NCBI GenBank assembly: GCA_041659265.1 | Contig: JBAZYP010000001.1 | Location: 192,817-256,816, forward strand | Source of the DNA: Candidatus Pacearchaeota archaeon | GTDB lineage: Archaea; Nanobdellota; Nanobdellia; Pacearchaeales; GW2011-AR1 | Length of the DNA: 64,000 nucleotides | Reading direction: 5' to 3' | Shown here: one piece after another, positions 1 through 64,000 of the stretch | Position numbering within the stretch: position 1 is the stretch's first letter | Layout of the letters: every line of letters starts with the position of its first letter | The notes under the pieces: model-generated | What the model saw: the letters and a program-made list of their open reading frames with translations, nothing else | Told to the model about the DNA's origin: nothing | The model's database searches: none | Translations under genes and position numbers: made by a program

Positions 1-1702
1 TTCTTGCTAAAGCTGCTGTTGAAGCTGCAGCTTCTAGGCAATAGTATCTTGCACCAAAAAATCCTTGATAACCATAAGAAGCATTTGCTAGAAGTTTAAA
101 TGCATTTGAACGAGCTTTTGATAATGGGTCTTTTTTTTCAGCATATTCTTTTTTGTATTTTTTTCTTTTTTCAATAATATCTCCTAACATTTCTGGAAAA
201 AAACCTGGTTTTTTAGAAAAGTAAACCTTTTTTTTATCAAGATCTACTTCTGTTGTATCTGATTCTTTTTTGTTTCTAAAAGTTGAACGAGAAAGATTAA
301 AGGTTACAATAACACTTCCATACATACTCGTAAAATCAAAGAATACAATATCTTCATATAAACCTGGTTTAGGTTGAAAAACAAATGCTCCTTCAAATCT
401 TTCTTCAGCCATTCTGTCTCCTATTTCAGAAATAGGTTTTTTTTCAATTATTTCATTATATTTTTCAATATTATGAATTAAATAATTTTCAACATGATTT
501 GACATTGAATATCTTGATACATTAAATAATGGTTCTCCAACTACTTTTGAAAACTCCATTAAATCAGGCCATATTTTTTCAGCTAATCTATAGGTAAGAA
601 TTGAGTCTTGAAGGTTATATTCAAAGAAAGTTTCCCATTCATCTATAGTTAATTTTGAAGAGTGTTTGAATTCAAACTTAACTTTTTTATCTCCTAAAAG
701 TTCTGAAGCTACATCGTTTAAAGACATAGTTTCTGATTGTAGATAAGGACCATAAACTACTTTAATAAATCTAAAAATATCCAAATGAACAATTCCTTTA
801 ATTTTTGCTGTCATTAATTTTCCTTTGGATAATGTTGGTTGAGTATTATCTACACCCAGGTTTAAACGTGTCTTATTTTTTTCAGCTCTTTGTCTTAAAT
901 AAGGCAGATCAAAACCATCTGAATAATAACCAGTTAGAATATCTGGAGAATATTCTTTAACATATTTTACAAAGGAATCTATCATTTCTTTTTCTGAATT
1001 AAATTTTTCAACGTAGTTATGTTTTAAAGATTCTTTTTTCCAAGATAGTACTTTTTTATAATTCTCTCCAATTAATGAAATCATTACTATTTCCCCTTTG
1101 CCTATTTCAAATTCATCTGTTTCTATATCATAGGCAAGAATTTTTGGCTTAAAATCTTCTTTATTTATCAAAGAATGTTTTTCTAGTTTAAGGCAGATAT
1201 CAACATCTAAACCTTTATCTATGCCTCCAAATTCATTAGAATTGTTTAAAATTTCTCCTTCAATTTTATACCAATGAAGTGGTTTAAATTTTTTTTCTAA
1301 AATATATTTTGTAATAAAATCTAAATCATATTCTCTTCTTTTATCTATTTCTTCAAAATCAAGCTTATTTGCAATATCATGGGCATCTTTTGCATTTGTA
1401 ATAAATATTTTTATTGCTTTAACTTTATTTCCTAGGAAGTTTTTGTTTTTTATTTCAGTAGATAATACAGAACAATTCCTCTGAGAATTTTCAATAGTTA
1501 TTTTTTCAATTTCAATTTGTAGTTCTTTTATTCTTTTTTCAGGGATATTTGGTTTTAATATTGCCCAGAAATAAATATCACAACTATCAATGATACATGC
1601 TTTTTTATTTTTGTCAGTTTTACCTATTATTCTTGCATAATTTTTGCCTTCAAAATCAAAATAATCATAATCTATTGGTATAAATTCAAATGAGTTTTTC
1701 AT
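1..1702 (-). CDS. polB: Family B DNA polymerase, N-terminal ~567 codons (3' end runs off the left window edge)
   Basis: Absent from the ORF track because no stop lies in the window. My translation from the ATG at 1702-1700 starts MKNSFEFIPIDYDYF. It contains Exo I 'ILAYDIETD', Exo II 'YYSDGFDLPYL', Exo III 'FEYNLQDS', Pol motif A 'FFDFTSMYGSVI' and motif B 'KLLANASYGYQG'. The frame was checked at the DIE codons. Confidence 0.85.
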   Translation of the reverse strand, partial: MKNSFEFIPIDYDYFDFEGKNYARIIGKTDKNKKACIIDSCDIYFWAILKPNIPEKRIKELQIEIEKITIENSQRNCSVLSTEIKNKNFLGNKVKAIKIFITNAKDAHDIANKLDFEEIDKRREYDLDFITKYILEKKFKPLHWYKIEGEILNNSNEFGGIDKGLDVDICLKLEKHSLINKEDFKPKILAYDIETDEFEIGKGEIVMISLIGENYKKVLSWKKESLKHNYVEKFNSEKEMIDSFVKYVKEYSPDILTGYYSDGFDLPYLRQRAEKNKTRLNLGVDNTQPTLSKGKLMTAKIKGIVHLDIFRFIKVVYGPYLQSETMSLNDVASELLGDKKVKFEFKHSSKLTIDEWETFFEYNLQDSILTYRLAEKIWPDLMEFSKVVGEPLFNVSRYSMSNHVENYLIHNIEKYNEIIEKKPISEIGDRMAEERFEGAFVFQPKPGLYEDIVFFDFTSMYGSVIVTFNLSRSTFRNKKESDTTEVDLDKKKVYFSKKPGFFPEMLGDIIEKRKKYKKEYAEKKDPLSKARSNAFKLLANASYGYQGFFGARYYCLEAAASTAALAR

Positions 1703-1799
1703 GTAAAAGAAATAAGGAAAATGAATATATAAATTTGTGGAAACTAAAAAAAATTCTTAATTAATAAGGTTTTAAAACCTGCAAATATATAGTCTAATT

Positions 1800-2135
1800 A
1801 TGAAGATAGTGTTGACAGATATGTTCTTAAAAAAGAGACATGAATTCAATGGAGATTTTGAAAAAATATCTATTGGAAGGGGGCTTGAAAATAGTTTAGT
1901 TATTCCAAGTAGTTTGTCTCAGGGGCCTTATTCTGAATTTAGTTCTTTTGTTTCAAGAAAGCATTGTGAGATATTGATACAAAATAGGAAATATTATTTA
2001 AAAGATAATTGCAGTGGAAATGGTACTTTTTTAAATAGGGATTTGATAGGAAATGAACCAAAAGAATTGAAAACTGGAGATTTTATTGGTTTAAGTGATA
2101 ATTATGTTCTAGCTATAGAAATTTACTATAGGTAA
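1800..2135 (+). CDS. Stand-alone FHA-domain protein 1
   Basis: FHA hallmarks in order: 'ISIGRG', 'FVSRKHCEI', 'SGNGTFLN'. The 111-aa protein is essentially the domain alone. Confidence 0.75.
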   Translation: MKIVLTDMFLKKRHEFNGDFEKISIGRGLENSLVIPSSLSQGPYSEFSSFVSRKHCEILIQNRKYYLKDNCSGNGTFLNRDLIGNEPKELKTGDFIGLSDNYVLAIEIYYR

Positions 2136-2162
2136 TTGTTACTAAATAATAGTAACAAAATA

Positions 2163-2178
2163 GAAAGCTTTAAATATA
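2163..2178 (+). promoter_or_regulatory. BRE/TATA-like box (GAAAGCTTTAAATATA)
   Basis: A purine-rich BRE-like AAAG followed by TTTAAATA, centred about 29 nt before the ATG at 2201. The same 16-mer recurs at 41089-41104. Confidence 0.5.
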
Positions 2179-2200
2179 TGTTTTTTCTAATATAATTAAG

Positions 2201-2593
2201 ATGGAATATGTTATAAAATTGATAAATGAGGACTCTTCAAAAAGTCTTGATTTGACTAAATTTCTAGAAGAAAAATCCGAAGTAGTTATTGGAAGGGGTG
2301 AAAATTGTGATGTAAGATTATTAAATGAGTTTGTTTCAAGAAGGCATTGTTCAATAACTTATCATCAACCAAGTTCATATTGTGTTTTACCTGATTTTAT
2401 TAATAGGAAATATTTATTATCAATAAGGGATTTAAATAGTTTAAATGGAACTATTATAAATAATTCTAGAATTTTAGATGATAAACCAATTACTCTAGGT
2501 GAAGGAGATCATATTGGAATTGGTGGTATAGAATATTATGTAAATATTTCAAATAAAGTTAGTTATGATTCTAAAACAAAGGAGATAAAATAA
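2201..2593 (+). CDS. Stand-alone FHA-domain protein 2
   Basis: 'VVIGRGENCDVRL', 'FVSRRHCSI', 'NSLNGTIINN'. Confidence 0.75.
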   Translation: MEYVIKLINEDSSKSLDLTKFLEEKSEVVIGRGENCDVRLLNEFVSRRHCSITYHQPSSYCVLPDFINRKYLLSIRDLNSLNGTIINNSRILDDKPITLGEGDHIGIGGIEYYVNISNKVSYDSKTKEIK

Positions 2594-2594
2594 T

Positions 2595-3056
2595 ATGGAA
2601 AGCAGTTTATTAACATTAACTTTAGGAAATAAAAAATTGATTCTTCCTAGAAGTTGCAAATTATTAACAATTGGAAGAAGTGAGTTAGCTAATATTATTG
2701 TAAATCATCCTCAAGTTTCAAGATTTCATTGTTATATTAATTTTCAAGATGAAAAATGCAATGAAAATGAAATAGCATTATATGATGGAAGTTTATATAC
2801 TGGAAGCCCTAGTTTAAATGGAACTTTTGTTTCATCTGGGTATAAGGATAGATTTCAAATGATAGGTAGTCAAGAAGATAATCTCTCTAAAGGATATATT
2901 ATAGAACCTAATGCAAAAATTAGATTGGGAAGAGAAAATGCACCAGTATTAAAATTAGAATTTAAAGAAGAATCAGTAAATTCTTTAGTTGATTGGAGAC
3001 ATAAGCACAAGGAAGGATATATAAAGAGTTTATTCGGAGGTTTATTTAAAATATAA
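2595..3056 (+). CDS. Stand-alone FHA-domain protein 3
   Basis: 'LTIGRSELANIIV', 'QVSRFHCYI', 'PSLNGTFVS'. It starts 1 nt after the previous stop. Confidence 0.7.
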   Translation: MESSLLTLTLGNKKLILPRSCKLLTIGRSELANIIVNHPQVSRFHCYINFQDEKCNENEIALYDGSLYTGSPSLNGTFVSSGYKDRFQMIGSQEDNLSKGYIIEPNAKIRLGRENAPVLKLEFKEESVNSLVDWRHKHKEGYIKSLFGGLFKI

Positions 3057-3057
3057 T

Positions 3058-3480
3058 ATGGCAAAAAAATTAGAAAAAATTGCTCAAGGAAATGAAAAAG
3101 CTAGATTTATTATTGCTTTACCTAATGTTAATATCGATGTAAGAGAGTATTCAAATCTATCAAAGGTTGGTGGAAGTATAGCTACTACATCTGCAGGAGC
3201 TGTAAGCCAATATCTTTTTAGAGAAGTTAAGAATCCAATAGTTGCTAGAACTATACTTGCAAATTTAAGAGATAGAATTGCTGGAAATGATAATTATGCA
3301 ATGAAATTAGCTGATGAATTTTCAAATGAAGATGGGACAGTAAGAACTGGTAGTGATAAACAAGATTCTGAAGAAATTGAAATATGTTATTATTTATCTG
3401 GAAGATATGGTGGAAATCCTAAATCTTATTTAGAACATTCTAGAAAGTTATTAGAAGAATTTAAAAGATTTGGATATTAA
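3058..3480 (+). CDS. Hypothetical protein, translationally coupled to the FHA triplet
   Basis: A 140-aa ORF that starts 1 nt after the FHA-3 stop. I recognise no motif. Confidence 0.5.
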   Translation: MAKKLEKIAQGNEKARFIIALPNVNIDVREYSNLSKVGGSIATTSAGAVSQYLFREVKNPIVARTILANLRDRIAGNDNYAMKLADEFSNEDGTVRTGSDKQDSEEIEICYYLSGRYGGNPKSYLEHSRKLLEEFKRFGY

Positions 3481-3546
3481 TATTTAACATTAATTTTATT
3501 TTACAATAATCTTATTAACTCTTAATTTATTATTAAATAGAAAAAG

Positions 3547-6500
3547 ATGGTGGAAATTCCAGTTATTAATGTAGATTTGAATGTAGATAAGTTTAAACCA
3601 GAAAATCTGGTTTGGGGTGATAAATATGATAAGAAAAAGGATAAGAAGAAAATCTATAAGATTTTAGCTTATCTTGCTGTAATAGCTGCATTAATTATAT
3701 TCTTTAGATTTGCGCTACTTGCATATTTGTATATAGCTAATTTACCTAAAATAAATAGTTATGATGCAAATATTGAAAGAATAGCTTTAAGTGAAGATGG
3801 AAAACAAGCTTATATTAAATTAACTGGTGGGAATCAAAAAGAGATAGAATCTATAAAATTTATATTTAGAACTAATGAATCTGAATTTATTTATGAAACA
3901 ACAGATGGGATTAAGGAAATTACTTATGAGGATAAGAGATTTTTAACTTATTTTGCTAATCCTGAATATGAAGGAAGTTATGATTATTCTATTAATGCAA
4001 TAGATATGGGTTTAGACAATTTTAAAGGAATAATAAAAGTTGAAGTTTCAATAAAATTTAAAGATGAAAAAACAGGGGAAGTTAAGGAAACTAAAACTAT
4101 TGATAGTTCTAAAAAATCAGATATTAACATTGTAAGAAGTGGAGGATCTGGTTCTGGTGGAGGAGGTGGAGGAGCTGGGGGTAGTGGAGGATCTGGAGGA
4201 ACAAGTGGAAATGAACCTATTACAACATGCAATCCAACTAAAACTTGTTTAAATTATGCTAATCTGTGCGGATCTAGAATGAGTGATGGATGTAATAATA
4301 TTTTAGATTGTTCTGCTAATTGTAAAACTGGAGAAGCCTGTTTGGGTAATTCATGCGTATCAAGTGAAATAAATCTTCCACTAACTTTTGAAACTCCTTA
4401 TAACTTGCCTACTGGTGGGAAAACTTGGTATGTGCATGATACTGGAAATATTAATATAAATGGAATTAATTTACAAGCAACAATTAATAATGCATCTTTG
4501 GGAGATGTTATAATTCTAGATGCAGGGGTTGTATATTATGGTAATTTTTTACTTCCAAATAAGAGTGGAAATGGATGGATATACATTATTTCAAGTAATC
4601 TTTCAAGTATGCCTGAAGGAGATAGAGTTGGTCCAAAAGATTCTATAAATATGCCGAAGATTTTGGCAAATCCTGAGGGCGGATCTTGTTATACTGCGTT
4701 ATTTACATTATTTGAAGCACATAATTATAGGTTATCTGGTATTGAAATCTTGACTGAAGGGTGTGTTTATTCTTTAGTAAGAATGGGATATGATATTAAA
4801 GGTGGAATCTGGAATTCTACTCCTGCAAAGACTATTGAACAACTTCCCTATAATATTACTCTTGATAGATGTTATATTCATTCAATTAATGACAGTGTTA
4901 GATCTAGAATCGGAGTTATAGCTGATGGAAGATATATTGCAATAATTGATTCATATATTTCGAATATTAAGGATTCCGCTGATGCTCAAGCAATATTAAA
5001 TTGGAATGGTTTGGGCCCATTTAAATATGTTAATAATTTTTTAGAATCCTCTGGAGAAAATTTTATGCCTGGAGGCAATGATCCTGCAATAATTGGTCTT
5101 GTACCATCTGATTTTGAAATACGTGGAAATTATTTTTTTAAACCACTTTATTGGAAAGAAAACCATTCTAGTTATAGGGGTTATAATTGGGGAATAAAAA
5201 ATTTATTTGAGATAAAAAATGCTAAAAGGTTGCTTGTTTCTGGAAATATCTTTGAGAATTCTTGGATTGATGCTCAAATGGGTTATGCAATTGTTTTAAA
5301 AGCTTCAAATGATGGTGGTAACGCTAATTGGTCTACTTTTACTGATATGATTTTTCAAGATAATATTATAAAAAATTCAGTTTCAGGAATTATGTTTAGT
5401 GCAAATGAACATTATAATGGTGGAACAACAGAAGGAATAAAAAGAGTAATAATAAAAAATAATCTAATTGATTTTACAAATTCAAATAATAATCTTCTTT
5501 CTGAATTTAATACTGATTTTTTGGTTTCATTTAGGGGTGGAGGGGTAATTGCAAGAGATATCATTGTTGATCATAATACTATGTTATCTCAAAATAATTC
5601 TAAATCTATGATAACTGCAGGCGATAGTTCAAATCAATATGAAAACGTAAGAATTACAAATAATATTTTAAGAAAAGGTTATTATGGATTTAAGGCATCA
5701 AGCACTGCTGAAGGAAATAATAGTGTAAATTATATTACTAATTGTAGTTTTAGAAAAAATTTGATGATTGAAAATATAAATCTGGGAATATATCCCTCTA
5801 ATAATCTTGGAGTTAATGATATGGGTGGAGTCGGTTTTGTTGATTTTATTAATAAAAACTATAGGTTAACTTCTTTAAGTCTTGGAAAAAACAGGGGAAC
5901 TGATGGAAAAGATTTAGGTGCGGATATTGACTCAATTGAGTATGCAACTAGATGCACACTTGATGGGAAGTGCCATACTCAATGCGTACCTCAATGTGCA
6001 AATAAGGAATGCGGTAGTGATGGATGTTATGGAACTTGCGGAAGTTGCGGTAATGGAGAATTCTGTAATTCAAATGGTCAATGTGAAAATAATATTGTGA
6101 ATGAACTAGAACCAGAACTTCCTAGATTTTATGTTGATACAAGTTATGATGAAAGTTATAATCGGCCTGCAGATATTATAGTAAGAAGTGGGGAAAATCT
6201 TCAAGCGGCTCTAGATAGTGTTCAATCTGGACAAATTCTTGAAATTGAAGCAGGAGCTTCATTTATGGGTAATTATGTAATTAGAAATAAAACTGGTAAT
6301 GATTGGATTTATATTCGAAGTTCAAGATATTCTGAACTTCCTGTTGAAGGAAATAGGGTAAATTCAAATGATTCTGATAAAATGGCTAGAATTATTTGTC
6401 CAAATCAATTTAATCCTGCTTTAAAAATAGATCCTGGAGTAAAAAATGTAAGATTAATTGGACTCGATATAACCACTAATTATAGTTTAAGAAATGATGC

Positions 6501-7641
6501 GCAATATGGGGTATTAAGAGTTGCACAAGGCGGAAGTAATAGTTTTATTTCTGAAAATATTATTATTGATAGATGTTATATTCATGGAACTCTTGAAGGA
6601 AATATTCGAGATGGATTAATGTTATATCAAGTTAAGGGGTTTGGATTAATTGATTCATATATTAGTGAAATTCATAGTGTTGGATATGAATCTCATCCAA
6701 TTCATATTTATATAACTCCTGGACCAACTAAAATCAAGAATAATTATATTGAGGGTGCTGGAATAAATTTATTTATTGGAGATAATAATGTAAGTATTAT
6801 TCCTGAAGATATTGAAATAATTGGGAATTATTTTTATAAACCTTTAACTTGGATGATAGGTCATTCTACATATGCTGGAATAAATTGGCTTGTAAAAAAT
6901 CTTTTTGAAATTAAAGCAGGTAGAAGAATATTAGTAAAAGGGAATATTTTTGAAAATGTATGGATACATGCACAACATGGGCAGGTATTTGTTATAACTC
7001 CAAGAGGTGGGGAAATTGAAGATTTGACTATTACAAATAATGTTGCAAGAAATTTTTATAATGGTGTTAATTTTAATAGTGCTGATGTATCAATAAATAG
7101 ATTATTGTTTAAAGATAATTTATTATATCAAACGAGTTTTAATATTTCTCCAACTATAATTCAACTTGCTGGAACTCCTGGAAAATATAATAATGTAAAT
7201 ATTATTCATAATTCTTTTCTTGCGAATCCCGAACATGGTTGGATTGTTTTTAATGGTGCTAGAGAAAATGAAGTAAATAATTTAAATGTTAAAGATAATA
7301 TTGCTATTCATGGAAATTATGGAATCTTTGGAAATACTTTAGGTGTTGGAATTAGGTCTGTAAATTTTTATTCAAATAATTATAATTTTACTCATAATCT
7401 ATTAATAAATAATCCTTATATAAACATGTATCAGGATAATATTACTATTAAAGGAAGTTATGTTAGATTTAATTCTTCAAATCTAGAAAATGTGGGTTTT
7501 ATTGATTATGCAAATAAAAACTATAGACTTAGTCAAACAAGTCCTTATAAAAATCTTGGAAGTGATGGAAAGGATTTAGGGGCTGATATTAATACTCTTG
7601 AAGAAGTAACTAGATGCGCAAAAGATGGCATGTGTAATTAA
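3547..7641 (+). CDS. Giant membrane-anchored surface protein with two tandem parallel beta-helix-like modules
   Basis: Lys-rich tail plus TM helix (ILAYLAVIAALIIFFRFALLAYLYI), a conserved ecto-domain and a Gly hinge (GGSGSGGGGGGAGGSGGSGG). Cys-rich knots precede each of two modules with PbH1-like turns (GNIFENSW, NNIIKNS, RCYIHS, IDSYISNI). Each module ends GxDGKDLGADI. Confidence 0.8.
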   Translation: MVEIPVINVDLNVDKFKPENLVWGDKYDKKKDKKKIYKILAYLAVIAALIIFFRFALLAYLYIANLPKINSYDANIERIALSEDGKQAYIKLTGGNQKEIESIKFIFRTNESEFIYETTDGIKEITYEDKRFLTYFANPEYEGSYDYSINAIDMGLDNFKGIIKVEVSIKFKDEKTGEVKETKTIDSSKKSDINIVRSGGSGSGGGGGGAGGSGGSGGTSGNEPITTCNPTKTCLNYANLCGSRMSDGCNNILDCSANCKTGEACLGNSCVSSEINLPLTFETPYNLPTGGKTWYVHDTGNININGINLQATINNASLGDVIILDAGVVYYGNFLLPNKSGNGWIYIISSNLSSMPEGDRVGPKDSINMPKILANPEGGSCYTALFTLFEAHNYRLSGIEILTEGCVYSLVRMGYDIKGGIWNSTPAKTIEQLPYNITLDRCYIHSINDSVRSRIGVIADGRYIAIIDSYISNIKDSADAQAILNWNGLGPFKYVNNFLESSGENFMPGGNDPAIIGLVPSDFEIRGNYFFKPLYWKENHSSYRGYNWGIKNLFEIKNAKRLLVSGNIFENSWIDAQMGYAIVLKASNDGGNANWSTFTDMIFQDNIIKNSVSGIMFSANEHYNGGTTEGIKRVIIKNNLIDFTNSNNNLLSEFNTDFLVSFRGGGVIARDIIVDHNTMLSQNNSKSMITAGDSSNQYENVRITNNILRKGYYGFKASSTAEGNNSVNYITNCSFRKNLMIENINLGIYPSNNLGVNDMGGVGFVDFINKNYRLTSLSLGKNRGTDGKDLGADIDSIEYATRCTLDGKCHTQCVPQCANKECGSDGCYGTCGSCGNGEFCNSNGQCENNIVNELEPELPRFYVDTSYDESYNRPADIIVRSGENLQAALDSVQSGQILEIEAGASFMGNYVIRNKTGNDWIYIRSSRYSELPVEGNRVNSNDSDKMARIICPNQFNPALKIDPGVKNVRLIGLDITTNYSLRNDAQYGVLRVAQGGSNSFISENIIIDRCYIHGTLEGNIRDGLMLYQVKGFGLIDSYISEIHSVGYESHPIHIYITPGPTKIKNNYIEGAGINLFIGDNNVSIIPEDIEIIGNYFYKPLTWMIGHSTYAGINWLVKNLFEIKAGRRILVKGNIFENVWIHAQHGQVFVITPRGGEIEDLTITNNVARNFYNGVNFNSADVSINRLLFKDNLLYQTSFNISPTIIQLAGTPGKYNNVNIIHNSFLANPEHGWIVFNGARENEVNNLNVKDNIAIHGNYGIFGNTLGVGIRSVNFYSNNYNFTHNLLINNPYINMYQDNITIKGSYVRFNSSNLENVGFIDYANKNYRLSQTSPYKNLGSDGKDLGADINTLEEVTRCAKDGMCN

Positions 7642-7743
7642 GTAATTTTAAAATCTTTTTTAATAATAGAAACAATTTATTTAAATTGTATTATCTTTTC
7701 AATAATCTTATTAAGTCTTAATCTTTTATAAAATTGAAAAAAG

Positions 7744-10700
7744 ATGGTTGAAATTCCGATAATTAATATAGAAGTTCCTAAACCTGAGAATCTGGTTTGG
7801 GGAGAAAATTATTCTGAAAAGAAAGATAAGAATAAAATTTATAAAATTTTAGCTTATCTAGCAGTTATAGCTGCATTAATCATATTCTTTAGATTTGCAT
7901 TACTTGCTTATTTGTATATTGCTAATTTACCAAAAATAAATAGTTACGATGCAAATATAGAAAGGATTGCATTAACTGATGATGGAAAACAAGCTTTTAT
8001 TAAATTAACGGGTGGAAATCAAAAAGAGATTGAATCTATTAAATTTATATTTAGGACAAATGAATCAGAATATATTTATGAAACTAAAGATGGAATAAAA
8101 GAAATAACCTATGAAGATAAACGTCTCTTAAGTTATTTTGCTCATCCGGAATATGAAGGAAGTTATGATTATACAATTAAAGCTTTAGATGTTGGACTTG
8201 ATAGTTTTAAGAGAATAATAAAAGTTGAAGTTTTGATAAAATATAAAGATGAAAAAAGTGGAGAGATAAAAGAAACAAAGATTGTTGATAGTACAAAAAA
8301 ATCAGATATTAATGTTGTAAGAAGTGGTGGATATGGTGGAGGAGGTGGAGGATCTGGTGGTAGTGGAGGATCTGGAGGAACAAGTGGAAATGAACCTATT
8401 ACAACATGCAATCCAACTAAAACTTGTTTAAATTATGCTAATCTGTGCGGATCTAGAATGAGTGATGGATGTAATAATATTTTAGATTGTTCTGCTAATT
8501 GCAAATCTGGAGAAAAATGTTTAAGTGGTTCTTGTGTATCGAATGAAATTGAACTTCCTGAAACTTTTGAAGTTCCATATATATTACCTGCTGGTGGAAA
8601 AACCTGGTATATTAATGATAGTGGAAATATTAATACCAATGGAGTTAATTTTCAGAATGCTCTTGTTAATGCAAGTTTAGGTGATGTAATTGTTTTACAA
8701 GCAGGTGTAACTTATTATGGGAATTTTAGGTTACCAAATAAAACTGGAAATGGTTGGTTATATATTATTTCTTCGGAACTAGGAAACTTGCAAGAAGGAA
8801 ATAGGGTAGATTCAAAGGATTCTATTCATATGCCTAAAATTAGTGCATATCCTGATGGAACAAATTGTTATACTGCAATGATAAATGAATGGGGAGCCCA
8901 TAATTATAGGTTTTCAGGAATTGAATTTGTAACAGATGGATGTGTATATAATTTAATTTTACTTGGATATCATTATTTTAGGTTAAATGAACCTATTTGG
9001 AATATTACTGGACCGGGTCATGTTGCTGATACAATTGAAAAATTGCCTTATAATATTACTTTTGATAGATGTTATTTGCATTCTACAAATGAAAGCGCAA
9101 AATCAAGAACGGGTATAATGCTTGATGGTAGATATATGGCTGTTATTGATTCCTATTTGTCAAATTTTAAGGATAGAAGTGATTCTCAAGCAATAAATGT
9201 TTATAGTGGTCCTGGACCTTATAAAATTGTCAATAATTATCTAGAATCAACTGGTGAAAATTTTATGTCTGGTGGAACTGATCCAAACATTTTAAATTCT
9301 GTTCCATCTGATTTTGAAATTATTGGAAATTATTTTTATAAGCCGGATAAATGGAATTCGAATAGTCCTGAATATAAAAACATAAGCTGGTGTATTAAAA
9401 ATTTGTTTGAACTTAAAAATGCACAAAGATTAATTGTTTCAGGAAATATATTTGAAAATAATTGGGGAATTTGTGGTGGACAAAGAGCAACTGCAATTGT
9501 AATAACTCCTAGAAATCAAAATGGCATGGCAAATTGGTCAGTTGTTCAAGATTTAATTTTTACAAATAATATAATTAGAAATTTTGGTTATGCTATGCGA
9601 GTTTTAAGTAATGATGATCTTCATAAATCTGAAATTACAAAAAGAATTGAAATAAATAATAATATTTTTGATGTTATTAATCATAATTATTATACTGGAT
9701 ATGGAATTGGATTTTCTTCTCCTTATAATAATACTCCATCTTATAATGTAGTTGTAAAAAATAATATATTTTTACATAATTATACTGGTGGAAGTTTTAT
9801 GTATGTTGGATTTGATCCATTAAAAATTACTCATTATTCGGTTCTTGATAATTTTACATATGAAAATAATATTGCAACACATGCAAATTATGGATTATTT
9901 GGAGATAATATTGGTACTGGAAATGATGCGATAAATCATTATGTTGATAATTATATTTTTAGAAGAAATTTATTAATTAATCGTCCAATTGATAGAACTT
10001 ATTCTTATTGGATAACGCATTTCTCAAGTTCATATCCTCCTGATAATTTAATGGTTCATAATATAAGTGAGGTAGGTTTTATGGATTATAATAATCAAAA
10101 TTATAGGCTTTTATCAATAAGCCCTGGAAAAAATAATGGAACTGATGGGAAAGATATTGGACCTAATTATGATACCATTGATGAAGCAACAAGATGCACA
10201 CTTGATGGTCAGTGTTATATGCAATGTTTTCCTAATTGTTCGGGAAAGGCTTGTGGTAATGATGGATGTAGTGGAAGTTGTGGAGTATGCAATAATGGAG
10301 AAAGTTGTATAGATTATAATTGTGAAATAAATTCTAGTAATTCAGATAAGATATGGTTTTTCGATTCATTCGAAGGAATGCTTCCAAAGGCTTGGAATTC
10401 TTCTATATGGGGTGAAGCATGGGACAATGATTCGGTTATCAATGTAAATAGTGAAATAGATTCATTAGGAAATTCTATAGGTGCTGCACTTAGCGGGGGA
10501 AATCAATCTTATAGGCAATGGTGGAATGGGCAAAATGATATTGGTAGTTGGTCAACTGCTGGCGGATTATATTCAGATTTTTCAAGAATTACTCAAATGC
10601 CTGATAAACTTGGAGAAAATGATACATTTTATTTAAGTTATCATATTAAATATGATCCTCAATTTTTTTGGGGAGATACAACCGGGTTAAAACAGATTAT

Positions 10701-11136
10701 TATTCAAAGTAATTCAAGAGTTGATGATAGATTGTATATTGGTCTTGGGGGATGGGGTGCTGGATATGTAGAACCCTTTTTCCAAGTAGCAGATGGAAAT
10801 CCTAGACATTTATATTCAAATATTAATAATATTAATGGAACACCTTATATTATGCCATTAGGAATCTGGGTAAATTTTGAATGGTTTGTTAAAATCTCTA
10901 ATGAGACAAATAAAAAAGGTATTCTTTATGGTTGGGTAAACAATGAATTACTTTGGAATTATACAGATATTGCAACTATTGAATCTGGAGAGTATGTTCA
11001 AATGATGATTAATCCTACATTTAATCCTCCAACATATGGTGAAAGAGATGATAATTTATCAGAAGTTCCTCAGAATTTTACTCAAAGAAGATATTGGGAT
11101 AATTTTTATTTTGGAAGTCAAAGAAGAGTAGGATAA
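7744..11136 (+). CDS. Paralogous surface protein: shared N-terminal cassette, one beta-helix module and a distinct C-terminal domain
   Basis: The first ~225 aa are near-identical to the 3547 product. The same Cys knot and beta-helix motifs are present (RCYLHS, IDSYLSNF, GNIFENNW). After a second Cys knot comes an unrelated W/G-rich ~290-aa domain. Confidence 0.8.
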   Translation: MVEIPIINIEVPKPENLVWGENYSEKKDKNKIYKILAYLAVIAALIIFFRFALLAYLYIANLPKINSYDANIERIALTDDGKQAFIKLTGGNQKEIESIKFIFRTNESEYIYETKDGIKEITYEDKRLLSYFAHPEYEGSYDYTIKALDVGLDSFKRIIKVEVLIKYKDEKSGEIKETKIVDSTKKSDINVVRSGGYGGGGGGSGGSGGSGGTSGNEPITTCNPTKTCLNYANLCGSRMSDGCNNILDCSANCKSGEKCLSGSCVSNEIELPETFEVPYILPAGGKTWYINDSGNINTNGVNFQNALVNASLGDVIVLQAGVTYYGNFRLPNKTGNGWLYIISSELGNLQEGNRVDSKDSIHMPKISAYPDGTNCYTAMINEWGAHNYRFSGIEFVTDGCVYNLILLGYHYFRLNEPIWNITGPGHVADTIEKLPYNITFDRCYLHSTNESAKSRTGIMLDGRYMAVIDSYLSNFKDRSDSQAINVYSGPGPYKIVNNYLESTGENFMSGGTDPNILNSVPSDFEIIGNYFYKPDKWNSNSPEYKNISWCIKNLFELKNAQRLIVSGNIFENNWGICGGQRATAIVITPRNQNGMANWSVVQDLIFTNNIIRNFGYAMRVLSNDDLHKSEITKRIEINNNIFDVINHNYYTGYGIGFSSPYNNTPSYNVVVKNNIFLHNYTGGSFMYVGFDPLKITHYSVLDNFTYENNIATHANYGLFGDNIGTGNDAINHYVDNYIFRRNLLINRPIDRTYSYWITHFSSSYPPDNLMVHNISEVGFMDYNNQNYRLLSISPGKNNGTDGKDIGPNYDTIDEATRCTLDGQCYMQCFPNCSGKACGNDGCSGSCGVCNNGESCIDYNCEINSSNSDKIWFFDSFEGMLPKAWNSSIWGEAWDNDSVINVNSEIDSLGNSIGAALSGGNQSYRQWWNGQNDIGSWSTAGGLYSDFSRITQMPDKLGENDTFYLSYHIKYDPQFFWGDTTGLKQIIIQSNSRVDDRLYIGLGGWGAGYVEPFFQVADGNPRHLYSNINNINGTPYIMPLGIWVNFEWFVKISNETNKKGILYGWVNNELLWNYTDIATIESGEYVQMMINPTFNPPTYGERDDNLSEVPQNFTQRRYWDNFYFGSQRRVG

Positions 11137-11206
11137 ATAATAATTATTTTCATAACATTAATTTTATTAATCTAGGTTTATTTTTAATATTGAGGTAAAG
11201 CTTCAT

Positions 11207-12226
11207 ATGGGTTTACAAATAGGTGAAATTATACCAAGAAAAGAACTTGAATTTAAGGATTTAAAAGGAAAAACTATTGCAGTAGATGCATTTAATGCAA
11301 TATATCAATTCCTCACTACTATTAGGCAACCTGATGGAACTCCTTTAAAAGATTCTAAGGGTAATATTACTAGTCATATCTCCGGGTTATTTTATAGGAA
11401 TATGAGTCTTATTCTTGAAGGAGTTAAACTTGTTTATGTTTTTGATGGAGAAGCTCCTGAGTTAAAAAATAGAACGAGGGAGATAAGAAAAGAAGCTAAA
11501 GAGAAGTATGAAGAGAAATATGAAGAAGCAAAAGCTGATGAAGATGTTGAAGGAATGGGAAAATATGCTAGAGCGTTTGTTAGTTTAGATAAGCAGAAGA
11601 TTGAGGAATCTAAAGAATTATTGCATGCAATGGGTATAGCAATTGTTCAAGCGCCTGGTGAAGGTGAAGCTCAAGCAAGTTATATGGCTTCACAAGGATT
11701 AGTATATGCTGTTTCAAGTCAAGATTATGATTGCTTGATGTTTAAAGCTCCTAGATTAATACAGAATTTAAGTTTAGCTAGAAAAAGAAGGACCCCAACT
11801 GGATTTAAAGAAGTTTATCCGCAAATGATTGAATTAAAAAATGTTTTAGATGAATTAGAATTAACTCAGGAACAATTAATATGCTTAGGGATATTATCTG
11901 GAACAGATTATAATCCTAAAGGTATAAAGGGATTAGGACCTAAAAAATCCTTGAAATTAGTAAAAGAATTTGTTACAAAAGAAGAAATATTTGATTCATT
12001 TAAAAATAATGAGAAGTATAAAATGGATTTTGATTGGGAAGAAATATATCAAGAGATTATTGAACCTAAGGTAGAAAAAGTAATTGATATTGATTTTCCA
12101 AAGATAGATAAAGATAAGATAAAAGAAATATTATTAAGATTTGAATTTAGTGAAGAAAGAATTCAAAGCCAATTAACAAAACTAGATGAAATAAAGAAAA
12201 ATAATCAGCAAAGAACTTTATTTTAA
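11207..12226 (+). CDS. fen: Flap endonuclease 1
   Basis: 'MGLQIGEIIP...GKTIAVDAFNAIYQFL', 'SHISGLFYR', 'VYVFDGEAPELK', 'GEGEAQASYM', 'SQDYDCLMF' are the XPG N/I region motifs of archaeal FEN1. Confidence 0.9.
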   Translation: MGLQIGEIIPRKELEFKDLKGKTIAVDAFNAIYQFLTTIRQPDGTPLKDSKGNITSHISGLFYRNMSLILEGVKLVYVFDGEAPELKNRTREIRKEAKEKYEEKYEEAKADEDVEGMGKYARAFVSLDKQKIEESKELLHAMGIAIVQAPGEGEAQASYMASQGLVYAVSSQDYDCLMFKAPRLIQNLSLARKRRTPTGFKEVYPQMIELKNVLDELELTQEQLICLGILSGTDYNPKGIKGLGPKKSLKLVKEFVTKEEIFDSFKNNEKYKMDFDWEEIYQEIIEPKVEKVIDIDFPKIDKDKIKEILLRFEFSEERIQSQLTKLDEIKKNNQQRTLF

Positions 12227-12243
12227 ATTTTTATAAAAAACCA

Positions 12244-12951
12244 TTATCTTGGATTTTTTAAATTCCTTCTTAATTCATTTTCTCTATTTTCAGTACTTAT
12301 TCTTTCAATATTTTCTCTTCTTCTTTTCTCTTCTTCACTAGCTGAATCTTTTAAATTTTTACCAAGAGATTTCATTATATAATCAATAAGTATTATAATT
12401 ATGATTCCAATTATAAATATTATAGTTCCGATCCAAAAGTTTACTATAGCAAATTTGAGTTCGTTTGCTAATCTATTAAGAATTCCTGACAAACAAACCA
12501 AACTAACTATTATAAATGATAAAATCATTCTAACAAATATATTAAATTTAGAGATAGAATCAATTATATCATATATTAGTTTTAATAAAATTATAAACAG
12601 AAGAAAAATTAGTATAAAATTCCATGACCATGAGAATGGCATTTTAAATAAAAATATCCATACTGGATTTAATAATGAGAAAATTTGTTTTGTGTAGAAT
12701 AATAGCGGACCTATAACAGGTGTTTTTCCTAGAATAATTGACATTTCTTGATTAAAATAGGATTTGTTTTGTTCAATATTTTTAAAACCTTCAAAATTCT
12801 TTTGAAGATCTTCAATTTTTTTAACTTGACCTGTTTCAGGATTAATTGTTGTATCAACTAATTTTTTTGTAGAGTCTACAACTTGTGCATTTAGATTAGA
12901 AAAGAATAATAGTATTATAAAACAAAAAATAAATAATATTTTTTTTATCAT
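12244..12951 (-). CDS. Hypothetical multi-pass membrane protein with signal peptide
   Basis: N-terminal signal ending 'NLNAQ', several hydrophobic helices and a charged C-tail. The architecture resembles the next two genes. Confidence 0.5.
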   Translation of the reverse strand: MIKKILFIFCFIILLFFSNLNAQVVDSTKKLVDTTINPETGQVKKIEDLQKNFEGFKNIEQNKSYFNQEMSIILGKTPVIGPLLFYTKQIFSLLNPVWIFLFKMPFSWSWNFILIFLLFIILLKLIYDIIDSISKFNIFVRMILSFIIVSLVCLSGILNRLANELKFAIVNFWIGTIIFIIGIIIIILIDYIMKSLGKNLKDSASEEEKRRRENIERISTENRENELRRNLKNPR

Positions 12952-12983
12952 ATCTCAAATAAGACGTTATTGGTTTATAATTT

Positions 12984-13757
12984 TTATCTTCCAGAATTTA
13001 CACCATAGGATTTTCTTAATTCGTCTGATTGAAGTTTATGAAGTAATTGTCCTTTTTCTACTATTCGTTTACCTGATTCTTCCATTGCACTATATTCTCC
13101 ATAAAAGATTAGTTTTCTTATTGGGCCAATAAATAAGAACATACAACATCCTGCAATTATTGCTAATATATAGGGTATATATTCTCCTGTTATCCAAATT
13201 TGATACCAAGATAATCCACTATTAATTGAATTGTTGATATTAATACTTAGTTTGTAGAGATATAATCCAAAATAGTACATAGCATAAAATATCCATAATA
13301 CTCTTGCAAATAAAGCATTATGGGCCATTACTGTTAAAGTTAATATAACCATAAATGGAATAATTGTAATAATGGTTGCACCCATCGCCCCATATTGGGT
13401 TATCATTACCTCATATAATTGTGGAGGTATAGCTAACATTGATAATATTGTTACAATCACACATATTATCATATTAATTGCTTTATTTTCTTCACCGAAA
13501 ATACTTGGAATTATTGTCATTAAAACGAAAAAAAGTAATAAACCGAAAAGAGTACGAGTAGCATAATGTTGAGTTCCAAAAAAAATCTCAAAAAATCCTT
13601 GGAATGTTCCTTGAATTCCTCTAGCTGCTGCTTGTGCAATTGGGTCAGATTGAGGATTTGAAGTAGTTTGTGCAAGAATTGATTCGGTAATTATTATAGT
13701 AATAAATATTGTTAAAATAGTAAATAAAATAATCTTACTATAACTCTCTTTTTTCAT
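12984..13757 (-). CDS. Hypothetical multi-pass membrane protein (paralogue family)
   Basis: Signal ending 'ILAQTT'. The core 'VMITQYGAMGATIITIIPFM' aligns with 'ILLPYGAFGAAIIVFLPIL' of the 13850 product. Confidence 0.5.
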   Translation of the reverse strand: MKKESYSKIILFTILTIFITIIITESILAQTTSNPQSDPIAQAAARGIQGTFQGFFEIFFGTQHYATRTLFGLLLFFVLMTIIPSIFGEENKAINMIICVIVTILSMLAIPPQLYEVMITQYGAMGATIITIIPFMVILTLTVMAHNALFARVLWIFYAMYYFGLYLYKLSININNSINSGLSWYQIWITGEYIPYILAIIAGCCMFLFIGPIRKLIFYGEYSAMEESGKRIVEKGQLLHKLQSDELRKSYGVNSGR

Positions 13758-13849
13758 GTTTATTGAAATGATTTTTTATTTATAAATGTTTCTTTAGAAA
13801 AAGTTCTATACTTACAAATATTTTTAAACTCTATATCACTTTTTATAAT

Positions 13850-14620
13850 ATGAAAAAAGAGATGGTTGTAATCTTAATTTTGTTTGTTAGCATATTTTTA
13901 ATTACAATAATAAGTGCTCAAACCGGGATTATTCCTGATAATAATATAGAAAGATTTTTTGATTGGGGTAGATCTTCATTTGGAACAATCTTTGCAGCTT
14001 TATTTGGTTCAGATGTTAGTGATGCTTTTTTATTCTCAAAAGTTTTGGTGTTTTTTTTGATTTTAGCTGTATCAGCAATGTCATTAAGAAGTATGGGTAT
14101 TTTTGATGTTAATAGGGGCGCGTTATTACTTGTTTCAGTAGTTGTTTCATTACTAGCTGTACGAAGTATGGGTCAAAATAAATTGTTTGAAGGAATTTTA
14201 TTACCTTATGGCGCATTTGGCGCAGCAATAATAGTATTTCTTCCAATCTTGATATATTTTGCATTTGTTCATACTAATGTTCCTGGGGGATTTTGGAGAA
14301 GAATGGCTTGGTTTGCTTATGGATTTATTTTCTTAATATTATTTATAACTCGATGGTATAGTGGAGATTTAGAATGGACAGTAAGAACTATTTATTTGGG
14401 AGGAATAGTTGCAATCGTATTTAGTATTATTTTTGATAGGGATATGCATAAATATTTTCAATTAGCAGATTATGATAGGGCTGCTGAAAATCTTGAAAGA
14501 AGAGCAAAACTAATGAATTTAGAAGATTTAGATAGGGCATTAAAACACGGAACTAGAGAAGATATAAGGCATACAAGGAAAAATGCTCATAATGTTTTTA
14601 GTCATGGTGGGGGAATTTAA
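13850..14620 (+). CDS. Hypothetical multi-pass membrane protein (paralogue family)
   Basis: Signal ending 'ISAQTG' and the same helix pattern as the 12984 product. It is transcribed divergently from that gene. Confidence 0.5.
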   Translation: MKKEMVVILILFVSIFLITIISAQTGIIPDNNIERFFDWGRSSFGTIFAALFGSDVSDAFLFSKVLVFFLILAVSAMSLRSMGIFDVNRGALLLVSVVVSLLAVRSMGQNKLFEGILLPYGAFGAAIIVFLPILIYFAFVHTNVPGGFWRRMAWFAYGFIFLILFITRWYSGDLEWTVRTIYLGGIVAIVFSIIFDRDMHKYFQLADYDRAAENLERRAKLMNLEDLDRALKHGTREDIRHTRKNAHNVFSHGGGI

Positions 14621-14758
14621 ACCTTAGCAAAAAATATTATATATTTTTTAGCTAGATAAAAATACTAATTTAATTGAAGTTAATTCATTTAAATTAGCTT
14701 ATTCTAAAGTATTAAACTATCGTTGAAAGATATAATAATATTAGATAAAAATACTAAT

Positions 14759-15538
14759 TTAATTTAGTAATTTAATTTCAATTCTAAATCTATGTTTAAA
14801 TGGAGCTATTTCTCCAGCTGGAACTATATCAACTATTTCTAGTTTTCTTTTGTGTTTATTAGCTTCTTCACCAAGTTGCTTAATTAAAAGATTAATTTCT
14901 GAATCTTTGCAAAATCCATAGTAATATAGTTTTGTTCCTTTTTTAGATGCTGCAAGTCCATATTCTAAAAAGGTATCTTTAAGATTTGGTCTAGCCATTA
15001 TCACCACATCAAATTTTCCTAATTGGGAATTTATTTTCTTTTTAACATCTCCTTGTATAATATCTATTTTTCCTTCGGGAATTCTATTTAATTTTAAATT
15101 TTCTTTAAAATATTTACAACATTCTCTTCCTAATTCTATGCCAACTATTTTCATAGGTCTTTTGTATTTGTAAATAACAATTGGATAGACCCCTATTCCT
15201 GCAAACATAACAAGGACTTTATCATTCATAGTTATTTTTTCAGAAATTCTTTGCCTTTCATTAGATAATCTAGGTGAAAAATAACATGACTCAACATTGA
15301 ATTTAAATGTACAAGCGTTTTCTTTGTGCAATGCAATTTTATTTTTTATGCCAAGAATATGTTTAGTTTTTATGGTTCTTAATCTTCCTTTAACATTTGT
15401 AGCTTTTTCTAAAACAGTTTTTATATGAGGTTTAGATAGTAATAATTTAGCTTCGGCTATCTTTTGTTTTTTTGTTTTACCTTCGCTTTTTATTATTGCA
15501 ATATCGCCTAATATATCATAGTCTGCCATTTTATTCAT
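14759..15538 (-). CDS. trm5: Trm5/Taw2-type (Met-10+-like) tRNA methyltransferase
   Basis: 'DILGDIAII', 'FKFNVESCYFSPRLSNERQRI', the SAM-binding 'VLVMFAGIGVYPI' and 'DVVIMARPN'. It is short and seems to lack the D1 domain. Confidence 0.65.
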   Translation of the reverse strand: MNKMADYDILGDIAIIKSEGKTKKQKIAEAKLLLSKPHIKTVLEKATNVKGRLRTIKTKHILGIKNKIALHKENACTFKFNVESCYFSPRLSNERQRISEKITMNDKVLVMFAGIGVYPIVIYKYKRPMKIVGIELGRECCKYFKENLKLNRIPEGKIDIIQGDVKKKINSQLGKFDVVIMARPNLKDTFLEYGLAASKKGTKLYYYGFCKDSEINLLIKQLGEEANKHKRKLEIVDIVPAGEIAPFKHRFRIEIKLLN

Positions 15539-15658
15539 TTAAAATGGTAGGGAGAGAAAATTTTATTTTTCGAATCTACCATTATATTATTCTATTATAT
15601 ATATTATTAAGAAAGATATTTAAATCTAGTTATCTTATTTATTAAAATAGGAAAAAAG

Positions 15659-15922
15659 ATGGTAGGTGTAAAATTTTTTGGTTATTTAGCAGCTGGAATT
15701 GGCCTTGTAGGTTTAGCATTATCTTCAAAAAAGATGATGGATTTAATTCCCTTTTTAAAGAGTGTAAGTCCTGCAGTTATACTTGTACCAAGTTTAATTT
15801 TGGTTGGAGTTGGTATTATTTTATTATTAGGTGATGGAAAATCTGGCGCAAAATCCAAATTAGGTACTGAAGTTCCTATTTATAAGGGAAAGGAAATAGT
15901 TGGATACAGGGTTTTGAAATAA
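15659..15922 (+). CDS. Small two-TM membrane protein
   Basis: An 87-aa ORF with two hydrophobic helices. The start context 'GAAAAAAGATGGT' matches other genes in the window. Confidence 0.4.
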   Translation: MVGVKFFGYLAAGIGLVGLALSSKKMMDLIPFLKSVSPAVILVPSLILVGVGIILLLGDGKSGAKSKLGTEVPIYKGKEIVGYRVLK

Positions 15923-16008
15923 TTTTTTTAAGAATTTATTATAAAATAGTTATAATATTCTAATATATATTTTAGAAAATATTCATTTAATTTCTATATA
16001 TTTTATAA

Positions 16009-16596
16009 ATGGATTTTTTATTTAAAATAGCTATAATGGATATAAGAATAGATAGATTAGTTCATTTTGAACAACCAGAACTATCTGATACAGAAGAAAT
16101 TCAATCAATAATTTTTAGATGTTTTAATAAGTTTGTTGGTAAGTTTTATGATTTACCTGTTTTAGATGGTTTAAAATCAATTTATTCGCTTTCGAATATA
16201 AAACATTTAATGGATGATCCGAATTATGAGGTCTGGGTTGCTAGGAGACTCAATCAAATGAATTGGGTTTTTGCATTAAAAGATTCTCCTGAAGAGGATG
16301 GAATTGAATTAAAAATGTTTTATGGAACCTCTCCTTATTCATGTAAAAAATCATTATATTTAGCTAAAGATAGGGTCTTAGAAAAAAATCGGTCTTATTT
16401 ATTTGGAGATGTTTTAGAATCTGCATGGCATACTTTTTCTAAATGTGGTTGTGTTGGTGATCTTAAGGTTAGTGAAGAATATATAAGAACTGAAACAAAT
16501 CAAAAATCTTTTGAAGAATTTGACATTCGGGTAAGGAATTTTAGATTTAAACCTTTAGAAGTTTTATTATATGAAAATTCATTTGAAACAGATTAG
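16009..16596 (+). CDS. Hypothetical protein
   Basis: A 195-aa ORF with no recognised motif. Confidence 0.4.
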   Translation: MDFLFKIAIMDIRIDRLVHFEQPELSDTEEIQSIIFRCFNKFVGKFYDLPVLDGLKSIYSLSNIKHLMDDPNYEVWVARRLNQMNWVFALKDSPEEDGIELKMFYGTSPYSCKKSLYLAKDRVLEKNRSYLFGDVLESAWHTFSKCGCVGDLKVSEEYIRTETNQKSFEEFDIRVRNFRFKPLEVLLYENSFETD

Positions 16597-16631
16597 GAAA
16601 AGAAATATTTTGATTTTATTTTAAATAAGTT

Positions 16632-18338
16632 TTATCTTCCTCCTCCGCCTCCACCACCCATTCCTCCTGAACCAGACCCACTAAATCCCCCTGAACTATG
16701 GCTTGAATGAGAGGCTCTTGAACTTACTGCAAAATTTGTTATGGAGGTATTCATGTTAGAGAAAGTTTTCATTGTTTTTATATCAATTATACCTTGATTA
16801 TTTAATTCTTTTAAGACTTGTTTAGCTACACCTAATGCTGAACCATATACTAGATATTCTTCCCAAAGGATTACTCCTTTATGAGATGATTTTTTTATTG
16901 TTAATGAATAACTTAACCATTTTTTAAAAGATTGCCATTTTTTATATTCAATATAATAATCTTCATTATATCTTATTAAAAATGGATTTTTATAGGAAAA
17001 TAATGCTACAAGAATTATTGAAAATATAGATAATATTAATAAAGGGATTAAAAAAGTAACAAAAGAAAAAATTGTTAATAAAACCATCCATCCAAAAAAA
17101 CCATCTGAACCTTTTTTATTTATATATTTTTTTGATTCTTTTTTTATTAAATCTTTTAATTCATCAAATAAGTCACTTATTTCTTTTTTTTCTGAATAAC
17201 TTCTTGAAGGACTATTAATATCAAAATAATTATCAGAAGAAATTGATTTATCTGATTCTTTTAATTTTTTTAAAATTTTATAAAATTTTTTTTCTATTTG
17301 ATCAAGATTAGAGGGTTCATTATTCAACTTAACTAAAAATTTGTCCTTTAAGATTTTATCAATAATTTTTATATCTATAATTTTTCTTCTATAGAAATCA
17401 AAAATCATTGTTGAAAAAAAATTATTATTAATATCTCCAAAGGGGTGATTGAAAAAAGCAGCAACTTCCCAAGGTTTTCTTTTTACAGGATAATCAGATA
17501 GTTGATCTGGAATATCTGTTTCATAATTTTCTTTACCGTATTTTTTCCAAAAATATATCAATAAAATAAATGGAATTAAATGTAAAAGAAAAACAATTAA
17601 TGAAATTAGGATGGCTATAAAAATTCTTTTTTTACTTAATTCATCAAATTCGAAATCATCTTGGATTATTATTTCCAGATTAGAAGTATTTCCTTCATAA
17701 GGAATATAAATAATTACATAATCTTTTGAATTGTAATTTGAAATTGAAATATGTTCTCCTTTAATAAAAAGCGTTGAATCTTTGTTTAAATCTACATGCC
17801 TATTTTTTGCATAAGGAATAAATTTAATATAATTTTTATTTTTAATATTAAAGATTGTTTTTGGGTTTAAACGATAGGTTGATTCAATAATATAAGTATT
17901 ATCTGGAAAAAATCCAAAATCATTTCCAAAAGTGCAACCATATTCATTATTTTCAGTATAATCAAAACAAATATTTTTTTTAGAAAAATCAGGTTCACTA
18001 TAGCAATAATCTTCTGTTTTAAAGTAGGATTTTCCGGTTTTACAACTAACATTTAAAATTGAGATTGTATCTTTATCAAAATTATCTTTTGAATAAATAT
18101 TAGTTTCAAAATCTCTAAAGAGGGTATGATAATCTTCATCAGGATTGAAATATAATTTTTCATTAATGATTGCTCCATTAATATCTAAATGGGCTGAATA
18201 AAAATTAAACTCATTATAATTATTTGATATTTTTCCGGTTATAATCGAATAAACAAAATTTATGGAAAGAGTTCCTAATAAAATTCCTGCTAATATTAGA
18301 ATTATTGAAATTATAATTAATTTATTTATCTCTTTCAT
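16632..18338 (-). CDS. DUF2207-like membrane protein
   Basis: N-terminal TM helix, a large ecto-domain, central TM helices and the characteristic C-terminal 'SSGGFSGSGSGGMGGGGGGGR' tail. Confidence 0.6.
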   Translation of the reverse strand: MKEINKLIIISIILILAGILLGTLSINFVYSIITGKISNNYNEFNFYSAHLDINGAIINEKLYFNPDEDYHTLFRDFETNIYSKDNFDKDTISILNVSCKTGKSYFKTEDYCYSEPDFSKKNICFDYTENNEYGCTFGNDFGFFPDNTYIIESTYRLNPKTIFNIKNKNYIKFIPYAKNRHVDLNKDSTLFIKGEHISISNYNSKDYVIIYIPYEGNTSNLEIIIQDDFEFDELSKKRIFIAILISLIVFLLHLIPFILLIYFWKKYGKENYETDIPDQLSDYPVKRKPWEVAAFFNHPFGDINNNFFSTMIFDFYRRKIIDIKIIDKILKDKFLVKLNNEPSNLDQIEKKFYKILKKLKESDKSISSDNYFDINSPSRSYSEKKEISDLFDELKDLIKKESKKYINKKGSDGFFGWMVLLTIFSFVTFLIPLLILSIFSIILVALFSYKNPFLIRYNEDYYIEYKKWQSFKKWLSYSLTIKKSSHKGVILWEEYLVYGSALGVAKQVLKELNNQGIIDIKTMKTFSNMNTSITNFAVSSRASHSSHSSGGFSGSGSGGMGGGGGGGR

Positions 18339-18389
18339 TATTATATTTATAAAATCTAGTTTAAATATTTGTTTGATTATGGTTAAATT

Positions 18390-18686
18390 ATGAAAAAAAA
18401 CTTTAGTGAAAGATGCTATGAAGTATTGAAAAAAGTACCCAAAGGAAAAGTTGTAACTTATAAATGGATTGCTGAAAAATTAGGTTCGAAAGCTTTTAGA
18501 GCGGTAGGAAATTCCATGAATAAAAATCCCAATATCCTAGAAGTACCTTGTCATAGGGTTGTTAAATCTGATGGAAGAGTTGGAGGATATGCTAAAGGAA
18601 TAAAAGAAAAAATAAAGATGCTAGAAAAAGAAGGTGTAATTATTGTTAATGGAAAAATTGATTTGAAGAAATATTGCTTAAAGTAG
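18390..18686 (+). CDS. ogt: Methylated-DNA-protein-cysteine methyltransferase (DNA-binding/active-site domain only)
   Basis: Active-site 'VPCHRVV' preceded by 'TYKWIAEKLG..AFRAVGNSMNKNP'. Confidence 0.75.
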   Translation: MKKNFSERCYEVLKKVPKGKVVTYKWIAEKLGSKAFRAVGNSMNKNPNILEVPCHRVVKSDGRVGGYAKGIKEKIKMLEKEGVIIVNGKIDLKKYCLK

Positions 18687-18722
18687 CTATATAATTAAAA
18701 ATGGCTTTTTTATCTTAAATTA

Positions 18723-19094
18723 ATGAGTTTAGAATTGGTTATTGAAAAGAAAGAAGAAAGTGAAAAAAGATTTCTTAATGTTTGGGTTAATCCTACTAAT
18801 AAATTGATTAGAATTGAAAATAATGAATTTAATACAGGTAGATATCTTACATTATATTCTAATGAAATAAATTCTCAAAATCCTTTATTAGTTTTTAATT
18901 ATCTAAAGAAATATTCTATAGATGGTTTATATTTAGCTAAATTAATTGAAGATGATGATTCTTTATTTGTTGAAAAACGTGAAAATTTAACACAAGGAAA
19001 TATTTTTTATTTGGAATTATATTTTCCAAAATCAAGTCTAATTACTTTAACTAATAATTCACTTTATTTTGGGTTATTATCTAGAAAGGGCTAA
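18723..19094 (+). CDS. Hypothetical protein
   Basis: A 123-aa ORF whose 3' end overlaps the convergent 19077-19907 gene by 18 nt. Confidence 0.35.
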   Translation: MSLELVIEKKEESEKRFLNVWVNPTNKLIRIENNEFNTGRYLTLYSNEINSQNPLLVFNYLKKYSIDGLYLAKLIEDDDSLFVEKRENLTQGNIFYLELYFPKSSLITLTNNSLYFGLLSRKG

Positions 19095-19907
19095 ATTTTG
19101 TTTAATTTTTTCTCTAACAATTTCTTCATCTTCTGGGTTAGTTACGCCCAACCAATCTTCTTCAGATTTATAGAGTTTTATTTTAATTTTATTTTCTTTT
19201 ATTAAATTTGATAATTCATTAGGTAAAAGAAATTCTATTTTTCTATCTCCTTTATTATTTATTTTGAATTCTTGAAGTTTTTTTTCAATTAAATCTATAG
19301 TTTTTGGATGAAGAGCAAATATATTCATACTGCATAAATCATCTTTAGATAATCCTCTTTTATCAATTTCAGATTTTTCAATATTTAATGTTTCAATTAA
19401 TTCTAAAACATTATTTTTATCATCAACTTTGAAAATTGCTCTATGTGTTTTTCCTGTATCTGGAATTACATCATATAATCTAAAACCGAGTGTTGCTTCT
19501 TCTTTACTTTCTTGAAGATGTTCATATAATTTTTTATAAGATTTTTCTCCATAAATATCATCTCCATTGCAAATAACAAAGGGAGTATCTAAAAATTCTT
19601 TTGCAGAACAAAGGGCGTCTCCTGTTCCCCATGGTCCGTCTCTAGAATCTGTATCAAATGTTTGAAGAGCATATTTAATTGGGATTCCTTGGTAATTATC
19701 TTTAAATTTTTCTTTTATTGAATCTTTTGTAGCATTACCAACAATAAGAACAATTTTAGAAAATCCAGATTTTAAAGCTTGATCTAAAGAATATTCAAGC
19801 AATGTTTCATTTGATGGACCAATTTTAGCAAGAGCTTTAATTTTTCCATTAAATCTTTTTGACATCCCTGCAACCATATAACAAAGGGTTATATCTTTAT
19901 TATCCAT
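19077..19907 (-). CDS. Sugar-phosphate nucleotidyltransferase family protein
   Basis: N-terminal 'CYMVAGMSKRFNGKIK' (G-x-G-x-R-like), then 'GPWGTGDAL' and 'ICNGDDIY'. Confidence 0.6.
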   Translation of the reverse strand: MDNKDITLCYMVAGMSKRFNGKIKALAKIGPSNETLLEYSLDQALKSGFSKIVLIVGNATKDSIKEKFKDNYQGIPIKYALQTFDTDSRDGPWGTGDALCSAKEFLDTPFVICNGDDIYGEKSYKKLYEHLQESKEEATLGFRLYDVIPDTGKTHRAIFKVDDKNNVLELIETLNIEKSEIDKRGLSKDDLCSMNIFALHPKTIDLIEKKLQEFKINNKGDRKIEFLLPNELSNLIKENKIKIKLYKSEEDWLGVTNPEDEEIVREKIKQNLALSR

Positions 19908-19949
19908 TTTAGAAAATATGATTAATTAGTATATAAAATTAATCAATAT

Positions 19950-20081
19950 AGGGCTTTGTCCGGAATTTTCTAGATTCCGAACAAGTTAAACATAAATATT
20001 TGGAATCACTAATTTTTTCAGGAGTAAATCCCGAAAAAATTAGACATTTTTTAAACTGAAAACTAAACTCCGGACAGAGCA
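19950..20081 (+). repeat. Copy E1 of a structured intergenic element family (MITE-like or sRNA)
   Basis: The termini GCTTTGTCCGGA and TCCGGACAGAGC are complementary. Hairpin 19954-19966/19974-19985. Hairpin 20011-20022/20030-20041 has loop AGTAAAT. CAATAT flanks both ends (19944-19949 and 20082-20087). Confidence 0.7.
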
Positions 20082-20202
20082 CAATATCATGCTTTGTAAA
20101 GAATTTCTATATTCTTTTAACTAGGATGCTATTATTAAGATTTAACTAAAAATAAATTAAGATTTGTCCGAACCGAAGGAGTTCTTAATATAGGATATAA
20201 AT

Positions 20203-22812
20203 TTAGTCAGCTGATTCTGCTTTAATTGCTTTTGGTGCTTCACCACCATGCCAAGTAAAACGAGGCCTTATTCTTATTGGATATAATCTTTCAGAATTAT
20301 CATCTAATAAAATGGCACTTCCTTTTAAATCTGGAAGATTGTTCATTGATTTTGAAATTCCTTCTAATAAATAACTCTGCATCATTGTATTAAGTGCAAT
20401 AAGGTCGTCTTTGTTAGTTAATCTATGGGAGATAACTATATCTGACTGAGTCATAACATCCCTATGAATCACTCCTGGTTGTTGGGTTGCTAAAACCATT
20501 GAAATTCCTGGTTGCCTTCCTTCTCTAAGTAATTGGATTAAGGCATTTGTAGCAGGAGTTTTTTCATGCATTGGCAAGAATTCATGGGCTTCATCTAAAA
20601 AAAGCCAGACAAGAGGCATTTCTTTTTTTTCTTCATAAGAGGAATTTATTCCATGATGAATTGATTCTATTTCTTCTTTTTTTCTAGCAAGAATTCTTTG
20701 GTCAAATAATTTTTTTGAAACAAGACCAATTATTAATCCTCTTACATTAAATTTTGCTGTAGATGAATAACATGAAAGATCTAGAACTGTTGTTTTACCT
20801 GCTGTTATTAAATCATCAATTTTTGTACCTTCTTCACCTGAACTAGCAAATACTTTCCAGGATTTAGCGGCTTGAAAAAGTGCCATAGCTGATTTTTTGT
20901 TTTCATCATTTGTATCCTTGTCTTCTCTTATCATATTAATTATATCATCTAAATCAAATATTCCTTTTTTTGCAAGATTATCAATTGTTTTTTGAATTAA
21001 AACTGATACAGGAGAGATCATTTCAAGTTCAAATATGGATAACCAATCTTCTATTGAAAGTTCGGCTGCACTTAATGCAAATTTCTTGTCAACAGGAATA
21101 TCTCTTTTTTCATATTCATGAAAATAACCAGCTGGTGCCCAAACTGTAACTGGAAGATTTTGGGTCTTTAAATCCCAGCCTTCTAATAAATCTGATTCTT
21201 TTTCATTTCTATATTTCATTGTCCAGAATATACCCATAGTATCAAAAATTATTGGGGCTATATTTTTTCTTGCTTCTTCTGGAAGATTTGATAATTCTTC
21301 AGCCAAGACTCCTATTGTGTAACTATTATGCACAATAATATTATTTGCTACAAAATTATGGTTTTCAGGAACGCAAATATCATAGACCTTAAAATTTCCT
21401 TCTAAAGATTCCATTGAGATTATTTCATCCCAATAAATATCGGATTCTGCAAGAAGTTTTAGTGGGTTATTTCTTTCAATTTCTGCTATTTGAAGTAAAT
21501 TTTGTCTTGAAGGAGAATAACGAATCCTTTCTCTTATCGATTTAGGATATTTATATCCAATAGCTCTACCAATTTCTGCCCAGTTATTTGGTTTAAAGGT
21601 TTCCCATATTTCTTTTGGAATAGTATCGAGATTCGGATTTCTTATTTTTGATAAAATATCTGATTTAGCAATAAAAACTTTTTCTTGTTTTTTCCCGAAA
21701 AAGCCTATTTCTTCTATAAATTTTACAACATTAATTGAATTTAAAACTAATTCATAAGATGTGAATTTTTTCATTTTAATCTTAATATTCTTTGTTCTTA
21801 ATTTTGATAAAATTCCGAATCTTAATAATAAATTTTGGATTTGTTTTATTAGTTTTTTTGAAGATGATGAATAAGAAATCTGCCATTTATTTTCTGAAGA
21901 ATAAATACTTCCATCACAACTAAATAAACGGTTTAAAAATAAAGCTAATAATTCTTTTTTTAGTCTTAAGATATTTTGGGAAAGTTCTTTTTCAATTGAA
22001 AGTTTTCCAAAGATGCCCTCTCTTTCGATAAGTTTTCTAATACTTCTTTTTTTAACTATATTCTTATTTCCTTTTATAAAATGGCCTTTATCATCTCTTG
22101 ATAAATTTGTTTCAAGGATTTTTGTTTTATATTTCTTTTCAGATATTCTAAAATTGCATTTCCCTTCATTTATTAATTCTAAAGAAGAATCAAAACGATT
22201 CAATGAGTCTTTAAATTCATTAATTATTTTTTCATCATTATTTGAAAATAAGACTACTTTTTTTGTATGTCCTTCAGCAATAAGATATGCTAGTAATTTT
22301 ATTTCATCTTCTGACATTATATTATTCCCAAATGAAGGGATAATTCTTGGAGTAGCAATTCTTGAACCTAATATTAGTTCACTTGCATTTTTCCATCCTT
22401 TTATTGTTAATAGTGGATGTTCTGGAGTAAGTTTTATTTCTTTACCACTTCTTAATTTTATTTTTAAAAGTTTATTAACTTCCCTAGAGAAAAATTCTGT
22501 TTTTTCTGAATTTTGAACTTTAAGTTTATTATTTAAACTAATTATTTTTTCATTATTAAATTCAATATCTTTTATTGGCATAAGGGAACCATCAGACATA
22601 CTTATTAAGGTATCTTCATGAAGACATTTTCCCCCACCTCTTTTACCAGCAATTAATATAACATGAGTTCTAGCAATATCTAGCCAAATTTTATTGGATA
22701 GGGAAGTGTAATTTCCCATAGTAACATAGCCTTTGCCAATATAAACAAGACCTCTGTTGCCAAATTTTTTCTTATCGTATTTATCTCTACCTATTATAAT
22801 ATCATATGGCAT
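20203..22812 (-). CDS. HerA/DUF87-like P-loop ATPase interrupted by an intein
   Basis: Joining the exteins restores Walker A 'GKRGGGK|SYTIG'. Also present are Walker B 'VWLFLDEAHEF' and 'REGRQPGISMVLATQQP'. Confidence 0.8.
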   Translation of the reverse strand: MPYDIIIGRDKYDKKKFGNRGLVYIGKGYVTMGNYTSLSNKIWLDIARTHVILIAGKRGGGKCLHEDTLISMSDGSLMPIKDIEFNNEKIISLNNKLKVQNSEKTEFFSREVNKLLKIKLRSGKEIKLTPEHPLLTIKGWKNASELILGSRIATPRIIPSFGNNIMSEDEIKLLAYLIAEGHTKKVVLFSNNDEKIINEFKDSLNRFDSSLELINEGKCNFRISEKKYKTKILETNLSRDDKGHFIKGNKNIVKKRSIRKLIEREGIFGKLSIEKELSQNILRLKKELLALFLNRLFSCDGSIYSSENKWQISYSSSSKKLIKQIQNLLLRFGILSKLRTKNIKIKMKKFTSYELVLNSINVVKFIEEIGFFGKKQEKVFIAKSDILSKIRNPNLDTIPKEIWETFKPNNWAEIGRAIGYKYPKSIRERIRYSPSRQNLLQIAEIERNNPLKLLAESDIYWDEIISMESLEGNFKVYDICVPENHNFVANNIIVHNSYTIGVLAEELSNLPEEARKNIAPIIFDTMGIFWTMKYRNEKESDLLEGWDLKTQNLPVTVWAPAGYFHEYEKRDIPVDKKFALSAAELSIEDWLSIFELEMISPVSVLIQKTIDNLAKKGIFDLDDIINMIREDKDTNDENKKSAMALFQAAKSWKVFASSGEEGTKIDDLITAGKTTVLDLSCYSSTAKFNVRGLIIGLVSKKLFDQRILARKKEEIESIHHGINSSYEEKKEMPLVWLFLDEAHEFLPMHEKTPATNALIQLLREGRQPGISMVLATQQPGVIHRDVMTQSDIVISHRLTNKDDLIALNTMMQSYLLEGISKSMNNLPDLKGSAILLDDNSERLYPIRIRPRFTWHGGEAPKAIKAESAD
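21325..22626 (-). mobile_element. 434-aa intein with LAGLIDADG homing-endonuclease domain, inserted in the Walker A loop
   Basis: It starts at Cys63 ('CLHEDTLISM', codon 22626-22624) and ends 'NIIVHN' (Asn496, 21327-21325), followed by the +1 Ser. The endonuclease blocks are 'LLAYLIAEGH' and 'LNRLFSCDGSI'. The boundary codons were checked on the sequence. Confidence 0.85.
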
Positions 22813-22897
22813 TCTTTAGAAATTACCTCTTTCATATATAATAGGGTATTTATCTGTTTTTAATGTTTTTGATAGAATTTAAACCAATAATCTTTAA

Positions 22898-23031
22898 TGA
22901 TTTGTCCAAATTTCAATGAAATTTGGCCAGTTTCGTACTAAATGTACGAAGAATGCTTTTTTTTCTAAAGAGTAAATCTTTAGAAAAAAAGTTGTAAACT
23001 AAATTATAAATATAAACTCTTGAACAGAGCT
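22898..23031 (+). repeat. Copy E2 of the structured intergenic element family
   Basis: Same layout as E1. Hairpin 22906-22913/22919-22926. Hairpin 22957-22970/22978-22990 has the identical AGTAAAT loop. The 3' end is GAACAGAGC. ATCTTTAA flanks both ends (22890-22897 and 23032-23039). Confidence 0.7.
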
Positions 23032-23205
23032 ATCTTTAAAATAATTAGATATAACTTTTAAATAAATGTATATAAATAGTAGAGATATTCGTATTATTTA
23101 GTAGAATTTTATGAAGTTCAATTTATTTAATTATTAATATTTATATTTGATAAAATCTAAAAATTATCTGTTAAATATTAAATTTTTTTGAATAGAGTTG
23201 AAATT

Positions 23206-23223
23206 CGAAAGGTTTTTAAATAC
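23206..23223 (+). promoter_or_regulatory. BRE/TATA-like box (CGAAAGGTTTTTAAATAC)
   Basis: Centred about 25-28 nt before the ATG at 23242. It lies inside the TTG-initiated 5' extension given in the ORF track. A near-identical box is at 43705-43720. Confidence 0.5.
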
Positions 23224-23241
23224 ATGAATTTTAAATCCAGC

Positions 23242-24279
23242 ATGGAAAAAAAGTCAAAGTCTGAATCTGGAGAAAATAATTTTCAAGAAACTGCTGAAGA
23301 AAGAGCTGCTGATTCAAATGATAGTTCTAAATCAAGTGGAAAGATATGGATGATAGCTACTTTAGTTTTAGCTGTTGGTTTAGTTATTATATTAGGTGCA
23401 TTATATTCAGGTTATAGTTTACCAGGATTATCTGGAGCTACTGGCAATTTTGTTAAAGGAGATGAAGCAGGTGGAAAACTTGTTGAATTCTTAAATACAA
23501 GAACTGGTGGTGGAGTAACTTATATTTCATCTGAAGATTTGGGTGGAAACTTATATCAAGTTACTGTTGCTTATCAAGGTCAAAATGTTCCTGTTTTTAT
23601 AACAAAAGATGGAAAATATTTTGTTCAAGGTGCTATTCCTTTAGAAGCTGGTGCTGAAGATCCTACTCAACAAACACCAACTACTCCTGAAACACCACAA
23701 GAAATCGCAAAATCTGATAAACCAGCTGTAGAATTATTTGTAATGACTCATTGTCCTTATGGAACACAAGCTGAAAAAGGATTTATTCCTGTTGTTAATA
23801 CTTTATCAAAGAATGCTGATGTAAAAGTTAGATTTGTACATTATTTCATGCATGGTGATAAGGAAGAACAAGAAACTTATAATCAATTATGTATAAGAGA
23901 AGAACAATCTGATAAGTATATGACTTATTTAAGTTGTTTCTTAGAAGCTGGAGATACTGCTGGTTGCTTAACTAAAGCAAATATCGATAAAACTAAATTA
24001 AATACATGTTTATCTAATAGTGCAGCTAAAGCAAAAGAATATTACAAGAAAGATTCAGAATTATCACAAAAATATGGAGTAGAAGGAAGTCCAACTTTAG
24101 TTATAAATGGAGTTATTGCTAACTCTGGAAGAGATTCAGCTAGTTTATTAAAGACAGCATGTTCTGGTTTTAATACTGAACCATCTGGATGTAGTCAGAA
24201 GTTATCAACTGCTTCACCTGCTCCTGGTTTTGGAACTGCTGATGCACCTGCTGGAAGCGCAACTGATGCTCAGTGCTAA
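23242..24279 (+). CDS. Membrane-anchored DsbA/thioredoxin-fold thiol-disulfide oxidoreductase
   Basis: One TM helix (IWMIATLVLAVGLVIILGALY) and the redox motif 'THCPYGTQAE'. I moved the start from 23188 (TTG) to the ATG at 23242 because the promoter-like box lies between the two. Confidence 0.6.
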   Translation: MEKKSKSESGENNFQETAEERAADSNDSSKSSGKIWMIATLVLAVGLVIILGALYSGYSLPGLSGATGNFVKGDEAGGKLVEFLNTRTGGGVTYISSEDLGGNLYQVTVAYQGQNVPVFITKDGKYFVQGAIPLEAGAEDPTQQTPTTPETPQEIAKSDKPAVELFVMTHCPYGTQAEKGFIPVVNTLSKNADVKVRFVHYFMHGDKEEQETYNQLCIREEQSDKYMTYLSCFLEAGDTAGCLTKANIDKTKLNTCLSNSAAKAKEYYKKDSELSQKYGVEGSPTLVINGVIANSGRDSASLLKTACSGFNTEPSGCSQKLSTASPAPGFGTADAPAGSATDAQC

Positions 24280-24297
24280 ATAAAAAGAGAATTTAAA

Positions 24298-24654
24298 ATG
24301 AAGATTTCTGAATTAAGACCTATGCAAGGAAATGTTGAAGTTAGTGGTATAATTAAAGAAGTTGGTGAACCAAGAACATTTTCTAAGTTTGGAAAGAACC
24401 TTACAATTGTTAATTGCATGCTTGAAGATGATTCTGGAAGTGTTAAATTATCTTTATGGAATGATGATGCTGGAAGATTTAAAGAAGGAGATGTTGTAAA
24501 GATAACTAATGGTTATGTTAATGAATTCCAGGGTGAAAAACAACTTACTTCTGGAAAATTTGGTAAAATAGAAAAAATAACTGATTCAGTTACAAAGAAT
24601 GAAGAACCAGTTGAAGAAATGGGTGATGAACCTATTGAAGAAGAATTCTTTTAG
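24298..24654 (+). CDS. OB-fold single-stranded nucleic-acid-binding protein with acidic C-tail
   Basis: 'GNVEVSGIIKEVGEPRTF....LTIVNCMLEDDSGSVKLSLWND...GDVVKITNGYV' is a typical archaeal OB fold. The tail is 'EEPVEEMGDEPIEEEFF'. Confidence 0.6.
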   Translation: MKISELRPMQGNVEVSGIIKEVGEPRTFSKFGKNLTIVNCMLEDDSGSVKLSLWNDDAGRFKEGDVVKITNGYVNEFQGEKQLTSGKFGKIEKITDSVTKNEEPVEEMGDEPIEEEFF

Positions 24655-24731
24655 TTTAAATGATTATATTTTGGAATTATAATATTTTGAAGTAAATATA
24701 TGTTTAAATATAAAAATTATTAGTTTCTTGT

Positions 24732-25508
24732 ATGGATAAATTAACAAAATTATGGGATCCAAAAAAAGGAGTTATGAAGATAGCTGGACTTATGTCTGGG
24801 AGTGGAAGTAATTTAGTAAAAATAATTGAACATGAACAAAAATTAAAAGATGAAAGAGGATTTTCACCTTATCATGTTGCTGTAATTTTTTCAGATAATC
24901 CTAAGAGTAATGCAGTAAAAATCGGTTCTGATTTTGCTTTACCTGTATTTACTTTTGATTTAGAAGCTTATTGCAGAAAAATTCAAGCTGATGTAAAGGA
25001 TATGAAAGCAAGAGAAGATTATGAAAAAAATGTTATAAATGTAATAAATCAATTTGAATGTCCTGTTTTTGCATATGCTGGTTATATGAGGAAAGCAACA
25101 GAATTGTTTGTTAATTCTGCTATTGGTGTAAACATTCATCCTGCTGATCTTTCAATTGTAGATAAAAAAGGTAAAAGAGAATATACTGGAGATAAAGCTG
25201 TGTTAAAAGCGTTAAAAGCAGGAGAAAAAGAAATAAGATCAACAACTCACTTAATAACCTCTAAAGTTGATAACGGGCCTTTATTAATGGTTTCAAGGCC
25301 TGTTAAAATAGACTATCCTATTTCTGATGATATAATAATAATGGATATGATGGCAAAACATTATCAAAATTCATTAAAAACAACTGGTGATTGGGAAATT
25401 TTTCCAAAAACACTTGAGTATATTGCTGAAGGAAGATATGCCAAAGACATTAAGGGTAGATTATATTTTGATGAAGTTCCAATTTTTAATGGAGTTAGAT
25501 TAGATTAA
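24732..25508 (+). CDS. purN: Formyltransferase family protein (PurN-like GAR transformylase)
   Basis: 'IAGLMSGSGSNL', 'VNIHPADL', 'STTHLITSKVDNGPLL'. Confidence 0.6.
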   Translation: MDKLTKLWDPKKGVMKIAGLMSGSGSNLVKIIEHEQKLKDERGFSPYHVAVIFSDNPKSNAVKIGSDFALPVFTFDLEAYCRKIQADVKDMKAREDYEKNVINVINQFECPVFAYAGYMRKATELFVNSAIGVNIHPADLSIVDKKGKREYTGDKAVLKALKAGEKEIRSTTHLITSKVDNGPLLMVSRPVKIDYPISDDIIIMDMMAKHYQNSLKTTGDWEIFPKTLEYIAEGRYAKDIKGRLYFDEVPIFNGVRLD

Positions 25509-25509
25509 A

Positions 25510-26655
25510 ATGACAACCTATGAATCTTCTGGAGTTAATATTAAATACGGGGATAGTGTATCTGAAATCCTTTATAATGCATCAAAAGCTACTTGGGATA
25601 TTAGAAAATTTGTTCTTGGTGAAGTAATTTCTCCATTTGATTCTTTTTCTGGATTAAGATATATTGATGTTTCTAATCTTCCTAATGGAACTGCATTATA
25701 TAATGGATATGATGGAATTGGAAGTAAAACTGAAATAGCTGAAAGAACAAAGAATCATAGGTATGCTGCATTTGATTTGCTTGCAATGGTTTGTGATGAT
25801 GCTGTTGTTAAGGGATTTGAACCTGTTATTGTTGGTAGTGATCTTCAGGTAAAATCTTTAACTAGAAAAGATGGAAAACCTTTTTTAGATGAAGTTAATC
25901 AGTTGGCAGAAGGATATGTTAATGCTGCTAAAATGGCTCAGGTTGTTATATTAAATGGAGAAACAGCAGAATTACCTACTCGGGTTAAAGGTTATGGAGA
26001 ATTTAATTATAATTGGTCAGCAGGTGTAATTGGATTTGGAAATAAAGAAAGATTATTTACAGGTTTTGAAATTAAAGAAGGAGATTATTTAATAGGATTA
26101 TATGAACATGGATTTAGATCAAATGGAATTAGTTTATTAAGAAAAATAATGGAAGAAACAAAAGGAAAAAATTGGCATAAAAAGAGAACAAAATTCGAAT
26201 TAAAAGAAACTTATGGTGAATTATTAAATACCCCTTCAACAATTTATTCAACTGCAATTGTTGATTTGTTCGGAGGATATAATTTAGAAAGAAATCCTAG
26301 AGCAGAAATTCATGGTGTTGTTAATATTACTGGTGGTGGAATTCCTGGTAAACTTGGAAGAGTATTAAAACCAAGTGGAATGGGTGCAATAATTGATACT
26401 CCATGGGAAATTCGTGATATAACTAGGGAAATAATAGATTTAGGAAAAATTAAATCAAAAGAAGCGAATAAAACTTGGTGTATGAATAATGGAATGATTG
26501 TTATAACACCTGAACCTGATAGGGTAATTGATATTATTCTTGAAAATGGGATAAATTCAAAAAAAATTGGTAGGGTAGTTAAAGAACAGGGAATAAAATT
26601 AGCTAATATTTTAACAGATTCTAAGAAGAAACCGTATTTTGTTTTTGAAGCATAA
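25510..26655 (+). CDS. purM: AIR synthase-like protein (PurM family)
   Basis: 'YESSGVNIKYGD', 'GYDGIGSKTEIA', 'DLLAMVCDDAVVKGFEP', 'NITGGGIPGK'. It starts 2 nt after the purN-like stop. Confidence 0.7.
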   Translation: MTTYESSGVNIKYGDSVSEILYNASKATWDIRKFVLGEVISPFDSFSGLRYIDVSNLPNGTALYNGYDGIGSKTEIAERTKNHRYAAFDLLAMVCDDAVVKGFEPVIVGSDLQVKSLTRKDGKPFLDEVNQLAEGYVNAAKMAQVVILNGETAELPTRVKGYGEFNYNWSAGVIGFGNKERLFTGFEIKEGDYLIGLYEHGFRSNGISLLRKIMEETKGKNWHKKRTKFELKETYGELLNTPSTIYSTAIVDLFGGYNLERNPRAEIHGVVNITGGGIPGKLGRVLKPSGMGAIIDTPWEIRDITREIIDLGKIKSKEANKTWCMNNGMIVITPEPDRVIDIILENGINSKKIGRVVKEQGIKLANILTDSKKKPYFVFEA

Positions 26656-26771
26656 AATGATTAAAATTCTTAATTTTTTTAGGGGTTTATAAACCAGACA
26701 CCTTTTTAGGGGTAAGCTTTTTATAGGGTTTATTTACAATGTAATATTATCTAAATTTTTTATGATTTAAA

Positions 26772-27113
26772 ATGGACTATAATAAAATATTAGCAAGAAC
26801 TAGAAAACAAGAAGCTGTTAAGCTATACAAAAAAGCGGAGATAGAGTTAGGTGTAAAATCCGATTTATTAAAACTAACTTATGCTGAAGTTGATGGAACT
26901 CCTTATGAAAGAGAATATAGGGTTAGAAATGAAAGAATAAATCAATTATTAAATCCAATTGTTATTGCTAAAGAATTATTAGAAGCTGGAAATTATCATG
27001 ATATGACGGTTATTGAACATTTATTGGCTGAACCTTTTTTATGTAAATCGGCTTTGGAATCTATTGCTTTTGGTATAAGTGAAATCGGTATTGATTCAAC
27101 TTTAATCCTCTAA
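26772..27113 (+). CDS. Hypothetical protein
   Basis: A 113-aa ORF with no motif. Confidence 0.35.
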   Translation: MDYNKILARTRKQEAVKLYKKAEIELGVKSDLLKLTYAEVDGTPYEREYRVRNERINQLLNPIVIAKELLEAGNYHDMTVIEHLLAEPFLCKSALESIAFGISEIGIDSTLIL

Positions 27114-27158
27114 TTAGATTTTTATAATATAGTTTATTTATTTTTAATAAGAAAAAAG

Positions 27159-30023
27159 ATGGTAGAAATTCCTGTTATTAATGTAGATTTAAATGTAGAT
27201 AAGTTTAAACCAGAGAATCTTGTTTGGGGTGATAAATATAATGCAAAGAAGGATAAGAAGAAAATCTATAAGATTTTAGCTTATCTAGCTATTATTGCTG
27301 CATTAATTATATTTTTTAGATTTGCTCTTTTAGCTTATTTGTATATTGCTAATTTACCAAAAATAAATAGTTATGATGCAAATATAGAAAGGATCGCTTT
27401 AAGCGATGATGGAAAACAAGTTTATATTAAATTAACGGGTGGAAACTCTAAAGAGATTGAATCTATTAAATTTATATTTAGAACAAATGAATCTGAATAT
27501 TTTTATGAAACAAGAGATGGAATTGGAGAGATATCTTATGAACAAACGAATTCATTCTTAAGTTATTTTGCTCATCCTGAATATGAAGGAAGTTATGATT
27601 ATTCTATTAATGCAATAGATATTGGTTTAGATAATTTTAAAGGAATAATAAAAGTTGAAGTTTCAATAAAATATAAGGATCAAAATACTGGAGAAGTTAA
27701 GGAAACAAAAACAATTGATAGTTCTAAAAAATCAGATATTAATGTTGTAAGAAGCGGAGGATATAGTGGAGGAGGCGGGGGCTCTGGAAGTAATGGCGGA
27801 GGATCAGGTGGTGGAAGTGGAAGTTCAGGAGGAGGAAGTGGAAATAATCAGGATAATAATAACAATAGTAGTAGTAATCCTATTTGTAGTTCGAATAATG
27901 ATTGTAATGATAATGTAATCTGTACTAATGATTTATGCATTTCTGGAACAAGGTGTGAACATAATCCTCAGGATAATCTTTGTGTACAAAATGAAAAATG
28001 TAATCCCGTATATGGATGTGAATATTTTGAAAATAATTCATTATTTATTGGATATGATTCATTAACTGGATATAGAATTGAAAAAGTTAATTGGAGTTCT
28101 TTAATTAATGTTATTGAATATGATAATGGCAGTTTAAAAAAAATAGGAACGAGTAATGGCTATGATTCTTCAGCGTTGTCTATTCAAAAAATAAGTTATG
28201 GTTTTGGAGGATATATGGAGTTTAGTGTAAATGAAACAAATACAAAAAAGAAAATAGGTTTTGGATATGGTAGCAATAGTACTAGCGATAGTGATCTTAA
28301 ATTTGCAATTGAATTGAACTCTAGTGGAAATATTTGGATTTGGGCTACTGTTTCTAATGACGCAAGACAACAATATGATCTAGGAATTAATTATCTAACT
28401 GGAGATAAGTTTAGAATCGCAATTGAACAATATCTTGATAATAATTTTATACCTCAATTTAAGGTAGTTTATTATAAGAATTCAGTTAAAATATTTGAAG
28501 ATAAGGAAATTAATTTTCCTCCAGGGATACATGATTGGTATATAGATAATTCTTTTTTTAGTCCTAATTCTTCAATTGAAAATGTAATTATCTCTTATCC
28601 AGGAAATTGGAAAAATGATAGTATAATTTATTCTTCTCCAAATGCTACAATTTATGGTGATGGAAGTATCAGTAGACCTATTGATTTTAGAACAATAATT
28701 ACCAATAAACTTCCTTTAAAGGATAATTTAACTATTATATTAAGGCAAGGTATTTATTCTTCTCCATTATTTAATTATCAATTGTATCCAAATAGTGGTT
28801 ATTACATAATTCAACCTTATAATAACGAACATATTATTATAAACGGTTCAATAATTATTAATGGAAATAGATTAATAGTTAGGAATCTTGAAATAATTGG
28901 TTTTGCTAACAATTCAAAAAGAGTAACTAATTTATCTGGAAGTAGTTTTCCTTTAGTTAATTTTACAGATGGAATAATAATTTATGGAGATGATGTTAGA
29001 CTTATTAATAATTATGTGCATGATATGAGGCAAGGAATTTCTGCATGGTCTAATAATGAGTATTCAGAGATTTATGGTAATATAATATTTAATAATGGTT
29101 GGGATGCTCCTGATCGGGGACATGGTCATGGATTTTATATTCAAAATGATGATGACATTAAAAGAATTATATCGAATGTTGTTTTTTCAAATCTAGGAGG
29201 TTATTCTATTCATGCATATACTCAGGCTGGAAATTTATCAAATTTATATTTTGAAAAAAATATTATTTTTAGAAATTCAAATCTAATTGGAAGTTGGTAT
29301 GGTGCTCCAGTTACTAATTTAACCATGAAATCAAATTATTTTTATTCTGAACTAGCTTTGGGTTATCAAAAACCCGATTATATTAATGATTTTGGAAATA
29401 TAATAAATAATTATTTTAATGGAGTAAGTATTAGATATTTTCAGAATTTAAGTTTTTATAATAATACTATGTTTAATAGAGCAGATAGCGATTCATTATC
29501 TTATATTTGTTATATGGAGCCTTGTTTTTTTAATAATAATATTGATTATAATTTATATTATAAAAATAGTACTGGTAATCCTTTACATATAGAGGGTTCT
29601 AGTCTAGGTAATTGGTTTAATTTGTCTTCTTGGCAGTCTGTAACTGGTTATGATATAAATAGCCAAGTTATAAGGAGTTTGCCACAGAATTTAATTATCA
29701 TTGAACCTAATATATATGAAATAGGTCGTGCAAATATTATTATTTATAACTGGCAGAATTTAACTTCTGTAAATATTAATATTTCTAATTTAGGATATTC
29801 TAATGGTGAAAATTATGAAATTAGGGATATACAGAATTATGATGAAATTTTATTAGAAGGTATTTATGATGGAAGTATGATTAATTTGCCTATGTATTTG
29901 ACAAAAACTCAGGGATTTAATGGCGATTTTACAGATTCTTATCATAATATTTCTGGAGGATATTTAACTCCAACACATACTGATTCAAGATTTAATATAT
30001 TTTTAATAAGAAAGAAAATTTAA
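27159..30023 (+). CDS. Third paralogue of the surface-protein family: shared N-terminal cassette with a different payload
   Basis: The first ~210 aa match the 3547 and 7744 products. They are followed by a Gly/Ser hinge, an N/D/C-rich knot (CSSNNDCNDNVICTNDLC), a ~250-aa domain and a distinct beta-helix ('IIINGNRLIVRNLEIIG', 'GHGHGFYIQND'). Confidence 0.8.
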   Translation: MVEIPVINVDLNVDKFKPENLVWGDKYNAKKDKKKIYKILAYLAIIAALIIFFRFALLAYLYIANLPKINSYDANIERIALSDDGKQVYIKLTGGNSKEIESIKFIFRTNESEYFYETRDGIGEISYEQTNSFLSYFAHPEYEGSYDYSINAIDIGLDNFKGIIKVEVSIKYKDQNTGEVKETKTIDSSKKSDINVVRSGGYSGGGGGSGSNGGGSGGGSGSSGGGSGNNQDNNNNSSSNPICSSNNDCNDNVICTNDLCISGTRCEHNPQDNLCVQNEKCNPVYGCEYFENNSLFIGYDSLTGYRIEKVNWSSLINVIEYDNGSLKKIGTSNGYDSSALSIQKISYGFGGYMEFSVNETNTKKKIGFGYGSNSTSDSDLKFAIELNSSGNIWIWATVSNDARQQYDLGINYLTGDKFRIAIEQYLDNNFIPQFKVVYYKNSVKIFEDKEINFPPGIHDWYIDNSFFSPNSSIENVIISYPGNWKNDSIIYSSPNATIYGDGSISRPIDFRTIITNKLPLKDNLTIILRQGIYSSPLFNYQLYPNSGYYIIQPYNNEHIIINGSIIINGNRLIVRNLEIIGFANNSKRVTNLSGSSFPLVNFTDGIIIYGDDVRLINNYVHDMRQGISAWSNNEYSEIYGNIIFNNGWDAPDRGHGHGFYIQNDDDIKRIISNVVFSNLGGYSIHAYTQAGNLSNLYFEKNIIFRNSNLIGSWYGAPVTNLTMKSNYFYSELALGYQKPDYINDFGNIINNYFNGVSIRYFQNLSFYNNTMFNRADSDSLSYICYMEPCFFNNNIDYNLYYKNSTGNPLHIEGSSLGNWFNLSSWQSVTGYDINSQVIRSLPQNLIIIEPNIYEIGRANIIIYNWQNLTSVNINISNLGYSNGENYEIRDIQNYDEILLEGIYDGSMINLPMYLTKTQGFNGDFTDSYHNISGGYLTPTHTDSRFNIFLIRKKI

Positions 30024-30024
30024 T

Positions 30025-31242
30025 CTAAATTCTAAACTTATTCAAACCATTAGCAACAATAATCGCAGCCTTTTTTTCTTCAAGATATTTTATTTCATCT
30101 TCTTCCAAATCAATCTTGTTTATATTATTCTTGTTTAGAATTAATGGAAGGATAAAATAATCTCTCATTGCTTTCTTTTTTGACATATGAGCGAATTTAG
30201 CATATTTTTCAACAATTGATTTCTTTTTTGCATTTTTTTGATTAGATAACCAAATTTTTAATATTCTTGAAGGTTGCTTGTATTGCTGGTAACGGGTTCC
30301 TTTTAATTTTGTTGCTGATGATATTCCTGCTGTTAGGAAAAAGTTTTGATAGACTAAAAATCTCCAATGCTGTTGTCTATAAATACGGCCTTTGAATATA
30401 TCTGCTTTTGAAAGATAATCATAGGCTTTTACAAGAGCTTTCCCTTGATATTCTATAGGAATATTTTCTTCAATCCAAAGAGTTATTTCATCCATATCTA
30501 AATTGGAATTATCGAAAAGATTAATTGTTGATTCATTAGTTGGTGATTGGAATAGTTTCTTTAAAATATTAAATATATCTTCTTGTTTTTCTCTTTCAAA
30601 TATTTCTGTAACAAATGCATCTTCTCCTAAACTTAATGCTGATTCTAGGTCATTAAGAGCTGAACGAACATCTCCTCTTGCTTTTTTTGCAATTAATAGA
30701 ATTACTTCTTTTTTTAAGGTTCTTTTTTCTTTTTTAAGAATATTTTCAATTATATCTACAATTATTGGATCTTTTAATTCTTTTAAATTAATCATCTGGC
30801 ATTTTTGCCTAAGTAGACCAAATTTCTTTTGCCAGATATCATTTGCAGTAATAATTATTGGGAAATTAGTTTTTTCAATAATTGTTATAAGTTCAGGTAA
30901 ACCTCCTCTATCTGAAGCTGTTATTCCATCTGCTTCATCCATTAAAATTAATTTCCCTCGATTAAATAAAGATTGCTGATTGGTTGCGGGTTTTAAAACT
31001 TCTTCTAATTTACTTTTATTTCTTAAATCACTTGCATTTAATTCGAATAATTCCAAATTAAGTTCTTTACCCATTGCTAATACTATTGAAGTTTTTCCTA
31101 CACCAACAGGACCATTTAAGATAAGTGCTTTTTTTCTTGGAAAAGATTTGTAGAAATTTATTACATCTTGTATAGCTGTCTCTTGACCTTTGATATCTTC
31201 AAAAGTCTTTACTCTATATTTTTCAATTAATGGTAATGTCAT
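30025..31242 (-). CDS. rfcL: Replication factor C large subunit
   Basis: 'IEKYRVKTFEDIKGQE', Walker A 'LNGPVGVGKTS' and 'ILMDEADG'. It is adjacent to rfcS. Confidence 0.85.
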   Translation of the reverse strand: MTLPLIEKYRVKTFEDIKGQETAIQDVINFYKSFPRKKALILNGPVGVGKTSIVLAMGKELNLELFELNASDLRNKSKLEEVLKPATNQQSLFNRGKLILMDEADGITASDRGGLPELITIIEKTNFPIIITANDIWQKKFGLLRQKCQMINLKELKDPIIVDIIENILKKEKRTLKKEVILLIAKKARGDVRSALNDLESALSLGEDAFVTEIFEREKQEDIFNILKKLFQSPTNESTINLFDNSNLDMDEITLWIEENIPIEYQGKALVKAYDYLSKADIFKGRIYRQQHWRFLVYQNFFLTAGISSATKLKGTRYQQYKQPSRILKIWLSNQKNAKKKSIVEKYAKFAHMSKKKAMRDYFILPLILNKNNINKIDLEEDEIKYLEEKKAAIIVANGLNKFRI

Positions 31243-31278
31243 CTTATTCTTTATTTAAAATGAATATAAAATTATTAT

Positions 31279-32253
31279 TTAACGGATTCCTCTTCCTGCT
31301 AAGACAAAACTTGCAAGAAGGGCTTCTAATTGTATGAATTCATCACTACCTTCGACTAATCTGAATTCAATTTCACCGGTTTTTTCAGTTAATCTTACTT
31401 TTAATTCGTCATCTATTTTTAAGTTCCAGACTTCTTTTTGTATTGATTTTATTATATCTGTTCCTGAAACAGATTCTTTTAACATTACATCAAGCAGTTT
31501 TTCCTTTGCTTTTAAGAAATCTCCGGCTAAAGCATATTCTAAAACTATTTTTATTTCAGCGGGTTCAGCTCCGGAAACAAGAGTGTTGATTAATTCAGGA
31601 GTTATTGAAGTTGAAATTGATGAAGATGCTTGCAAGAGATTAATTACTCTTCTAAAATCTCCTTCACTTACTTCATATAAAGTTTCAATTGTTTTATCTG
31701 AAATAGTTAAACCTTCTTTTTCTGTTATTATTTTTACTCTTTTTTCAATATCTTTTTTTTCAAGAAGTTTAAATCTAAATATTACGCATCTTGATTGAAT
31801 GGGATCAATAATTTTTGAAGAATAGTTGCATGACATAATAAATCTACAAGTTGAAGTAAAGTTCTCCATAGTCCTTCTAAGGGCTTGTTGAGCTTCTTTA
31901 GTAAGCGCATCAGCTTCATCTAAGAATATAACTTTAAATGGAACATTACCTATTGCTTTAGTTCTAGCAAAATCTTTTACTTTTTGTCTAACTACATCTA
32001 TTCCTCTTTCATCTGAAGCATTTAATTCAAGATAATTCTCTTTCCAATGGACGCCATATAATTCTTTAACTACAATTAAAGCTAAAGTTGATTTTCCTGT
32101 ACCAGCAGGTCCAGCAAATAATAGGTGAGGAATATTTAGAGCTTTTGTTAGATTCTGAACCTTTTTAATAATGTCTGATTGACCAACAACTTCTTCAAAC
32201 TTTTTAGGTCTATATTTCTCAGTCCAAATTACAGATTGATTTATTGGGTCCAT
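31279..32253 (-). CDS. rfcS: Replication factor C small subunit
   Basis: 'WTEKYRPKKFEEVVGQ', 'LLFAGPAGTGKST', 'VIFLDEADALT' and the 'SRC' motif. Confidence 0.9.
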   Translation of the reverse strand: MDPINQSVIWTEKYRPKKFEEVVGQSDIIKKVQNLTKALNIPHLLFAGPAGTGKSTLALIVVKELYGVHWKENYLELNASDERGIDVVRQKVKDFARTKAIGNVPFKVIFLDEADALTKEAQQALRRTMENFTSTCRFIMSCNYSSKIIDPIQSRCVIFRFKLLEKKDIEKRVKIITEKEGLTISDKTIETLYEVSEGDFRRVINLLQASSSISTSITPELINTLVSGAEPAEIKIVLEYALAGDFLKAKEKLLDVMLKESVSGTDIIKSIQKEVWNLKIDDELKVRLTEKTGEIEFRLVEGSDEFIQLEALLASFVLAGRGIR

Positions 32254-32346
32254 CTTTTTTATCTAATTTTAAAGAAACAAAATTGTTTTATAAATATTGT
32301 TATTCTGAAATGTTAAGGATTGTTAAGAATTTAGAAATTATTGAAA

Positions 32347-32457
32347 TTAACCAGTTCTTCTTTGCTTTCTTTTCTTCTTGACACGTCTAAGTCTCTTTCT
32401 TTGCCATTTCCAACGCATTTGGTTCTTCTTCTTCCACCTACGACTCGATCTTTTCAT
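32347..32457 (-). CDS. rpl41e: Ribosomal protein L41e (36 aa)
   Basis: Absent from the ORF track because it is shorter than 60 aa. My translation is MKRSSRRWKKKNQMRWKWQRKRLRRVKKKRKQRRTG, the extremely basic R/K/W pattern typical of archaeal L41e. Confidence 0.7.
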   Translation of the reverse strand: MKRSSRRWKKKNQMRWKWQRKRLRRVKKKRKQRRTG

Positions 32458-32541
32458 TTTAATATAAATATGATAGGAAAATATGAAAAGGATGGTTTAT
32501 AAATATTACTTTTTAATGTTTTTCCTAATTAAGGGGTAATT

Positions 32542-32919
32542 TTATTCAATCCTTTTATGTGGATGATAGGTTTTTTTAAGAACCAGTGAAGAATCTGCAT
32601 TTTTAAGAAGTTTATCAAGGCATTTTGCACCTAGTTTAATTTCTCTTGCATTTGCCCATATAGAGGCTGTAAAATCAGGGTCTTTTATATATCCCTTTGG
32701 AACAAATGTAATTTCTTCATTTATACCTATGTTATATCTTTCTTTTTTATTATTTTCTTTTAATGATTCTACAGCTTCTGTTAGGCTTTTTACTGAAATA
32801 TTTAATAAAAAATATGCATCGTCTTCCCTATTAATTCCTCTATGCTCATATTGCAATTCTATTAAATCTCCGTTTCTATAAAATGTGCAATCTGTTGATC
32901 CGTGAGGTTTATTTTGCAT
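32542..32919 (-). CDS. Hypothetical protein
   Basis: A 125-aa ORF with no motif. Confidence 0.4.
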   Translation of the reverse strand: MQNKPHGSTDCTFYRNGDLIELQYEHRGINREDDAYFLLNISVKSLTEAVESLKENNKKERYNIGINEEITFVPKGYIKDPDFTASIWANAREIKLGAKCLDKLLKNADSSLVLKKTYHPHKRIE

Positions 32920-32997
32920 AATTATAATAATTCTTAACCCTATTTATAAATAATCCATATTAACACTTTTTAGTATATATTCAATAGTGTTTAATAA

Positions 32998-33303
32998 TTA
33001 TTCAAGAAGTTTTGCTTCTAGTGTTTTTGCTAGAATTTCATCAAAAGGCATTATATCTTGAATTTCTTGATGGTAGCAGGAGGAGTCTAATTCGCATGAT
33101 TGTCTATCGTAATGTTTTTTGCAATTATGATTTGGAAGAGGGCCTCCTGCAAATTCATCATGATTAATTATACCAAGAATTGGCAAATTTTGATTATCTA
33201 TAATAAACCATTTACCTTCTATTTTTTCATTATCATCGATTTTTTCACAGGAATAATTAATTTTTATTAGATATTTCATTTTATTGATTTTAGATACCAA
33301 CAA
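32998..33303 (-). CDS. Hypothetical Cys/His-containing small protein (last gene of the sugar operon)
   Basis: A 101-aa ORF that overlaps the upstream epimerase gene by 28 nt. It contains 'HNCKKHYDRQSCELDSSCYH'. Confidence 0.4.
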   Translation of the reverse strand: MLVSKINKMKYLIKINYSCEKIDDNEKIEGKWFIIDNQNLPILGIINHDEFAGGPLPNHNCKKHYDRQSCELDSSCYHQEIQDIMPFDEILAKTLEAKLLE

Positions 33304-34199
33304 TAGGTTTTATCTAAACCTTCCTCCATATTTACTTTTGGGACCCATCCTAATATTTCTTTAGCTTTATTATTATCAAGGCAACTCTTTTTTTGTTCTC
33401 CTTTTTTTATTGGTTCGTATTTAGGATCAAATTCATTTTTAAAATATCTATTTAATCTTGAGAAAATTTCTATAATATCTGTTTCTTTACCAGTACCAAT
33501 ATTATAGGTATCACTTTTATTATCTTTTAAGGCTAGTAAGTTTGCATAAGCAACATCTTTTACATAAACAAAATCTCTTGTTTGAATTCCTCCAAATATT
33601 ATTGGAGTTTTTCCTAATATCATATTATTTAAAAATATTGATATAACTCCTGCTTCACCATGGGGATTTTGTCTTGGTCCATAGACGTTTGAATATCTTA
33701 AAGCAGTATATTTAAGTCCATAAGTTTTATTATAAAAATTAAGATATTTTTCTATAGCTAATTTAGCACAACCATAAGGAGAAACTGGATTTTCTTTATG
33801 ATCTTCTTTTGTTGGAAGTTCTTTTGTATCTCCGTAAATAGCTCCACCTGTTGAAGAGAATATTAAATGTTTAATATCATTTTTTCTTGAAAGTTCAAGC
33901 AGGTTTAATGTTGATAAAATATTTATATTTGCATCTTTAATTGGATCTTCAACTGATTTTCTTATATCTATTTGAGCTGCTAGATGGTAAACAATATCTG
34001 GTTTAACTTGTTCAAAAATATTAGAAACAGATTCGTGATTTGAAAGATCTATATTATGGAATTTTGCTTTAGGATTAATATTTTCTAATTTTCCTGTTGA
34101 AAGATTATCAATTATATGAACTTCTTCATTTTTTTTAATAAGCAAATCTGAAAGATGACTTCCGATGAATCCTGCTCCACCTGTAATAAGAATTTTCAT
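33276..34199 (-). CDS. NAD-dependent sugar epimerase/dehydratase (GalE-like)
   Basis: 'MKILITGGAGFIGSHL', 'YGCAKLAIEKY' (the YxxxK catalytic motif) and 'SNVYGPRQ'. Confidence 0.8.
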   Translation of the reverse strand: MKILITGGAGFIGSHLSDLLIKKNEEVHIIDNLSTGKLENINPKAKFHNIDLSNHESVSNIFEQVKPDIVYHLAAQIDIRKSVEDPIKDANINILSTLNLLELSRKNDIKHLIFSSTGGAIYGDTKELPTKEDHKENPVSPYGCAKLAIEKYLNFYNKTYGLKYTALRYSNVYGPRQNPHGEAGVISIFLNNMILGKTPIIFGGIQTRDFVYVKDVAYANLLALKDNKSDTYNIGTGKETDIIEIFSRLNRYFKNEFDPKYEPIKKGEQKKSCLDNNKAKEILGWVPKVNMEEGLDKTYCWYLKSIK

Positions 34200-35275
34200 T
34201 TTATTCTCCTTATGTTTTTTATAAATTCAGATGTTCTTGGTGGGCAACCTGGAATATTAATTTTCTTGGATTTATAAGAGCAATTACCAAAATTTATTAT
34301 TTCAAAATTATTCTCATTATTTTTTCCAATATTTAATTTAAGGTTATTTAATAGATTAGGATCTATTTTTTTTGTTTTTTTTAAAGATAGATATAATGCA
34401 CCAATACAATTACTGCAAGATTTATTGTTTATAATAGTTACTTTAAATTCTCTTTCTAAGAATTTTAAACCCGGCATATCTTTTTTAAAACTTATTTTAA
34501 TGTCTTTAACCCTTTCTCCAATAATTTTTATTTTATTTTTATTAATTAATTTAAGATGTTCTATTTTTTTTGGAGATATTCTCATAATTCTTGCGGATAT
34601 ATAATCTAGAGAGAATATATCCTTTGATGCAAGAATTATATTAGCTCTTTTTGGTTCATAAAGTTCATTTCCTATTATTCCATCAATTATTCCATAAACA
34701 TTATTTATTGAATTACTTAGATCATAAACTGCTTTAGATAAACCAATTTCATGGAATCTTTTTTTATCTTTATCTTTTAATAGTCCTTTTAAATTTTTAA
34801 TAGAACAGGAGATTGTACTAACATAATTTGTTTTTAATTTAGCAATACTTATTACAATATCAAAGATAAATACTTCTTCAGGCAGTTCAATTGAATTAAG
34901 TATTTTTCCATTTATTTTTATTTTTTTATATTTTGATTTTTTAAAGTCTATCATTTTAATATTCAATTTTTTACATTCATCAAAAATTCCTGTTTTTTTA
35001 TAGGCATCTATTGTATCAATATTTACACTTGAAGATTCTCCAACAACTAATTCTTTTGTTATTGGAATTAATAATTTAATAATGCATCTAAAAAATATCG
35101 GATTAGTAGTTTTTGCTTGATTCGATGAGAATATTCCTGTGCAATTTGGTTTTAATAGGACTTTTTTATTATGTATTGAATTTAAAATTCCAGAACTTTG
35201 TAAAATATTTTTTACTTTTGGTAAAAGCTCTTTTTCTTTATAATTTTCATGTTTTATTATCGAAACAGTTTTCAT
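34196..35275 (-). CDS. DUF362-like protein
   Basis: 'VLLKPNC' near the N-terminus and the overall length and pattern are reminiscent of DUF362. There is a C-terminal Cys cluster ('CSNCIGALY', 'GNCSYK', 'GCPP'). The call is from memory only. Confidence 0.45.
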   Translation of the reverse strand: MKTVSIIKHENYKEKELLPKVKNILQSSGILNSIHNKKVLLKPNCTGIFSSNQAKTTNPIFFRCIIKLLIPITKELVVGESSSVNIDTIDAYKKTGIFDECKKLNIKMIDFKKSKYKKIKINGKILNSIELPEEVFIFDIVISIAKLKTNYVSTISCSIKNLKGLLKDKDKKRFHEIGLSKAVYDLSNSINNVYGIIDGIIGNELYEPKRANIILASKDIFSLDYISARIMRISPKKIEHLKLINKNKIKIIGERVKDIKISFKKDMPGLKFLEREFKVTIINNKSCSNCIGALYLSLKKTKKIDPNLLNNLKLNIGKNNENNFEIINFGNCSYKSKKINIPGCPPRTSEFIKNIRRIK

Positions 35276-35276
35276 T

Positions 35277-36314
35277 TTAATTTAATAATCTCCTAGCTTG
35301 AATATAAGCTCCAATTAAATTAGGATTTTCTTGAGTTATCTCTTTTGAAGATTTTATATTTATAGAGGTTTTTTCTTCAGATAATCCCCCAGATATGCCA
35401 TTTTTAAATAATTTATAAGAATCCATAATTTCTCCTGAAAGTATGATTTCAAAATCTTTTTTATATGGTTTTAATTCTTCGTTTGCTTTTGCTATTGAAT
35501 AACCTAAAAAATTTCCCATTAAATGATACGCTATTTTAGCTGAAGATTTATCCCTAGCTAAAGAGGAAATTTCTTTTGCATCTTTTTTTTCACCTGTAAA
35601 CATTTCATATAGATTTGAAACTCCTCTTGCTGAAACTAAAGAACCTATTTTATAATCTTTTGAACCATTTTCAAGAACTTTTTTAATACTTTTTTCAATT
35701 GTTATTTTTTTTATATATGAATCTATTTTATCTAATGGGATTGAGAGATTTAATCCTAAATCATTTAACAAAGGATTATCTTCAGAATTAAAAATATGAT
35801 TTTTATTAAATCTTATTCTATTTAAGATAGTACCTTCTTCATCAATCACTGAACTACCTAAACCTGAACCTAGAACTAAATATAACAATGGTTTTTTTGT
35901 ATAATTAAAGATACCTAACCCCCCACAATCTGCATCGTTATCAATTGAAGTATTAGAAATACCGATACCTTTGAAAATTTCTGGAATATTTTTTCCAATA
36001 AATGAACCTAAAACTGTTGATCTATAAACTGAATTATCTGTTGCAATTAATCCTGCTAAACCAATACCTGCAACCAAAATCTCTTTATTTTTAGTAAATT
36101 CTAAAACTCTTTTTTCAAGATCTTCGACAGCATCTTTTTCAGCTAATGAATTATAATCATGTTTCCATGAATATTTATCAGTTATATTTCCATTTAAATC
36201 GAATAAACCCGCTTTAATCGCAGTACCCCCCATATCAAGCGCTAGTATTTTTTGTTCCATATTCATCCTCTTTTGAAAAACCCATTGATAATGCAAAAAC
36301 TCCGAGTATTCCAA
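35277..36314 (-). CDS. ROK/BadF-type sugar kinase
   Basis: 'ILALDMGGTAIKAGLFD', 'GIGLAGL', 'NDADCGGLG'. The true start is probably Met17 or Met19 (36266 or 36260), because the listed 5' end overlaps the upstream gene by 80 nt. Confidence 0.65.
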   Translation of the reverse strand: MEYSEFLHYQWVFQKRMNMEQKILALDMGGTAIKAGLFDLNGNITDKYSWKHDYNSLAEKDAVEDLEKRVLEFTKNKEILVAGIGLAGLIATDNSVYRSTVLGSFIGKNIPEIFKGIGISNTSIDNDADCGGLGIFNYTKKPLLYLVLGSGLGSSVIDEEGTILNRIRFNKNHIFNSEDNPLLNDLGLNLSIPLDKIDSYIKKITIEKSIKKVLENGSKDYKIGSLVSARGVSNLYEMFTGEKKDAKEISSLARDKSSAKIAYHLMGNFLGYSIAKANEELKPYKKDFEIILSGEIMDSYKLFKNGISGGLSEEKTSINIKSSKEITQENPNLIGAYIQARRLLN

Positions 36315-36834
36315 GAAATATATTAGATAAATAATCTGTATCTCTTGGAGGTTCTTTTATAACTATTCCTTTAGGAAGTCTATTATTGAAATATTCTTTT
36401 ATATTGTCTTTTTGTTTTTTTATTAAACCTATTTCATATTGCCAATTCTTTTTTTGATAAATTAGGTTGTTATTAATAAAATTCATTTCTTGGATAATTG
36501 ATTCATCTTCAGATAATTCTTGAGAATCAAATATTTCAATAGCTTTTTCAAGATGTGAACGTGCTTTTTCTATTTCCTGTTTTTCTGGTGGACAAGGTAT
36601 TACCATCTCATTAACATAACAAAGTGAATTATCTGATAAATAATAAATGGATCTATTCATTTCTTTTAATGTTTCTTCAGCTGGAATTATATATTCAATT
36701 AATGGATTTTTTTCTTGAAGATTTTTTATTTTTTTATTTCTATTTGTATTGAATGTTATTGGAGAAATTCCCCAATATAATCCTGTAAGAATTAAAGATA
36801 CTCCTGCAATTTTGAATATTTTTTTTTCTAGCAT
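36235..36834 (-). CDS. Hypothetical bitopic membrane protein
   Basis: TM helices at both the N- and C-terminus. It is embedded in the operon, 3 nt after the upstream stop. Confidence 0.45.
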   Translation of the reverse strand: MLEKKIFKIAGVSLILTGLYWGISPITFNTNRNKKIKNLQEKNPLIEYIIPAEETLKEMNRSIYYLSDNSLCYVNEMVIPCPPEKQEIEKARSHLEKAIEIFDSQELSEDESIIQEMNFINNNLIYQKKNWQYEIGLIKKQKDNIKEYFNNRLPKGIVIKEPPRDTDYLSNIFLGILGVFALSMGFSKEDEYGTKNTSA

Positions 36835-36837
36835 TTT

Positions 36838-37929
36838 TTATTTTGAATAAAAGTTTTCTATTAATAATGGACAAAGGCTTTGACATTTATTGCATCCTGC
36901 ATTACTTGATTCTGGATTGCAACTTCTTTTATGATTTCTTTCATGAGTTATTTTTCTATCCATTTCTTTAAGATAATCTAATCTGCACATATCTCCTGCA
37001 TGAACGCTAGTTAAAGTTGAAATGATTCCTTGTTCAGTATCAGCTAAAGTCGGAAAACCTACATGTTCTCTTGGTGGAATAGTTGTTATTTTACCTACAT
37101 TATACATGGCCGCAAATGCTGCTCCACTTGCTGAAGCATATTGATCACAATTATTGTTTACTTCTGTAACAATGGGGCCTAACATTTGGAATGGGACATA
37201 TGAACCATATTCTTCTCTTAGTCTAATTATTCCTGGGCCTATATCTGAAAGTGGTTGATGACTCATTGGTTCAACAATTGCTTGCATACCTATTTCATCA
37301 GCTATTTTATATAATCTCATTTGTTCAGAAAGTTCCCATAGGTGAGTTTTATCATAGGCTTCTGTTACTCCATTTGGTCTGAATGTAGAACCTATATGCA
37401 TAGTAACATTATATTCTTTGAATAAATTGAACATGTCATCTAGTATTGGTAGATAAGGACTATTTACATTATTTTTCATCATATAATTTAATAATACTCC
37501 GCCCTGTCTACTTGTTGTTAATATGTCTCTTTTTCCAATTTTATCTAGATCTGATAATCTTAGTGGAACAAGATTCATAGTCATATAATCAATTCCACCT
37601 AAAACTGAATCTTGTATTTCTTTGAAAAGTTTATCTGGAGTAACTTCTCCATTGTTTTCAACTGAAACCAGAATCGGTGCAACTTTTCCAAATGCAATAT
37701 TTGGGTAATTATCAATTCCATATCTCCAAAGTGGATAAGGAAATCTTTTTGTACTCAGGTCAATTATTGTATGGACTCCAAGTCTAGCTCCAATTGATAT
37801 TTTTTCTTTTTCATTTTCTATTTGTTCTTCTGAATTAGCACCTATAATTAGATTTATTTTTGTTTCTAAATCTTTTCCAACACCAATTCTAACTTGGTTC
37901 ATTTTGTTTCCTATTGTTATAATATCCAT
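36838..37929 (-). CDS. Divergent ThiC/BzaF-superfamily (radical-SAM-type) enzyme
   Basis: It is colinear with the ThiC blocks. NANIGNS matches 'NLIIGANS', DLSTGG matches 'IDLSTKR' and GVDFMTIHAG matches 'GIDYMTMNL'. GIVSRGGS matches 'TTSRQGG', GDGLRPG matches 'GSTFRPNG' and EGPGHVP matches 'EPMSHQP'. 'PFQMLGPIVTE', 'PREHVGFP' and a C-terminal 'CNKCQSLC' are also present. Confidence 0.7.
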   Translation of the reverse strand: MDIITIGNKMNQVRIGVGKDLETKINLIIGANSEEQIENEKEKISIGARLGVHTIIDLSTKRFPYPLWRYGIDNYPNIAFGKVAPILVSVENNGEVTPDKLFKEIQDSVLGGIDYMTMNLVPLRLSDLDKIGKRDILTTSRQGGVLLNYMMKNNVNSPYLPILDDMFNLFKEYNVTMHIGSTFRPNGVTEAYDKTHLWELSEQMRLYKIADEIGMQAIVEPMSHQPLSDIGPGIIRLREEYGSYVPFQMLGPIVTEVNNNCDQYASASGAAFAAMYNVGKITTIPPREHVGFPTLADTEQGIISTLTSVHAGDMCRLDYLKEMDRKITHERNHKRSCNPESSNAGCNKCQSLCPLLIENFYSK

Positions 37930-37932
37930 TTT

Positions 37933-39225
37933 TTATTTTCCATTTTTCATTGATTGAATATAAGGAGATAAAAATGAGCAAAGATAGCCGTCAAATATAG
38001 CTCCTGCTCCAGTTATGTTTCCTTTTCTTTTATTAGGGGGAAGATATGTTGCAGTAATACTTGTGGTTCTTTTAGAGTCTTTTTGATTTCCAAAAACAGC
38101 ATTATACTCCATGGAGTTATTAACATGAATTTTATCGTCATAATATTGATTCAATTCTTGCATATTTTTTACATGCTCTCCATGTTCTATATAATAAGTA
38201 GTTGCATAACATGCAAGTTTTACTAATTTTTTGATTTCACCTTTAAATTCAAGGTTAATACTTGTTCCAAGATAGAGTTTTATTCCAGCATGAGAATGAA
38301 CAACAACTAATCCCTCAAAATTCATATCTTCTAGTTTTTCTGTTCTTGATTTGTTTTCATTGCACATTTTAAGACCTTGATGCAACTGGTCTTCTTCAGC
38401 CTCATTTATTGAAAGAATATCTGCTCTTCTTGCAACATCGAAATATCCATTTAATTTAGGAAATTCATTATTAGTAATATATTTTGAAAAAGAGTTTGTT
38501 CCAATAAATATTCCTGCATTAGGATTTTTAGATTTTATATAATCGATTAATGAATGATAATCTTTTGGTTCTCCTTTATTTAATCCTCCAATTGCAACTA
38601 AAGTGCCCTCATCATCCGGAATATGGATATTAAATTTATCATTTAATTTAAGATTTTTTAATTCTCTTCCTTTTTTATCCGATAACATTAATTTGTACTT
38701 TCCATTTTCTAAGCATAATGTACTTGGTTTATAGTCATTAGGAACCGAATGTCTAAATAAATCTTCTAAATTTTTTTCTTTAATAAACTCTTCAATTGAA
38801 TTAGGTCTTGAACCACAATAAATTGTTCTTGCATTTCCAAATTCTTTATATGCATGATAACCTGCTCTAGCTGAAATTGCTGGACTTCCTCCTAATTCAG
38901 TTTTAACAACATGGCTATTTGATAAGTTTAAATCCGTTCGTGGTCCATTTCTAAAATTTTTTACTTCATCTTGAATAATTTTACCATCTAAAGAAAGCTC
39001 AATATCAGAATTTAGTCCTTTTTCAATAATTTCTTTAAAAGTTTTAATATTATTTTCATTAATATGTCCTCTTTTCAAATATTCTTGAGTTATATTATTT
39101 AACTCTTGATCAGTTACTTCAATTTTATAATCCATTGTAGCTTCTGTAATCCATGCAACAATTGGATTATGAAACATATTTTCTTCCATTAAGGTTTGTT
39201 CAAGACCTTTATGAATATTTATCAT
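37933..39225 (-). CDS. ADP-dependent sugar kinase-like protein (ribokinase superfamily)
   Basis: 'ELGGSPAISARAGY' resembles GGNAGIMAN, 'LSINEAEEDQL' resembles the NExE motif, and 'ITGAGAIFDGY' resembles the GxGD anion hole. Confidence 0.5.
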   Translation of the reverse strand: MINIHKGLEQTLMEENMFHNPIVAWITEATMDYKIEVTDQELNNITQEYLKRGHINENNIKTFKEIIEKGLNSDIELSLDGKIIQDEVKNFRNGPRTDLNLSNSHVVKTELGGSPAISARAGYHAYKEFGNARTIYCGSRPNSIEEFIKEKNLEDLFRHSVPNDYKPSTLCLENGKYKLMLSDKKGRELKNLKLNDKFNIHIPDDEGTLVAIGGLNKGEPKDYHSLIDYIKSKNPNAGIFIGTNSFSKYITNNEFPKLNGYFDVARRADILSINEAEEDQLHQGLKMCNENKSRTEKLEDMNFEGLVVVHSHAGIKLYLGTSINLEFKGEIKKLVKLACYATTYYIEHGEHVKNMQELNQYYDDKIHVNNSMEYNAVFGNQKDSKRTTSITATYLPPNKRKGNITGAGAIFDGYLCSFLSPYIQSMKNGK

Positions 39226-40643
39226 AATAATTCCTCCAATCTTTTTTGTAATTTTTCTCTTAAACCGGGTTCTATTTTATTTAATTCATTAAAGACTTCT
39301 TCTAATTTTTTTTGAGCTTTTGATTCGTTTCCTTTAATCCAGTTTAAATTTAGTGTAAGACTATTTTCATTACTTGATCCTCTGATAAATAGTCCATATT
39401 CATTATTATCAATCCTTATTCCATCATCATTTGGATAAGATGAATATGAATTAATTTTTGATAATTTATTAACTAATTCTGCTGAGTTATTTTCTGTATC
39501 AACTCTAATTTCAGGATAAAATCCTCTAATTTCTGAACCCATTTCTTTAATTTTTTCTCTTAATGTTTTATTTTCATTTTTTAATTTTTGACTAAGATGA
39601 ATGAATTCGAAGGTATTATAGACTCCATCATCAATTCCATCAGGTCCAAAATTATGTAAGGAAATTTCAGAACCTGGAATTAAATTTTCTTTACATATTG
39701 GAATAATATTATTTCTTCCTCTTTTTCTTTCAATTACTTCAATACCTCTTTTATTAAGATAGTCTTTAATAATCGAACTTACACAATATTCTGTTACAAA
39801 TTTATCACATCCAGAAAATTCAGCTCTTAAAGCTGAAATAATAGGTGGAGGAACCAGATAGTCATCAATTGCTAAACCAAATCTATCTCCATCCCCATCT
39901 ACAATTGCTATAAAATCATGTTCTAAAATATCCTTTATAGATTCAGATAACTTTTTGAAATTATCTGGATTTGATGGATCTGGTGAACCGGAAGTTAATC
40001 TAAAAAATGGATTAGGAGTTTCTCTAAATGAATAATATTTAACTCCTTTTCTTGATGCTAATTCTTTAAATATTTCAAACGAGGTTCCTTGTAATGCATC
40101 ATATATTATTTTTGAACCAGATTCAATTACTCCTATTTTTTTATCTAATCTATCGATATAATCTTCCTTAAGCAATCTTTCTGCATATATCACCTTTGAT
40201 CCATTTCTAATTTCATTCATTAAATGAGCTAGTTTTGGTTTATTAGATAAAGAATTAAAAATAAGTTTTATTCCATTAAATTCAGGTCTTTGATGAGAAG
40301 CAGTAATCATTGCTCCAGATATTCCTAATCTTTCCCTTTCAATATCAAACATTGGAGTAGTATTATTATATCCTGCATAAATAACATTAATACCTTTTTT
40401 GGTAAGTTCTTCAGTAAGTTCATCTATTATAATTGGAGTATTTATTCTTCCATCTCCTGAAAGCATGAAATATTTTTCATTTCTTTCTAATAATTTATTA
40501 GCAATGTTATTTCCAATAAAACTAAATGATCCCTTAGGAATATTTTTTCCTCTAGAATCTAATTGATGATAACCATTATCTAATTTTGATATCTTTTCAT
40601 ATAATTTAGCAAGTTTATCGAATTCAAATGGATTGTATTGCAT
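39222..40643 (-). CDS. Phosphohexomutase (PGM/PMM family)
   Basis: Active-site loop 'AMITASHQRPEFNGIKL' and metal loop 'VDGDGDRFG'. It is the first gene of the operon. Confidence 0.8.
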   Translation of the reverse strand: MQYNPFEFDKLAKLYEKISKLDNGYHQLDSRGKNIPKGSFSFIGNNIANKLLERNEKYFMLSGDGRINTPIIIDELTEELTKKGINVIYAGYNNTTPMFDIERERLGISGAMITASHQRPEFNGIKLIFNSLSNKPKLAHLMNEIRNGSKVIYAERLLKEDYIDRLDKKIGVIESGSKIIYDALQGTSFEIFKELASRKGVKYYSFRETPNPFFRLTSGSPDPSNPDNFKKLSESIKDILEHDFIAIVDGDGDRFGLAIDDYLVPPPIISALRAEFSGCDKFVTEYCVSSIIKDYLNKRGIEVIERKRGRNNIIPICKENLIPGSEISLHNFGPDGIDDGVYNTFEFIHLSQKLKNENKTLREKIKEMGSEIRGFYPEIRVDTENNSAELVNKLSKINSYSSYPNDDGIRIDNNEYGLFIRGSSNENSLTLNLNWIKGNESKAQKKLEEVFNELNKIEPGLREKLQKRLEELL

Positions 40644-41088
40644 AAAGAAGATAAAAATTCTTTTAATTTATTTGTTGTCCATATCTTTCCTTATCAAGAT
40701 AGTATTACAGATATAGGATATCTTCTCCAAGTGAATATATTTTTCAATATTATTATAAAAAGGGATATTGAAAACTAGTGTGAATATATTATATAAGAAA
40801 TTAAAAAATTTATAAATAAAAAATATATAGTTTTTAATTTATTAGGAATAAAATTATTTTATTGTTTTATTATTAGTTTGAATAATATTTATTATAAATT
40901 ATATAATAATAGAAGAAATCAATAGATATTATTCCTTTTTAATAGATTAAATTATTGAATACTTATTAAGGTATAAATTTAATTCTGATCCTTATTTATG
41001 ATTTTTATATATTCTAGAATATATTAAATAGGTTTAAAATATAAATAGCTAATATATTTTAGTATATTTTCACTAGTGAATATATTGG

Positions 41089-41104
41089 GAAAGCTTTAAA
41101 TATA
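41089..41104 (+). promoter_or_regulatory. BRE/TATA-like box (GAAAGCTTTAAATATA)
   Basis: The same 16-mer as at 2163-2178. It lies 4 nt after a GTGAATATAT/TTCACTAGTGAA site and about 130 nt upstream of the ATG at 41235. Confidence 0.45.
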
Positions 41105-41234
41105 TTCTTTCTATATAATTGTAAGTTAGGGCTTTTTATAGAGTATAAAAAGCAAAAAAATAAGAGTCCAATATAAAGAAGGACTATGAAAACATCATGT
41201 TTTCAAGCCCTCCGTTTTATAATATAACAACAAA

Positions 41235-42236
41235 ATGAAACGTAGGATAATAAAACAAGGCCATAACACGCTAACCATAACCTTGCCCTCAGAGTGGTCA
41301 AAAAAACTAAATCTGCAAGCAGGGGATGAAGTTGACTTATTAGAGGAATCTGGTACACTTGTCATAAATGGGAAGCAGAATAATGGTTTTAAATCAACTA
41401 CTTTAGATATTACTGGTTTTTCTGTACCTATGCTTTGGAGATTTTTTCAATCTGCTTATAGGGAAGGTTATGATGAAATAAGAATAAAATATGATCCAAA
41501 TGTTACTGAATATGAAGGGGTCTATAATTATTATGCAACTCATTTTGATTTTTCAAGAATAGGTGGAAATTTTACAAAAAAATTACCTGCTATTGAAATG
41601 TTAACTGATTTAGTCAATAGATTTATTGGCATGGAGATAATTGATCATGGTGAAGGATATTGTGTGATAAGAGAAATGGGAGAAGTTTCAGCAAGAGAAT
41701 TTGATAATTCATTACGAAGGATTTTCTTATTATTGATTGATCATTTTGATAAAGTTATTAGTGTTATTAAGAATAATAGGATCAATGATATGATGATTTG
41801 TAAAACAATTTATGCTATGGATATAAATGTTGATAGATTTATTGATTATTGTTGTAGAATAAATAATAAAATTAAAGATTCGAGTTTTCAAAAGAATAAA
41901 CCAGTTATGTTTTCTACATTATTTTTAATGGAATTAATGGGTGATGAATTCAAGTATATAGGTACTCATATTGCAAAATCCACAAAAAAAATTGATGAAA
42001 TAGTCCCTTTTATAGAGACTGTTAAAGAACATTTTGAAATGTATTATCATTTATTTTATAAGTTTAATAGAGAGAATGTAATTAAATTTGGATTAAATGA
42101 TTATAAGATATATAATGATCATTTTAAATGGAAAGAATCTAAGAATAAAGATGCTCAAAGTATTAGAAGACATTTTATGCAGATATCCAAATTCATATTC
42201 TGTTTAATGGAACTCAGGATTGAAATGGAGTTTTAA
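41235..42236 (+). CDS. AbrB/SpoVT-domain plus PhoU-like transcriptional regulator
   Basis: The N-terminus 'MKRRIIKQGHNTLTITLPSEWSKKLNLQAGDEVDL' is an AbrB-type swapped hairpin. The helical C-terminal ~200 aa resembles archaeal PhoU-like regulators. Confidence 0.65.
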   Translation: MKRRIIKQGHNTLTITLPSEWSKKLNLQAGDEVDLLEESGTLVINGKQNNGFKSTTLDITGFSVPMLWRFFQSAYREGYDEIRIKYDPNVTEYEGVYNYYATHFDFSRIGGNFTKKLPAIEMLTDLVNRFIGMEIIDHGEGYCVIREMGEVSAREFDNSLRRIFLLLIDHFDKVISVIKNNRINDMMICKTIYAMDINVDRFIDYCCRINNKIKDSSFQKNKPVMFSTLFLMELMGDEFKYIGTHIAKSTKKIDEIVPFIETVKEHFEMYYHLFYKFNRENVIKFGLNDYKIYNDHFKWKESKNKDAQSIRRHFMQISKFIFCLMELRIEMEF

Positions 42237-42452
42237 TAAATTTATTTCACTAAAGTGAAATTAGATAAAAATAGCTATTTTATCTTAAATGAATTAAGAT
42301 AAAATAATTTTTAAGTTAGATTAAATAAAAATTTGTGAAGTGTTTAGAATATAAAAATAAAAGAATTTTATTATAATTCTTAATTAATCAAAATTTCTTT
42401 ATTATTTAATCTATAGTAAACATTACCGCAATCTTTAAAAGGGGATTTAATA

Positions 42453-43196
42453 TTGATATCGAATATAAAATCCATTAAAATGATAGTTAAAAAACAGAAT
42501 AGCGTAGTAGATAAACAGGATACACAGAAAGATTTAATTCAACCAAATCAGATTTTGTTTAAACTTCCTGCATATGGGCCTGCTGATTATTATGCTTTAG
42601 GTCAGCAGATATTATCAGATGAATTAATTCTTCCAAGTGGTGAAGAAATTGCGAAACTTGTCCATAAATCTTATTGTATCAAAGAGTCATTAAATGAACC
42701 TGCATTTGAATATATTAGAACAGTTTTAAATGAATCACCTATTTCTATTTTTAATATTAATTATTGGACTGATATGGGGGTTTTTGTTTTTCCTGATATT
42801 AAAGTAGAGGGAATATATAAGAATGTTAAACAAAAAGAACTTGAAAAAATTTTGGAAAATGGAATTGAGATAAATAATGTTTTGTTCAGCAAGAATAGTA
42901 AATTTAGATTTGCTCCAAAGTGGAGCTATTATCTTGGAGAGCAGAATCATGAAAGTATAATTAATGATGGATATTTTATTGCTCAATTTGGAATTGAAGG
43001 TGCTAGAAGATTAAGCGAATTAGTTAAAATAACTGGAAAAAAACCTATTTCTTATGGATTTGATATTGAAGAAGGAAATCAACCAAAATTAAGGGTTTCA
43101 TTATTAGAAATTGAAAATGATAAAATTCATTTTGTTGGAAATAATGAATTTGGTTCTATACGTGGAAGAACTTTTGGAATTCAAGGGTATTTGTAA
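42453..43196 (+). CDS. Hypothetical protein
   Basis: A 247-aa ORF listed with a TTG start. An in-frame ATG (MIVKKQN) lies 27 nt downstream. Confidence 0.4.
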   Translation: MISNIKSIKMIVKKQNSVVDKQDTQKDLIQPNQILFKLPAYGPADYYALGQQILSDELILPSGEEIAKLVHKSYCIKESLNEPAFEYIRTVLNESPISIFNINYWTDMGVFVFPDIKVEGIYKNVKQKELEKILENGIEINNVLFSKNSKFRFAPKWSYYLGEQNHESIINDGYFIAQFGIEGARRLSELVKITGKKPISYGFDIEEGNQPKLRVSLLEIENDKIHFVGNNEFGSIRGRTFGIQGYL

Positions 43197-43267
43197 TTAT
43201 TATTTTTAAAATTTATTTTAATTAGTAATCTTTAAAAGATTGATTATTATTCTATAAACATAAATTT

Positions 43268-43340
43268 AGCCCCATAGTATAGTGGTCAAGTATACGAGGT
43301 TCTGGACCTTGTGACCCAGGTTCGAATCCTGGTGGGGCTA
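43268..43340 (+). tRNA. tRNA-Gln (anticodon CUG)
   Basis: Hand-folded cloverleaf: acceptor AGCCCCA/TGGGGCT, D arm GTAT-AGTGGTCAA-GTAT, anticodon arm CGAGG-TTCTGGA-CCTTG, T arm CCAGG-TTCGAAT-CCTGG, discriminator A. No CCA is encoded. Confidence 0.85.
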
Positions 43341-43350
43341 TAAACAAATC

Positions 43351-43369
43351 AAAATCCATTTTGGATTTT
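43351..43369 (+). terminator. Hairpin with T-run after tRNA-Gln
   Basis: AAAATCCA-TTT-TGGATTTT, a perfect 8-bp stem 11 nt after the tRNA 3' end. Confidence 0.35.
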
Positions 43370-43486
43370 GAGATGTTACGAATATCCTGGATGAGAACCG
43401 TAGGTATCGAATCCCGAGCATCTTTCACCTTGACAAAATATTTTTTTAATTAACAAGATGGGAGTGCGAGTTGGCGGACGCTATAA

Positions 43487-43522
43487 ATTAATTAAATTTG
43501 AGAAAGCAAATTTAGATTAATA
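43487..43522 (+). repeat. 36-nt direct repeat, copy A
   Basis: ATTAATTAAATTTGAGAAAGCAAATTTAGATTAATA is identical to 43635-43670. It can fold internally (TAAATTT/AAATTTA). Confidence 0.8.
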
Positions 43523-43634
43523 TCATAAACTCAGGAATTCGAAACTGGGGAACCCGGGGCGAATCCCGAGTAAAAGGACTTTTAGTAATTTAAATTAAAA
43601 TAAGAAAGCACTTTTAGGAGCTAGTGGGGCTATT

Positions 43635-43670
43635 ATTAATTAAATTTGAGAAAGCAAATTTAGATTAATA
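43635..43670 (+). repeat. 36-nt direct repeat, copy B
   Basis: Identical to 43487-43522. It is preceded by GTGGGGCTA, which equals the 3' end of tRNA-Gln. Confidence 0.8.
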
Positions 43671-43704
43671 CTTTAATTTAGCTTAATACTATTTTTTAGA
43701 GATT

Positions 43705-43720
43705 CGAAAGGTTTTTTATC
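43705..43720 (+). promoter_or_regulatory. BRE/TATA-like box (CGAAAGGTTTTTTATC)
   Basis: Same pattern as 23206-23223. It is centred about 28 nt before the TTG start at 43744, so the transcript may be leaderless. Confidence 0.4.
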
Positions 43721-43743
43721 TCAATTATATTTTTTATATTAAA

Positions 43744-43932
43744 TTGAAATGTATTTTATGTAAACAACAAATTGAGAAATATAATCCTATTTTTAATAGA
43801 TTAAAAATAAATGAGCTTAATGAAGTAGATATTTGTGAAGATTGTATAAAGAAGTTCTTTAATTGGCAGGGTGAATTATATGCAAAACTATTTCCTACTG
43901 AAGCTATGAAAAAGAGATTTGGGAAAAAATAA
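43744..43932 (+). CDS. Small zinc-ribbon-like protein
   Basis: 'CILCKQQ...DICEDC' gives two CxxC pairs. The ORF is 62 aa with a TTG start. Confidence 0.4.
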   Translation: MKCILCKQQIEKYNPIFNRLKINELNEVDICEDCIKKFFNWQGELYAKLFPTEAMKKRFGKK

Positions 43933-44007
43933 AATTTGTATAAATTATATCCCTTTATAGTAGTTACAAATAGTAAAATTTAAATATAAGTTTTACTTAG
44001 ATATTAT

Positions 44008-44301
44008 ATGGCAACAATGAATCCTTCGTTAGAACATTTGAATTTAACAGTTGAAAAACTTGTTGAAAAAGCAAATATATTTATGGATAAATATGAGACT
44101 TCAAGCGACTCTAAACAAAGAGCAGATCTTTTACATATGGCCTATGGAACGTTATATAGGGAAGTTCCTTTTATAGCAGGTATTGATTGCGATCCGAGTT
44201 ATATTCCTGAAGCAGAAAGTTCTCGATTAAGATTTTTAAGTCTTGTTTCAGTACCTAGATTTAAAGAAGATGAGAAAATTTGTTCTGTTTATATATTTTA
44301 A
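44008..44301 (+). CDS. Hypothetical protein
   Basis: A 97-aa ORF with no motif. Confidence 0.35.
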   Translation: MATMNPSLEHLNLTVEKLVEKANIFMDKYETSSDSKQRADLLHMAYGTLYREVPFIAGIDCDPSYIPEAESSRLRFLSLVSVPRFKEDEKICSVYIF

Positions 44302-44305
44302 TAAT

Positions 44306-44469
44306 TTAGATAATTTTAAACACTACTAATGCAATATAAATCTGAACAATAAGAATTAACTTCGTTAGATTACCTTAAAGACGACTAATGCAATATAAAT
44401 CTGAACAATAAGAATTAACTTCGTTAGATTACCTTAAAGACGACTAATGCAATATAAATCTGAACAATA
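44306..44469. repeat. 59-bp tandem repeat (~2.8 copies) duplicating the 3' end of the CPBP protease gene
   Basis: The ACTAAT phase marker occurs at 44325, 44384 and 44443. The full copies at 44325-44383 and 44384-44442 are identical by eye. The last partial copy is the real gene end. Confidence 0.8.
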
Positions 44470-45104
44470 TCTACAAGGATATGAATTAACCAGCATGAAA
44501 AAAGGTCTTTATATTTTTCAAAAATATAACTTGCAAATAAGGAATAGATTATTAGTCCTAATGTAACTATTATTGTAATTGGAAGATTGAACCAAGAATA
44601 ATAAAAAATTACATGGTGAAATGAAAAAGCAAGACCTGTTAATAGGTATGAACTTATTCTATTTTTTTTGTTTAATTCTTTAAAAATAAAACCTCTCCAG
44701 AAGAATTCTTCTAGAATTGAATTAATAAAAATAATATATAATCCAATAAATATAATATTAGTCGAATTAATATCTGCAGATGATTTAAGATTATTTGCTA
44801 TATTATCAAGATTTAAATAATTTTTAAAAATCAAAAATGCTGACAAATAAATTAATGATAAGAATAAACCTAATAATAACACTTTAAAAAAATTCTTTTT
44901 GAATATTTTATAATGGAAGTCTTTTTTTATTATATTTAATAATGGTTTTTTCAAAATAAAATATCCATAAAAGATGGGAAAAAGGAATATTAGTTTATAA
45001 ATTGAAGAAATGAAATAATTTGAATTAAGAAAATTATGAACTAATAATAGGATTATTAGGGGTAATATTAATAATACATATATCAATAAATTTTTTTTAT
45101 TCAT
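44424..45104 (-). CDS. CPBP-family (CAAX-type) intramembrane protease
   Basis: 'EEFFWRGF', 'FSFHH' and 'HILVD' motifs in a multi-TM protein. Confidence 0.75.
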   Translation of the reverse strand: MNKKNLLIYVLLILPLIILLLVHNFLNSNYFISSIYKLIFLFPIFYGYFILKKPLLNIIKKDFHYKIFKKNFFKVLLLGLFLSLIYLSAFLIFKNYLNLDNIANNLKSSADINSTNIIFIGLYIIFINSILEEFFWRGFIFKELNKKNRISSYLLTGLAFSFHHVIFYYSWFNLPITIIVTLGLIIYSLFASYIFEKYKDLFSCWLIHILVDIVQIYIALVVFKVI

Positions 45105-45182
45105 TTAATTTATACTTCTTTTAAGTTAATAAATCTTTGAAAAATATTTATATATATCTTATTACTTGATAAAAGATAAAAA

Positions 45183-45434
45183 ATGGAAGGGAAATTAATT
45201 GGTAGAGTCTTTAATTATTTTGAACATATTTCTGTAGCTGCTATAACTTTATCTGGACCATTAAAGTTAGGAGATACAATTCGAATTGTTGGAGGGGATA
45301 AAGATTTTACAGAAGTTATAGATAATATTCAAATTAATAAAGATAAAGTTAGTTCTGCGAAAGCTGGGGATAAAGTTGGTGTAAAAGTAAGCGAGAAAGT
45401 ATGTAGTGGATATAAGGTTTATAAAGTGGTTTAA
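45183..45434 (+). CDS. Small beta-barrel protein resembling EF-Tu domain 2
   Basis: 'GRVFNYFEHISVAAITLSGPLKLGDTIRIVG......AKAGDKVGVKV'. The call is from memory only. Confidence 0.4.
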   Translation: MEGKLIGRVFNYFEHISVAAITLSGPLKLGDTIRIVGGDKDFTEVIDNIQINKDKVSSAKAGDKVGVKVSEKVCSGYKVYKVV

Positions 45435-45514
45435 ATACCACTAACCTTTATCTATAAATCTCTTTTTAGCAATAATTTAAGTTAGAATAATGAATATTAG
45501 ATTATATTATTCAA

Positions 45515-45661
45515 TTACCATCTAATGCCTGTATCTTTAGGCTTTCCGTGTTGTTCAAATTTATCAGAATTTAAGCAATCAAAACAAGTATGTACTGTTC
45601 CATTATTATCCTTAATATAACCTTTGCCTTCACATTTAGGACATAAATCCTCTTTTGTCAT
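45515..45661 (-). CDS. 48-aa DnaJ-type zinc-finger protein
   Basis: Absent from the ORF track. My translation is MTKEDLCPKCEGKGYIKDNNGTVHTCFDCLNSDKFEQHGKPKDTGIRW. It has a CxxCxGxG motif plus a second CxxC. Confidence 0.45.
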   Translation of the reverse strand: MTKEDLCPKCEGKGYIKDNNGTVHTCFDCLNSDKFEQHGKPKDTGIRW

Positions 45662-45722
45662 ATATAATATATACTGAATCTTCTATATAACTATTGTGTT
45701 GTTATCGAATAATTATATAAAT

Positions 45723-46256
45723 TTACTTTTTCTTTTCTTTTTGATATTGTCTTTGATAAAGAATATCTTTAAAGATAATTACTTTTTCACCAACTGAAGG
45801 TTTATGAAAGTCGAATTCAAAATTAAATAATTCTTTTAATCTTTTTTGTTGAGCATATATTTCTTGTAAATTTAATCTATCATAGAAATTATCCTTAGAA
45901 TATTTTGAATCATCTAAATCAAAAATTTCCCATAATTCTTTATATTCTTTTCTTTCTTCCTTTGATAATAGTTCATAAGATAAATCTTTTAATGCATTTA
46001 TTCCTGATGCTTTAATACTTAAATTAATTTTATCAAGAATATCATTACTTTCTTGCGCCTTTATCCATTCTTCATATGTAAAATATGTTGAATATATATC
46101 ATTTGATTCTTGTTTATTAAAATCATCTAAAATAAATTCTATTTTTTGTCTAGGAATATTTGGTTTATAGGAAGCTTGAACTGAATTTGGATCGGAAGTG
46201 TTTAATCCTAAAAGCCCAATTAATCCAAGTTTTGAAAAAATGTTTCTGTTTTTCAT
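45723..46256 (-). CDS. Hypothetical secreted protein
   Basis: An N-terminal hydrophobic signal followed by a charged, helical remainder. Confidence 0.4.
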   Translation of the reverse strand: MKNRNIFSKLGLIGLLGLNTSDPNSVQASYKPNIPRQKIEFILDDFNKQESNDIYSTYFTYEEWIKAQESNDILDKINLSIKASGINALKDLSYELLSKEERKEYKELWEIFDLDDSKYSKDNFYDRLNLQEIYAQQKRLKELFNFEFDFHKPSVGEKVIIFKDILYQRQYQKEKKK

Positions 46257-46362
46257 TAAAAATTTTAGAGTAAGTAATATATAATCTTAATTATCTCCTA
46301 ATAGAAGTTTTTATATGGGGTTTTTTTTAGTATAATATTGTACTATTTTATTGTACTAATTA

Positions 46363-46387
46363 GCCCCTGTAGTGTAGTGGCCAAGAA
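46363..46387 (+). pseudogene. Orphan tRNA 5' fragment (acceptor 5' strand plus D arm)
   Basis: GCCCCTGTAGTGTAGTGGCCAAGAA matches the first 24 nt of tRNA-Glu at 47321 at 20 positions, with 3 mismatches and 1 indel. No anticodon or T arm follows. Confidence 0.6.
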
Positions 46388-46390
46388 AAG

Positions 46391-46400
46391 ATTTAAATAA
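46391..46400 (+). promoter_or_regulatory. TATA-like box for the LAGLIDADG gene
   Basis: ATTTAAATAA lies 21-30 nt before the ATG at 46421. Confidence 0.4.
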
Positions 46401-46420
46401 TTCTTTAAGTAAGTAATTAA

Positions 46421-47335
46421 ATGAAAATTAAGTTAAAAAAAGGTAAACAAAGAGAATTAATTCTTTTAGCTAAAAATGATAAAAACTGGAAAGAATTTGC
46501 AAAGTTAGTTAATATTTCTGAAAAATATTTATGTAACGATTTAAAGAATGAAAAAATATTAATTTCAGAAATGCTATATTTGAATCTTTGTAAAATTTCA
46601 AATAAAAATTTTGATGAATTTATTATTGAAAGATTAGATAATAATTGGGGAAAATCAAAAGGAGGAAAAATCTCTAGAGGAAATACTAAAGATTTTAAAG
46701 AGCCAAAAGAGTCTTTAGAATTAGCTGAATTAATAGGAATAATTCTTGGCGATGGTCATGTTGAAAAATTAAAGATCGGTTCAAAAATAAGATGTTATTC
46801 CATTGTTGTTACTGGTGATTCTAGACATGATAAAAAGTATTTAATAAAATATGTTAATAATCTATTTAAAAAATTATTTAATGAAAATGGGAGAATTCTT
46901 TATTCTAAGGATAAAAATAGCATCTATATTAAATTACATGGTAAGAAAATTGTAGATTTTATAGAAAGTAAAGGTGTTTTTGGAGGTAATAAAAAAAGAA
47001 ATAATCAGGGTATACCTAAATGGATTCTTATAAATGATTCTTATTTAAAAGCAACTTTACGTGGTTTAATTGATACTGATGGATGTATATATTATATTTC
47101 TAAAAATAATAGAAATTTAAGAATATCGTTTACGAGTTATATTCCTAATTTAATGAATGATGTAAGAAATTCATTTTTAAAATTAGGTTTTAATCCTTCT
47201 GAAATTATAAGATGTAAAGATATAACCATTAGTAGAAAAGAAGATATTAAAAAATACTTGAAAGAAATCGGTTTTTCAAATGATAAACATTTAAAAAGAT
47301 ATCAAAATTTAGTTCAATATGCCCCTATCGTCTAG
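46421..47335 (+). CDS. Free-standing double-motif LAGLIDADG homing endonuclease
   Basis: Motifs 'LAELIGIILGDGHV' and 'LRGLIDTDGCIY'. The last four codons (APIV) and the TAG stop lie inside tRNA-Glu. Confidence 0.85.
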   Translation: MKIKLKKGKQRELILLAKNDKNWKEFAKLVNISEKYLCNDLKNEKILISEMLYLNLCKISNKNFDEFIIERLDNNWGKSKGGKISRGNTKDFKEPKESLELAELIGIILGDGHVEKLKIGSKIRCYSIVVTGDSRHDKKYLIKYVNNLFKKLFNENGRILYSKDKNSIYIKLHGKKIVDFIESKGVFGGNKKRNNQGIPKWILINDSYLKATLRGLIDTDGCIYYISKNNRNLRISFTSYIPNLMNDVRNSFLKLGFNPSEIIRCKDITISRKEDIKKYLKEIGFSNDKHLKRYQNLVQYAPIV

Positions 47336-47394
47336 CTGGCCAAGGATTTAGCCTTCTCAAGGCTGCGACCCGGGTTCGAATCCCGGTGGGGGCA
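47321..47394 (+). tRNA. tRNA-Glu (anticodon CUC)
   Basis: Hand fold: acceptor GCCCCTA/TGGGGGC, D stem GTCT/GGAT (two G-U pairs), anticodon arm TAGCC-TTCTCAA-GGCTG, T arm CCGGG-TTCGAAT-CCCGG, discriminator A. Confidence 0.85.
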
Positions 47395-47455
47395 TATAAA
47401 ATAAAAATAATAATTTTAGAGAATATTATATAAAGATATTTTATTCTTTATATAA

Positions 47456-48625
47456 ATGGAAAAGAGGAAATTTTTTGGTTTATTAATTTTAATAATCTTT
47501 TATCTAACTGGGTCAAATTTAGCACAAGATAATTTTGTAAATCAAACAAATATTAATATAAGCGAAGAAACAAATTTATCTAATAATTCAATAGAAAAAA
47601 CTACAATAAGTTCTATTGAAGAAAAGGATAGTGTTAAAAAAGAGAATATTTTTATTAAAATCCTATCTAGTATTTCTTTACTTGAGATAATATTAATAAT
47701 TATTTTTATTATTTTATTAATTGATTTCTTTTTTTTCAAGACATTAAAAAAGTATTTTTTTATTAAACCTTTTAATTTTTTTAGAAAATCTGCAAAAGAT
47801 ATAGGTAGTTTAAAAATTAATAAATTTATTAATAGAAACTTTTATAGATTAGATTCTGAAGATAATTTACTTGATGCAATTGAATTTTTTGCAAGCAATA
47901 ATATTAATTCCATAGTTATTACTAAAGCTAATCGGGCATGTGGAGTTTTAGTTAAAAAAGATCTTTTAAAGTTGATAAATAATTTATCTTTTGATAAACT
48001 TACAAAAACTAAATTAAAAGAGGTTATAAAAAGAGATTTTTTATTTGGGAATCCTAAAGATAATCTTGATAAAGTTTTTAATCAGATTATTAAAACAAAA
48101 AACGGTATAATTCTATTTGAAGAAAATGGACTATTAATAGGAGTTGTAGATTATTTTGATATATTAAATGCTCTTGGAAGACAAAATTTAATTGTTGATA
48201 ATTTTCCAATAACAAGAGAAATTATGAATAGTAATGTAATTAATATTGATGATAATAAGAATTTGAATCAGTTAAAAGAATTATTTATAAAAGAAAATAC
48301 TGAATATGCAATAGTACTAAAAGAAAATAGGCCTATGGGGATAGTCACCATAAAAGATATTTTAGGGAGTATTTATAAAAATCTTGATTTAAATAATATT
48401 TATATAAGTAATGTTATGTCTCCTAGACTTGTAAATTTATATCCGTGGACACCAATATATGATACTTTGGAAAAATTCTTGGAAAAACGTTTTAATCAGA
48501 TCCCTATTATTGATGAAGATAAAATAATTGGAATTGTAAGTGTTATGGATATAGTCAAATCTTATTATAAATTATTAAATGAATTAAAAAATATAAATGA
48601 AAATTATGATATTCAGGTTGAATAA
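47456..48625 (+). CDS. Membrane-anchored tandem-CBS-domain protein
   Basis: Signal and TM segments followed by repeated CBS-like units ('AIEFFASNNINSIVI', 'IGVVDYFDILNAL', 'MGIVTIKDILGSI', 'IGIVSVMDIVKSY'). Confidence 0.65.
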   Translation: MEKRKFFGLLILIIFYLTGSNLAQDNFVNQTNINISEETNLSNNSIEKTTISSIEEKDSVKKENIFIKILSSISLLEIILIIIFIILLIDFFFFKTLKKYFFIKPFNFFRKSAKDIGSLKINKFINRNFYRLDSEDNLLDAIEFFASNNINSIVITKANRACGVLVKKDLLKLINNLSFDKLTKTKLKEVIKRDFLFGNPKDNLDKVFNQIIKTKNGIILFEENGLLIGVVDYFDILNALGRQNLIVDNFPITREIMNSNVINIDDNKNLNQLKELFIKENTEYAIVLKENRPMGIVTIKDILGSIYKNLDLNNIYISNVMSPRLVNLYPWTPIYDTLEKFLEKRFNQIPIIDEDKIIGIVSVMDIVKSYYKLLNELKNINENYDIQVE

Positions 48626-48753
48626 ATTAAATTCTTTTAAATTGCTTCAATAAATGATATTTTATTAAATATATCCTCTAATGCAGATAGACTTAAAAAC
48701 TGTATTTGGCTATTATAAGATAAGAAAAAAAGGTCAATAATTCATTAATTTAT

Positions 48754-49158
48754 ATGAAAAAGTCTCCCTTAAGCCAACTATCTTGGATTCTTATATCATT
48801 ATCAGTTTTAGTATTACTTTTAGTTTTTTTTATTTCTATTTTTCTTTATACAAGACCCCCTGAAGAAATAATTACTAATAAAAATAATAATGAGATTCCT
48901 GAATTAAAAACTCATATTATTAAAATTACTAAAGTAGGATTTGTTCCTAATGAAGTTGAATCAAGAATTGGAGATAGTGTGATTTGGATAAATGAAGAAT
49001 ATGTTTTTTATAAAGTAATATCTGATGATAAGGTTGAATTTCAATCTTCAAGATTATACAAAGGACAAAATTATACTTATGTAACTCTAAAGGAAGGGAC
49101 TTATGATTATCATTGCTCAGATCAACCATATCTTAAAGGAAAAATAATTGTTAAATAA
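48754..49158 (+). CDS. Membrane-anchored cupredoxin-like protein with incomplete copper ligands
   Basis: 'IKITKVGFVPNEVESRIGDSVIWINE' and 'GTYDYHCSDQPYLKGKIIV'. This is the plastocyanin-like C-terminal pattern without the usual His and Met. Confidence 0.5.
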   Translation: MKKSPLSQLSWILISLSVLVLLLVFFISIFLYTRPPEEIITNKNNNEIPELKTHIIKITKVGFVPNEVESRIGDSVIWINEEYVFYKVISDDKVEFQSSRLYKGQNYTYVTLKEGTYDYHCSDQPYLKGKIIVK

Positions 49159-49884
49159 TTAAAATATTCTAGGATTAAATACACCGAAGTATAAAAAAAT
49201 TAAGATTAAGAATATTATTGCTAAAATTACTATTAGTGGAATTGCTAATGCTGTAATTGCTTTTCCAATAGAAATATTATGTACATTAGAAAGTCCTATT
49301 ACAATTAAAACTATTGAATAAATAATACTTAAAAATCCTACAAAAGGTATTATAAATAGGGCTATTGAAGGTAGTAAACTATAAATTATAACCTTTAAAG
49401 TTTCTTGATAATTTTCAATTTTCTCATCTCCTTTAACTAATAGCAATAATCCTTGAATTAAGAATGCTAGGATAAACAACCCGATTAATCCTGGAATTAA
49501 CATAAATACTCCTATAATAAAACCAGACATAAGTGGGAAATATGATAATCCATTATTTCTTAAAATAAAATTACTTAAAATAAAATTAAGAGCGAATCCT
49601 ATGACTATTAATCCTAAACAAAATAAACCTAATATCTTTAAAGATATTCCTAATGATTCAGATTTAATATTTGAAAAAAATTCATTTGGGTCTGTAATAA
49701 TTTTTGAAAGTCTTTCAAATTCATTAGAATATTTCTTTTTAGAGTAATTTTTATTGGTTTTTTTTAAAATAAAAAAAGGATCAATTTCAGAATTTGAATA
49801 ACCTTTTTTATTCAATAGCTCATAAATATCTTTTTTAGAAAATCCTTGTTCTTTAGCTTTATCAATTATTTCTTTAATTCCCAT
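49159..49884 (-). CDS. Yip1-like multi-pass membrane protein
   Basis: A soluble N-terminal helix bundle followed by 4-5 TM helices. The call is from memory only. Confidence 0.4.
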   Translation of the reverse strand: MGIKEIIDKAKEQGFSKKDIYELLNKKGYSNSEIDPFFILKKTNKNYSKKKYSNEFERLSKIITDPNEFFSNIKSESLGISLKILGLFCLGLIVIGFALNFILSNFILRNNGLSYFPLMSGFIIGVFMLIPGLIGLFILAFLIQGLLLLVKGDEKIENYQETLKVIIYSLLPSIALFIIPFVGFLSIIYSIVLIVIGLSNVHNISIGKAITALAIPLIVILAIIFLILIFLYFGVFNPRIF

Positions 49885-49977
49885 TAATATAAAATAATAT
49901 ATTTTTCTTAATAAATATATCTATCTCAATATATATTTTATAAAAAGATTTAAATATGGGTAGTTCTTTTTTTAATT

Positions 49978-50154
49978 ATGAAGTTGGAATATTTATTTTA
50001 TGGAATAGGTATATTCTTTTTATTTTATACTGTTGCATATTTTGCATATAATTATTTATTTGATTTATCTGATTTTTTAAAGACAGTAATGCTTGTTTTA
50101 TCTGTAATAATATTTTTCATATTAGGGGAGGTTATGTCTGATAAAGATTTATGA
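49978..50154 (+). CDS. 58-aa two-TM membrane protein
   Basis: Absent from the ORF track. The sequence is MKLEYLFYGIGIFFLFYTVAYFAYNYLFDLSDFLKTVMLVLSVIIFFILGEVMSDKDL. Its stop overlaps the next ATG. Confidence 0.35.
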   Translation: MKLEYLFYGIGIFFLFYTVAYFAYNYLFDLSDFLKTVMLVLSVIIFFILGEVMSDKDL

Positions 50155-50453
50155 TGTATTCAGAATGGTTAGGTCCTTTTGGTTGGGGAATATTTTTTAT
50201 CGGATTAGTCCTTAGCGTAATCTTTTTTATTGTTAAAAAGAAATTTTATCCGATTATGTATATACTTTCAATTTGTCTATACATATTTACTTTTGGTTTT
50301 ATTATTGATGCATTTGATTTAGGTAAGAATTCTATTTTATTATTGCTTGCATTTTCTTCTTTATTATTTATCGGTGCTGGAGTTTATTTTTCATATAAAC
50401 TTAATCTAAAGAAGGCTAGATTTGAAGCATCTATCCCATCAAGAAAGAGATAA
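50151..50453 (+). CDS. Small three-TM membrane protein
   Basis: A hydrophobic 100-aa ORF coupled to its neighbours. Confidence 0.4.
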   Translation: MMYSEWLGPFGWGIFFIGLVLSVIFFIVKKKFYPIMYILSICLYIFTFGFIIDAFDLGKNSILLLLAFSSLLFIGAGVYFSYKLNLKKARFEASIPSRKR

Positions 50454-50455
50454 AT

Positions 50456-51031
50456 ATGGAATTAAAAGTAATCTTTGGTATTGTTATTCCTTTATGTTTA
50501 ATGATTATTATTGGAATAATTGGTAGTTTGGATATTGGTTCTGTTAATAAAGTTTATTCAAAACAAATTTTGGTTAGAGATCTTTTCAAAGGGGATAATA
50601 TCAGGGATAGTATAAAAATTGGTGAAGTTTATATTGATAATCAACATTTTATCACAAAAAGATTTGATTTGGAAAATATGGGAGTGTGTTTAAAAGATTT
50701 AGAAGGCGCTAAAGAAACTCTTGAAGCTGGAAATATAGAATATTCAGAAGGAGATTATCTTCCAGATGATTTATATAATTCAAGATCGAATTCAGATAAA
50801 AGTGTGGAAGTAAAAGCTAATTCAAAAAAAACTGTGAAAATCTTTTTAAGACCAAGCTATTCATATTATTATCAAAATCAGGATCAATTGATTGAGAAAT
50901 ATAAGGATTATGATGAGTTATTGATTTATGAAAAAAATGGCAATAAAGGTATTTATTATAATTATGACAGTTGTTATAATTTAAACTCAGAAACTTTAGC
51001 TAATGCAATTCATATTTCAATTGTTTCATAA
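50456..51031 (+). CDS. Hypothetical membrane-anchored protein
   Basis: An N-terminal TM helix. It starts 2 nt after the previous stop. Confidence 0.4.
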   Translation: MELKVIFGIVIPLCLMIIIGIIGSLDIGSVNKVYSKQILVRDLFKGDNIRDSIKIGEVYIDNQHFITKRFDLENMGVCLKDLEGAKETLEAGNIEYSEGDYLPDDLYNSRSNSDKSVEVKANSKKTVKIFLRPSYSYYYQNQDQLIEKYKDYDELLIYEKNGNKGIYYNYDSCYNLNSETLANAIHISIVS

Positions 51032-51139
51032 AAATAGATTCATAAAATTTAAATATAGTTAATTTGATTAAGATAAAGAAAAAAAAATAAATTAAGTTTA
51101 TATAATTGTTTTATCTGACGATAAAAATTTTCATATTCA

Positions 51140-51155
51140 TAAGCTTTAAATATTA
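51140..51155 (+). promoter_or_regulatory. BRE/TATA-like box (TAAGCTTTAAATATTA)
   Basis: Same core as 2163 and 41089, about 40 nt before the ATG at 51190. Confidence 0.4.
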
Positions 51156-51189
51156 TTTTGAATTAGAATAGATATAAGGAAAATAAAAA

Positions 51190-51795
51190 ATGGAAAAAAA
51201 GAATCAGAAAAAACCTAATGTAAAGAGTTTAAAGAAATTGCAAGAATCTTTAATACAGGTAGGCTTAAGGATTGCTAAACGTGGAGAAGGTGCTTTGTTT
51301 GTTGTTGGAGATATTGAATATAAAAATTTAGTTGAGCAGACTGTTCCTCCGTTTAAAGTTATGGACAATCAAAAACTTCTTGAATCTTTAGCATTAATTG
51401 ATGGTGCTGTTATAATTGATCCGGATGGAATGATGAAAGCATACGGGGTTATGATTAAGAGTACTACTGCATTTAAGAATTTTGGAACAAGACATAGTGC
51501 AGGATTATCTGCTGCTAAAGGAGATAATTTAGTAATTCTTATTTCTGAAGAAGATAAAAAGGTAAGAATAATGAAAAAAGGAAAGATGATTATGCAAATA
51601 GATGCACTTCAAAAGAATGTTGAAGATTCTGTTCATGGTGCTGTTGAAATGCTTGAATCTATTGGCGCTGGGACTCTTGGGACTATTGGAACTAGTCTTT
51701 TAATACCTGCATTAGGAATAACATTATTACCTGGAATTATTGTTTTTGGTTCAGCCTATTATTTAGGAAAATTAATGACGAAAAAGTGGAGATAA
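51190..51795 (+). CDS. Diadenylate cyclase (DAC/DisA_N domain) with C-terminal membrane helices
   Basis: 'GEGALFVVGD', 'IDGAVIIDPDG' (the DGA motif), 'GTRHSAGLS' (RHR-like) and 'VILISEEDKKVRI', followed by a hydrophobic tail. Confidence 0.7.
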   Translation: MEKKNQKKPNVKSLKKLQESLIQVGLRIAKRGEGALFVVGDIEYKNLVEQTVPPFKVMDNQKLLESLALIDGAVIIDPDGMMKAYGVMIKSTTAFKNFGTRHSAGLSAAKGDNLVILISEEDKKVRIMKKGKMIMQIDALQKNVEDSVHGAVEMLESIGAGTLGTIGTSLLIPALGITLLPGIIVFGSAYYLGKLMTKKWR

Positions 51796-52022
51796 GAATG
51801 CCAAAATCTAAAATTGCATCAAATTTTATAAGATTTACAGTATGGTTAACAGGCGTACTTGTTTCTTTAGCCGTAGGGTTTGGTATGATTAATAAGGTTT
51901 TAACTATTCCGTTAATAAGTGATTTTTCAAATGGAATAATTACTGAAATTGCAGGAGTAGTAGTTGTTGTATTCACATTAATAAGCGTAGTATTATCTGC
52001 TGTAAATAATTTAGGCAAATAG
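51786..52022 (+). CDS. Small two-TM membrane protein
   Basis: It overlaps the DAC gene end by 10 nt. It is preferred over the antisense ORF at 51737-52018. Confidence 0.4.
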   Translation: MEIRMPKSKIASNFIRFTVWLTGVLVSLAVGFGMINKVLTIPLISDFSNGIITEIAGVVVVVFTLISVVLSAVNNLGK

Positions 52023-52094
52023 TTTACTATAATTAAAATAAACAGAAATGTTTTTATATTAAAAAGTTGTTAATATATAAAAGAGGATGAATTA

Positions 52095-52526
52095 ATGATA
52101 AGCTGGTTGATAATAATAAGTTTAATTATAATAGCAATTTTTTTAATTAGATCAAATCATTTAAAGAAAAGATTCTTTATTTGGACTGTTTTTATTGTTA
52201 TTGTATTCTTATATGTAACAATAACATATGTAGATACAAAAAATAATCTAGATTTTTCTAATCCTCAAAAATTTTTTAGTTCATCAAAAGTATATCTTTC
52301 TTGGTTAGGTGGAGGTTTTGGAAATTTAAAATCTATAACAGGGTATGCTGTTAATATGGATTGGGAAACTGAAAATAATTTATCTAATGAAAATAAACAA
52401 GAATTTGATGTGAATGAAGTTGAAACTAAAAATAATCTTCAACCTCCGCAAAATAGTGAGGTATTATCTAAACCTGTAAATCAACAGATTCCTAATAAAG
52501 GCGCAAGAATTAAAGTAAAATCTTAA
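52095..52526 (+). CDS. Hypothetical membrane protein
   Basis: Two N-terminal TM helices and an N/E-rich tail. Confidence 0.4.
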   Translation: MISWLIIISLIIIAIFLIRSNHLKKRFFIWTVFIVIVFLYVTITYVDTKNNLDFSNPQKFFSSSKVYLSWLGGGFGNLKSITGYAVNMDWETENNLSNENKQEFDVNEVETKNNLQPPQNSEVLSKPVNQQIPNKGARIKVKS

Positions 52527-52528
52527 TT

Positions 52529-52798
52529 TTACTTATGTTCATTTAATTGACTATTTGATTCAAAAGTTGTTTTATTAATAATAATTTCAAAACCTAGATT
52601 TTTTATATCAAAACAAATAGGTTTCATTAAGTTTTTTTTATTTATTCTATCTAAATAGTAAAAAATATCTAAAAAACTAATTTCTTTATCTTCAATATTT
52701 GCATATTTTAGAATCTCATTTAATAGAAATGTATATTCAATTTGTGAAATATTATCTTGGTTATTTTTTTCTATCATGGTAAAGCGAGTAAAGAACAC
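52529..52798 (-). CDS. Hypothetical protein
   Basis: An 89-aa ORF. Confidence 0.3.
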   Translation of the reverse strand: MFFTRFTMIEKNNQDNISQIEYTFLLNEILKYANIEDKEISFLDIFYYLDRINKKNLMKPICFDIKNLGFEIIINKTTFESNSQLNEHK

Positions 52799-52962
52799 TA
52801 GTTTAATAGCACTATTTAAATAATGCGGTCTAAACTTAATATCTAATTTATTAAATTATAATAGAATGCTTTCTATTTATAGTTTATTGGGATAGAAAAT
52901 AAGGGTAAAAATGAGTAAAATTTGGTGATTTTTGGGAGTTTAAGGTGAAATTTTGAATAATA

Positions 52963-53283
52963 TTATAAACGAAACCTTTTGTAATTAAAAGTCCCTGATT
53001 CCATTAATCCATATTTAAGATCGTCTGCAGTTTTTATTAAATTTAATGGAGTATTTGTTTTTTTAAATGCATAAGCTAAATGGAATAATTCTATACAATT
53101 TTCAATAAATTCGTATGAAGATATTTTATTACATTTTCTATCCATATAGAGCAAGGAAAGTTGTAATTCTAACCCAAGATTACTCTCACCTATTTTTAAT
53201 GGTTTTTCTAATTCATCTTTAGAATAACCTCTGCCATTAGTAACAATATTTTCAATGTGTTTTTGAATCGGTGTTTTTTTCAT
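52963..53283 (-). CDS. Hypothetical protein
   Basis: A 106-aa ORF. Confidence 0.35.
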   Translation of the reverse strand: MKKTPIQKHIENIVTNGRGYSKDELEKPLKIGESNLGLELQLSLLYMDRKCNKISSYEFIENCIELFHLAYAFKKTNTPLNLIKTADDLKYGLMESGTFNYKRFRL

Positions 53284-53424
53284 AAAAAGCCAATAATAAT
53301 TTGATTTATAAATATTTTTATTGAAAGACTTAAACTAAGGACTATTAAAATGGGACATATAGTTCAAGCCAGAAGTCTTACTCGACTGTGTCTTTCATTA
53401 TAAGGCTTTATAATGAATTAAGAA

Positions 53425-53497
53425 AGCCACAGTCGAGGATCGAACTCGAGACCTTTACATTACCAATGTAACGCTCTACCAACTGAGCTACTGCGGC
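53425..53497 (-). tRNA. tRNA-Thr (anticodon GGU)
   Basis: Reverse-complement fold: acceptor GCCGCAG/CTGTGGC, D arm GCTC-AGTTGGTA-GAGC, anticodon arm TTACA-TTGGTAA-TGTAA, T arm TCGAG-TTCGATC-CTCGA, discriminator T. Confidence 0.85.
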
Positions 53498-53540
53498 ATG
53501 TAAATTAAAGAAATATGTGGCTTAAAAAGATTTGTAAATA

Positions 53541-53643
53541 CCTGCTTTGTTCGAGAAGTTTAATCAATTTCGAACAAGAACGCAATGACTAATACGTAAT
53601 CAATCTAGCTAAATTAAAATTATGTTCAATCCTGACAAGAGCA
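53541..53643 (+). repeat. Copy E3 (short form) of the structured intergenic element family
   Basis: GCTTTGTTCGAGAAGTTTAATCAATTTCGAACAAGAACGC...CCTGACAAGAGC. TAAATA flanks both ends (53535-53540 and 53644-53649). It lies 44 nt from the tRNA-Thr 5' end. Confidence 0.6.
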
Positions 53644-53880
53644 TAAATATTATTAAGAATTAATTAAAATTATAAAAGAAAAAAAAATAAAATTAATTCT
53701 TGCTTTTTTTCTTTTTTATAAGGTAGTAATAATAATGGTATAGATAATAAAGGGGAAAAGGTAGCTAAGATAATATATATGATCTTTAAAGATCATGGCT
53801 ATACTTTATTAATAACTGTTCCTTATCTTAAAGATGTTCTTTTTAGGGTTTTTCAAGATTTTTATAAAATCTTAATATAT

Positions 53881-54588
53881 CTAGTTTCTATCGTCCCTTT
53901 CGATATTACCAGATGAAGTTCTTGTTCCATTTGAACCTTCTTTTTGATAGGTTATTGTTATATCTCTATCAAAATTATAATCTCTATCGCAATCAAAAGA
54001 GAATCTTTTTTTCTCATTTTTAGCTAGAGTGTCTCCAGAATCTATTTTTTCACAGTCATCAATTTCTAAATCAACTAAAGTTATTGTTTCTGATGCTTCA
54101 TTTTTAATATAAAGAGTAATTCTATCTGTGCCTACACTATAATCATAAAGGAAAAATGGACTATTCAAGTAAGCTGATTCTCTTTCATAATATTCATCAT
54201 CATATCTTCCATAATCATTTAAATCACATCTACCATTTCTATTATCATCAAGACAGCAAGAAGTACCAATTTTGATATATGGCAATTCACAATATTCAAT
54301 GTTATCTGTTTGTTTTGGAATTTCATCATTATCACAAATTCCATTATAATTAGAATCCAGACAACAAGATAAACCAAATGTTCTATAGGGAGGATAACAT
54401 ATTGGTTGCCTATTGTTATTATAATCATTTGATTTTTCAACAACAATTTTTTGTTCTTGAGGATAATTTTTATTATAATCTAATAAAGACGGTTTAACTA
54501 AAATTACTGTTAATATAACTGTAATTAAAATTAATGAGATGATTACAAGAACCACTGCAACAATTACTGATGATTGTGCTTTTTTCAT
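53881..54588 (-). CDS. Secreted/anchored Cys-rich protein with two D-x-N-x-N-G-x-C-D repeats
   Basis: An N-terminal TM helix, then 'SCCLDSNYNGICDNDE' and 'SCCLDDNRNGRCDLND', which are calcium-loop-like. Confidence 0.5.
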   Translation of the reverse strand: MKKAQSSVIVAVVLVIISLILITVILTVILVKPSLLDYNKNYPQEQKIVVEKSNDYNNNRQPICYPPYRTFGLSCCLDSNYNGICDNDEIPKQTDNIEYCELPYIKIGTSCCLDDNRNGRCDLNDYGRYDDEYYERESAYLNSPFFLYDYSVGTDRITLYIKNEASETITLVDLEIDDCEKIDSGDTLAKNEKKRFSFDCDRDYNFDRDITITYQKEGSNGTRTSSGNIERDDRN

Positions 54589-54714
54589 TCTGGTATTAAC
54601 TTTTAACCTTATTTAAAACTATTTTACTACTATTACTAGGTACTAAATCAAAGTTTAATCTTATTCATTAGATTTATAAAATTAAAATAACATTAAAAAT
54701 TTAGGAGGTGTAAA

Positions 54715-54864
54715 ATGAGTGAAGAAAATAATTCTATGGAAGAGTTGACATCAGAACTAGCTTTTATCGGAGAAAAATTAAGTGAAATATCAAAATGCTT
54801 AAAGAAGATGTCTAGTTGGACTGATGCTGATGAAGATAAATACGGCGATAAGGATGAAGAGTAA
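54715..54864 (+). CDS. 49-aa acidic protein
   Basis: Absent from the ORF track. AGGAGGTG lies 5 nt before the ATG. The sequence is MSEENNSMEELTSELAFIGEKLSEISKCLKKMSSWTDADEDKYGDKDEE. It is preferred over the antisense ORF at 54693-54929. Confidence 0.4.
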   Translation: MSEENNSMEELTSELAFIGEKLSEISKCLKKMSSWTDADEDKYGDKDEE

Positions 54865-54881
54865 TTATTATACTCTATTAT

Positions 54882-55223
54882 ATGCATTTTTATAAACCCT
54901 TTTTTCAAATTTTTTTTATGTTTTTTCAATATAATGAACCCACTTTAGAACATGCAAGAGACGTCTTAAATGATCATGAAGATAGTTTTGAACTTATTAG
55001 ATTAAAATATGAAAATTCAAAAGAATCTCTTGATTTTGATGACTTAGGTAAACTTGAATCAATTAGTTCTGATTGTATTGATATTTTATTAGCATCGGTT
55101 GTTCAAGAAGAAGTTAGTTTAAAGACCTCAATAGATGATTATAAACAAAGTGTATTTTATCAATCTAGTAGATTAAAGAGAGATGTTTCCATGTTTGCTG
55201 GAAGAAATTTAAGTTTGGTATGA
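54882..55223 (+). CDS. Hypothetical protein
   Basis: A 113-aa ORF whose true start may be internal. Confidence 0.3.
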   Translation: MHFYKPFFQIFFMFFQYNEPTLEHARDVLNDHEDSFELIRLKYENSKESLDFDDLGKLESISSDCIDILLASVVQEEVSLKTSIDDYKQSVFYQSSRLKRDVSMFAGRNLSLV

Positions 55224-55286
55224 TATTTGTACTGATAATAATTTCCATATACTAAACTTTAAAAAGATATTTTTTATAATATTGTT

Positions 55287-56042
55287 ATGAAAAAGATATT
55301 TTTATTATTAATGATTATTTTTGCTTTACCAATGGTTATTTCTTGGGATGATTGTTCAACTGGAATTACAAATTGTTCCTACCCCGGAATATGCGGATCT
55401 TACACTGATTCAAATAAGGATAGTATATGTGATCATTCTCAGGAAGAACCTCAATTAACTAGAGAAGAATTAGATGATTTAATAACTGGAAATGATTTAA
55501 AAGAAAAGACTGTAAAAGAAGTTGCTAATATCTATAAAATAGATCCTAATATTTTTTCTAATGAATTATCGAATTATTTAGATAAAAAAATTGAACCAGA
55601 TAATACTTTTCAGTTACTTCATGATAATTATGGTCTTGAACCAACTATAGCTAAAGAAATAGCTATAAATCTCTCTTATGGGGATAAAATATTTATTGAA
55701 GAAGTTGCTACTAGTTCAGAAAAAGATTATTATCTTTTAAAAATTTCTATAGTAACGATTCTTATTTATTTATTTAGCTGGGTTTTAGCTAAGAAAAATA
55801 TTATTTCAATGATAAAACATAAAAAAATTTGGAATATGTTTTTACTTGTTAGTTTTTTAATTTCTGGAATTCTTGGAATATTACTTGTTATTAGGATTGA
55901 ATGGGGAATTACTTTTGGAAGTATTCCTTTTAATATGCTTTTTTGGCATGTAGAAGCTGGAATTGTTATGTCGATTATATCAATTTTTCATATTTTGTGG
56001 CATATAAGTTATTTTAAGTCTTATTTAAGGAAGTTAAAATAA
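55287..56042 (+). CDS. Membrane protein with Cys-rich N-terminal region and His-containing TM bundle (DUF4405-like)
   Basis: 'CSTGITNCSYPGICGSYTDSNKDSICDHS' and, later, 'WHVEAGIVMSIISIFHILWHISYF'. Confidence 0.4.
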   Translation: MKKIFLLLMIIFALPMVISWDDCSTGITNCSYPGICGSYTDSNKDSICDHSQEEPQLTREELDDLITGNDLKEKTVKEVANIYKIDPNIFSNELSNYLDKKIEPDNTFQLLHDNYGLEPTIAKEIAINLSYGDKIFIEEVATSSEKDYYLLKISIVTILIYLFSWVLAKKNIISMIKHKKIWNMFLLVSFLISGILGILLVIRIEWGITFGSIPFNMLFWHVEAGIVMSIISIFHILWHISYFKSYLRKLK

Positions 56043-56100
56043 ATATTGCTCTTTTTTTTAATCGATTAGATTTATATACTATCTAAGTTAATTTTAAATT

Positions 56101-56589
56101 ATGAAAGATGAAATGGGTAATCTGGAAAAATTGAAATTAGAATATTCTAAATTTGAGAAAAAATATCCTCTTCCTAATTTTAATAAATTAAATGAATTTT
56201 TTGATGTAGAAGAAATTGAAGTTGAATCTGATTTTTTACTTAGAAAAATAAGAAGATTAATTTCAGAAAGAGTAACTGGATATGCTCGTTTTGTTGATAT
56301 AATTTTAAATCCAAGCAATGCTCCCATGTTCTTTTTTAAATTAATAAAAAAATTAGATAATAAAGATAAAGAATCATTATCAGAAGTTTATGAGATTCTT
56401 GGTAAACTTGAAGTTGAGATATTAACTCTTGATTTAGAATATTCTGAAAAAAATGAAGCTGAATTTATTATTAAATGTACTAATTTATTTGAAAATAATG
56501 TTAAAAATAAATTTTTAGAGATTGTAAAAAAGATGAATGGAATAGAAAATAATTCTAAAAAAGAGAATGGTGCAAGTTATTTTGGATAG
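56101..56589 (+). CDS. Hypothetical protein
   Basis: A 162-aa helical, charged ORF. It is preferred over the antisense ORF at 56094-56327. Confidence 0.4.
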   Translation: MKDEMGNLEKLKLEYSKFEKKYPLPNFNKLNEFFDVEEIEVESDFLLRKIRRLISERVTGYARFVDIILNPSNAPMFFFKLIKKLDNKDKESLSEVYEILGKLEVEILTLDLEYSEKNEAEFIIKCTNLFENNVKNKFLEIVKKMNGIENNSKKENGASYFG

Positions 56590-56596
56590 GGATTAA

Positions 56597-56851
56597 TTAT
56601 TTTTTATATTTTATAGATTGTATTAATAATATTAACCATAAAGTACCGTTTAAAAAAGAGATTATTCCTGAGAATTTTAGATTTAAAGTAAAGAAACATA
56701 TGGACATGATATATAATCCAATTGTTGTTAATAAAGATGTTTGAATGGTTAGATTGGCTTTTTTCTTTAAATATCCATAAATAACTTGGTATCCTAAAGA
56801 GTAGCTAAAAAGAATATTGCATAATGCAATTATTAGATCTTGCCACATCAT
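56597..56851 (-). CDS. 84-aa three-TM membrane protein (PQ-loop/SemiSWEET-like?)
   Basis: Three helices with 'LGYQVIYGYLKKK' after TM1. Its start overlaps the pheT stop by 1 nt. Confidence 0.35.
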   Translation of the reverse strand: MMWQDLIIALCNILFSYSLGYQVIYGYLKKKANLTIQTSLLTTIGLYIMSICFFTLNLKFSGIISFLNGTLWLILLIQSIKYKK

Positions 56852-58506
56852 TATCTTAATGCCTCTAAATCAATTTCTAGCAATGCTACAGGCATTTTTA
56901 TCTTATTATTCTTAAGGATGAATGGAGCAATTTCTCCCATTATTCCAATCACTTTGCCTTTTATAAGTATTTTAGCGCATCTACCTAAAATAAATGATGG
57001 ATTTTCACATTCTTCAATTTCATATTTTTTATCAAGCATTCTAGTTAAATAATCGATTATTTGTTTAATATCTGTGAAATTAGATTTTTCATGACAAATA
57101 GAAATACATAGTGATTCTCTTTCAGCAATTCCTGTTTCCATATCTTCATCAGAATAAAAAACTTTTCCAATTTCGAAAATCTTTTGAGGGTAAGTAGCAT
57201 CTGTATTTTCTCCTAAAATTTGAATTATTTGAGCAAGAAGAGAGGATCTTAATATATTATTTTCAGTTTTTGAATTCTCAATTTCAATTATATCTTGATT
57301 TTTATAATCTTTAATTCCAATTCTTTTAAATTGTTTTTCTTTTGTTGAAAGGTGGTAGGTTGAAATCTCTTGATAGTTTAGACCAATTAGAATTTCTGAA
57401 ATTTTTCTTTTTAGGATTGAGATAGGGTCTTCTTCACCTATTGTTGATATTTTTGGTATTTCTGAAATAAAATTTTCATATCCATAACTTATAGCTATTT
57501 CTTCAGCTAAATCAACTTCATGAAGGATATCTGTTCTGTAAGAAGGAATTAATGCATAGGAAATTTCTTTTTCTTTTATATAACCAATCCCCATTTTTTC
57601 AAGATTTTTTATTATATCTTTTTCAGATAGTTCAAGACCAAGTATTTTATTCATATTTTGCAATGAAAATTCCATTTTTTCATTTTCAAGATTTGGAGAC
57701 AAGAATTTTTCTTTATCCTGGATTTCCATTGCATAAATTTTCCCCCCTATTTCTGATAATGAAGTTACTATCATATTGAGTGTTTTTTTTAGGTATTCTT
57801 GATTGAAACCAGAACATTCTATAAAAACTTCTTTTGTTGATTCAGTTATTTTTCCAGTTCTATCTGAATTAATTATTGGGGGCATTGATAAAATCTCTCC
57901 AGCACTGTCTTCAAAAATTGGAAACATTTCTTGGTCTTTTAATAATGAAGCGTATTCTCTTCCTGTTGGATGTTGAGATAATATTTGCCTGCCTGTAATC
58001 TCTTTTGGAAAATCTAAAGGTTGGAATCTAATTTCTTCAGGTTTTTTAGCTAAAAATTTTATAGGTAGTGTTATTTGTTCTAGAGGATAGATTCCTATTG
58101 CTAATTTTTTTCTAGATCTTCCATAACTTCCATGAAGTTTTTCTTGAAGATCAATAATTTCTTTAATTCTTTCATCGTTTAATTTAAGATTTTTTACAAT
58201 CGCACATACTGTAAATGGCCTAACTTTTTTTACAGATTTATCTATTATAACTTTATAATCTTTTTCTGGTTTTTCAACTTCATATTTTTTTAAACCGGAT
58301 TTTTTTCCTGTAAAAGAATTAAATGCTCTAACAAAACCGGACATTGATAATAAATCGGGCCTATTAGCAGTAACATCTACAGACAATGATTCGTTATTTA
58401 CTTCTTCAACAGGAGTACCCATCATAGTAATTTTATTCTCAGTATCTTCATTGATTTTTCCAATATATTTTTCAAGTTCTTTTTTGTTTAAAGTTAGAAT
58501 GGTCAT
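56851..58506 (-). CDS. pheT: Phenylalanyl-tRNA synthetase beta subunit (archaeal type)
   Basis: 'MTILTLNKKELEKYIG....VDVTANRPDLLSMSGFVRAF'. The 551-aa length and the B3/B4-B5 layout fit. Confidence 0.85.
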   Translation of the reverse strand: MTILTLNKKELEKYIGKINEDTENKITMMGTPVEEVNNESLSVDVTANRPDLLSMSGFVRAFNSFTGKKSGLKKYEVEKPEKDYKVIIDKSVKKVRPFTVCAIVKNLKLNDERIKEIIDLQEKLHGSYGRSRKKLAIGIYPLEQITLPIKFLAKKPEEIRFQPLDFPKEITGRQILSQHPTGREYASLLKDQEMFPIFEDSAGEILSMPPIINSDRTGKITESTKEVFIECSGFNQEYLKKTLNMIVTSLSEIGGKIYAMEIQDKEKFLSPNLENEKMEFSLQNMNKILGLELSEKDIIKNLEKMGIGYIKEKEISYALIPSYRTDILHEVDLAEEIAISYGYENFISEIPKISTIGEEDPISILKRKISEILIGLNYQEISTYHLSTKEKQFKRIGIKDYKNQDIIEIENSKTENNILRSSLLAQIIQILGENTDATYPQKIFEIGKVFYSDEDMETGIAERESLCISICHEKSNFTDIKQIIDYLTRMLDKKYEIEECENPSFILGRCAKILIKGKVIGIMGEIAPFILKNNKIKMPVALLEIDLEALR

Positions 58507-58811
58507 TTTACATAGACTCCTTGCATTTTTTTATAATCATTTTTAATTTTTTCAGTAAAACATTTTTCTATATCAATTTTTTGAGAATTTGCTATAGCAA
58601 GTATTGTAAATAAAACATCTGATAATTCTTCTTCTATTTCTCTACCATCGCTTTTTGATTTGGATTTTTTACCACCGAATTTAATATTCATTGCACGTGA
58701 CAATTCTCCTACTTCTTCAACTAATCTAGCTAGCATTGATAATGGTTCCCAGTAATCGCCATAATGCAAAATTAATTTTTCAACATCTTCTTGAGCGGTT
58801 TTAATTTCCAT
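58503..58811 (-). CDS. MazG-like nucleotide pyrophosphohydrolase
   Basis: 'LVEEVGELSRA' and 'EELSDVLFTILAIAN' give the EExxE/ExxD helix pair. Confidence 0.7.
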   Translation of the reverse strand: MEIKTAQEDVEKLILHYGDYWEPLSMLARLVEEVGELSRAMNIKFGGKKSKSKSDGREIEEELSDVLFTILAIANSQKIDIEKCFTEKIKNDYKKMQGVYVK

Positions 58812-58812
58812 A

Positions 58813-60348
58813 TTATTTATTCCAGATTTTCATTTCTCTTAATTTATTTAGATCGCAACCATAAATATCCCTAAAATCTTTTATATTGAAAAATTCCATT
58901 AATATTCTATCAAAACCAGGCCCCCATGCAAGAACTGGAATATGTTTACCAAAGAAGGGAATTGTAACTTCTGGTCTAAACATTCCTGCGCCACCTAGTT
59001 CAACCCATTTATTAAAGATAGGATGAAATACATCTATTTCCACACTCGGTTCGGTATAAGGGAAATAACTGGGTCTTATACGGATATTTTCATAACCCAT
59101 TTTTTTAAAGAATTCTTTTAGATATCCTAATAATTGCCTGAAATTTGCATTTTCATCAATAACAATTCCTTCTGTTTGATTGAATTCAAAACCATGAGTT
59201 ACATCTACTGTTTCATTTCTAAAACATTTTCCAATTGCAAAATATTTTGCAGGATATTCTTTATTATCTGCAATTTTTTTTAAGGTTTGAGCTGAAATAC
59301 ATGTGGTATGGGTTCTTAACAAGACTTTTTTTGCATCTTCTTCTTTCCATTCATATTGCCAGCCTTTAGAACCTTTAATTTTACCTTCATGGGATTTTTT
59401 TATTTCTTCAATAAGTTTTTTATTTAGTAGTTTTGCTTTTTTATTTGCAATAAAGAATGTGTCTTGCATTTCTCTTACTGGATGATCTTGAGCTGTAAAA
59501 AGAGAATCAAAATTCCATAAACCTGAGACAGTCATATTACCTGTCATTTCTTTAAAACCCATCTCTAACCAAGTTTTTTTTGCATAATCTGTAGCTTGAT
59601 TTACAAAATGCCTTTTACCACCATATATTTTTGGAACCGGGCTTGATATGTCGTATCTTCTGAATTTTTTTCCATGCCAGCCCTCTCCTTTAATTAATGC
59701 AGGAGTAACTGATTCTATCATATCTTTAGAATATGAAAAATCATGTTTGAAAACTCTTTCTCCAGTTTTAGTAAGATTAAATTCTATTATTGAAATATCT
59801 CTTATATTTATTATTTCTTTTCTTAATTTTAGATTTTCAAGAGAATATTTTTCTTCTGGAGCAAGATCAACTAAGTTTCTTGGAAGGGTTTCGAGGAATT
59901 TTTCTTCTAATGTTTTTTTTGTTAATTCTTCTTTTTTACCTGAAAGAATTATATTTCCATTAATTAGATTTATCAAAGCTTTTCTTTTTAGGGCGCCTAA
60001 AGCTGCTTTAAATTCATTTTCATTTAATTTTGAAATATCTTTAGCTTCTTTTAATGAAACTGAATTTTTTAATGCAACTATATTAGATAATCTTCTTTCT
60101 GGAAGACCTTGTTTTAGGTATAAAAGACCATTAATCCCTATGTCTATTATTTGTTCTTTATGAAGGGTCATAGTAATAATATCTTTATTTGAAAGGAATT
60201 CTAAAGCTCTCACAATAGATGTTTTATCAAGGTCAGTTTCATTACCAAGACAATCTAGATCCTTGCATTTTTTTAAATGCGGGATAAGTTTTACTTCATT
60301 AGGACTTAATGATTCTATTAATTTTTGAAGATTTTCATCCTTTTCCAT
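58813..60348 (-). CDS. pheS: Phenylalanyl-tRNA synthetase alpha subunit (archaeal type)
   Basis: Class II motifs 'HPVREMQDTFF', 'LRTHTT', 'FRNE' and 'GAGMFRPEV...AWGPGFDRI'. Confidence 0.85.
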   Translation of the reverse strand: MEKDENLQKLIESLSPNEVKLIPHLKKCKDLDCLGNETDLDKTSIVRALEFLSNKDIITMTLHKEQIIDIGINGLLYLKQGLPERRLSNIVALKNSVSLKEAKDISKLNENEFKAALGALKRKALINLINGNIILSGKKEELTKKTLEEKFLETLPRNLVDLAPEEKYSLENLKLRKEIINIRDISIIEFNLTKTGERVFKHDFSYSKDMIESVTPALIKGEGWHGKKFRRYDISSPVPKIYGGKRHFVNQATDYAKKTWLEMGFKEMTGNMTVSGLWNFDSLFTAQDHPVREMQDTFFIANKKAKLLNKKLIEEIKKSHEGKIKGSKGWQYEWKEEDAKKVLLRTHTTCISAQTLKKIADNKEYPAKYFAIGKCFRNETVDVTHGFEFNQTEGIVIDENANFRQLLGYLKEFFKKMGYENIRIRPSYFPYTEPSVEIDVFHPIFNKWVELGGAGMFRPEVTIPFFGKHIPVLAWGPGFDRILMEFFNIKDFRDIYGCDLNKLREMKIWNK

Positions 60349-60388
60349 AGTAACACTATTAAATTATGTTTTATAAATTTAGTCATAT

Positions 60389-60847
60389 CTAAAAATTTTT
60401 ATCAAAAGTTGAATTTTTTGATTGTTCAGTTGAACTTTTGAGAGTTATAAACAATGCAGATATTTCTTTAGATGAGTTTTTGTCTTTTGAATATGCTTTT
60501 ATAACTGCTTTTGATTTTTTGCATAATTCAATATTTTGCATTATTCTTGCTAATATTTTTGCTTTTTCTTTTTTTTGTAAGGTTTTTAGATTGTCTATAT
60601 CTATTACAATTTCAATATTGTTTTTTTTTGCTAATTTGCAAAGATATTCATTTAACCCTGAATCTCTTTGTTTAAATCCGTCTTTTCTATCGTGAAATTC
60701 AGGTGAAAATAAAACATTTACATCTTTATTTTCTAATACTTTCCTATTAAAATCTTCATCTTGTGCTTTAACTATTACCTCTTTTCCTTCTTTTTTATTT
60801 TTTTCAATTTGTTTTCTTAAATCATTTAAATTTGTTGTATTAATCAT
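60389..60847 (-). CDS. RNase P protein component 3 (Rpp30-like), short form
   Basis: 'VNVLFSPE....GLNEYLCKLAKKNNIEIVIDI...' and 'AVIKAYSKD' follow the p30 TIM-barrel pattern. The call is from memory only. Confidence 0.45.
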   Translation of the reverse strand: MINTTNLNDLRKQIEKNKKEGKEVIVKAQDEDFNRKVLENKDVNVLFSPEFHDRKDGFKQRDSGLNEYLCKLAKKNNIEIVIDIDNLKTLQKKEKAKILARIMQNIELCKKSKAVIKAYSKDKNSSKEISALFITLKSSTEQSKNSTFDKNF

Positions 60848-61536
60848 GTGCCTATAATTGTTCCCTCAAAATGTTTTTCATTTAAAAGGTTATCTAAATT
60901 GTTAGCATTTGAACTGATTATACATGTCTTTATTTGATTCTTTTTTATTATTTTTGCAGCTTTAATATCTAAAACAAAATGTTGTCCTAATTCAAATTTC
61001 TTTTTTTTAATTAAATCTAAAAATTTTTCATAAGAAATCTCGTGTATGAATTTTGCATTCTTAAATTTTTTTGGATCTTTATCATATAATCCTTTTACAT
61101 CGGTTATGTTGATGAAGGTAGTTTTAAAATGATTTGCAAGTCTTGCTGCTACTGCATCAGAGGTTTCATTTTTTGTATATCTTAAGGCTCCACAAAAGAT
61201 TATATTATGGATTTTAAGAAGATTTTCTATATCTTTCATATCGTTTGGAATTCCCTTATTTGACTCTTTCCCAAAGAAATATGTCATAAATCTTGAATTA
61301 AATCTGGTTGAAGCTATACCTAGAAGAGATTGAAGATATTTTTTCTTTTTTATTTGTTGATTTTCTAATCCATTAATATAAACTCTAGCAGTTTTTCCTC
61401 CGCCGCAAACAATAACAAACTTATATTTATTAACATTTTTTTTAATAATTTTTTTAAATTCTTCTAAGTTTTTTTCATTTATTTTATCAGGTACTATTAC
61501 ACTTCCACCAAGACTAATTACTATCACCTTTTTCAT
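60844..61536 (-). CDS. pyrH: Amino-acid-kinase-fold UMP kinase (archaeal PyrH-like)
   Basis: 'VIVISLGGSVI', 'VIVCGGGKTARVYI', 'SDAVAARLA', 'DVKGLYDKDP'. Confidence 0.65.
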   Translation of the reverse strand: MKKVIVISLGGSVIVPDKINEKNLEEFKKIIKKNVNKYKFVIVCGGGKTARVYINGLENQQIKKKKYLQSLLGIASTRFNSRFMTYFFGKESNKGIPNDMKDIENLLKIHNIIFCGALRYTKNETSDAVAARLANHFKTTFINITDVKGLYDKDPKKFKNAKFIHEISYEKFLDLIKKKKFELGQHFVLDIKAAKIIKKNQIKTCIISSNANNLDNLLNEKHFEGTIIGT

Positions 61537-61577
61537 ATTTATAATTATTCAAATCTTTATATAAATCTTATTAAATT

Positions 61578-61681
61578 AATGGCTTTGTTAGAGAAGTTCA
61601 ATGAGCTTTAAACAAGAAAGCTACTATTAATATTTAATAAGATTAATTAAAAAAAATCAGGTTTAATCTTTGAGAAGAGCC
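61578..61681 (+). repeat. Copy E4 (short form) of the structured intergenic element family
   Basis: GGCTTTGTTAGAGAAGTTCAATGAGCTTTAAACAAGAAAGC...CTTTGAGAAGAGCC. The first ~40 nt align closely with E3. TAAATT flanks both ends (61572-61577 and 61682-61687). Confidence 0.6.
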
Positions 61682-61831
61682 TAAATTTATAGATAAAATA
61701 AAAATGGCATATTGATAATTAGCTAGATTTTATGTATGGATAAGATGAAGATAGACTTTTATTTTTTTAGTGAATTAATTTAGAAATAATTTTTTTAATT
61801 ATAATTGGAAGGTTCATTAAAGTGATGAAAT

Positions 61832-62119
61832 TTACACTGTAAAAAGATTATTATCAACAACATCAAATATTTTTAGTCTTGCTCCTGCATCTATCCAGCC
61901 ATGAGCATAATTAAGACATGCAAATGCATTTACATAATCTAATTTAGATTCGAAATGAATTGAATCTGCAAGATAACAATCAACCATCATTGTAATTTCT
62001 CTAGCTTCAATTTCTTTTCCTTTAGTTATTGATTTTTTTGCAATTTCTAGAGCTTTAAGAGATAATTTTCTATATTTTTCTATTTTTTCTTTTGTAACTT
62101 TATCTAAATTTTTATCCAT
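61832..62119 (-). CDS. DUF357-like small protein
   Basis: 'CYLADSIHFESKLDYVNAFACLNYAHGWIDAGARL'. The call is from memory only. Confidence 0.45.
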   Translation of the reverse strand: MDKNLDKVTKEKIEKYRKLSLKALEIAKKSITKGKEIEAREITMMVDCYLADSIHFESKLDYVNAFACLNYAHGWIDAGARLKIFDVVDNNLFTV

Positions 62120-62343
62120 AAATTAATAATTAATAAGAATTATTTAAAACTTTGTTTAAAAAAATTGAATTAAGATTTAATTAAAAAAATAGTTTTTAAA
62201 CATATCCTATCAAAAGGAAGGTTTTGGAATATGTTTTTAATATATACCCTTTAAATCACCAAAATCATTTAAATAACCAGAATTCACTAAATTTTATTAA
62301 AAAGGGGAAAAGGGAGGAGTCTAACTTCTCCCTCCTTTATATT

Positions 62344-63699
62344 CTAGTTTTTTCCGTATAGAATTGAATAAGGAGTTAATTTGTTAATCATAAATCTTGC
62401 GCCAACGAATTCTGAGACTACTGCAGATATCACTGAGTTACCAACTGCTGCTTTTAATATTCCCCCAACAAGTGGAATTCTAGCTTGATTAGAATATTCA
62501 TTAACTATTTCCATAATTTGGTTTTGAGATAAAATTACTTTAGTTGCCATCATTTTATTATGCCTTTTAATATTAATATTTTTTCCAGGTCCTGGACATT
62601 CTATTAATTGAACTGCAGCATCTTTCATTAAGAATTCTATTTTTTTTAATCCAGATTCTGTTCCTGTGAAGTTTGGAACAGGAGGGGCTATAATTTTAAT
62701 TTCTTTTTGCTGTTGAGGGATGGGCATACTAGGTATATTCATTTGCAAAGGAATTATTTTTTTAGCAGGTTCAGTAGAAAGATTTTTAGAAAGTTTTTCT
62801 GGACCTGCGCCTGCAATAGATTGTTCATATCCTCCTTCAGAGATATTTGATGTATTCATATTTCCTTGATTTTGATTAGGTTGCATTTGACCTTGCATAT
62901 TTGGATACATCGGTTGATTTGGATATTGCGGATTTTGACCTTGCATATTTGGATACATCGGTTGATTTGGATATTGTGGCATTTGAATTATTATTGGCTG
63001 CATGACTGGTTGTTGAGCTGGTTGTTGAGCTGGTTGAATATTTTGTTGTGGTAAATTTTCTTGAGGAGTTATAGGATTTGCATTTGTTTGTTGAAAATTT
63101 CTATTTGGATGAAAAATTTTTCTAACCGGTCTTTGTCTTAATCCTTGATTTCTATTTGGAACAAAATATTCTTTTTTTGGAGATTCTTTTGTTGATTTTT
63201 CTTGAATATTCTCTAAATGACTTTCAAAATCAGATTTTATTTTAGGATCTTTTTCTTTAATTTCAATTGGCTGATTTTTTGGAGGTTCAATAATTGTTTG
63301 TTTAGGTGTTTCTTTTTTTAAATTTTGAATTGGGTTTGTTATTATTTGTCTTCCTTTAGAAAAATTATTTGTAGAAGGATATTTTTGCCTTAAAACAATT
63401 GATTTTCTTAATTCACCTATATTTTTTGTTTGAGATTTTGTTTCGTTTAAATTTTTAGGAAGATCATTTTTTTGAATAATAATAAAATCTGATTTTTGTA
63501 AAGTTTCAGGATCAGTCTCTTCATTATTATTTTCTAAATTTGCATCAAAACCTTCTTTATTATAAGTTCTTTCTTTATATGGAATTTTTTCTATTCCACT
63601 ATCTAAACGAAATTCCTCATATGATGTTGCAAAAATTTCTTCTATAAAATATCTTAAGAAAAATATTCTATGTTCTGGTTTTATTTCTGAAAGTCCCAT
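62344..63699 (-). CDS. Q/P/N-rich low-complexity protein with a C-terminal domain resembling the N-domain of secretion/pilus ATPases
   Basis: The central 'QPAQQPAQQPVMQP...YPNQPMYPNMQGQ' is repeated twice. The C-terminus 'IECPGPGKNINIKRHN....VISAVVSEFVGARFMINKLTP' resembles the GspE/FlaI N-terminal region, but no ATPase domain follows. Confidence 0.4.
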   Translation of the reverse strand: MGLSEIKPEHRIFFLRYFIEEIFATSYEEFRLDSGIEKIPYKERTYNKEGFDANLENNNEETDPETLQKSDFIIIQKNDLPKNLNETKSQTKNIGELRKSIVLRQKYPSTNNFSKGRQIITNPIQNLKKETPKQTIIEPPKNQPIEIKEKDPKIKSDFESHLENIQEKSTKESPKKEYFVPNRNQGLRQRPVRKIFHPNRNFQQTNANPITPQENLPQQNIQPAQQPAQQPVMQPIIIQMPQYPNQPMYPNMQGQNPQYPNQPMYPNMQGQMQPNQNQGNMNTSNISEGGYEQSIAGAGPEKLSKNLSTEPAKKIIPLQMNIPSMPIPQQQKEIKIIAPPVPNFTGTESGLKKIEFLMKDAAVQLIECPGPGKNINIKRHNKMMATKVILSQNQIMEIVNEYSNQARIPLVGGILKAAVGNSVISAVVSEFVGARFMINKLTPYSILYGKN

Positions 63700-63711
63700 A
63701 ATAAAAATTAT

Positions 63712-64000
63712 TTAATATCTTGGAAGAGGTCTTGGTCTTAATTCTGTTGAGAAACCATCTTCATTTCTTTGTGATTGCATATTTCTTTCTTTTACTTTTT
63801 CTTCCATTAACATAATTCCTTTTGATATTACTTTGTTTTGTTCAAGTAATGAATCTAATTTTCTTAAAAATTCTGTATCAATATCCCCATATCTTTCTGG
63901 GAAACCTTCTTTATATTTTTCTGCAAATGTTTTTGCAGATATTTCAAATAATTCTAGAAGTTTTGATATATTGTTTGATAAATCATCAAATTTTACTGCA
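63712..64000 (-). CDS. Hypothetical protein, C-terminal 95 codons (5' end beyond the right window edge)
   Basis: My translation is ...AVKFDDLSNNISKLLELFEISAKTFAEKYKEGFPERYGDIDTEFLRKL...RNEDGFSTELRPRPLPRY*. It is absent from the ORF track. Confidence 0.4.
   Translation of the reverse strand, partial: AVKFDDLSNNISKLLELFEISAKTFAEKYKEGFPERYGDIDTEFLRKLDSLLEQNKVISKGIMLMEEKVKERNMQSQRNEDGFSTELRPRPLPRY

Follow-up and report, generated by a model that had tools for sequence, protein, structure and literature searches.

Described members of the ThiC superfamily

The reaction of ThiC (PF01964; PDB 3EPM/3EPO, 4S25-4S29) has been described as the most complex radical cascade of any enzyme. The only other chemistry that we know of on the ThiC scaffold is that of the 5-hydroxybenzimidazole synthases BzaA, BzaB, and BzaF, which also start from AIR and set the precedent for a new radical rearrangement by a ThiC homologue. 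The roles of the active-site residues of ThiC have been derived from crystal structures and mutagenesis: Asp383 protonates the imidazole N3 of AIR, Glu422 contacts the 2'-OH, His426 and His490 are the metal ligands, Glu489 binds the SAM ribose, and Cys474 of CcThiC is an H-atom relay late in HMP-P formation (PMC4389238, PMC11117688). HMP-P is not made by AtThiC D383A, CcThiC C474S, or ThiC N228D (PMC11117688). Because the main radical-SAM resource explicitly omits PF01964 (PMC9477430), the sequence space of this Pfam family is essentially unexplored. Searches of the literature on ThiC-like proteins and paralogues, PF01964, DUF362, ThiC in DPANN and CPR, and ThiC and defence yielded no description of the family presented here.

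A short ThiC-like protein from a DPANN archaeon

The window, as the whole analysed stretch of 64,000 nucleotides from a Candidatus Pacearchaeota archaeon is called here, encodes a ThiC-like protein (P0001, Table 1), which a preliminary description had aligned by hand, block by block, with ThiC. The open reading frame is present at these coordinates, and HMMER alignments of P0001 to solved ThiC structures, which define the motif correspondence used throughout, agree with this hand alignment, which is not offset. P0001 matches PF01964 with 183.7 bits (gathering cutoff 25) but stays below half of the cutoffs of the ThiC equivalog models, with 185.2 of 410 bits for NF009895, 168.8 of 460 for TIGR00190, and 128.9 of 650 for NF006763. 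The Bza enzymes were compared through the BzaB model TIGR04386, on which P0001 reaches 136.3 bits (cutoff 700) whereas a canonical short ThiC scores 578 bits, so that Bza is close to ThiC and P0001 is not. The protein had also been noted as shorter than ThiC, which holds with respect to short-form ThiC of about 420-435 residues: P0001 is about 60 residues shorter, the N-terminal 40 or so residues are missing, and the Pfam match begins only at model position 43.

The AlphaFold (AF2) model of P0001, a ligand-free monomer, has a pLDDT of 94. Its top Foldseek matches are the ThiC structures 4s28 and 3epo (TMq 0.84, rmsd 2.4 Å, E 1e-25, 24-26% identity; 24-31% over all ThiC comparisons), followed by IspG as the next best fold with a TM of about 0.5. 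The predicted fold thus identifies P0001 as a member of the ThiC superfamily, with a TIM-barrel and a C-terminal cluster loop; in the model, barrel and Cys motif are linked by one helix.

Table 1. Features of the ThiC-like gene, its protein, and its neighbours in the window.
Feature	Position	Strand	Basis and remarks
ThiC-like non-canonical radical SAM enzyme (putative), P0001	36838..37929	minus	ATG start, 363 aa; ORF call, Pfam, AF2/Foldseek
Cluster region C337-x8-C346-N-K348-C349-x3-C353	36871..36921	minus	Three ThiC-type [4Fe-4S] Cys and fourth invariant Cys; Lys for Met572
G180-S-T-F-R184-P block (ThiC GDGLRP)	37375..37392	minus	Asp383 to Ser; Arg386 kept
E220-P-M-S-H224-Q-P block (ThiC EGPGHVP)	37252..37272	minus	Glu422 and metal ligand His426 kept
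T282...E288-H289	37063..37086	minus	CcCys474 to Thr; Glu489 and metal ligand His490 kept
PGM/PMM-family phosphosugar mutase-like, 473 aa	39222..40643	minus	First operon gene; Pfam PGM_PMM I/II/III; 4-nt overlap with next gene
Ribokinase-superfamily protein, 430 aa	37933..39225	minus	Operon partner upstream of ThiC-like gene; AF2 pLDDT 88 and Foldseek
199-aa protein with terminal hydrophobic segments	36235..36834	minus	3 nt downstream of ThiC-like gene; one predicted TM at 168-186; hydrophobic N-terminus judged by eye
ROK-like (ASKHA) sugar-kinase-like protein	35277..36314	minus	Pfam ROK 37 bits
DUF362 protein, 359 aa	34196..35275	minus	Pfam PF04015 117.7 bits
NAD-dependent sugar-nucleotide epimerase/dehydratase (GalE-like)	33276..34199	minus	Pfam Epimerase 229 bits; 4-nt overlap with DUF362 gene
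Putative AbrB/SpoVT-domain (PhoU-like) regulator	41235..42236	plus	Divergently transcribed; Pfam MazE_antitoxin/AbrB domain

Conserved and exchanged residues

Residues were tabulated for 53 members of the P0001 family, 30 members of its sister clade (see below), and 28 canonical sequences. R184, E220, H224, E288, H289, L58, C346, C349, and C353 are kept in all 53 family members, and with them the SAM and radical apparatus, namely the three cluster cysteines, both metal histidines, and the equivalents of Glu489, Arg386, and Leu259. The equivalents of Arg343 and Gly230, which anchor SAM in AtThiC, are invariant as well, and Ser342 is also retained. As judged by the alignments, P0001 retains all ThiC residues for the [4Fe-4S] cluster, the SAM-chelating second metal, and the ribose, carboxylate, and adenine of SAM, with the sole exception of Met572, which is replaced by Lys.

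The situation is different for the substrate site. I28, N119, Q142, T282, and K348 take the places of Asn228, His322, Gly344, CcCys474, and Met572, respectively, in every one of the 53 proteins. The position of Asp383 (residue 181) is Ser or Ala throughout, that of Tyr449 is Cys in P0001 and variable among the other members, and an equivalent of Tyr286 is absent in clade A, the DPANN part of the family. Most binders of the AIR phosphate, 3'-OH, and aminoimidazole as well as the late H-relay Cys are exchanged for other invariant residues, and K280, K348, and R62 are new family-specific invariants. The family members are 44-70% identical to P0001 (n=53). Because the replacements are still invariant or nearly so at this level of divergence, they reflect neither chance nor decay. 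This bears out the earlier observation that GSTFRPNG (residues 180-187), EPMSHQP (220-226), and NNNCDQY (258-264) stand opposite the ThiC blocks GDGLRPG, EGPGHVP, and APGYDH with signature residues replaced. The formal alignment also shows that catalytic and substrate residues are among those replaced, including Asp383, Asn228, and CcCys474, which are essential for HMP-P formation (PMC11117688).

The remaining motif, CNKCQSLC (346-353), is present too, but its CX2CX3C spacing had been taken as an altered Fe-S motif and this interpretation has to be abandoned. The spacing is common in proteins with canonical GDGLRP and EGPGHxP blocks, for example in P0065 (CTMCGQYC), which passes the ThiC equivalog cutoff with 626 against 410 bits. 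It is nothing unusual for a genuine short ThiC and not diagnostic of the family; CX2CX4C belongs to the long-form ThiC of proteobacteria and plants. What does distinguish the family in this region had been missed: a fourth cysteine, C337, nine residues upstream of C346 and present in 53 of 53 members, where canonical ThiC has D, E, or K, and K348 in place of the canonical Met.

Distribution and phylogeny

The family is rare and comprises about 60 clusters from DPANN archaea and CPR bacteria. Its distribution is sporadic, with six loci in 185,579 species genomes, and the scanned viral contigs contain no copies. Across 1.84e9 representatives, which were searched exhaustively, the bit score drops from 407 within the family to 142 for the next full-length match, which shares 31% identity. 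In a neighbour-joining tree (200 bootstraps) the family is monophyletic with 100% support and groups with a wider, unnamed clade of ThiC-like proteins with 95% support. Both fall outside the canonical ThiC/Bza group, as represented in a tree without verified BzaA and BzaF sequences, and a position of P0001 inside bona fide ThiC is thus not seen.

The sister clade, here called 4-Cys/CxRC (350-420 residues, e.g. P0088, P0091, P0109, and P0070), is about 28% identical to the P0001 family. The two have in common the additional Cys upstream, a basic residue in place of Met572, the exchange of Asp383 (Ser, Thr, or Ala in the sister clade), that of Leu385 by Phe, and the loss of CcCys474. However, the basic residue at 572 is Arg and not Lys, and the clade keeps His322, Gly344, and often Asn228. 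Based on the unshared His322, Gly344, and Arg at 572, the P0001 family constitutes a separate branch.

Gene neighbourhoods

The ThiC-like gene of the window belongs to a run of seven genes on the same strand with junctions of -4 to +3 nucleotides (order: PGM/PMM-like, ADP-dependent-sugar-kinase-like, ThiC-like, 199-aa protein, ROK-like, DUF362, epimerase), and housekeeping genes, RFC among them, border this run. The mutase-like protein has archaeal GlmM as its best NCBIfam match, at 111 bits far below the cutoff of 439. Searches of Pfam, NCBIfam, and PDB with the 430-aa protein, as single sequence and as profile, gave no match, and a word-indexed homologue search retrieved only four proteins. 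Its identification is therefore based on structure prediction and Foldseek alone, which place it nearest to archaeal ADP-dependent sugar kinases (ADP-PFK/GK, 3drw and 5od2, E 1e-12). The canonical GxGD motif reads TGAGA in this protein, so that its Asp is absent, which speaks against a role of this neighbour in supplying a phosphorylated substrate. The genes of the kinase-like protein and the mutase are fused in two loci (L001/L002), and both recur beside the ThiC-like gene in eight loci. The most common clade-A neighbour is the ROK-like gene, which adjoins the ThiC-like gene in ten loci and is found together with it and DUF362 in seven. A weak BcrAD_BadFG match raised the idea that the ROK-like protein is an ATP-dependent Fe-S activator, which we rejected because the protein has only one Cys and lacks a cluster motif. 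DUF362 and the nickel-pincer enzyme LarA are grouped in one Pfam clan (PMC11770544). The 199-aa protein gave no family match. Homologues of the divergently transcribed regulator flank the cluster in L001, L002, L008, L010, and L015, with a faint PhoU match in L008.

The CPR loci, which comprise clade B, look entirely different from the window operon. Here, the ThiC-like gene lies between a gene for a divergent kinase of the Tmk fold and a Pol-beta type nucleotidyltransferase with intact GS..DxD motif, usually accompanied by a NUDIX gene. The Tmk-like gene was found in 13 loci and the nucleotidyltransferase in 12, which is every clade-B locus with the respective flank after merging identical contigs. 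A profile of the nucleotidyltransferase matched nothing significant in the PDB, the best match being a cGAS-like receptor with an E-value of 0.34. Toxin-antitoxin genes, Fic, and an integrase are found near clade-B loci. Members of the sister clade often lie on defence-island or mobile DNA, in settings that include a defence island (PDC-M49A with 820 bits, R-M, PbeC/DndD-like ATPase), a conjugative element, and the vicinity of NERD-UvrD/PD-(D/E)xK genes. Their partners are an Fe-ADH, an AAA ATPase, and a conserved 3-TM protein of about 355 residues, which has no detectable relationship to the clade-B nucleotidyltransferase. Since the neighbours of the two clades are wholly different, no single substrate can be deduced from the context. 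In addition, gene neighbourhoods can be conserved in tiny genomes without any functional link.

Function of the family and alternative explanations

Based on the alignments and the tree, P0001 is probably an active, non-canonical radical SAM enzyme of the ThiC type, distinct from the HMP-P synthases and from synthases of the BzaA/B/F type, and represents a separate DPANN/CPR family. We infer that it is best regarded as a new functional type, whose substrate would be a phosphosugar or a nucleotide but not AIR. A third functional type had been proposed before. The novelty of the type agrees with alignment and tree, but the count is too low, as the superfamily contains several other divergent unnamed clades. 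A family that kept the radical generator and rebuilt the substrate pocket offers a clonable way into new chemistry.

In the mechanism we envisage, the reduced cluster would cleave SAM bound on the metal held by His224 and His289, and the resulting 5'-deoxyadenosyl radical would take a hydrogen from the substrate, a phosphorylated sugar or nucleotide that Arg184 and Ser140 would hold in place. Lys280, Lys348, and Arg62 are new, and the substrate is therefore probably more anionic than AIR. Glu220 might help the reaction at a vicinal hydroxyl, in the manner of diol dehydratase, RNR, and viperin, and Cys337 of the loop might assume the role of the H-atom donor or relay lost at position 282. The substrate could be supplied in DPANN by the co-transcribed PGM/PMM-like mutase, the ADP-dependent-kinase-like protein, and the ROK-like kinase, and in CPR by the Tmk-like kinase, the nucleotidyltransferase, and the NUDIX hydrolase. 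A more specific proposal would be a novel radical reaction whose substrate is a sugar bisphosphate or a nucleoside phosphate, such as a dehydration or rearrangement like those of viperin, diol dehydratase, or RNR. The product would be a pentose phosphate in deoxy or rearranged form, a nucleotide analogue, or a cofactor precursor specific to the DPANN/CPR symbionts. This we offer tentatively, its chances being rather low. If it were true, the ThiC scaffold, including the sister clade with its partial location in defence islands and its membrane partners, would have radiated into nucleotide- and sugar-modifying enzymes that are absent from the radical-SAM catalogues.

Viperin is a radical SAM enzyme that acts on the ribose of nucleotides and is paired with the Tmk-family kinase CMPK2. 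By analogy, the P0001 family could, instead of core metabolism, serve a conflict or signalling system in which a nucleotide, once modified by a radical reaction, acts as antiviral chain terminator, signal, or modified base. The constant kinase and nucleotidyltransferase flanks of clade B, the toxin-antitoxin, Fic, and integrase genes nearby, the defence-related locations of the sister clade with its 3-TM partner, and the sporadic distribution would fit such a system. However, the fold of viperin is unrelated, its cluster motif is CX3CX2C, and the clade-A operon of the window contains sugar-phosphate enzymes (mutase, sugar kinases, epimerase) between housekeeping flanks and no Tmk-like kinase. 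PADLOC had no match for the ThiC-like protein, the Tmk-like kinase, the nucleotidyltransferase, the ROK and DUF362 proteins, or the sister-clade pair, and the scanned viral contigs are also devoid of the gene. A conflict system is thus unlikely.

Alternatively, the family could still use AIR and have changed only the product, as BzaF does in making 5-hydroxybenzimidazole. All characterised chemistry of the superfamily starts from AIR, the equivalents of Arg386, Ser342, Arg343, and Glu422 are kept, and adjacent PurN-like and PurM-like (AIR synthase) genes are present in the window at a distance of about 10 kb, so that AIR may be available after all. But de novo purine synthesis is as a rule missing from CPR and DPANN organisms, and about 30 related loci contain neither purine nor cob genes. 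Cobalamin riboswitches are absent, like TPP riboswitches, from the window and eight clade-B loci (Rfam). Of the roughly nine AIR contacts, at least five differ, among them Asn228, His322, Gly344, Asp383, the variable Tyr449, and the Tyr286 lost in clade A. The use of AIR is accordingly improbable.

It could also be imagined that the proteins are no longer radical SAM enzymes at all, and use a cluster fully ligated by four cysteines for redox or Lewis-acid chemistry like IspG and the Fe-S (de)hydratases, or serve as a non-catalytic binding subunit. The invariant C337 could indeed complete the ligation, and Lys instead of Met572 alters the adenine sandwich, so that SAM cleavage is not guaranteed; the second rank of IspG among the matching folds points in the same direction. 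However, the invariance of the whole AtThiC SAM-anchoring set (both metal His, Glu489, Arg386, Leu259, Arg343, and Gly230) would be unexpected if SAM were not bound, and the Lys, or the Arg of the sister clade, could still stack on the adenine or bind a substrate anion. We regard a loss of SAM chemistry as quite improbable.

That P0001 is a genuine ThiC made odd by the fast protein evolution in DPANN and CPR is hardly credible: other proteins of the window also score below their equivalog cutoffs (199 against 262 bits for the epimerase on the GalE model, 174 against 236 for the PurM-like protein), but the score of P0001 lies far below, the replaced residues are invariant in archaeal and bacterial members, indicating selection rather than drift, and include positions at which a mutation leaves ThiC unable to make HMP-P, the family is monophyletic outside the canonical clade, TPP riboswitches are missing even at the bacterial loci, and neither the window nor about 30 related loci contain thiD, thiE, or thiG. 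Public sources nevertheless label relatives of P0001 as 'phosphomethylpyrimidine synthase ThiC'. When the metabolism of these host-dependent organisms is reconstructed, such a label would wrongly ascribe the synthesis of the thiamine pyrimidine to DPANN and CPR genomes.

A rare family of ThiC-like proteins

The ThiC-like gene has exactly the position and length given in the preliminary description; it is on the minus strand and begins with ATG. It is located in DNA of about 26% G+C that also encodes archaeal replication and translation proteins (RFC large and small subunits, FEN1, archaeal UMP kinase, PheRS). The protein matches Pfam ThiC_Rad_SAM (PF01964) at 183.7 bits and is far below the cutoffs of all curated functional models, namely the ThiC models NF009895 (185 bits, cutoff 410) and TIGR00190 (169, cutoff 460), NF006763 (129, cutoff 650), and the BzaB model TIGR04386 (136, cutoff 700). 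Its AlphaFold model is of high confidence (pLDDT 94, pTM 0.92) and superposes on ThiC structures with a TM-score of 0.84 and an rmsd of 2.4 A at 24-26% identity, while the folds that follow (IspG, aminomutases, KDO8PS) all score far lower.

In a search of 5.8 billion proteins 63 relatives were found, of which nearly all full-length ones have 346-393 aa, with 44-70% identity to the window protein. They derive from MAGs of Woesearchaeota and Nanoarchaeota, which contain the nearest relatives, and of Paceibacterota/Parcubacteria and Shapirobacteria. Together with the archaeal genes of the window, the nearest relatives mark its source as a DPANN archaeon. When 1.84 billion cluster representatives were scanned exhaustively with HMMER, the score dropped from 407 bits for the family's own representative to 142 bits (31% identity) for the next full-length match. 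The family is rare, with six loci in 185,579 species-representative genomes, 22 in a metagenome collection, and no copies in a viral-contig scan. It is a coherent, selected family and its member in the window is not a decayed gene: the mean column identity is 62% (alignments of 20 and 51 members), and the unusual motifs GSTFRP, E-x-M-S-H-Q-P, and S-C-N-P-x-S-x3-G-C-N-K-C-x3-C-P-L are kept family-wide. Family members on contigs of 6.6 kb (L011) and 5.6 kb (L013) were binned as Methanosarcinales and Planctomycetota, respectively. Because the latter contig carries a typical CPR cassette, both labels are probably wrong.

The neighbour-joining tree of 164 full-length superfamily proteins (200 bootstrap replicates on 108 of these), a distance tree without verified BzaA/BzaF sequences, places the family outside a separate canonical ThiC/Bza group (77.5% bootstrap). 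The family (100%) comprises an archaeal subclade A (100%) and a bacterial subclade B (97.5%), and groups with an unnamed "4-Cys / CxRC" clade (95%). The mean identity is 27% between the family and canonical proteins versus 45% among the latter. The sister clade shares the extra cysteine and a basic residue at position 572 (A. thaliana ThiC numbering, as for the other ThiC residues except CcCys474), and likewise lacks Asp383 and CcCys474, but has Arg at 572 and keeps His322 and Gly344. The proposed divergence from ThiC and Bza is thus borne out by the monophyletic branch and by the residues described below. Because the tree contains several further divergent clades, the family is one of several unexplored branches and not simply a third functional type.

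All relatives with any name are annotated as ThiC, which is probably a systematic mis-annotation and could inflate the thiamine-biosynthesis capacity inferred for DPANN and CPR genomes. P0002, P0007, P0012, P0023, P0044, and P0061, for example, are public family entries named "phosphomethylpyrimidine synthase ThiC".

The active site

HMMER alignment to crystallised ThiC proteins sets GSTFRPN opposite GDGLRPG, EPMSHQP opposite EGPGHVP, NNNCDQ opposite APGYDH, and PREHVGFP opposite PKEHLGLP, reproducing the earlier hand alignment, which was therefore not offset. Residues were compared in 53 family, 30 sister-clade, and 28 canonical ThiC/Bza-like proteins, with the roles taken from crystal structures (PMC4389238) and mutagenesis (PMC11117688) of A. 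thaliana ThiC. All three groups keep the three cluster cysteines, Glu489 (SAM ribose), Arg386 (SAM carboxylate and substrate phosphate), Leu259 (adenine stacking), Arg343, Glu422 (substrate 2'-OH), and the pair His426/His490, which binds an extra metal chelating SAM's amino group and its carboxylate (PMC4389238, PMC11117688). Judged by these residues, the radical generator appears conserved throughout.

The residues responsible for AIR binding and HMP-P formation are replaced. All 53 family members have Ile for Asn228 (3'-OH), Asn for His322 (phosphate), Gln for Gly344, Thr for CcCys474 (H-atom relay), and Lys for Met572 (adenine sandwich). Asp383, which protonates the imidazole N3, is Ser in 48 and Ala in five, Leu385 is Phe in 52 of the 53, Tyr449 (stacking on the amino group) is variable, and Tyr286 (phosphate) is absent from the archaeal and present in the bacterial clade. 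The variants AtThiC D383A, AtThiC N228D, and CcThiC C474S consume AIR and yield no HMP-P (PMC11117688). With Ser, Ile, and Thr at these positions, the window protein is therefore predicted to be incapable of HMP-P formation through the established route. The residues invariant in this family alone reveal extensive remodelling of the catalytic face of the barrel, including three new basic residues (Arg62, Lys280, Lys348), which hint at a substrate perhaps more anionic than AIR.

The CX2CX3C cluster motif had been regarded as changed, but it is no alteration. It is found in many superfamily representatives with canonical GDGLRP/EGPGHxP blocks, and P0065, a protein with the motif CTMCGQYC, scores above the ThiC equivalog cutoff (626 vs 410 bits); CX2CX4C is typical of the long proteobacterial and plant enzymes. 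The cluster loop differs in two other respects: it has a fourth invariant cysteine (C337) nine residues farther upstream, and Met572 is replaced by Lys348.

Genomic context

The gene belongs to a run of seven closely spaced genes on one strand, with -4 to +3 nt at most of the junctions. Only the ROK-like ORF departs from this, sharing 80 nt with the 199-aa gene when its start is taken as TTG. An AbrB-domain (PhoU-like) regulator is encoded divergently upstream. For the 430-aa protein no relatives by sequence were detected in Pfam and PDB. Its model (pLDDT 88) resembles the ADP-dependent phosphofructo- and glucokinases of archaea (E 1e-12, TM 0.55-0.60), and GG-S-P-A and N-E-x-E-like motifs are retained. 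The GxGD base reads GxGA (TGAGA), the catalytic Asp being replaced, and the protein may be no conventional kinase. DUF362 shares its Pfam clan with LarA, a nickel-pincer enzyme (PMC11770544).

Clustering of ORFs over 37 loci gave two sharply different neighbourhoods, each specific to one clade. Clade A (DPANN) neighbours are ROK-like proteins (10 loci), PGM/ADPK-like proteins (eight), DUF362 (seven), and AbrB-type regulators (seven). In all clade B (CPR) loci with flanking sequence, the ThiC-like gene is directly preceded by that of a divergent Tmk-like kinase and directly followed, often with an overlap, by that of a novel Pol-beta nucleotidyltransferase of about 310 aa, with the GS...DxD catalytic motif retained; a NUDIX hydrolase is usual. 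The kinase is a real Tmk-fold protein, as its best PDB matches are all thymidylate kinases (E ~6e-17), and with 55-65 bits it does not reach the dTMP-kinase cutoff of 83. The cassette is often located close to toxin-antitoxin, Fic, or integrase genes. Thiamine or cobamide genes were absent from about 30 neighbourhoods of the family, as were TPP and cobalamin riboswitches (Rfam) from the window and eight bacterial loci.

Features of the window and of related loci (L handles)
Feature	Location	Strand	Remarks
869-aa ORF	20203-22812	minus	intein splicing domain, LAGLIDADG homing endonuclease
PurN-like	24732-25508	plus	75 bits, cutoff 150
PurM-like AIR synthase	25510-26655	plus	174 bits, cutoff 236
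954-aa predicted surface protein	27159-30023	plus	between Pur-like genes and RFC
Operon gene 1, PGM/PMM-like mutase
Operon gene 2, 430-aa protein	37933-39225	minus	ADP-dependent-sugar-kinase-like (structure comparison)
Operon gene 3, ThiC-like	36838-37929	minus	363 aa, ATG start
Operon gene 4, 199-aa membrane protein
Operon gene 5, ROK-like kinase
Operon gene 6, DUF362
Operon gene 7, GalE-like epimerase
304-aa LAGLIDADG-domain ORF	46421-47335	plus	separate; just upstream of tRNA gene (47321-47394), slight overlap
Homologue of 430-aa protein fused to PGM/PMM	L001 2475-5210		911 aa; also L002
CPR cassette (Tmk-like, ThiC-like, NTase, NUDIX)	L003 7362-10494		also L006, L007, L013, L030-L032, L034-L036
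4-Cys CxRC ThiC-like (359/347 aa) + ~355-aa 3-TM protein	L039 8001-10122; L037 655-2773; L040 6062-8200		conserved two-gene module; the L039 pair in a defence island
Sister-clade member, Fe-ADH, 472-aa TM protein	L041 484-4192		conjugative element (relaxase, T4CP, Fic)
Sister-clade 734-aa fusion, unknown C-terminal domain	L042 7001-10892		beside PD-(D/E)xK, NERD-UvrD helicase, AAA ATPase

Possible functions

The data show a conserved, selected family with the ThiC fold, an intact SAM and cluster apparatus, and a rebuilt substrate pocket, which is distinct from ThiC and Bza and encoded in operons of sugar-phosphate or nucleotide enzymes. We infer an active radical SAM enzyme that would act on some phosphorylated sugar or nucleotide and not on AIR. 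The common denominator of both neighbourhoods would be phosphotransfer making or using phosphorylated ribosyl or hexosyl compounds. The substrate could be anchored by Arg184, Ser140, and the new basic residues, with Glu220 acting on a vicinal hydroxyl and the loop cysteine Cys337 taking over from the lost CcCys474 in donating or relaying H atoms. A distinct enzyme type, with the ThiC-type radical SAM scaffold and a probably new specificity, is well supported.

For clade B and for the sister clade, a viperin-like part in conflict or signalling is an appealing possibility. The sister-clade protein P0218 (359 aa) is encoded in a clear defence island, next to PDC-M49A (820 bits), a PbeC/DndD-like ATPase, an LmuA-like protein, a type II restriction enzyme and methylase, GmrSD, HD-CE, and an ORC/Cdc6-like protein. 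Its gene overlaps that of a partner of about 352 aa with three C-terminal TM helices. This partner is also conserved beside the sister-clade protein P0091, with an identity of only 20% (E 1e-18), and the pair is a candidate for a new conflict system. Together with the conjugative-element and NERD-UvrD neighbourhoods this suggests a role in conflict systems for some of the wider 4-Cys radiation, which establishes nothing for the window protein. Given its metabolic-looking operon, such a role is unlikely there.

De novo purine synthesis is usually missing from DPANN-type genomes. AIR, the product of PurM and the substrate of ThiC and BzaF, might nevertheless be available in this organism, as adjacent PurN-like and PurM-like genes are located about 10 kb from the ThiC-like gene. 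That the protein converts AIR to a new product is, however, rather improbable. We give still less credit to a SAM-independent Fe-S enzyme with a cluster fully ligated by the four cysteines, because all SAM contacts are invariant. A true ThiC of a fast-evolving lineage is very improbable, being contradicted by the mutagenesis data, phylogeny, model cutoffs, and gene context.

The literature on ThiC-like proteins and paralogues, PF01964, DUF362, and ThiC in DPANN/CPR yielded no description of the family. PF01964 was explicitly left out of RadicalSAM.org (PMC9477430), and comparative studies of DPANN include "ThiC" in their thiamine genes with no further remark. Among the other genes of the window, that of the predicted surface protein encodes a TM segment at the N-terminus, a long linker rich in Gly and Ser, a stretch rich in Cys, and a repetitive C-terminal region rich in Asn.

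Follow-up and report, generated by a model that had tools for sequence, protein, structure and literature searches.

Behind the intact tRNA-Gln(CUG) gene of a Candidatus Pacearchaeota archaeon, two islands of sequence form two stacked gene-less hairpin cassettes, each with a spare copy of the tRNA tail, a reading to which we assign a probability of roughly 0.6. They lie in the window, the 64,000-nucleotide stretch of DNA analysed here, and each cassette repeats the 3' part of a tRNA-Gln gene, including the last 11–12 nt of the tRNA. Cassettes are present behind a third to half of the tRNA genes in this archaeon. The intact upstream tRNA-Gln does the work, and the cassettes are not needed for making any tRNA; they look like an undescribed tRNA-targeting element, not like pieces of a split tRNA.

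The tRNA-Gln(CUG) gene that hosts the cassettes (43268..43340, + strand) was detected by ARAGORN and matches the full Rfam model RF00005 with 62.6 bits. A spacer hairpin adjoins its 3' end (43343..43377, +; AACAAATCAAAATCCA / TGGATTTTGAGATGTT, inverted repeat I6), with 16-nt arms that are 88% complementary and a fold energy of -14.4 kcal/mol; locus-specific hairpins occupy the position right after the gene at other tRNA genes, too. The 5' part of cassette 1 (43380..43414, +), delimited by sequence and fold, includes GAACC-GTA-GGTATC, a small hairpin composed of an inverted and a direct T-loop-like copy, and ends with the T-loop-like segment GGTATCGAATCC (43403–43414, +). A GAACC-N3-5-GGTnTCRAATCC segment is also found in the congeners G047, G013, G001, and G007, where its sequence tracks the T-loop variant of the host. 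The hairpin module of cassette 1 belongs to family B (43415..43471, +) and consists of CGAG, a 48-nt AU-rich hairpin, and CGAGT, as recognized from homologous copies and folds. Family B homologues are located at C5:85327-85400 of the same genome (77% identity), behind tRNA-Gln(CUG) in G007, and behind tRNA-Gln(UUG) in the genus g57. Tail copy 1, TGGCGGACGCTA (43472..43483, +), was placed by its position after CGAGT and is a degenerate copy of the 3' strands of T-stem and acceptor plus the discriminator of tRNA-Gln (TGGTGGGGCTA), differing from the tRNA end by one substitution plus a G to AC change. The same slot after CGAGT in G047, G007, and G005 holds an exact copy of the host tRNA end. The first copy of a 36-mer follows (43487..43522, +; perfect repeat D3), a tRNA-Gln-type trailer hairpin of the form AAATTTG-loop-CAAATTT, and hairpins resembling it stand after tRNA-Gln(UUG) in G013 and G003 and after the cassette on C9 of this genome.

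Cassette 2 opens with a 5' part (43530..43566, +) containing an inverted T-arm copy CTCAGGAATTCGAAAC, a small hairpin CTGGGGAACCCGG, and a T-loop-like segment GGGGCGAATCC. Positions 43537–43549 of this part are 92% complementary to 43315–43327 of the tRNA (inverted repeat I12), and a direct repeat (D6) has 73% identity to the tRNA T arm; the 5' part is kept in G013:C155 with compensatory stem changes. The module is of family A, with CGAG, TAAAAGGACTTTTAGTAA...AAGAAAGCACTTTTA, and GGAGC (43567..43621, +), and is the top match of the covariance model R1 at 72.5 bits. It is followed by tail copy 2, TAGTGGGGCTA (43622..43632, +; direct repeat D4), which is the tRNA-Gln 3' end with one mismatch, and by the second copy of the 36-mer (43635..43670, +; perfect repeat D3, fold), a trailer hairpin duplicated along with the tail copy. 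The first-pass annotation had noted much of this framework, and its observations hold: CGAATCCCGAG is present at both 43408–43418 and 43560–43570, the two 36-mers are identical and fold into a hairpin with 13 bp, and GTGGGGCTA at 43624–43632 is identical to the last 9 nt of tRNA-Gln. It had also been unable to assemble a cloverleaf from the pieces, in agreement with ARAGORN (with intron search) and Rfam (E up to 10), which found no tRNA at 43341–43700.

The cassettes have a common order of T-loop-like segment, CGAG, hairpin module of ~47 nt, CGAG or GGAG, tRNA 3' end copy, and trailer hairpin (the 36-mer here), usually with an inverted T-loop copy ahead. In each unit, a hairpin module that is common to several loci breaks up a T-arm copy derived from the host; the AU-rich module splits each 3'-part copy at the T-loop/T-stem border, and its CGAG...CGAG closure pairs as C-G, tandem G.A/A.G, and G-C. 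On its left side, the repeat has a fixed edge at this border, while its length varies between 11 and about 65 nt; with one and the same module family, it measures 11–36 nt and, at Lys-CUU, about 65 nt. Across more than 25 loci in two genomes, the units have a uniform size of about 90–150 nt and are free of cargo. Every cassette examined has an intact contiguous tRNA upstream. At the tRNA-Gln(CUG) locus, the cassette nearer the tRNA has the more degenerate tail, and the 36-mers are identical though the tails differ, so simple successive insertion with neutral decay fails as an account of the array.

The recurrence of tRNA tails was assessed by seeking the last 13 nt of each tRNA 30–280 nt downstream, with a cut-off of ≤2 mismatches. 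For tRNA-Gln(CUG), these 13 nt recur downstream at +279 with one mismatch, and the best upstream match has five. Across the genome (G000), 11/35 tRNA genes have a downstream copy of their own tail and 0/35 an upstream one, so the recurrence exceeds chance. With ≤3 mismatches allowed, the count rises to 15/35, and at least 18/35 tRNA genes are affected when tail copies and modules are counted together, with module detection adding Tyr, Trp, and Lys-CUU. In the congener G003, tail copies stand behind 9 of the 32 tRNA genes, partly of other tRNAs than in G000, and six tRNAs have a cassette in G000 and none in G003. At the syntenic tRNA-Gln(CUG) site, G015 has a cassette, and G002 and G018 have none; the spacer between tRNA-Gln(UUG) and rps15 contains different module families in G000, G047, G033, G005, and G010. 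Tail copies decay to 3–5 mismatches at some loci, and at Arg-CCU, one degenerate tail is common to G000 and G003. No end duplication was detected at the 5S rRNA, RNase P RNA, or SRP RNA genes of this genome. A search of metagenome contigs for strain variants returned a single contig, 100% identical to the window; no insertion event was seen at the strain level.

The tail copy tracks the host tRNA. It reads TGGAGGGGCTA in G007, TGGCAGGGCTA in G005, and TCTTGGCGGGGCTA in G015, TGTCCCGGGCG behind tRNA-Arg in G036, and TATCCCCTGCA behind tRNA-Leu in G013. The T-loop copy usually tracks the host as well, with a mean best mismatch of 1.65 to the T segment of the own tRNA versus 2.93 to those of other tRNAs (26 cassettes). 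The hairpin modules, by comparison, sort into families common to several tRNA loci. Island 2 aligns at 79% with an element right behind tRNA-Gln(CUG) in G013, where the flanks are not alignable, and many congeners have relatives of it behind genes for tRNA-Gln, Leu, Arg, Gly, and Tyr; module A has matches in 22 of the 48 other genomes of the genus. The module A hairpin shows covariation, with 88% of cells paired and 7 of the 15 pairs changed on both sides, a level reached by 0/500 shuffles, and its closing pair alternates between C-G and U-A. In family D, Gly-UCC and Gln-UUG of G003 are followed by an identical first hairpin, and all significant matches in the own genome (12/12) lie behind tRNA genes. 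Modules are inverted at Ile-GAU and Lys-CUU, and the interior is inverted in G059.

Several other explanations were weighed against these data. Fragmented or split tRNA parts, one of the options raised in the first-pass annotation, would be halves of split or permuted genes that are put together in trans, the arrangement of Nanoarchaeum and Caldivirga. The pieces do hold T-loop-like and acceptor 3'-strand sequence, but such an origin is next to impossible: both tRNA-Gln isoacceptors are contiguous and intact, including tRNA-Gln(UUG) at C9:30603-30677, the gene suspected of being missing; no 5' half, complementary leader or trailer, or bulge-helix-bulge motif was found; the T arms of the pieces are unable to pair as T arms; and such cassettes stand behind many tRNAs that are complete on their own. 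When tRNA-Ser 5' fragments were considered as split halves, the partner search matched 23S rRNA only. In archaea, the bulge-helix-bulge motif consists of two 3-nt bulges around a 4-bp helix at the exon-intron borders. It is very unlikely that a cassette is an intron of this sort at the T-loop/T-stem border with a duplicated 3' exon, the tRNA being made either directly or by splicing position ~60–62 to the tail copy. A systematic scan yielded no complete motif, with cassettes reaching at best 3/4 central pairs and no inner helix, whereas the positive controls (the own Arg-GCG, Gly-UCC, and Arg-UCU introns) have 4/4 central pairs and both flanking helices. The left edge of the repeat at the T-loop/T-stem border would suit an intron, as would the UUGA-GGN end of family-D modules, which can pair 3/4 with the T-loop UUCA, and the 13-mer TTTTAGTAATTTA, which recurs in the canonical intron of the own tRNA-Arg(GCG). 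In G034, moreover, a tRNA-Ser(GGA) gene that is otherwise complete has module A in its body, where the D stem and the anticodon stem adjoin; removal of the module restores the tRNA-Ser call, and intron-free orthologues exist in G018 and G008. However, no register in this gene combines a bulge-helix-bulge motif with a correct D/anticodon junction (inspected by hand), and the gene may be dying because tRNA-Ser(GGA) is absent from many congeners. Inverted modules and variable repeat length also fit an intron poorly, and splicing-out is not needed with an intact contiguous tRNA upstream of each cassette examined.

The cassettes could alternatively be functional small RNAs or cis-acting RNA elements, involved for example in processing of the tRNA 3' end, in termination, or in regulation; the first-pass annotation had likewise raised small RNAs with a common terminator module. 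Their transcription would accompany or follow that of the tRNA, the hairpins would bind proteins, and the tail would provide a tRNA-specific recognition sequence. This role is quite unlikely, since the presence of cassettes differs among congeners at orthologous tRNAs, the tails degrade, module families are swapped at one locus, and some modules run opposite to the tRNA. What speaks for it is structural: the compensatory changes and alternating closing pair of hairpin A, the tandem G.A closure CGAG/CGAG kept across sequence-unrelated module families, and a three-way-junction fold that recurs even where the flanks are not tRNA-like, together with the host tracking of the tail and the conservation of island 2 between unalignable flanks. 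Rfam has no match for the cassettes; Rfam 15 matched only the tRNA itself on the locus, with all other hits far below threshold. The hammerhead ribozyme core is CUGANGA...GAA with C3, A14, and an A15.1-U16.1 pair. UGAUGAG occurs in some cassette copies (window 43389–43395, G007, and the third copy in G047), but with G or A in place of C3 and C in place of A14, and GGAAUUC replaces it in many copies. Judged by hand, the hammerhead and C/D-box sRNA readings of UGAUGAG both fail on core nucleotides, and the motif is not general. For a K-turn at CGAG/CGAG, the tandem G.A alone is supported, and there is no consistent 3-nt bulge or C stem.

Repeated integration and excision at tRNA-Gln, also proposed in the first-pass annotation, comes closest of its options: the units are stacked, and each ends in a target-derived tRNA 3' end copy. 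They are not, however, the remains of ordinary large elements, being uniform (~100–150 nt), gene-less, and spread behind many tRNA genes. It is quite improbable that the cassettes are ordinary attR-type scars, left by integrase-borne elements (viruses, plasmids, islands) that entered the tRNA 3' end and were later nearly deleted. A direct repeat of the tRNA 3' end behind an intact tRNA is the classical signature of such scars (PMC9897764; PMC3293823) and is found here, with 0–3 mismatches, at the 15/35 own tRNAs counted above; the genome also encodes four tyrosine recombinases. In addition, an Arg-type stump with module B is located on C5, 16.6 kb downstream of tRNA-Arg(CCU), and the interval contains a type I restriction-modification system, RadC, and a PD-(D/E)XK nuclease. 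This interval nevertheless has no integrase or recombinase. Between the repeats behind tRNA genes, there are only non-coding hairpins, with neither integrase nor cargo, and the repeats vary in length without a fixed core. The interior T-arm copies are host-specific, a feature that an incoming element would lack, and no related sequence was found in viral contigs, where module A gave only chance 17-mer matches in coding DNA and module D none.

We favor an origin of the cassettes at the DNA level, through module copying combined with target duplication from the T-loop/T-stem border. The inverted modules at some loci, the fixed left edge with variable length, and the decay of tails point to a DNA-level process. 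A hairpin module would be copied from one tRNA locus to another, and the target would be duplicated from a fixed point (tRNA position ~61–63) to a variable point in the trailer; with duplication in this trailer-ward direction, the intact tRNA would always survive upstream. The most likely route may be that the T-arm is nicked or broken at a specific site and that template switching at T-loop microhomology repairs the damage. A recombinase acting on folded hairpin DNA would be the alternative, and a classical integrase with a fixed core seems less likely. The own genome (88% complete) encodes, besides the tyrosine recombinases, a free-standing LAGLIDADG endonuclease, and any of these enzymes could be involved. 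Cas1 (PF01867), Y1 transposase (PF01797), TnpB (PF01385), and resolvase had no match in this 88% complete genome. The ORF at 42453–43196, upstream of the tRNA, was considered as an integrase fragment and has no Pfam match and no significant similarity to the recombinases of the genome. The compensatory hairpin changes and the conserved CGAG/CGAG closure suggest selection on structure, which could reflect an RNA function. A bolder proposal, which we regard as unlikely but conceivable, is that these modules belong to a novel class of mobile DNA, non-autonomous and homing to the T-arm of tRNA genes (occasionally to other hairpins), with a built-in target duplication that keeps the gene alive; inside a tRNA body, as in the tRNA-Ser(GGA) of G034, they would supply the material from which non-canonical archaeal tRNA introns arise.

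tRNA genes are classic landing sites of mobile elements, and the cassettes share traits with several known systems. Casposons and CRISPR spacers are integrated by Cas1, with target duplications of 14–15 bp at tRNA 3' ends and leader-proximal stacking. The cassette duplication likewise covers the tRNA 3' end, and tandem arrays grow at one site; unlike in Cas1 systems, its length is variable, no Cas1 was found in the genome, and there are no casposon-type terminal inverted repeats. Integron attC sites and Xer-exploiting elements, such as the forked hairpin of the CTX phage, recombine as folded single strands. They resemble the cassettes as gene-less or nearly gene-less hairpin units of 60–140 nt that are stacked at one attachment site and have a closing stem made of an inverted and a direct target copy; the cassettes, whose recombination is hypothetical, differ in having no integron integrase context and in host-specific stems at many tRNAs. 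MITEs and REP/BIME elements are also small, non-autonomous, multi-copy hairpin DNA of several families in either orientation. In contrast to these, the cassettes are strictly at tRNA 3' ends and have long target-derived duplications, their termini are not conserved between families except for CGAG, and no partner transposase was found. Non-canonical bulge-helix-bulge tRNA introns reportedly 'transpose' between tRNA genes in Thermoproteales, as Fujishima et al. are said to have described in 2010. Like the cassettes, these introns include short AU-rich hairpins common to different tRNA genes and use the T-arm position, and one cassette family also occurs inside a tRNA body, the tRNA-Ser of G034. 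Unlike them, the cassettes have no bulge-helix-bulge, and the module sits in a spare 3' copy and not in the working gene, so that splicing is unneeded. The attL/attR duplications of tRNA 3' ends made by tyrosine integrases (SSV-type, pNOB8-type, and genomic islands) have been reviewed (PMC9897764), and duplication of a tRNA 3' end is also documented in Caldiarchaeum (PMC3293823). There, as here, a direct repeat of the tRNA 3' end stands behind the intact gene, stacking is possible, and the target is the 3' part of a tRNA gene. The cassettes depart from this pattern in being gene-less, with no integrase and about 90–150 nt between repeats, in an interior formed by a host T-arm copy split by a hairpin module, in repeats whose left edge is constant and whose length varies between 11 and about 65 nt, and in the third to half of all tRNA genes that are affected.

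If mobile, the cassettes would represent a tRNA-targeting element without a known enzyme and would connect, in a testable way, the gain of introns with insertion at tRNA genes. Archaeal tRNA introns have been treated previously (PMC4090602; bioRxiv 10.64898/2026.10.13.758758), and their arrival is an open question (bioRxiv 10.64898/2026.10.13.758758); the homing of modules, if true, would provide a concrete route for this long-unexplained arrival. The setting is a small DPANN-like archaeon with miniature protein-less cassettes, which account for tRNA-like fragments that confuse tRNA annotation and can be used to mark loci with rapid turnover in reduced genomes.

The two GC-richer islands downstream of tRNA-Gln(CUG) (43268-43340) in the window, which has a G+C content of 26%, read as stacked, gene-less cassettes. 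All of the features that the first-pass annotation had listed at this locus were found in the sequence, including both copies of CGAATCCCGAG (43408-43418 and 43560-43570), the perfect 36-mer repeat (43487-43522 and 43635-43670), and GTGGGGCTA (43624-43632). Each CGAATCCCGAG is the end of a T-loop-like copy plus the CGAG opening a hairpin module, GTGGGGCTA is a portion of the second tail copy, a repeat of the host tRNA 3' end, and the 36-mer belongs to a trailer hairpin type (AAATTTG-loop-CAAATTT) present behind tRNA-Gln genes or cassettes in the congeners G013 and G003 and on contig C9 of the own genome (G000). ARAGORN and Rfam searches of region 43341-43700 detected neither a tRNA, intron-less or intron-bearing, nor any Rfam family. 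The own genome is 1.6 Mb long (completeness 88%) and its relatives measure 0.4-1.7 Mb, sizes that therefore indicate a DPANN-like archaeon.

Past the second 36-mer, two more pieces lie at 43671-43720: ACTTTAATTTAGCTTAATACTAT, with 74% identity to the promoter-proximal region and 5' end of tRNA-Gln, and AGAGATTCGAAAGG, an inverted T-loop-like orphan of the sort that opens cassettes in G001. Together they may be leftovers of a decayed third unit. A small EF-Tu-domain-2-like ORF, which directly follows tRNA-Gln(CUG) in G002, G018, and G015, is located at 45183-45434 in the window, where about 1.7 kb containing the cassettes, a 59-bp tandem repeat, a CPBP protease gene, and two small ORFs lies between it and the tRNA.

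Downstream of the intact tRNA, a unit comprises a locus-specific spacer hairpin, in many cases the T-loop region copied in inverted orientation, a direct T-loop-like copy (Gln, GGTnTCGAATCC; Arg and Leu, ...CAAATCC), a hairpin module between CGAG and CGAG(T), a copy of the host tRNA's end (the 3' strands of T stem and acceptor stem plus the discriminator), and often a trailer copy. The tail copy matches the species-specific acceptor variants of its host (TGGAGGGGCTA in G007, TGGCAGGGCTA in G005, TCTTGGCGGGGCTA in G015, TGTCCCGGGCG at tRNA-Arg, and TATCCCCTGCA at tRNA-Leu), and the internal T-like copy is also closer to the host, with a mean best mismatch of 1.65 versus 2.93 for other tRNAs across 26 cassettes. 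When tail copies were extended, the left edge of the duplication was constant where the 3' strand of the T stem begins (position ~61 in module family D, ~63 in families A and B), whereas the right edge varied from 0 to 23 nt into the trailer. The cleanest repeat-module-repeat case among those seen is tRNA-Lys(CUU) (G000:C1:152949-153290), with a direct repeat of ~65 nt, extending from the T loop through the whole trailer hairpin, around an inverted family-D module. Stumps devoid of a module occur at Ser-GCU in G000 and Met in G003. At tRNA-Thr(GGU) (window 53381-53497, minus strand), a direct tail copy is absent and the 3' end is copied in inverted orientation with 1 mismatch, 31 nt downstream, with a hairpin between; this arrangement may represent an "empty" form of the architecture.

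The modules belong to several families. In G013, the sequence immediately downstream of tRNA-Gln(CUG) shares 79% alignment identity with island 2, while the flanks are unalignable. The central ~55 nt of island 2 constitute module A (CGAG-yAAAAGGACTTTTAGTAA...AAGAAAGyACTTTTG-CGAG), present in 22 of the 48 other genus genomes, frequently in multiple copies per genome, 90-150 nt downstream of intact tRNA-Gln, Leu, Arg, Gly, and Tyr genes. The proposed 15-pair hairpin of module A is paired in 88% of cells over 23 distinct copies, with both-side changes in seven pairs; none of 500 shuffles reached the observed values, and pairing dropped to 43-59% in slid controls. The CGAG/CGAG closure pairs as C-G, tandem G.A/A.G, and G-C, with an outer pair alternating between C-G and U-A, and also encloses module B, module C, and the G005 type, which are unrelated in sequence. 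A covariance model of module A matched four of five sampled genus genomes and gave only weak matches in 3 of 100 further genomes from the family, so family A is young and essentially genus-specific. The hairpin of island 1 is a distinct module, B, with relatives at C5:85327-85400 of the own genome, downstream of tRNA-Gln(CUG) in G007, and, in another genus into which family B thus extends, downstream of tRNA-Gln(UUG). A third type, module C, is carried by the own tRNA-Gln(UUG) on C9. Family D is a two-hairpin module found in most cassette-bearing tRNA loci of G000; its first hairpin is identical at Gly-UCC and Gln-UUG of G003, the same module behind different tRNAs in one genome. At Ile-GAU and Lys-CUU, modules are inverted with respect to the tRNA, and one module A copy in G059 has an inverted loop within unchanged flanks.

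Searching the last 13 nt of every ARAGORN tRNA across 300 nt downstream recovered tail copies for 11 of 35 tRNAs in G000 at ≤2 mismatches and 15 of 35 at ≤3; the best upstream match of these 35 tRNAs never fell below 4 mismatches. The Tyr, Trp, and Lys-CUU cassettes escape this test and bring the total to at least 18 of 35. In G003, 9 of 32 tRNAs were positive at ≤2 mismatches and 13 of 32 at ≤3. Family D gave 12 significant matches in the own genome, every one of them downstream of a tRNA gene, and nothing comparable was found at its 5S rRNA, RNase P RNA, and SRP RNA genes. Two or more units stand in tandem at Ile-GAU, Ile-CAU, Met, and Arg-UCG in G000, and three in G047.

Occupancy differs between congeners. 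Asn, Gly-GCC, Gln-CUG, Ser-GCU, Lys-UUU, and Trp carry a cassette in G000 and none in G003, and Lys-CUU differs in form between the two. The tRNA-Gln(CUG) site beside the EF-Tu-domain-2-like gene is filled in G015 and empty in G002 and G018. The spacer between tRNA-Gln(UUG) and rps15 is occupied in G000 by module C, in G047 by three A units, in G033 by an A-like unit, in G005 by another hairpin, and in G010 by a D-like remnant without a tail. Some tail copies are perfect and others carry up to 3-5 mismatches, and a degenerate Arg-CCU tail common to G000 and G003 indicates that old cassettes persist and decay.

The first-pass annotation had considered split tRNA parts, integration and excision footprints at tRNA-Gln, and small RNAs sharing a terminator. 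The split tRNA reading is rejected, since both Gln isoacceptors are intact, including the tRNA-Gln(UUG) that such pieces might have supplied, and both a 5' half and a bulge-helix-bulge motif are absent. Classical integration scars fit poorly with units that are small and uniform in size, lack cargo, have a host-derived interior, and show repeats of varying length. The hairpin covariation keeps alive the possibility that the cassettes encode small RNAs of conserved function, against which stand their turnover between genomes, their decay, and the inverted copies. A reading as T-loop introns was not supported either: in a systematic scan, the tRNA-restoring registers had no complete bulge-helix-bulge, the best reaching three of four central pairs with the inner helix absent, while three canonical introns of the own genome, serving as positive controls, obtained the full score.

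Elsewhere in the own genome, 16.6 kb separate tRNA-Arg(CCU) from a second Arg-type stump that bears a family-B module (G000:C5:68671-85400). The interval encodes a type I restriction-modification system together with RadC and a PD-(D/E)XK nuclease, with no recombinase found in it, and may be an old genomic island.

The cassettes most likely arise by a DNA-level process aimed at the T arm, as suggested by the left junction fixed in the T arm and the variable right end of the duplication, the occurrence of modules in both orientations, the T-loop-like arms of the D hairpins (TTCAAAA...TTTTGAA), the inverted and direct T-loop copies at the junctions, and the absence of a dedicated enzyme. The border between T loop and T stem might be nicked or broken, with repair proceeding by template switches at T-loop microhomology, so that the target would be duplicated and a module copied in from a different tRNA locus; alternatively, a putative recombinase might act on folded hairpin DNA. 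Only events that keep the upstream tRNA intact would survive. Within the window, the tail nearer the tRNA is the more degenerate of the two although both 36-mers are identical, and the cassette mechanism leaves this unaccounted for. Cas1, Y1 transposase, TnpB, and a convincing resolvase were not found in the 88%-complete own genome, which encodes four tyrosine recombinases and three LAGLIDADG domains, and no related module was present in the viral contigs searched. One LAGLIDADG domain is a free-standing gene adjoining tRNA-Glu in the window; here (46363-47394), a tRNA-Glu 5' stump (AGCCCCTGTAGTGTAGTGGCCAAG) is followed by the LAGLIDADG ORF and an intact tRNA-Glu(CUC), with no hairpin module of families A-D. 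Separately, ~60 of the 89 tRNA hits in the whole G047 genome fall within 25 kb (G047:C1:47600-73000) and form a large tRNA gene array, which may stem from a virus or mobile element or represent contamination.

Module A also occurs inside tRNA-Ser genes or gene fragments. In G034 (locus L047, C36 ~10017-10148), it separates the D stem from the anticodon stem within a complete tRNA-Ser(GGA) gene; with the module removed, ARAGORN recognizes a tRNA-Ser, the orthologues in G018 and G008 are contiguous, and no bulge-helix-bulge register was found for the gene. A search of 49 genomes detected no tRNA-Ser(GGA) in 20 of them, the own genome included, so the G034 gene may simply be disrupted. A call of an intron-bearing tRNA-Phe(GAA) by ARAGORN outside the window (G000:C4:93225-93355) reads better as tRNA-Arg(GCG) with a canonical 55-nt intron, which has a perfect bulge-helix-bulge motif (UUGC / GG|U ... 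GCGA / AA|A) and shares the 13-mer TTTTAGTAATTTA with the module of island 2. Fragments of the tRNA-Ser(GCU) 5' part bearing module A were detected in G002, G046, and G059. At the G059 locus L048 (C48, minus strand, 1627-1490 and 1147-1050), two co-oriented tRNA-Ser(GCU)-like 5' fragments each carry a family-A module after the D arm, its interior inverted in one of them, and the first fragment has an additional family-D-like insert after the acceptor strand.

What the first reader, a model, noticed from the sequence alone, without database searches (positions are those of the whole stretch)
46363..47394. LAGLIDADG homing-endonuclease gene wedged between a duplicated tRNA 5' fragment and an intact tRNA-Glu that it overlaps
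The fragment at 46363-46387 (GCCCCTGTAGTGTAGTGGCCAAGAA) matches the first 24 nt of tRNA-Glu(CUC) at 47321 (GCCCCTATCGTCTAGCTGGCCAAGGA) at 20 positions. It then breaks off into a TATA-like box and the ATG of a two-motif LAGLIDADG ORF. The ORF's last four codons and TAG stop lie within the acceptor and D arm of the intact tRNA. The tRNA has its own TATA-like TTTAAAAA at 47290-47297, inside the ORF. Homing endonucleases normally ride in introns or inteins. Here the ~935-bp cassette is bounded by two versions of the same tRNA 5' segment. Three readings are possible: a free-standing endonuclease cassette that invaded the D-loop region with target duplication, a giant non-canonical pre-tRNA intron, or an integration scar. 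The fragment's D-stem strand GTGT cannot pair with the downstream GGAT, which argues against simple splicing of the fragment onto the downstream body.
Basis: partly seen in the sequence, partly recalled or inferred. Interest (0 to 1): 0.7.

Follow-up and report, generated by a model that had tools for sequence, protein, structure and literature searches.

The report
Homing endonuclease carrying replacement tRNA gene
A selfish DNA-cutting enzyme gene sits fused to a working tRNA-Glu gene beside the stump of an older tRNA-Glu copy, a layout repeated in hundreds of tiny archaeal genomes that looks like a natural "cut the target and bring a spare" element.

Summary
Window 46363-46388 is the 5' stump of a tRNA-Glu gene. 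Its first 23 nt are identical to intact, endonuclease-free tRNA-Glu genes in public metagenomes. A TATA box follows, then a 304-aa two-motif LAGLIDADG ORF (46421-47335). The ORF's last 15 nt, TAG included, are nt 1-15 of an intact tRNA-Glu(CUC) (47321-47394).

The layout is a family trait. At least 478 stretches in species-representative genomes encode a relative, mostly DPANN archaea plus a few CPR bacteria. In the 80 loci read, the ORF ends exactly 15 or 10 nt inside a tRNA-Gln/Glu gene in 45. A D-arm stump lies just upstream in 35 of 60 loci, against 1 and 0 of 60 in control windows. Stumps end after the D stem. They lack introns even where the linked tRNA has a D-loop intron.

In one relative (L082), an old tRNA-Glu is split into 5' and 3' stumps by an insert holding the endonuclease gene and a complete tRNA. 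Syntenic loci L093 and L095 are uninterrupted.

Best reading: a free-standing homing endonuclease that travels with a replacement, probably cleavage-resistant, tRNA copy. It is not a giant intron. Cleavage is untested. I found no published description.

The parts
46332..46339 (+). TATAATAT, a possible leftover promoter of the disrupted old tRNA-Glu copy (low confidence)
   Evidence: It lies 24-31 nt upstream of the first base of the stump. This is inference from position only, and the region is AT-rich, so a chance match is likely.
46363..46388 (+). 5' stump (relic) of an older tRNA-Glu gene: acceptor 5' strand, D stem 5' strand, D loop and a decayed D-stem 3' strand
   Evidence: Nt 1-23 are identical to intact, endonuclease-free tRNA-Glu genes such as L095 and L093 (GCCCCTGTAGTGTAGTGGCCAAGCAT...). 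These were found with a pattern predicted from the stump. Similarity to the resident tRNA 5' end was reached by 0 of 200 shuffles.
46392..46399 (+). TATA box (TTTAAATA) for the endonuclease ORF; its spacing to the ATG suggests a leaderless mRNA
   Evidence: It starts 29 nt upstream of the ATG. A TATA-like box directly after the stump recurs in relatives. Function is inferred.
46421..47335 (+). 304-aa LAGLIDADG homing-endonuclease gene: an N-terminal helical domain followed by two LAGLIDADG domains
   Evidence: Pfam LAGLIDADG_3. Motif acidic residues: D220 is invariant, and D111 is conserved in at least 90% of 28 aligned homologues. AlphaFold model pLDDT 89.7. Foldseek top matches are intein endonuclease domains, I-Tsp061I and I-DmoI. 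It is the only family member in the window.
47290..47297 (+). TTTAAAAA, a likely TATA box of the resident tRNA-Glu, embedded in the ORF's conserved KHLKR coding stretch
   Evidence: It lies 24-31 nt upstream of tRNA nt 1. The same AAACATTTAAAAAGA string is present in the close relatives L001, L081, L082 and L085. No sharp position signal appears across the whole family. Function is inferred.
47321..47394 (+). Resident, intact tRNA-Glu(CUC), the copy linked to the endonuclease gene
   Evidence: ARAGORN and Rfam. Its D arm (GTCT/AGCTGGCCAA/GGAT) differs from the stump and from the wild-type form (GTGT/AGTGGCCAA/GCAT) by a swap at pair 12:23 and an extra D-loop base.
47321..47335 (+). 15-nt overlap: the last four sense codons and TAG of the ORF are tRNA nt 1-15
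   Evidence: The same 15-nt overlap occurs in 33 loci and a 10-nt overlap in 12 more. It is visible as the conserved C-terminal AP(I/V)V in homologues.

Best explanation
This is a free-standing LAGLIDADG homing-endonuclease gene physically fused to a functional tRNA-Glu gene copy. The pair sits next to the 5' stump of the tRNA-Glu gene it displaced.

Proposed mechanism:
1. The enzyme cuts the common wild-type tRNA-Glu or tRNA-Gln gene near the boundary between the D arm and the anticodon stem (nt 25-31).
2. The break is repaired from an allele that already carries the element. This copies in the ORF's own promoter, the ORF, a tRNA promoter embedded in the ORF's 3' end, and a replacement tRNA sequence. 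That sequence is at least the first 25 nt, and in some lineages the whole gene.
3. The host therefore keeps a working tRNA.
4. The replacement copy differs from the target next to the cut site, by a D-stem pair swap, an extra D-loop base or a D-loop intron. It is therefore probably not cut again.
5. The old 5' end is left behind as a stump and decays.

Shown here: the anatomy, its conservation across hundreds of genomes, the existence of the predicted uninterrupted target tRNA, and one empty-versus-occupied site comparison.

Inferred: the cleavage itself, the immunity of the replacement copy, promoter use and ongoing mobility.
For: **Enzyme.** The ORF has the LAGLIDADG fold, and the acidic residues of its two motifs are conserved.

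**Fusion to the tRNA.** The ORF stop lies exactly 15 nt (33 loci) or 10 nt (12 loci) inside a tRNA-Gln/Glu gene. At least 478 stretches in species-representative genomes encode a relative. The family comprises 516 clusters at 50% identity with E<=1e-30.

**Upstream stump.**
- A D-arm stump lies 20-100 nt upstream of the start codon in 35 of 60 loci, against 1 of 60 and 0 of 60 control windows.
- Where its acceptor strand survives, the stump matches the linked tRNA: G1 for Glu, A1 for Gln.
- Stumps end after the D-stem 3' strand. They are intron-less even where the linked tRNA has a D-loop intron (L038 28/28, L046, L024, L035, L042).

**Predicted target exists.** A pattern built from the stump retrieved 69 intact tRNA-Glu/Gln genes. 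Of these, 61 have at least 400 nt of upstream sequence, and none has an endonuclease upstream. Two further hits were stumps followed by the ORF.

**Empty versus occupied site.** L093 and L095 share upstream genes with L082, L119 and L001 (75-84% nt identity) and carry an uninterrupted tRNA-Glu. L082 has old-gene nt 1-25, then an insert, then old-gene nt 32-73. The insert holds a decayed stump, a TATA box, the ORF, a complete tRNA and 14 nt of flank.

**Signs of mobility.** Degenerate ORF copies occur in L032, L033, L063 and L069. The family is linked to different tRNAs: Gln or Glu in archaea, and a different, bacterial-type tRNA in each CPR locus (anticodon loops read by eye as Ser in L073/L074 and Arg in L071/L080).

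**Differences from the target.** All 15 linked tRNAs with the wild-type GTGT D stem are interrupted, 12 by a D-loop intron and 3 by an extra base. In the paired comparison, 0 of 11 intron-less residents are identical to their stump and 8 have a 1-nt indel. Of 13 intron-bearing residents, 4 are identical and none has an indel.
Against: - No cleavage, expression or transfer was observed. Everything about the mechanism is comparative inference.
- The family is so widespread, and the local gene order among close relatives so conserved, that long vertical inheritance and some host function cannot be excluded.
- I found no endonuclease-free allele of the window's own species. The first metagenome scan returned nothing.
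- The window has no 3' stump, so I cannot tell whether the whole tRNA or only its 5' part arrived with the ORF.
- The immunity argument is statistically weak (Mann-Whitney p=0.055, Fisher p=0.098, non-independent loci). Endonuclease-free Glu/Gln tRNAs also show varied D arms.
- The stump/TATA junction is shared by the window, L001, L081, L082 and L085, which implies an old event. The window's perfectly preserved acceptor strand then needs an extra assumption: refreshment by later recombination with an intact target.
Confidence: 0.7

Rival explanations
1. A domesticated LAGLIDADG protein. On this reading the gene is no longer mobile. It is inherited vertically in DPANN archaea as a host factor tied to the tRNA-Glu/Gln gene, for example as a DNA-binding regulator that uses the upstream D-arm-like stump as an operator. 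The stump would be kept by selection.
For: - The family is very broadly distributed.
- Neighbouring genes are conserved among relatives at 65% identity.
- The D-arm portion of the stump next to the TATA box persists after the acceptor portion has decayed.
- WhiA, a domesticated LAGLIDADG transcription factor, is among the structural matches (rank 46).
Against: - The acidic residues of both motifs are retained. By my own knowledge (not tested here), domesticated relatives such as WhiA have lost them.
- Many loci have no stump at all (25 of 60 score below threshold).
- Pseudogenised copies exist.
- An empty and an occupied site are found in syntenic relatives, and double stumps occur.
- The family is linked to different tRNAs and occurs in both archaea and CPR bacteria.
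Confidence: 0.15
2. A giant non-canonical pre-tRNA intron. On this reading the upstream fragment is a genuine 5' exon, spliced by the archaeal bulge-helix-bulge (BHB) endonuclease onto the downstream tRNA body. The ORF would be intron-encoded, like I-DmoI.
For: - In the window the fragment keeps a full acceptor strand that could pair with the 3' strand TGGGGGC.
- D-loop introns are common in the linked tRNAs of relatives.
- The structural neighbours include the archaeal intron-encoded enzymes I-DmoI and I-Tsp061I.
Against: - The downstream tRNA is complete on its own.
- The fragment's D-stem strand GTGT mismatches the downstream GGAT, and the fragment's own 3' strand has decayed.
- The hybrid molecule folds worse than the resident tRNA (-29.2 against -34.1 kcal/mol). 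Pairing between the junction regions is not above shuffles (p about 0.08) and rests on the palindromic GGCC of the D loop.
- Most relatives have lost the acceptor strand of the fragment.
- The same layout occurs in CPR bacteria. Bacteria have no BHB splicing (my own knowledge, not tested here).
- In L082 a complete tRNA lies between the 5' and 3' stumps.
Confidence: 0.03
3. A scar of an integrase-type integrative element (pNOB8 or SSV type) or transposon that used the tRNA gene as its attachment site. The endonuclease gene would be a passenger.
For: The layout, a 5' tRNA fragment followed by an element gene next to the reconstituted tRNA on the same strand, mirrors pNOB8-type integration borders. 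It also mirrors the Caldiarchaeum tRNA-Thr case, in which the reconstituted tRNA had gained an intron at 24/25 (PMC3293823).
Against: - The segment between the stump and the tRNA is only about 0.93 kb and holds a single ORF, the LAGLIDADG gene.
- That same minimal content recurs across the 80 loci examined.
- No integrase or recombinase domain was detected in the ORF.
- The repeats are not exact attachment-site copies (21 of 25 in the window).
Confidence: 0.03
4. A chance or unrelated decayed tRNA gene. On this reading the fragment is the remains of an independent neighbouring tRNA gene, and its position next to the endonuclease gene is coincidental.
For: tRNA 5' regions are generically similar to one another, and tandem tRNA genes such as Gln-Glu occur in relatives (L010).
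Against: - The fragment recurs at the same distance from the ORF start in 35 of 60 loci, against at most 1 of 60 in control windows.
- It always ends at the same tRNA position, directly before the ORF's TATA box.
- Its identity (Glu or Gln) follows that of the linked tRNA.
Confidence: 0.02

Closest known systems
Free-standing homing endonuclease genes of T-even phages, e.g. SegB in the T4 tRNA gene cluster (from my own knowledge, not checked here)
   Same: A nuclease gene lies outside any intron or intein, next to tRNA genes. It is thought to spread by cutting the endonuclease-free allele and being copied in during repair, along with flanking sequence.
   Different: - SegB is a GIY-YIG enzyme in a phage. 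This one is a LAGLIDADG enzyme in cellular genomes of DPANN archaea and CPR bacteria.
- Here the ORF is fused base-for-base to the tRNA, with its stop codon inside the tRNA.
- A stump of the displaced tRNA copy is left behind.
Free-standing mitochondrial homing endonuclease genes that come with partial duplications of the neighbouring host gene (atp6, cox1, atp9 N-terminus) in fungi (PMC7487136)
   Same: The endonuclease gene is associated with a duplicated piece of the gene it sits in or beside. One copy stays functional and the other becomes a pseudogene fragment.
   Different: - The host gene here is a tRNA gene, not a protein gene.
- The duplicated part is the 5' end together with a promoter.
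- The lineage is archaeal and bacterial, not organellar.
Integrative elements in archaeal tRNA genes, including the Caldiarchaeum tRNA-Thr locus (Sugahara et al. 2012, PMC3293823)
   Same: - A 5' tRNA fragment lies upstream, an element gene sits directly before a reconstituted tRNA on the same strand, and the junction is near nt 24/25.
- The reconstituted tRNA can carry a new intron. Those authors proposed that such an intron protects against further invasion.
   Different: - Those elements use an integrase or recombinase and exact attachment-site repeats, and they carry more genes.
- Here the only gene is a LAGLIDADG endonuclease. The expected mechanism is therefore double-strand-break repair, not site-specific recombination.
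Archaeal intron-encoded LAGLIDADG enzymes I-DmoI and I-Tsp061I (rRNA bulge-helix-bulge introns)
   Same: Closest solved folds besides intein endonuclease domains (TM-score normalised to target 0.75-0.77). All are monomeric two-domain LAGLIDADG enzymes from archaea.
   Different: - Sequence similarity is marginal (E about 0.01-0.03).
- This protein has an extra N-terminal helical domain of about 95 aa.
- It is not inside an intron.
Synthetic cleave-and-rescue / home-and-rescue gene drives (from my own knowledge)
   Same: Same logic: a nuclease that destroys an essential gene is tightly linked to a recoded copy of that gene that the nuclease cannot cut.
   Different: Those are engineered Cas9 systems in insects. 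This would be a natural protein-only version acting on a tRNA gene. The resistance of the linked copy is inferred, not shown.

Membership tests
LAGLIDADG homing endonuclease (protein family) | Two LAGLIDADG motifs in one chain, or one motif in a homodimer | tested here: met
   Motifs LAELIGIILGDGH (about 101-113) and LRGLIDTDGC (about 213-222). Pfam LAGLIDADG_3 E=9.5e-13, with two matched stretches.
LAGLIDADG homing endonuclease (protein family) | Conserved acidic residue at the end of each motif (metal-binding, catalytic) | tested here: met
   D220 is invariant and D111 is conserved in at least 90% of 28 aligned homologues. One homologue (P0068) has G at the first site.
LAGLIDADG homing endonuclease (protein family) | Alpha-beta-beta-alpha-beta-beta-alpha fold, present twice | tested here: met
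   AlphaFold model pLDDT 89.7. Foldseek probability 1.0 to PI-PfuI, I-Tsp061I and I-DmoI.
LAGLIDADG homing endonuclease (protein family) | Site-specific double-strand cleavage of a long DNA target | not testable with these tools
   Needs purified protein and the predicted target duplex.
Free-standing homing endonuclease element | Not inside a self-splicing intron, BHB intron or intein | tested here: met
   Rfam finds no intron family anywhere in the window. No BHB-like pairing was detected. The ORF has its own start codon and TATA box.
Free-standing homing endonuclease element | Presence/absence polymorphism at the same genomic site in related genomes | tested here: met
   Met for relatives: L082/L119 are occupied, and L093/L095 are empty with shared flanking genes. 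Not met for the window's own species, where no empty allele was found.
Free-standing homing endonuclease element | The element-bearing allele is resistant to the enzyme | tested here: inconclusive
   Linked tRNAs differ from their stumps by a D-loop intron, a 1-nt D-loop insertion or a D-stem swap. The statistics are weak and no cleavage data exist.
Archaeal bulge-helix-bulge (BHB) intron carrying an endonuclease gene | BHB motif formed by the two exon-intron junctions | tested here: not met
   The best duplex between the junction regions is -11.0 kcal/mol, against a shuffle mean of -7.1 +/- 2.5 (7.6% of shuffles are as good). It is formed by the palindromic GGCC of the D loop.
Archaeal bulge-helix-bulge (BHB) intron carrying an endonuclease gene | The two exons together make one valid tRNA, and no complete copy lies inside the intron | tested here: not met
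   A complete tRNA lies at the 3' end of the would-be intron. The fragment's D-stem strand mismatches the downstream partner, and relatives lack the acceptor strand.
Integrase-type integrative element at a tRNA gene (pNOB8/SSV type) | Encodes a tyrosine or serine recombinase | tested here: not met
   The only ORF between the repeats is the LAGLIDADG gene. No recombinase domain was found in Pfam or NCBIfam.
Split or permuted tRNA gene | The tRNA pieces are needed to assemble the only functional copy | tested here: not met
   An intact tRNA-Glu(CUC) is present 0.93 kb downstream.

The most novel reading that the evidence does not exclude
A large, undescribed family of natural "cut-and-rescue" elements may exist. 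Each would be a LAGLIDADG nuclease welded to a recoded or intron-protected copy of the tRNA gene it attacks. The family would spread through DPANN archaea and into CPR bacteria. It would also be a main driver of both the tRNA gene fragments and the non-canonical D-loop introns seen in these genomes. That would be direct evidence for the old idea that tRNA introns protect genes against mobile elements.
Probability: 0.45. Interest if true: 0.85.

Novelty: new variant of a known kind. Interest (0 to 1): 0.74.

Why it matters
- It would explain why stray tRNA 5' and 3' fragments lie next to tRNA-Glu/Gln genes in hundreds of DPANN genomes.
- It would provide a concrete attacker for the long-standing hypothesis that archaeal tRNA introns and gene disruption are a defence against elements that target tRNA genes. 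Here the stump is intron-less, while the surviving copy often has an intron 3-4 nt from the junction.
- It would be a natural counterpart of engineered cleave-and-rescue gene drives.
- It offers hundreds of compact meganucleases whose targets can be read directly from the stump plus the tRNA body, which makes the proposal cheap to test.
- For annotation, these ORFs and the intron-rich tRNAs behind them are currently labelled "hypothetical" or missed altogether. ARAGORN missed many of the linked tRNAs.

Tried and rejected
- **Metagenome scan with the 3' two-thirds of the window's tRNA-Glu**, aimed at endonuclease-free alleles of the same species: no hits.
- **Giant-intron / BHB reading:** junction duplex energy is not above shuffles, and the hybrid fragment-plus-body tRNA folds worse than the resident. 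Rejected.
- **Group I intron or other known RNA family around the ORF:** Rfam gave only the three tRNAs in the window.
- **Viral carriage of the family:** IMG/VR holds only distant LAGLIDADG relatives (34% identity or less, or 39% over a 90-residue piece; partial coverage). No evidence for a viral vector.
- **A sharply positioned tRNA TATA box inside the ORF across the whole family:** the position profile is uniformly A-rich with no clear peak. I keep the claim only for the window and its close relatives.
- **Statistical test of the immunity idea:** borderline (p=0.055 and 0.098). A small unselected sample of endonuclease-free Glu/Gln tRNAs already shows diverse D arms. Immunity stays an inference.
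- **MAFFT alignment of the occupied locus L082 with the empty loci:** it aligned the intact tRNAs to L082's resident copy, not to the stumps. The stump assignment rests on direct reading.
- **Sequence search of solved structures:** only marginal hits. The fold comparison was needed instead.
- **Literature searches** combining LAGLIDADG or homing endonuclease with tRNA, DPANN, Pacearchaeota or tRNA fragment: no description of this arrangement.
Full report
**1. What is in the window**

The region reads as the first-stage reader described.
- GCCCCTGTAGTGTAGTGGCCAAGAA occupies 46363-46387.
- TTTAAATA lies at 46392-46399.
- An ATG at 46421 opens a 304-aa ORF that ends with TAG at 47333-47335.
- TTTAAAAA lies inside the ORF at 47290-47297.
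- An intact tRNA-Glu(CUC) occupies 47321-47394 (ARAGORN; Rfam 52 bits).

The ORF's last 15 nt are tRNA nt 1-15, so the stop codon is the T13-A14-G15 of the tRNA. The ORF matches Pfam LAGLIDADG_3 (E=9.5e-13). The fragment matches the tRNA 5' end at 21 of 25 bases with one gap, a score reached by none of 200 shuffles. The window is about 23% G+C. The protein is 100% identical to an NCBI entry from a Candidatus Pacearchaeota genome.

**2. The protein**

An alignment of 28 homologues (A1) shows two LAGLIDADG motifs. The acidic residue of the second motif (D220) is invariant. That of the first (D111) is conserved in at least 90% of sequences.

An AlphaFold model built on this alignment is confident (pLDDT 89.7). 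It has an N-terminal helical domain of about 95 residues followed by two alpha-beta-beta-alpha-beta-beta-alpha domains. Foldseek against the PDB gives intein endonuclease domains, I-Tsp061I and I-DmoI as the best matches (TM-score normalised to target 0.75-0.77). Sequence-only comparison with solved structures is marginal. The protein therefore meets every computable criterion for a monomeric LAGLIDADG endonuclease. Its activity is untested.

**3. The layout is a family trait, not a local accident**

The word-indexed search returned 502 homologues, most about 300 aa long and 46-67% identical among the 120 listed. The exhaustive profile search found 516 clusters at 50% identity with E<=1e-30. 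In species-representative genomes, at least 478 stretches encode a relative. I read the best 80. They come from Pace-, Woese-, Nano-, Iain- and Aenigmatarchaeota, ARMAN-5 and a few CPR bacteria.

In these loci the ORF stop lies exactly 15 nt inside a tRNA gene in 33 cases and 10 nt inside in 12. The tRNA is Gln (CUG/UUG, 43 loci) or Glu (CUC/UUC, 29 loci). The conserved C-terminal AP(I/V)V of the proteins is simply the translation of the tRNA's first 12 nt. ARAGORN missed many of these tRNAs. About half carry an intron in the D loop, after GGYCAA, and others have further introns.

**4. The upstream fragment is also a family trait**

A D-arm-like sequence lies 20-100 nt upstream of the start codon in 35 of 60 loci, against 1 of 60 and 0 of 60 in two control windows.

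Where the acceptor strand survives, it matches the linked tRNA: G1 for Glu, A1 for Gln, with lineage-specific variants such as AGCCCTAT in L011 and L012. In many loci only the D-arm part remains. This is what a decaying remnant would look like.

The remnants end after the 3' strand of the D stem and run straight into the ORF's TATA box...AAGCAT|AAATTTATAAA...CAATCAT|TAAG...AAGGAT|AAATTTTTATAC. Where the linked tRNA has a D-loop intron, the remnant is the intron-less version (L038 28/28 identical to the spliced sequence; also L046, L024, L035, L042, L023). The junction is therefore at tRNA nt 25/26, give or take one, not in the D loop.

**5. The predicted intact target exists**

I combined the window's fragment with the better-preserved outer remnant of relative L082. 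This predicted a wild-type 5' region, GCCCCTGTAGTGTAGTGGCCAAGCAT.

In the 80 loci read there were 81 matches. Sixty-nine lie in tRNA genes that my simple finder could close: 23 Glu-like and 46 Gln-like, of which 62 are 73 nt long and intron-less. Sixty-one have at least 400 nt of upstream sequence. None has a family member in the 1.1 kb upstream. Two matches are remnants followed by the ORF (L119, L164). The other ten are mostly tRNAs with further introns or tRNAs cut off by a contig end.

The window's fragment is identical over its first 23 nt to these intact tRNA-Glu genes. L095, for example, also has the same acceptor 3' strand as the window.

**6. An empty and an occupied site**

L093 and L095 carry an uninterrupted tRNA-Glu(CUC). 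They share upstream genes (an RFC subunit and an 84-aa ORF) with L082, L119 and L001 at 75-84% nucleotide identity. In L082 the same position reads as follows:
- old tRNA nt 1-25;
- 11 nt of filler;
- a second, decayed D-arm remnant;
- a TATA box;
- the ORF;
- a complete tRNA-Glu;
- 14 nt of flank-like sequence;
- old tRNA nt 32-73, which I counted by eye as 38 of 41 identical to L095;
- the shared downstream flank.

L001 also has a 3' remnant. L016, L020, L021, L032 and L070 and L008 (read directly) have shorter repeats of the tRNA 3' end 60-100 nt downstream.

In at least some lineages, then, the inserted unit contains the endonuclease gene and a whole tRNA gene. The inner remnant next to the TATA box...TAGTGGCTAAG(T/A)AAA-N-TTTAAATA, is shared by the window, L001, L081, L082 and L085. 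It appears to travel with the unit. The window has no 3' remnant: only 61 AT-rich bases separate the tRNA from the next ORF.

**7. How it most likely works**

The simplest account is a free-standing homing endonuclease that targets the common form of the tRNA-Glu/Gln gene near nt 25-31. It is copied into the break together with a linked replacement tRNA sequence and the promoters needed to express both.

The replacement differs from the target close to the junction. In the window the differences are G12:C23 to C12:G23, an extra D-loop base (AGTGG to AGCTGG), and changes at positions 7, 9 and 26-28. Across loci, all 15 linked tRNAs that keep the wild-type GTGT D stem are interrupted, 12 by a D-loop intron and 3 by the extra base. 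In the paired comparison with remnants, 0 of 11 intron-less residents are identical and 8 have a 1-nt indel. Of 13 intron-bearing residents, 4 are identical and none has an indel.

I read this as immunity of the linked copy, but the tests are borderline, the loci are not independent, and endonuclease-free tRNAs also vary. Other observations fit a mobile element with a gain-decay cycle: degenerate ORFs (L032, L033, L063, L069), double remnants, perfect and decayed remnants side by side, and different tRNA partners in archaea and CPR bacteria.

The CPR loci L071, L073 and L074 encode CCA, and L074 has a bacterial-type terminator. By eye their anticodon loops read as Ser (L073/L074) and Arg (L071/L080). 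Bacteria lack bulge-helix-bulge (BHB) splicing (my own knowledge), which argues against any splicing-based role for the remnant.

**8. Rivals**

- *Domesticated regulator.* It cannot be excluded, given the breadth of the family and the local synteny. It fits poorly with the retained motif acidic residues, the pseudogenes, and the empty and occupied sites.
- *Giant intron.* Rejected. The downstream tRNA is complete, the junction regions do not pair above chance, most remnants lack an acceptor strand, and the layout exists in bacteria.
- *Integrase scar.* Rejected, because the insert holds only the LAGLIDADG gene.

**9. Comparison with what is known**

- The nearest precedent in archaea is the Caldiarchaeum tRNA-Thr locus. 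There a 5' tRNA fragment, a 1.8-kb element with a recombinase, and a reconstituted tRNA with a new intron at 24/25 were interpreted as integration of a mobile element, with the intron as protection (PMC3293823). The geometry is the same here but the enzyme class, and therefore the mechanism, is different.
- Free-standing mitochondrial endonuclease genes with partial duplications of atp6, cox1 or the atp9 N-terminus are a second analogue (PMC7487136).
- Phage free-standing endonucleases near tRNA genes and synthetic cleave-and-rescue drives are analogues from my own knowledge.
- Six literature searches found nothing linking LAGLIDADG genes to tRNA genes in DPANN or CPR organisms. The paper on archaeal group I introns concerns rRNA only.

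I rate this a new variant of a known kind.

**10. Verdict**

The finding is the local instance of a large, apparently undescribed family of endonuclease-plus-tRNA modules. Confidence in the mechanism is about 0.7, because cleavage, immunity and transfer are all inferred.

Noticed in passing
window 43267-43341: The window's tRNA-Gln(CUG) is endonuclease-free and has an uninterrupted D arm (TAGTATAGTGGTCAAGTAT). This is the kind of sequence seen in remnants next to the Gln-linked subfamily, so it is a potential target for that subfamily.
   Followed up: partly
L082-L084 about 2913-3000; L119 2575-2660: Two tandem remnants lie upstream of the ORF. The outer one is near-perfect in L082-L084 and perfect in L119, and ends at nt 25. 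It is followed by 11 nt of filler and an inner decayed D-arm remnant. This suggests capture of an already remnant-bearing unit by a broken intact tRNA gene.
   Followed up: partly
L020, L021, L032, L070 (60-100 nt downstream of the linked tRNA): Repeats of the last 15-18 nt of the tRNA (e.g. AATCCTGGTGGGGCTA; exact in L020, L032 and L070, one mismatch in L021) lie shortly downstream. They could be 3' remnants of the displaced gene or attachment-site repeats of some other small element.
   Followed up: no
L071, L073, L074, L080: Family members in CPR bacteria sit in the same way in front of bacterial-type tRNA genes. CCA is encoded in L071, L073 and L074, and L074 has a terminator hairpin. By eye their anticodon loops read as Ser (L073/L074) and Arg (L071/L080). 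Upstream 5' remnants are present in L071, L074 and L080. This implies transfer between domains and retargeting to other tRNAs.
   Followed up: partly
L004-L006; proteins P0052, P0065, P0068, P0095: Where the tRNA has CAG instead of TAG at nt 13-15, the ORF reads on through the tRNA. This gives C-terminal extensions such as APVVQRPR..., which are translated tRNA sequence.
   Followed up: no
L032, L033, L063, L069; protein P0068: Some copies are degenerate, with in-frame stops or frameshifts. One homologue has lost the acidic residue of the first motif (GGG instead of GDG).
   Followed up: no
L013 about 2930-2960: Directly upstream of the D-arm remnant lies AGCCCCGCCAGGATTCGAA. This is the reverse complement of a tRNA-Gln T-arm plus acceptor 3' end, i.e. 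an inverted 3' fragment.
   Followed up: no
L053, L062, L076/L078, L099, L154-L156: Many DPANN tRNA-Gln genes carry introns inside the T loop or T arm (e.g. GGTTCGAA|...|) in addition to D-loop and canonical introns. ARAGORN misses them.
   Followed up: no
window 45183-45434; L081 2221-2472; L082 2604-2858: An 83-84-aa ORF with faint similarity to EF-Tu domain 2 is the conserved upstream neighbour of the module. The window has extra minus-strand ORFs (including 45723-46256, 177 aa) between it and the remnant.
   Followed up: no
L092: One contig holds both an endonuclease-linked tRNA-Gln(CUG) with an altered D stem and, 1.4 kb away, an uninterrupted wild-type tRNA-Glu(CUC). The Gln-linked enzyme apparently does not attack the Glu gene despite the shared D arm.
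   Followed up: no
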